From positions 1-13,276 of IMG/VR virus record IMGVR_UViG_2703718848_000021: a DNA stretch of 13,276 nucleotides. One strand, written 5' to 3'. This document shows, one piece after another, positions 1 through 13,276 of the stretch. The position numbers and the translations under genes are program-made. Positions within the stretch are counted from its first letter, which is position 1. Each line of letters starts with the position of its first letter. Below the pieces are notes generated by a model that worked only from the letters and a program-made list of their open reading frames with translations, had not been told where the DNA came from and made no database searches. This stretch comes from a virus (taxonomy: Duplodnaviria > Heunggongvirae > Uroviricota > Caudoviricetes).

Positions 1-204
1 CTAGATCAACGTAGTGATGATCTCGGCTATGTGTTCAAGTGGGATTGGTGCCAAAATAACACCATTTGCTGCCAGTAGTGGAACCGCTACATAATTATAA
101 ATGAGAACGCCAAAGGTGATTGAAGCAATCGCAGTAGTTTTCCATTTAATTTTTACATCTTCGCCATCTTCTTTAATGAAGGCTTTTTTAGTTAGCTCTA
201 TCAT
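1..204 (-). CDS. hypothetical membrane protein, C-terminally truncated by the window edge
   Basis: Minus-strand ORF open to position 1. ATG at 202-204 has an AAGGA SD (213-217) 8 nt upstream; the track start at 246 is TTG with ATG at 241-243 and no SD. Charged K/E-rich N-terminus followed by hydrophobic segments (TTAIASITFGVLIYNYVAVPLLAANGVILAPIPL). True start ambiguous, see 188..307. Confidence 0.4.
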   Translation of the reverse strand: MIELTKKAFIKEDGEDVKIKWKTTAIASITFGVLIYNYVAVPLLAANGVILAPIPLEHIAEIITTLI

Positions 205-307
205 CTTTTTTATCCTTATCTTTTTTATTATCGGTTGCTTCATCAATTTTTTTAGTTATGAAGTATTGAAGACTTTGTACTAGCACAACTTTTAACATAC
301 TAAACAT
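188..307 (-). CDS. small ORF (39 aa), or the N-terminal segment of the downstream membrane protein gene
   Basis: Hand-translated: ATG at 305-307 with SD formed by the TAAGGA that includes the stop of the upstream 106-aa gene (313-320). Translation MFSMLKVVLVQSLQYFITKKIDEATDNKKDKDKKDDRAN, stop at 188-190. Not in the ORF track (short). Confidence 0.25.
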   Translation of the reverse strand: MFSMLKVVLVQSLQYFITKKIDEATDNKKDKDKKDDRAN

Positions 308-317
308 ATACACATCC

Positions 318-2144
<1,827 letters not shown>

Positions 2145-2181
2145 AAAAGAAAGGGAAGCCAACAATGGTTTCCCTTTTTTA
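2145..2181. terminator. bidirectional rho-independent terminator shared by the lysozyme gene and the tail operon
   Basis: Stem 2150-2157 (aaagggaa) pairs with 2170-2177 (ttcccttt), extendable by cc/gg in the loop; A-run 2141-2148 upstream and T-run 2175-2180 downstream give a U-tract on either strand. Sits between the two convergent stop codons (2142-2144 and 2182-2184). Confidence 0.7.
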
Positions 2182-2427
2182 TTATTTTGATACTACATTT
2201 AGAACACGCTTTAAATCTGACTTGATATCTGTTAATTCATTATGAATTCTCATCAACTCATTTACATCATCTTCTAACATTTCTGTACGTGCTTCTAATG
2301 CTTCTAACTTCACTTCTAACTGCTTGATACGACTTTCTAGCTGTACCGCTTCTCGTCGTTTAATTACGGCATAACGCACCATAAAAGTAAACAACGTAGC
2401 GAATATACCGACTAATGTCAGATCCAT
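2182..2427 (-). CDS. small membrane-anchored coiled-coil protein (function unknown; possible lysis or fibre accessory protein)
   Basis: Track ORF starts with GTG at 2433; ATG at 2425-2427 has an AAGGA SD 7 nt upstream. N-terminal hydrophobic helix (LTLVGIFATLFTFMV) followed by RYAVIKRR and a heptad-rich charged region. Last gene before the terminator. Confidence 0.5.
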   Translation of the reverse strand: MDLTLVGIFATLFTFMVRYAVIKRREAVQLESRIKQLEVKLEALEARTEMLEDDVNELMRIHNELTDIKSDLKRVLNVVSK

Positions 2428-2459
2428 ACACACATCCTTATTTAATTTATTATAATAAT

Positions 2460-2481
2460 ATGCGGTAAAATATCACCGCAT
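2460..2481 (-). promoter_or_regulatory. stem-loop immediately downstream of the J-like gene
   Basis: atgcggt (2460-2466) pairs with accgcat (2475-2481), 8-nt loop; 7 nt after the J-like stop (2488-2490) on the minus strand, followed by an A/U-rich stretch and the SD of the next gene. Confidence 0.3.
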
Positions 2482-2487
2482 TATTAT

Positions 2488-9820
<7,333 letters not shown>

Positions 9821-9833
9821 CGAACCAGCCTGA

Positions 9834-10931
<1,098 letters not shown>

Positions 10932-10955
10932 TTGATTAATTCCTTATAGTGAAAC

Positions 10956-10972
10956 GGGGGAATAGATCCCCC
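10956..10972 (-). promoter_or_regulatory. GC-rich stem-loop downstream of the major tail gene (possible attenuator)
   Basis: ggggga (10956-10961) pairs with tccccc (10967-10972), 5-nt loop; minus strand reads GGGGGATCTATTCCCCC then GTTTCAC, 19 nt after the major tail stop and upstream of the G-gene SD. Confidence 0.3.
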
Positions 10973-10991
10973 TAAGTAAAAGTATTTATAA

Positions 10992-11444
10992 TTATTCTAC
11001 TAGACCAGTAGCTATTGGACCACCATCTACAGCGAGAACGAATTCACGGGTAACTACTGCATCTTTATCGCCACCAGTGGTAGAAGAAGAAATAAATGCA
11101 TTATAGATAGCATAATAACCTTCTGTGTGCGTACCGTCGGTGTAATAAGTGATCTTGTACTGAGCACGTTTTTGATCTTCGGCTAGTTGCAAGAGCTTGA
11201 TATGGGTAAGATTGTCCAGGAGATAGTTCACGGTTAGTGGAATATCACCTACAGATTTAGTGCCAAGGATTTTTCGATTATACACACTGTTAAATGTCAC
11301 AACGTCCACCACGACGCTTTCTGCACCCATAGTTGGGAATGCACCTAGTTCTGGGATAATTTCAAAATCAGTTGCAGGAGTGGTAGAACCTGCGGTATAT
11401 GTGCCAACTTCAACGGTAACGTTGGCCCCGTGCAAATATATCAA
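10992..11444 (-). CDS. major tail (tube) protein
   Basis: 150-aa ORF immediately upstream of the G/GT pair; size fits small siphovirus tail tube proteins. Call is mainly by synteny. Start unclear: the track start is TTG, 13 nt from the SD; an ATG with ideal SD spacing sits at 11449-11451 in the +1 frame. Confidence 0.65.
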   Translation of the reverse strand: MIYLHGANVTVEVGTYTAGSTTPATDFEIIPELGAFPTMGAESVVVDVVTFNSVYNRKILGTKSVGDIPLTVNYLLDNLTHIKLLQLAEDQKRAQYKITYYTDGTHTEGYYAIYNAFISSSTTGGDKDAVVTREFVLAVDGGPIATGLVE

Positions 11445-11487
11445 ATGCCATTTTTATTTCCTTATATAGATTTAAGTTATTAAGTAA

Positions 11488-11514
11488 ACGGGTACGTATA
11501 CATCATGTACCCGT
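11488..11514 (-). promoter_or_regulatory. stem-loop between the tail fibre and major tail genes
   Basis: acgggtac (11488-11495) pairs with gtacccgt (11507-11514), 11-nt loop; 10 nt after the tail fibre stop on the minus strand, followed by TTTACTT. Confidence 0.3.
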
Positions 11515-11524
11515 GTATATTTAT

Positions 11525-13276
<1,752 letters not shown>

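Follow-up and report, generated by a model that had tools for sequence, protein, structure and literature searches.

A probable small protein gene overlapping the start of the last gene, for a membrane protein, in a low-GC Escherichia coli prophage

Does an open reading frame (ORF) of only 39 codons, placed between the gene for a hypothetical protein and the last gene of a prophage, encode a protein of its own? The initial annotation of this locus had offered two readings of the ORF: a small membrane peptide, or the true N-terminus of the membrane protein encoded just downstream, cut off from it by a T7 run one base too long. In this study we examine the ORF in the 13,276-nt stretch of phage DNA in which it was noticed, here called the window, and in its relatives. 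We ask whether it is translated, what its product would be, and how it relates to the gene whose start it overlaps.

The small ORF and its setting at the prophage end

The window covers the attR-proximal end of a siphovirus-type E. coli prophage of about 34 kb that has a large serine recombinase and a GC content of 32-37%. Over the region considered here it is identical to GCA_001576035.1. The region is present in 25 of 5,426 complete E. coli genomes, and its proteins were found in Escherichia coli. In strain F8111-1SC3 it forms the last 0.7 kb of a prophage of about 34 kb that splits yegD. The large serine recombinase lies at the far end of that prophage, with terminase, portal, HK97-type protease, capsid and siphovirus-type tail genes in between. 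Further prophage copies adjoin bssR/yliI or a lactonase/LysR locus.

Among 50,697 phage records, megablast and tblastn searches with the region and its proteins found no close relative, and protein alignment and a degenerate DNA pattern gave no match in the GTDB species representatives. Degenerate-pattern scans of IMG/VR and JGI metagenomes returned the same two lineages only. A set of 5.8 billion proteins held near-identical copies of the small-ORF product and no other match to it, and a membrane-protein profile run against 1.8 billion cluster representatives matched itself only. In all searches the region was thus seen in two lineages: A, which is window-like, and B, which is about 30% diverged. 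Literature searches on the prophage and on the RefSeq accession gave nothing relevant.

The genes at this end of the window all lie on the minus strand. The last gene string, in which the genes abut or overlap, encodes a 196-aa protein, a 106-aa protein, the small-ORF product and a membrane protein of 67-70 aa. For the 196-aa protein we found marginal, below-threshold family matches only. The 106-aa gene (318-638, minus strand; stop TAA at 320-318) encodes a beta-rich hypothetical protein whose homologues are confined to the two prophage lineages, with a dN/dS of 0.22 between them. This protein matched nothing in Pfam, NCBIfam or PADLOC and gave marginal matches only in PHROGs (E >= 0.016). 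A Foldseek search of the PDB with its AF2 model (pLDDT 73) gave a best E of 0.2, to PilZ-like barrels, which is not significant. The membrane-protein gene (1-204, minus strand) encodes 67 aa in the window. It starts with the ATG at 204 and ends at window position 1, and no further gene follows it before the prophage ends.

The small ORF itself occupies 188-307 on the minus strand. It consists of 39 codons from an ATG at 307-305, followed by a TAA stop at 190-188, and its product is MFSMLKVVLVQSLQYFITKKIDEATDNKKDKDKKDDRAN. The features first described for it hold in the window sequence. A Shine-Dalgarno (SD) sequence, TAAGGA, lies at 315-320 with a 7-nt spacer to the ATG at 307; the stop codon of the 106-aa gene sits within this TAAGGA, and the ATG follows 10 nt past that stop. 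The overlap with the membrane-protein gene is likewise present and measures 17 nt (204-188). That gene has an SD of its own, TAAGGAT, at 212-218 with an 8-nt spacer to the ATG at 204, and this SD falls within the charged-tail codons of the small ORF. A promoter-like site upstream of the small ORF was not found.

A strong SD is uncommon among ORFs of this size. When both strands were scanned and each ATG was counted, the window contained 121 ORFs running from ATG to stop over 35 codons or more, and 12 of them were preceded at 5-12 nt by a strong SD. Each of these 12 lies on the coding strand, and the 11 besides the small ORF are long minus-strand ORFs or start a few codons inside them. A near-identical ribosome-binding context, ATAAGGATGTGT(G/A)TATG, occurs on the minus strand at 307-325 (small ORF) and at 2427-2445, where it belongs to the gene for an 83-aa DUF2730 protein.

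Several other features of the surrounding DNA were recorded. The DUF2730 protein, which has one hydrophobic N-terminal segment and a coiled coil, is encoded next to a lysozyme (glycoside hydrolase 24) gene at 1698-2144, the sole plus-strand gene in the midst of genes on the minus strand; beside it no gene is clearly annotated as a holin or spanin. At 1222-1654 on the minus strand (1560-1989 in L018), the gene for a SegE-like GIY-YIG endonuclease is split between a pair of overlapping frames: the GIY part is in a 44-aa ORF that has a strong SD, and the YIG part in an ORF of 104-124 aa. The same split is found in lineage B, which points to an old pseudogene or a conserved frameshift. Six IMG/VR provirus contigs (L001-L003, L029, L030 and L032) all end exactly at the small-ORF stop, inside the membrane-protein gene. 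This looks like the trimming of a boundary to a called gene, and it means that the last prophage gene is absent from those records. The 3' part of the membrane-protein gene (window 1-80) is about 10% diverged between the lineages, against 30% for the rest of the region, and the roughly 25 nt past its stop are alike at three different chromosomal integration sites (L016, L017, L034-L038). The similar 3' end and these 25 nt may be an attP arm that the large serine recombinase recognises, or they may mark a recent tract of recombination.

Coding evidence from two diverged lineages

We looked in lineage B for loss of the ORF or of its SD and ATG, and this sole diverged lineage keeps the SD, the ATG and the frame: a TAAGGAA is followed by a 9-nt spacer, an ATG and an ORF whose 37-aa product is MIEMLKQLVVQSLQYFITKKIDKELSKDEDNKDEKTR. 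The ORF stop is again kept just past the downstream start, 17 nt into the membrane gene. At the nucleotide level the small ORF is about 30% diverged between the lineages, a value equal to that of the 106-aa gene. The indels are informative about its frame. One of 2 nt lies in the spacer, outside the small ORF. It puts the small ORF in a different frame with respect to the 106-aa gene in the two lineages, and a readthrough relationship is thereby excluded. Those within the ORF, of 6 nt (between the lineages) and 9 nt, are in frame. Taken together, a 2-nt indel upstream and in-frame indels inside argue that the small ORF evolves as a reading frame of its own.

Substitutions follow codon structure in the N-terminal part. 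The first 22 codons differ between the lineages at 16 sites, distributed 6, 2 and 8 over the first, second and third codon positions, and the change of Leu5 from TTA to CTC is synonymous. In codons 10-22, the conserved core VQSLQYFITKKID at 242-280 of the minus strand, there are four differences, all of them synonymous third-position changes (CTT/CTA, TAC/TAT, TTC/TTT and ATA/ATC). The comparison shows purifying selection at the protein level on this core. Over the whole ORF, dN/dS between the lineages is 0.45, a noisy estimate from 37 codons; in the two flanking genes it is 0.22 and 0.18. The excess is attributable to the tail, which is barely conserved between the lineages. Because only two lineages exist, the comparative test is one of a single divergence.

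Codon usage gave a concordant result. The small ORF scored 0.46 in lineage A and 0.56 in lineage B, where in-frame windows of phage genes scored 0.59 +/- 0.17 and off-frame windows -0.84 +/- 0.34; the number of off-frame windows that reached the small-ORF score was zero. Within lineage A the small ORF had no point polymorphism, whereas 16 of 321 sites varied in one flanking gene and 23 of 187 in the other.

Length variation within lineage A comes from a 9-nt unit, AAAAAGATG (equivalently GATGAAAAA), present as a single copy in the window at 202-210 on the minus strand. There is one copy in the window and in GCA_001576035.1, two in most close relatives, and three in L001 and L024 (at 787-818). 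The small-ORF product is consequently 39, 42 or 45 aa long in this lineage, most close relatives having one of the two longer forms, and the ORF is otherwise identical. With every unit the small protein gains EKD and, at the same time, the membrane protein gains MKK and one in-frame ATG. This membrane protein begins M..., MKKM... or MKKMKKM... according to copy number, and is a 70-aa protein starting MKKM... in most relatives; lineage B has MKKL. A polymorphic repeat of 9 nt that alters both proteins at once is the one mildly unusual feature of the locus.

Annotation pipelines disagree about the ORF. PGAP calls it as a coding sequence with the same start in lineage A (WP_257649908.1 and WP_175064271.1, hypothetical protein), and the gene callers behind IMG/VR and Logan call it as well; in lineage B it is without PGAP annotation, though present. 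A longer form of 54 or 57 aa, called by Prodigal-type programs from an ATG at 352 inside the 106-aa gene, was rejected because in lineage B a stop codon shortly before the conserved ATG closes it.

The same data bear on the possibility that this is a chance ORF which is not translated, its conservation reflecting shared ancestry and constraints at the nucleotide level. Such a reading draws on the existence of two lineages only, on searches that found no homologues outside this prophage group, and on simulation: with random substitutions at the divergence seen here, a frame of this length stayed open in 18% of trials, or in 6% when the ATG also had to be kept. It has to contend with the conserved SD and ATG, the pattern of changes by codon position, the in-frame indels and a gene-like codon usage beyond that of any off-frame window, and we regard it as distinctly improbable. 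An RNA element would be a different source of conservation; the region gave no Rfam match below E 0.1, and its fold z-score of -0.03 was no better than that of shuffled sequence. We therefore consider it likely that the ORF at 188-307 is a real gene for a small protein, with its own initiation and with 37-45 codons according to the allele. It ranks as an ordinary orphan gene of a phage, small in size and already listed as hypothetical in RefSeq for one lineage.

The product and the reading frame that encodes it

The product was first described as a hydrophobic N-terminal helix followed by a K/D-rich tail. The helix, as a prediction, and the charged tail both stand; the N-terminus proved to be only moderately hydrophobic. 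AF2 modelled one helix over residues 3-38, with a pLDDT of 80-88 over the first 20 residues and confidence only there. The prediction is thus of a conserved, moderately hydrophobic N-terminal helix of about 22 residues and a K/D/E-rich tail that varies in length and sequence. Part of the tail composition is forced, because the A-rich stretch that encodes it also encodes the SD and the MKK codons of the next gene.

The proposal of a small membrane peptide did not survive the hydropathy analysis. For a trans-membrane segment we took about 19 residues with a mean Kyte-Doolittle value of about 1.6 or more. The best 19-residue means were 1.03 for lineage A, including the window, and 0.57 for lineage B, both under this threshold, against 1.83 for the neighbouring membrane protein, and lineage B has polar or charged residues within the putative helix (E3, K6, Q7, Q11, S12 and Q14). 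A trans-membrane micropeptide was accordingly not supported for either lineage.

Searches of Pfam, PHROGs, NCBIfam and PADLOC found no family match for the small-ORF product at E <= 0.1, and comparison with PDB sequences gave only E >= 1.6. Judged by its sequence, the small protein belongs to no described family. That it might be a small recombination directionality factor of the large serine integrase is pure speculation.

We turn to the suggestion that the ORF is the true N-terminus of the membrane protein, either split by a homopolymer error or joined to it by +1 or transcriptional slippage at the A7 run. The run (T7 on the plus strand) lies at 247-253, within ACT AAA AAA ATT, where AAA AAA A-TT reads K K I. 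In the window sequence, deletion of a single A would indeed fuse the two frames into a continuous product of 101 aa, and the low-quality Logan contig P0002 has frameshifted fusions, at other A-runs. The A7 run is nonetheless identical in 29 of 29 loci from independent assemblies, complete genomes among them. In lineage B, skipping one A gives TTG ATA AAG AAC TAA, with a stop after four codons, so the +1 frame is closed and a fusion is impossible there; the -1 frame meets AAT TGA at once in both lineages. A programmed frameshift or slippage joining the ORFs was rejected on the same ground, the shifted frame not being open into the downstream gene in lineage B. Nor does the membrane protein need an extension: its gene has its own well-spaced SD and ATG, the profile of its PHROG family spans 65 positions, and its homologues in T4-like phages have 63 aa. 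We judge a fused or split N-terminus to be extremely unlikely, and the suspicion of a frameshift or sequencing error at this locus is thereby removed.

The overlap with the membrane-protein gene and possible roles

The small ORF crosses the SD and the start codon or codons of the membrane gene, and its stop codon lies 14-23 nt past that start. A ribosome engaged on it would pass over the downstream start and then terminate beside it. Such passage and termination would tie the synthesis of the two proteins together, by termination-reinitiation coupling or by keeping the site open, and the geometry of the pair is typical of translational coupling. The arrangement resembles that of translationally coupled, overlapping small genes in the tightly packed late or accessory operons of phages in its packing of stop, SD and start, its short overlap with the next start and its lack of a promoter-like site of its own. 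It differs from them in that an SD serving the downstream start alone lies in A-rich, unstructured RNA, so that coupling is not needed for initiation there.

This geometry raises the possibility that the ORF is a translated leader or coupling device only, with a peptide that has no function itself. Consistently, in both lineages the ORF spans the SD and the start codon of the next gene and ends 14-23 nt after that start, and its tail is poorly conserved, its K/D/E content being a consequence of the A-rich SD and start region and of its overlap with the MKK codons. Protein-level conservation of the N-terminal 22 residues, where codons 10-22 show only synonymous changes, is nevertheless not something that a pure leader would need, and the downstream start is unstructured with a well-spaced SD of its own. 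We give this reading some weight but think it unlikely. That the peptide is conserved points to a function of the protein itself as well. Its most likely role would be that of a cytoplasmic partner or modulator of the membrane protein, and the simplest target would be the charged, cytoplasmic N-terminus of the latter. The link between the small ORF and this membrane protein is drawn from their overlap only.

The membrane protein offers some context for such a role. Residues 20-66 of its 67-aa form match the unnamed PHROG family phrog_2024; Pfam, NCBIfam and PADLOC gave no match, and neither protein of the pair matched a defence-system profile. Its distant homologues, which are annotated as hypothetical or as "putative membrane protein", are 63-aa proteins of T4-like Klebsiella, Citrobacter and Salmonella phages, including Jiaodavirus, and share the motif NYxxVPLxxAxGxxLxPxPLE. 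In Klebsiella phage JD18 (L040, 2516-2707) and about 160 other T4-like records, the phrog_2024 homologue lies between genes for an NTP-pyrophosphohydrolase and a DNA primase, which we take to be the counterparts of T4 genes 56 and 61, and on the strand opposite to every neighbour. The upstream ORF is absent from the T4-like phages, so a partnership with the small protein would not be a family trait.

Several known systems were compared with the pair. The lambda holin gene S encodes S107 and S105 from a dual-start motif, Met-Lys-Met, and the membrane protein of most relatives begins similarly, with MKKM from two in-frame ATGs separated by lysines. Unlike in lambda S, the feature belongs to the neighbouring gene and not to the small ORF; moreover, the window allele has a single ATG and lineage B has MKKL. 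No holin family match was obtained for the membrane protein. T4-like phages carry their own holin, T, and the finding of its sole relatives in such phages weakens a holin reading of the membrane protein, which we downgraded as unsupported.

In hok/mok/sok, as here, an upstream ORF overlaps the start of a small membrane-protein gene. The overlap in the prophage is only 17-26 nt, however, and the downstream protein of 67-70 aa has a long charged N-terminus. A hok/sok-like type I toxin-antitoxin system was rejected: there was no Rfam match, no promoter-like site on the opposite strand within 188-307, and no stable fold. In the com-mom pair of phage Mu, a small gene overlaps the last gene at the right end of the prophage, and its product, the Cys4 zinc-finger protein Com, binds a stem-loop. 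Shared with the locus described here are the location at the very end of the prophage and a small upstream ORF that overlaps the start of the last gene. A Com-type activator was set aside since neither variant of the peptide contains Cys or His and a stem-loop was not predicted.

A bolder interpretation would make the small protein and the phrog_2024-type membrane protein an undescribed two-part module of the prophage end, serving for example in superinfection exclusion or in the control of lysis timing, with the 9-nt repeat as a tuning or contingency element. We hold this to be rather improbable. Were the repeat such a tuning element, the length of the tail and the number of start codons of the membrane protein (M, MKKM, MKKMKKM) would change together.

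The outcome for the biology of the prophage is a small gene of 37-45 codons, called by some pipelines and skipped by others, that the comparison of lineages confirms, as probably coding, in a low-GC prophage that is rare in E. coli. Should the peptide indeed act together with the membrane protein, it would provide the first experimental handle on phrog_2024, a family present in well over a hundred records of T4-like Klebsiella, Citrobacter and Salmonella phages.

Follow-up and report, generated by a model that had tools for sequence, protein, structure and literature searches.

Can a tail tube gene be expressed when its Shine-Dalgarno (SD) sequence and ATG lie in one reading frame and its coding sequence lies in another? 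This question is raised by IMG/VR record IMGVR_UViG_2703718848_000021, of which we analysed positions 1 to 13,276 as a single stretch of DNA (13,276 nucleotides, hereafter the window). The original prediction, made from the letters alone, was that a major tail gene opens without an ATG after a stop at 11454-11456, that a TTG is its first possible start, and that a well-spaced SD-ATG at 11449-11451 belongs to another frame and yields only a 13-codon ORF. All of these coordinates hold, on the minus strand, and the ORF reads MAFDIFARGQRYR before its terminal TGA at 11412-11410 (Table 1).

A tail tube gene in a conserved tail module

The product encoded by the frame is the siphophage tail tube, or major tail protein, as judged by profile matches, gene order and a predicted model. 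PHROG 158 ('major tail protein') matches the ORF in a profile search with E = 8e-20, and Pfam PF08813 (Phage_tail_3) reaches 24.0 bits, slightly below its cut-off of 24.2. Precomputed PF08813 matches are present on the homologues P0002, P0003, P0005 and P0007-P0011. The predicted model has the tail-tube fold, with low confidence for its first six residues; a profile search of PDB sequences returned no solved homologue of the tube protein. Searching deposited phage genomes at the DNA level with the tube region likewise gave no match, and there is thus no cultured relative for comparison. As blueprint we used an intact relative from Citrobacter freundii, which encodes a terminase of 638 aa, a portal of 506 aa, a protease-capsid protein of 633 aa, a fibre of 949 aa, a tube protein of 155 aa, a tape-measure protein of 816 aa and a tail tip of 1,140 aa. 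The window shares its gene order of fibre, tube, 99-aa ORF, 124-aa ORF and tape measure.

The neighbours of the tube gene have features of their own. The 99-aa ORF ends in GAA AAA AAA TAA (10632-10643, minus strand), placing a slippery heptamer, A AAA AAA at 10641-10635, directly before its stop; the 124-aa ORF (10225-10599) lies in the -1 frame, and its homology begins right after that stop. This heptamer is the canonical G/GT programmed -1 frameshift of tail chaperones. On the other side, the large upstream fibre protein, which carries pyocin-knob and S74 peptidase domains, has an N-terminal segment of ~135 aa that is ~30% identical to the tube protein. Tube-like fibre N-termini recur outside the window, at 16552-16956 of locus L001, at 6876-7290 of L015 and in L112-L120, and the fibre appears to be a fusion of tube domain and fibre conserved throughout the family. 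The space between the fibre gene and the tube gene contains a hairpin, which lies ~25-30 nt upstream of the SD. Equivalent hairpins with other stem sequences occupy the same place in Citrobacter L015 (~9720-9750), L017 and L040 (~13360-13385), the stems across genera being ACGGGTAC/GTACCCGT, GTGGGTAG/CTACCCAC and ACGGGTAA/TTACCCGT. The element could serve as an attenuator, a terminator, or an mRNA-processing or -stabilising structure.

Table 1. Features of the tube start region, other tail-gene lesions and start haplotypes of the shifted copies. Coordinates are positions in the window.
Feature	Position	Strand	Basis, remarks or carriers
Residual tail-tube (major tail protein) ORF	10992..11444	minus	150 codons counted from TTG1
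TTG1, first start-type codon of the tube frame	11444-11442	minus	
TTG2, second in-frame TTG	11435-11433	minus	
Both TTG codons, taken as starts by annotation pipelines	11433..11444	minus	150-aa and 147-aa calls
Ancestral ATG start codon, now out of the tube frame	11449..11451	minus	intact-start alleles and 64/68 relatives
Shine-Dalgarno AAGGA within conserved TATAAGGAAATAAAA context	11459..11463	minus	anti-SD duplex -6.2 kcal/mol
Remnant leader ORF	11410..11451	minus	13 codons from ATG; TGA at 11412-11410
Inserted base, codon 7/8 boundary	11430	minus	C on coding strand, G on plus strand
Substitution hotspot, 9 bases 3' of insert (Gly-Ala-Asn codons)	11421..11429	minus	shifted alleles only
Conserved terminator-like stem-loop between fibre and tube genes	11488..11514	minus	
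Tape-measure lesion, extra A	9869..9872	minus	A4 here, A3 in intact copies
Tail-tip (J-like, Phage_Tail_Tip/fn3) gene, three frames	2488..6194	minus	tblastn against the 1140-aa Citrobacter protein; indel map
Shifted haplotype GGG GCC AAC (G4 run)			window, L001, L002, L023-27, L029
Shifted haplotype GGT GCT AAT			L004, L006
Shifted haplotype GGA GCC AAT			L003, L010, L012
Shifted haplotype GGT AGC GAT			L005, L007, L009, L030-39, L043-45

The original start and the inserted base

From 11460 to 11400, the minus strand reads AAGGAAAT AAAA ATG GCA TTT GAT ATA TTT GCA CGG GGC CAA CGT TAC CGT TGA. The tube frame itself, after its in-frame TAA at 11456-11454, reads K W H L I Y L H G A N V T V E V G... 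and continues to a TAA at 10994-10992. Spacing from the SD is 7 nt for the ATG, 14 nt for TTG1 and 23 nt for TTG2. Measured against the expectation of an SD 5-10 nt upstream of a start, TTG1 is too distant and TTG2 has no SD of its own, its duplex energy being -1.5 kcal/mol. The conserved codon pairs TTT-GAT and TTT-GCx give rise to the two TTGs, which intact alleles also contain, out of frame.

Comparing the N-termini of homologous tube proteins, as the original prediction had proposed, identifies the ATG as the original start. Of the 68 family members found by scanning viral contigs, 64 have an ATG start behind the conserved SD context TATAAGGAnATAAAA and share the N-terminus M-A-x-D-I-F-(A/S)-G-A-N; the other four, with 'TTG' starts, belong exclusively to the shifted E. 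coli lineage. The same SD-ATG layout is found in the Citrobacter relative, in L017 and L040, and in every intact-start allele of E. coli and E. albertii, and the SD context is conserved out to Citrobacter and ~60 IMG/VR relatives. P0003, an E. coli protein with 95% identity and the nearest full-length homologue, begins MAFDIFAGANVTVEVG, and the ATG-frame codons of the window before the shift (MAFDIFA) match its N-terminus (MAFDIFAGANV) exactly. More distant relatives from Citrobacter, Pantoea and metagenomes, at 52-67% identity, begin MA(F/M)(D/N)I(F/Q)(A/S)GAN; across the tube family M1 and I5 are invariant and A2 is nearly so. Given the exact match to P0003 and the SD-ATG context of 64 of the 68 members, the pairing of this SD-ATG with the tube frame is not a product of chance, and alignment identifies the SD-ATG at 11451-11449 as the ancestral tube start. 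Homologues beginning at the equivalent TTG had been named as evidence that would speak against a displaced ATG. Such entries exist, as P0001 (MHGANV..., 147 aa), P0002 (MIYLHG..., 150 aa) and P0005 (MIFLHGSDV...), all from the same shifted lineage; they are one mutant allele called in two ways. Among the 68 family members in viral contigs, no independent homologue starts there.

We then located the change that separates the ATG from the tube frame by aligning the start region in 12 complete-genome E. coli copies and tallying start haplotypes at 36 loci. Intact-start alleles (L008/L013, L011/L014, L018, L019, the E. albertii-type L020-22, and L042) all read TTT GCT GGT GCT AAC; the DNA of seven of them was compared (L008, L011 and L018-L022). 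Shifted alleles all read TTT GCA C GGN and fall into four haplotypes, with TTT GCA C GGG GCC AAC in the window. A one-nucleotide insertion therefore sets the two apart, as the original prediction of a single-base indel had anticipated, and the residual ORF is the ancestral 152-codon gene without its first seven codons. The insertion was found in at least 16 independent assemblies or contigs. It is missing from all other relatives; the insertion is old and has a single mutational origin within the E. coli clade. The shifted P0005-type allele is widespread, being indexed in 211 blocks of the collection.

The original prediction had placed the extra base within a run of four Cs at 11426-11429. 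That run exists on the plus strand (G4 on the coding strand), but the extra base is the C at 11430 beside it. Dropping a base from the run, the proposed repair, gives MAFDIFARANV, with Arg where every aligned homologue has Gly, whereas deleting the C at 11430 restores MAFDIFAGANV, the family sequence. The homopolymer is confined to the haplotype of the window and is missing from the other three (GCAC-GGA, GCAC-GGT), which excludes a run-length error or slippage as the source of the shift. Because the haplotype of the window recurs in independent complete genomes and short-read assemblies, as well as in Logan/NCBI contigs, the insertion is a real inherited mutation; the site is identical in complete genomes H1, H2 and H3 and in six other contigs. 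We also rejected homopolymer slippage, phase variation and transcriptional slippage, the run being only four bases long and missing from three of the four shifted haplotypes.

The 13-codon leader, which had been considered as a short upstream ORF in its own right, is a remnant of the gene. Its codons 1-7 are the true tube N-terminus and the remainder is out-of-frame read-through. In sister haplotypes the leader frame stops after 8 or 9 codons (MAFDIFAR and MAFDIFARC, each followed by a stop) as against 13 in the window, so leader length is not conserved. We accordingly rejected an evolved regulatory upstream ORF. An in-frame 'TAATG' in some haplotypes was rejected as a start as well, since it opens a 25-codon ORF in the third frame and not the tube frame.

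Decay of the host element

The window is identical to IMGVR_UViG_7000000498_000103 (L121) over the 5.6 kb compared, except for ~20 nt at its 3' edge; its last ~19 bases (~13258-13276) match neither L121 nor any E. coli copy. Copies of the element at 85% identity or more are present in only 20 of 5,426 complete E. coli genomes, where they adjoin bssR or sit in yegD. We mapped reading frames by tblastn against the Citrobacter blueprint in six E. coli copies and in L121, the contig of the window. In all seven, the terminase changes frame at aa 343/379 (in most also at ~aa 200), the portal changes frame at aa 196/197, and p106, a small head-module gene of ~106 aa, is frameshifted.

Tail genes of the window are broken too. 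The tape-measure gene, a single ORF of 800-816 aa in L003, L013, L018 and L015, is split in the window into ORFs 9834-10238 and 7835-9820. This lesion is polymorphic among otherwise identical P0005-type loci, which carry calls of either 800 aa or 134 + 661 aa. The tail-tip gene is in three pieces (ORFs 5949-6194, 4709-5911 and 2488-4761; 81, 400 and 757 aa). One cause of the split is an extra C at ~4732, also present in L002 and L003; a one-nucleotide deletion at ~5897 was not seen in the other copies compared. A search of E. coli for a family member that is still live led to L040, a ~75% relative, which is as degraded as the other copies. With terminase, portal and p106 disrupted in L121 and the six mapped copies, and tape measure and tip in the window, the host element is a dead, grounded prophage. 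Two complete-genome copies with an intact tube start carry the same broken head genes, from which we conclude that the tube insertion arose in an element already unable to package DNA.

Defence-type cargo adjoins the head genes. An SMODS nucleotidyltransferase and a SLATT gene lie upstream of the small terminase in L002, L004, L013 and L014, and an ATP-dependent nuclease lies beside the head genes in L001 (7330-9150). Such cargo may explain why hosts retain a dead prophage.

The tube gene has itself continued to decay. A second indel in L003 and L012 leaves the fragments P0012 and P0013, an internal double shift is present in P0006, and E. albertii-type P0021 alleles keep the ATG and are frameshifted near codon 60. 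Independent lesions of this kind show that these hosts can do without the gene. Within shifted clades, recent singletons comprise four non-synonymous (A35T, V44I, L75I, T17I) and no synonymous substitutions, a tiny sample that fits relaxed constraint.

Set against these signs of decay, the 150-codon frame is still open in most shifted copies, and its substitution pattern resembles that of a constrained gene. Among insertion-carrying copies, dS in the tube frame is 0.3-1.0 and dN/dS is ~0.1, values confounded by block recombination, whereas off-frame controls give a dN/dS of 1 or more. Over most of its length the element differs little from copy to copy (96-100% identity); high divergence and a mosaic structure are seen in the fibre cassette, in the adjacent tube gene and towards the C-terminus of the tip. 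Across L001-L004, L013 and L014, identity is 50-90% in these three regions and 95-100% in the head module, whose frameshifts the copies share. This concentration of diversity in the fibre, tube and tip modules indicates that host-range modules kept exchanging in an element unable to package DNA. L010 exemplifies the mosaicism, with an L003-like 5' end, an L008-like middle and an L011-like 3' end. As shifted and intact alleles visibly share blocks, we ascribe the low dN/dS to old allele blocks that recombination has reshuffled into mosaics; it probably reflects, for the most part, older history moved by recombination. We therefore set aside dN/dS among shifted alleles as an arbiter of function, a strong signal that is uninterpretable given the shared blocks. 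Exact-protein look-ups of P0005, ten of ten of which returned identical DNA, condition on no amino-acid change and are thus uninformative for comparing synonymous with non-synonymous substitution.

One local pattern would not be expected under plain drift. Of the 23 segregating sites in the first 130 nt of shifted alleles, 6 fall within the 9 nt after the insert (binomial p ~0.004). Most of these changes, spread over the four shifted haplotypes, are synonymous in the tube frame, and the seven intact-start alleles show no variation in this stretch. Together with the low dN/dS, the cluster leaves a small chance that some residual expression persists. The 9 nt also supply the 5' arm of an inverted repeat, a small one of the form GCCAAC(12 nt)GTTGGC.

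A probable frameshift pseudogene and its rivals

The tube gene is probably a pseudogene, and its TTG start an artefact of annotation. The gene once started at the SD-ATG at 11451-11449 and encoded MAFDIFAGANVTVEVG.... Insertion of a single coding-strand C at 11430 then separated codon 7 (Ala) from codon 8 (Gly); by that time the head genes of the prophage were already broken. Ribosomes loading at the strong SD-ATG would now read 13 codons and stop, leaving the 150-codon frame without a proper initiation site, a pseudogene or at most a leaky gene. ORF callers report a 'TTG start' because TTG is the first start-type codon after the upstream stop. Three marks of a pseudogene are present, namely a frame disrupted relative to intact orthologues (one inserted nucleotide against seven intact-start alleles and outgroups), other essential genes disrupted, and independent additional tube lesions in sister copies. 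We infer that little or no tube protein is made. The lesion would then be of an ordinary kind, a frameshift pseudogene, and neither a sequencing error nor a special start mechanism.

Close parallels are the frameshift pseudogenes of cryptic E. coli prophages. As in those, a single-base indel disrupts an essential structural gene amid other broken genes, the lesion is inherited by many strains, and an ORF caller 'rescues' the frame at a downstream non-ATG codon. The tube gene differs from them in that its lesion lies seven codons from the start, so nearly the whole frame stays open, and in that it sits in a recombination hotspot beside the fibre cassette and therefore still looks strongly constrained (dN/dS ~0.1).

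Expression of the shifted gene from TTG1 or TTG2, either directly or by re-initiation after the leader ORF, is unlikely. It would yield a tube protein with an altered N-terminus (MIYLHGAN... or MHGAN...), two to five residues shorter, and the original prediction had kept a genuine TTG start as an alternative. Every shifted allele has both TTGs, in frame, and the leader ends 8-13 codons in, a few to ~20 nt from TTG2. The low-confidence first six residues of the predicted model suggest that the N-terminus may tolerate change, and the low dN/dS and the mostly synonymous cluster around the new 5' end also speak for expression. Against these points stand the poor SD spacing of TTG1 and the lack of an SD at TTG2, and the origin of both TTGs as by-products of conserved codons that also occur in intact alleles. 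The invariant M1 and I5 and the near-invariant A2 would be lost in a protein needed in high copy number, and no independent homologue among the 68 family members has adopted either start. With tape measure, tip and head genes broken by frameshifts, the element of the window has nothing to assemble.

Corrective +1 frameshifting at GCA-CGG-N is very improbable indeed. Translation would start at the ATG and restore the exact wild-type MAFDIFAGANV..., with Ala-tRNA on GCA, a pause with the low-usage Arg codon CGG in the A site, and resumption at GGN (Gly). CGG occupies the A site in all shifted alleles; TTT-GCA-CGG is invariant among them and is followed by bases that do vary, for the most part synonymously in the +1 frame, but a single mutational origin would by itself leave GCA-CGG unvaried. 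As the sequence shows, a tRNA on GCA in the P site cannot pair anew with CAC. The stretch from the ATG to the site contains no SD-like stimulator, and the tube-start site shows no significant downstream structure (fold z = 0.58) and no match to an Rfam family. The shift is unneeded by 64 of the 68 relatives, its site is not conserved across independent lineages, and the element is otherwise dead. CGG is a low-usage codon in E. coli, only moderately rare, and efficiency at such +1 sites in this host would be far below the need of a major structural protein. To our knowledge there is no bacterial precedent of the Ty3 type, with a non-slipping P-site tRNA. Ty3 and glass sponges combine extremely rare shift codons with specialised tRNA pools, and retain the inserts in essential genes of live genomes; the tube gene, unlike these, has a moderately rare codon and lies in a dead element.

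Known recoding systems nevertheless offer formal likenesses. GCA-CGG-N resembles the Ty3 site GCG-AGU-U and the sites of glass-sponge mitochondria, where insertion of C or T 5' of GGA creates a rare CGG or UGG shift codon that is overcome by a corrective +1 shift (PMC5009743). Shared with the tube gene are an Ala codon in the P site, an insert-created low-usage codon in the A site and a Gly codon, GGN, in the +1 frame. The Listeria phages A118, A500 and PSA use +1 frameshifting in their major tail protein genes (PMC5009743), the same class of gene and the same direction of shift. In these phages the ribosome shifts close to the 3' end, so that part of the product carries a C-terminal extension and is made beside the normal protein (PMC5009743), whereas a shift in the tube gene would be obligatory, at codon 8 and missing from 64 of 68 relatives. 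The lambda-type G/GT -1 frameshift is likewise recoding in a siphophage tail module. It has a slippery heptamer at the 3' end of an ORF, two products and conservation across relatives, none of which applies to the tube start.

Weakest of all is a sequencing or assembly error in the C4/G4 homopolymer, to which a metagenome-derived contig with a four-base run abutting the site might seem prone; given the identical sequence in other genomes and contigs, the same insertion in three haplotypes without a run and the Arg that removing a run base would create, we regard it as practically untenable.

There is thus only a slender chance that the insert is not inactivating, with tube protein still made by a +1 shift at GCA-CGG-N or by leader-coupled TTG re-initiation. 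If it were not, the burst of mostly synonymous changes in the 9 nt 3' of the insert would represent compensatory tuning, and the head-dead element would be kept for a tail-only (tailocin-like) function, fitting its diversifying fibre and tip alleles. Were the +1 reading true, the site would be a bacterial counterpart of the Ty3 and glass-sponge type. Unless one of these low-probability recoding readings holds, the locus poses no new biological question.

If the tube gene is a pseudogene, the main value of the finding lies in annotation. The remnant is presented by RefSeq and other pipelines as an intact 'phage tail tube protein', with two different TTG starts, in hundreds of E. coli assemblies. 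In RefSeq copies H1-H19, the PGAP coding sequence of the shifted allele is 453 nt, 444 nt or a short fragment, named 'phage tail tube protein', 'phage tail protein' or 'hypothetical protein', and it is never flagged as a pseudogene. The split terminase and portal pieces in the same records are likewise annotated as separate proteins. The contig is itself listed as a viral genome in IMG/VR despite frameshifts in its terminase, portal, tape-measure, tip and tube genes. Once the ancestral SD-ATG and the inserted base are recognised, the gene could be marked as a pseudogene and its host element as a grounded prophage. The lesson that extends beyond this locus is that, where allele blocks recombine, a low dN/dS is no proof of function.
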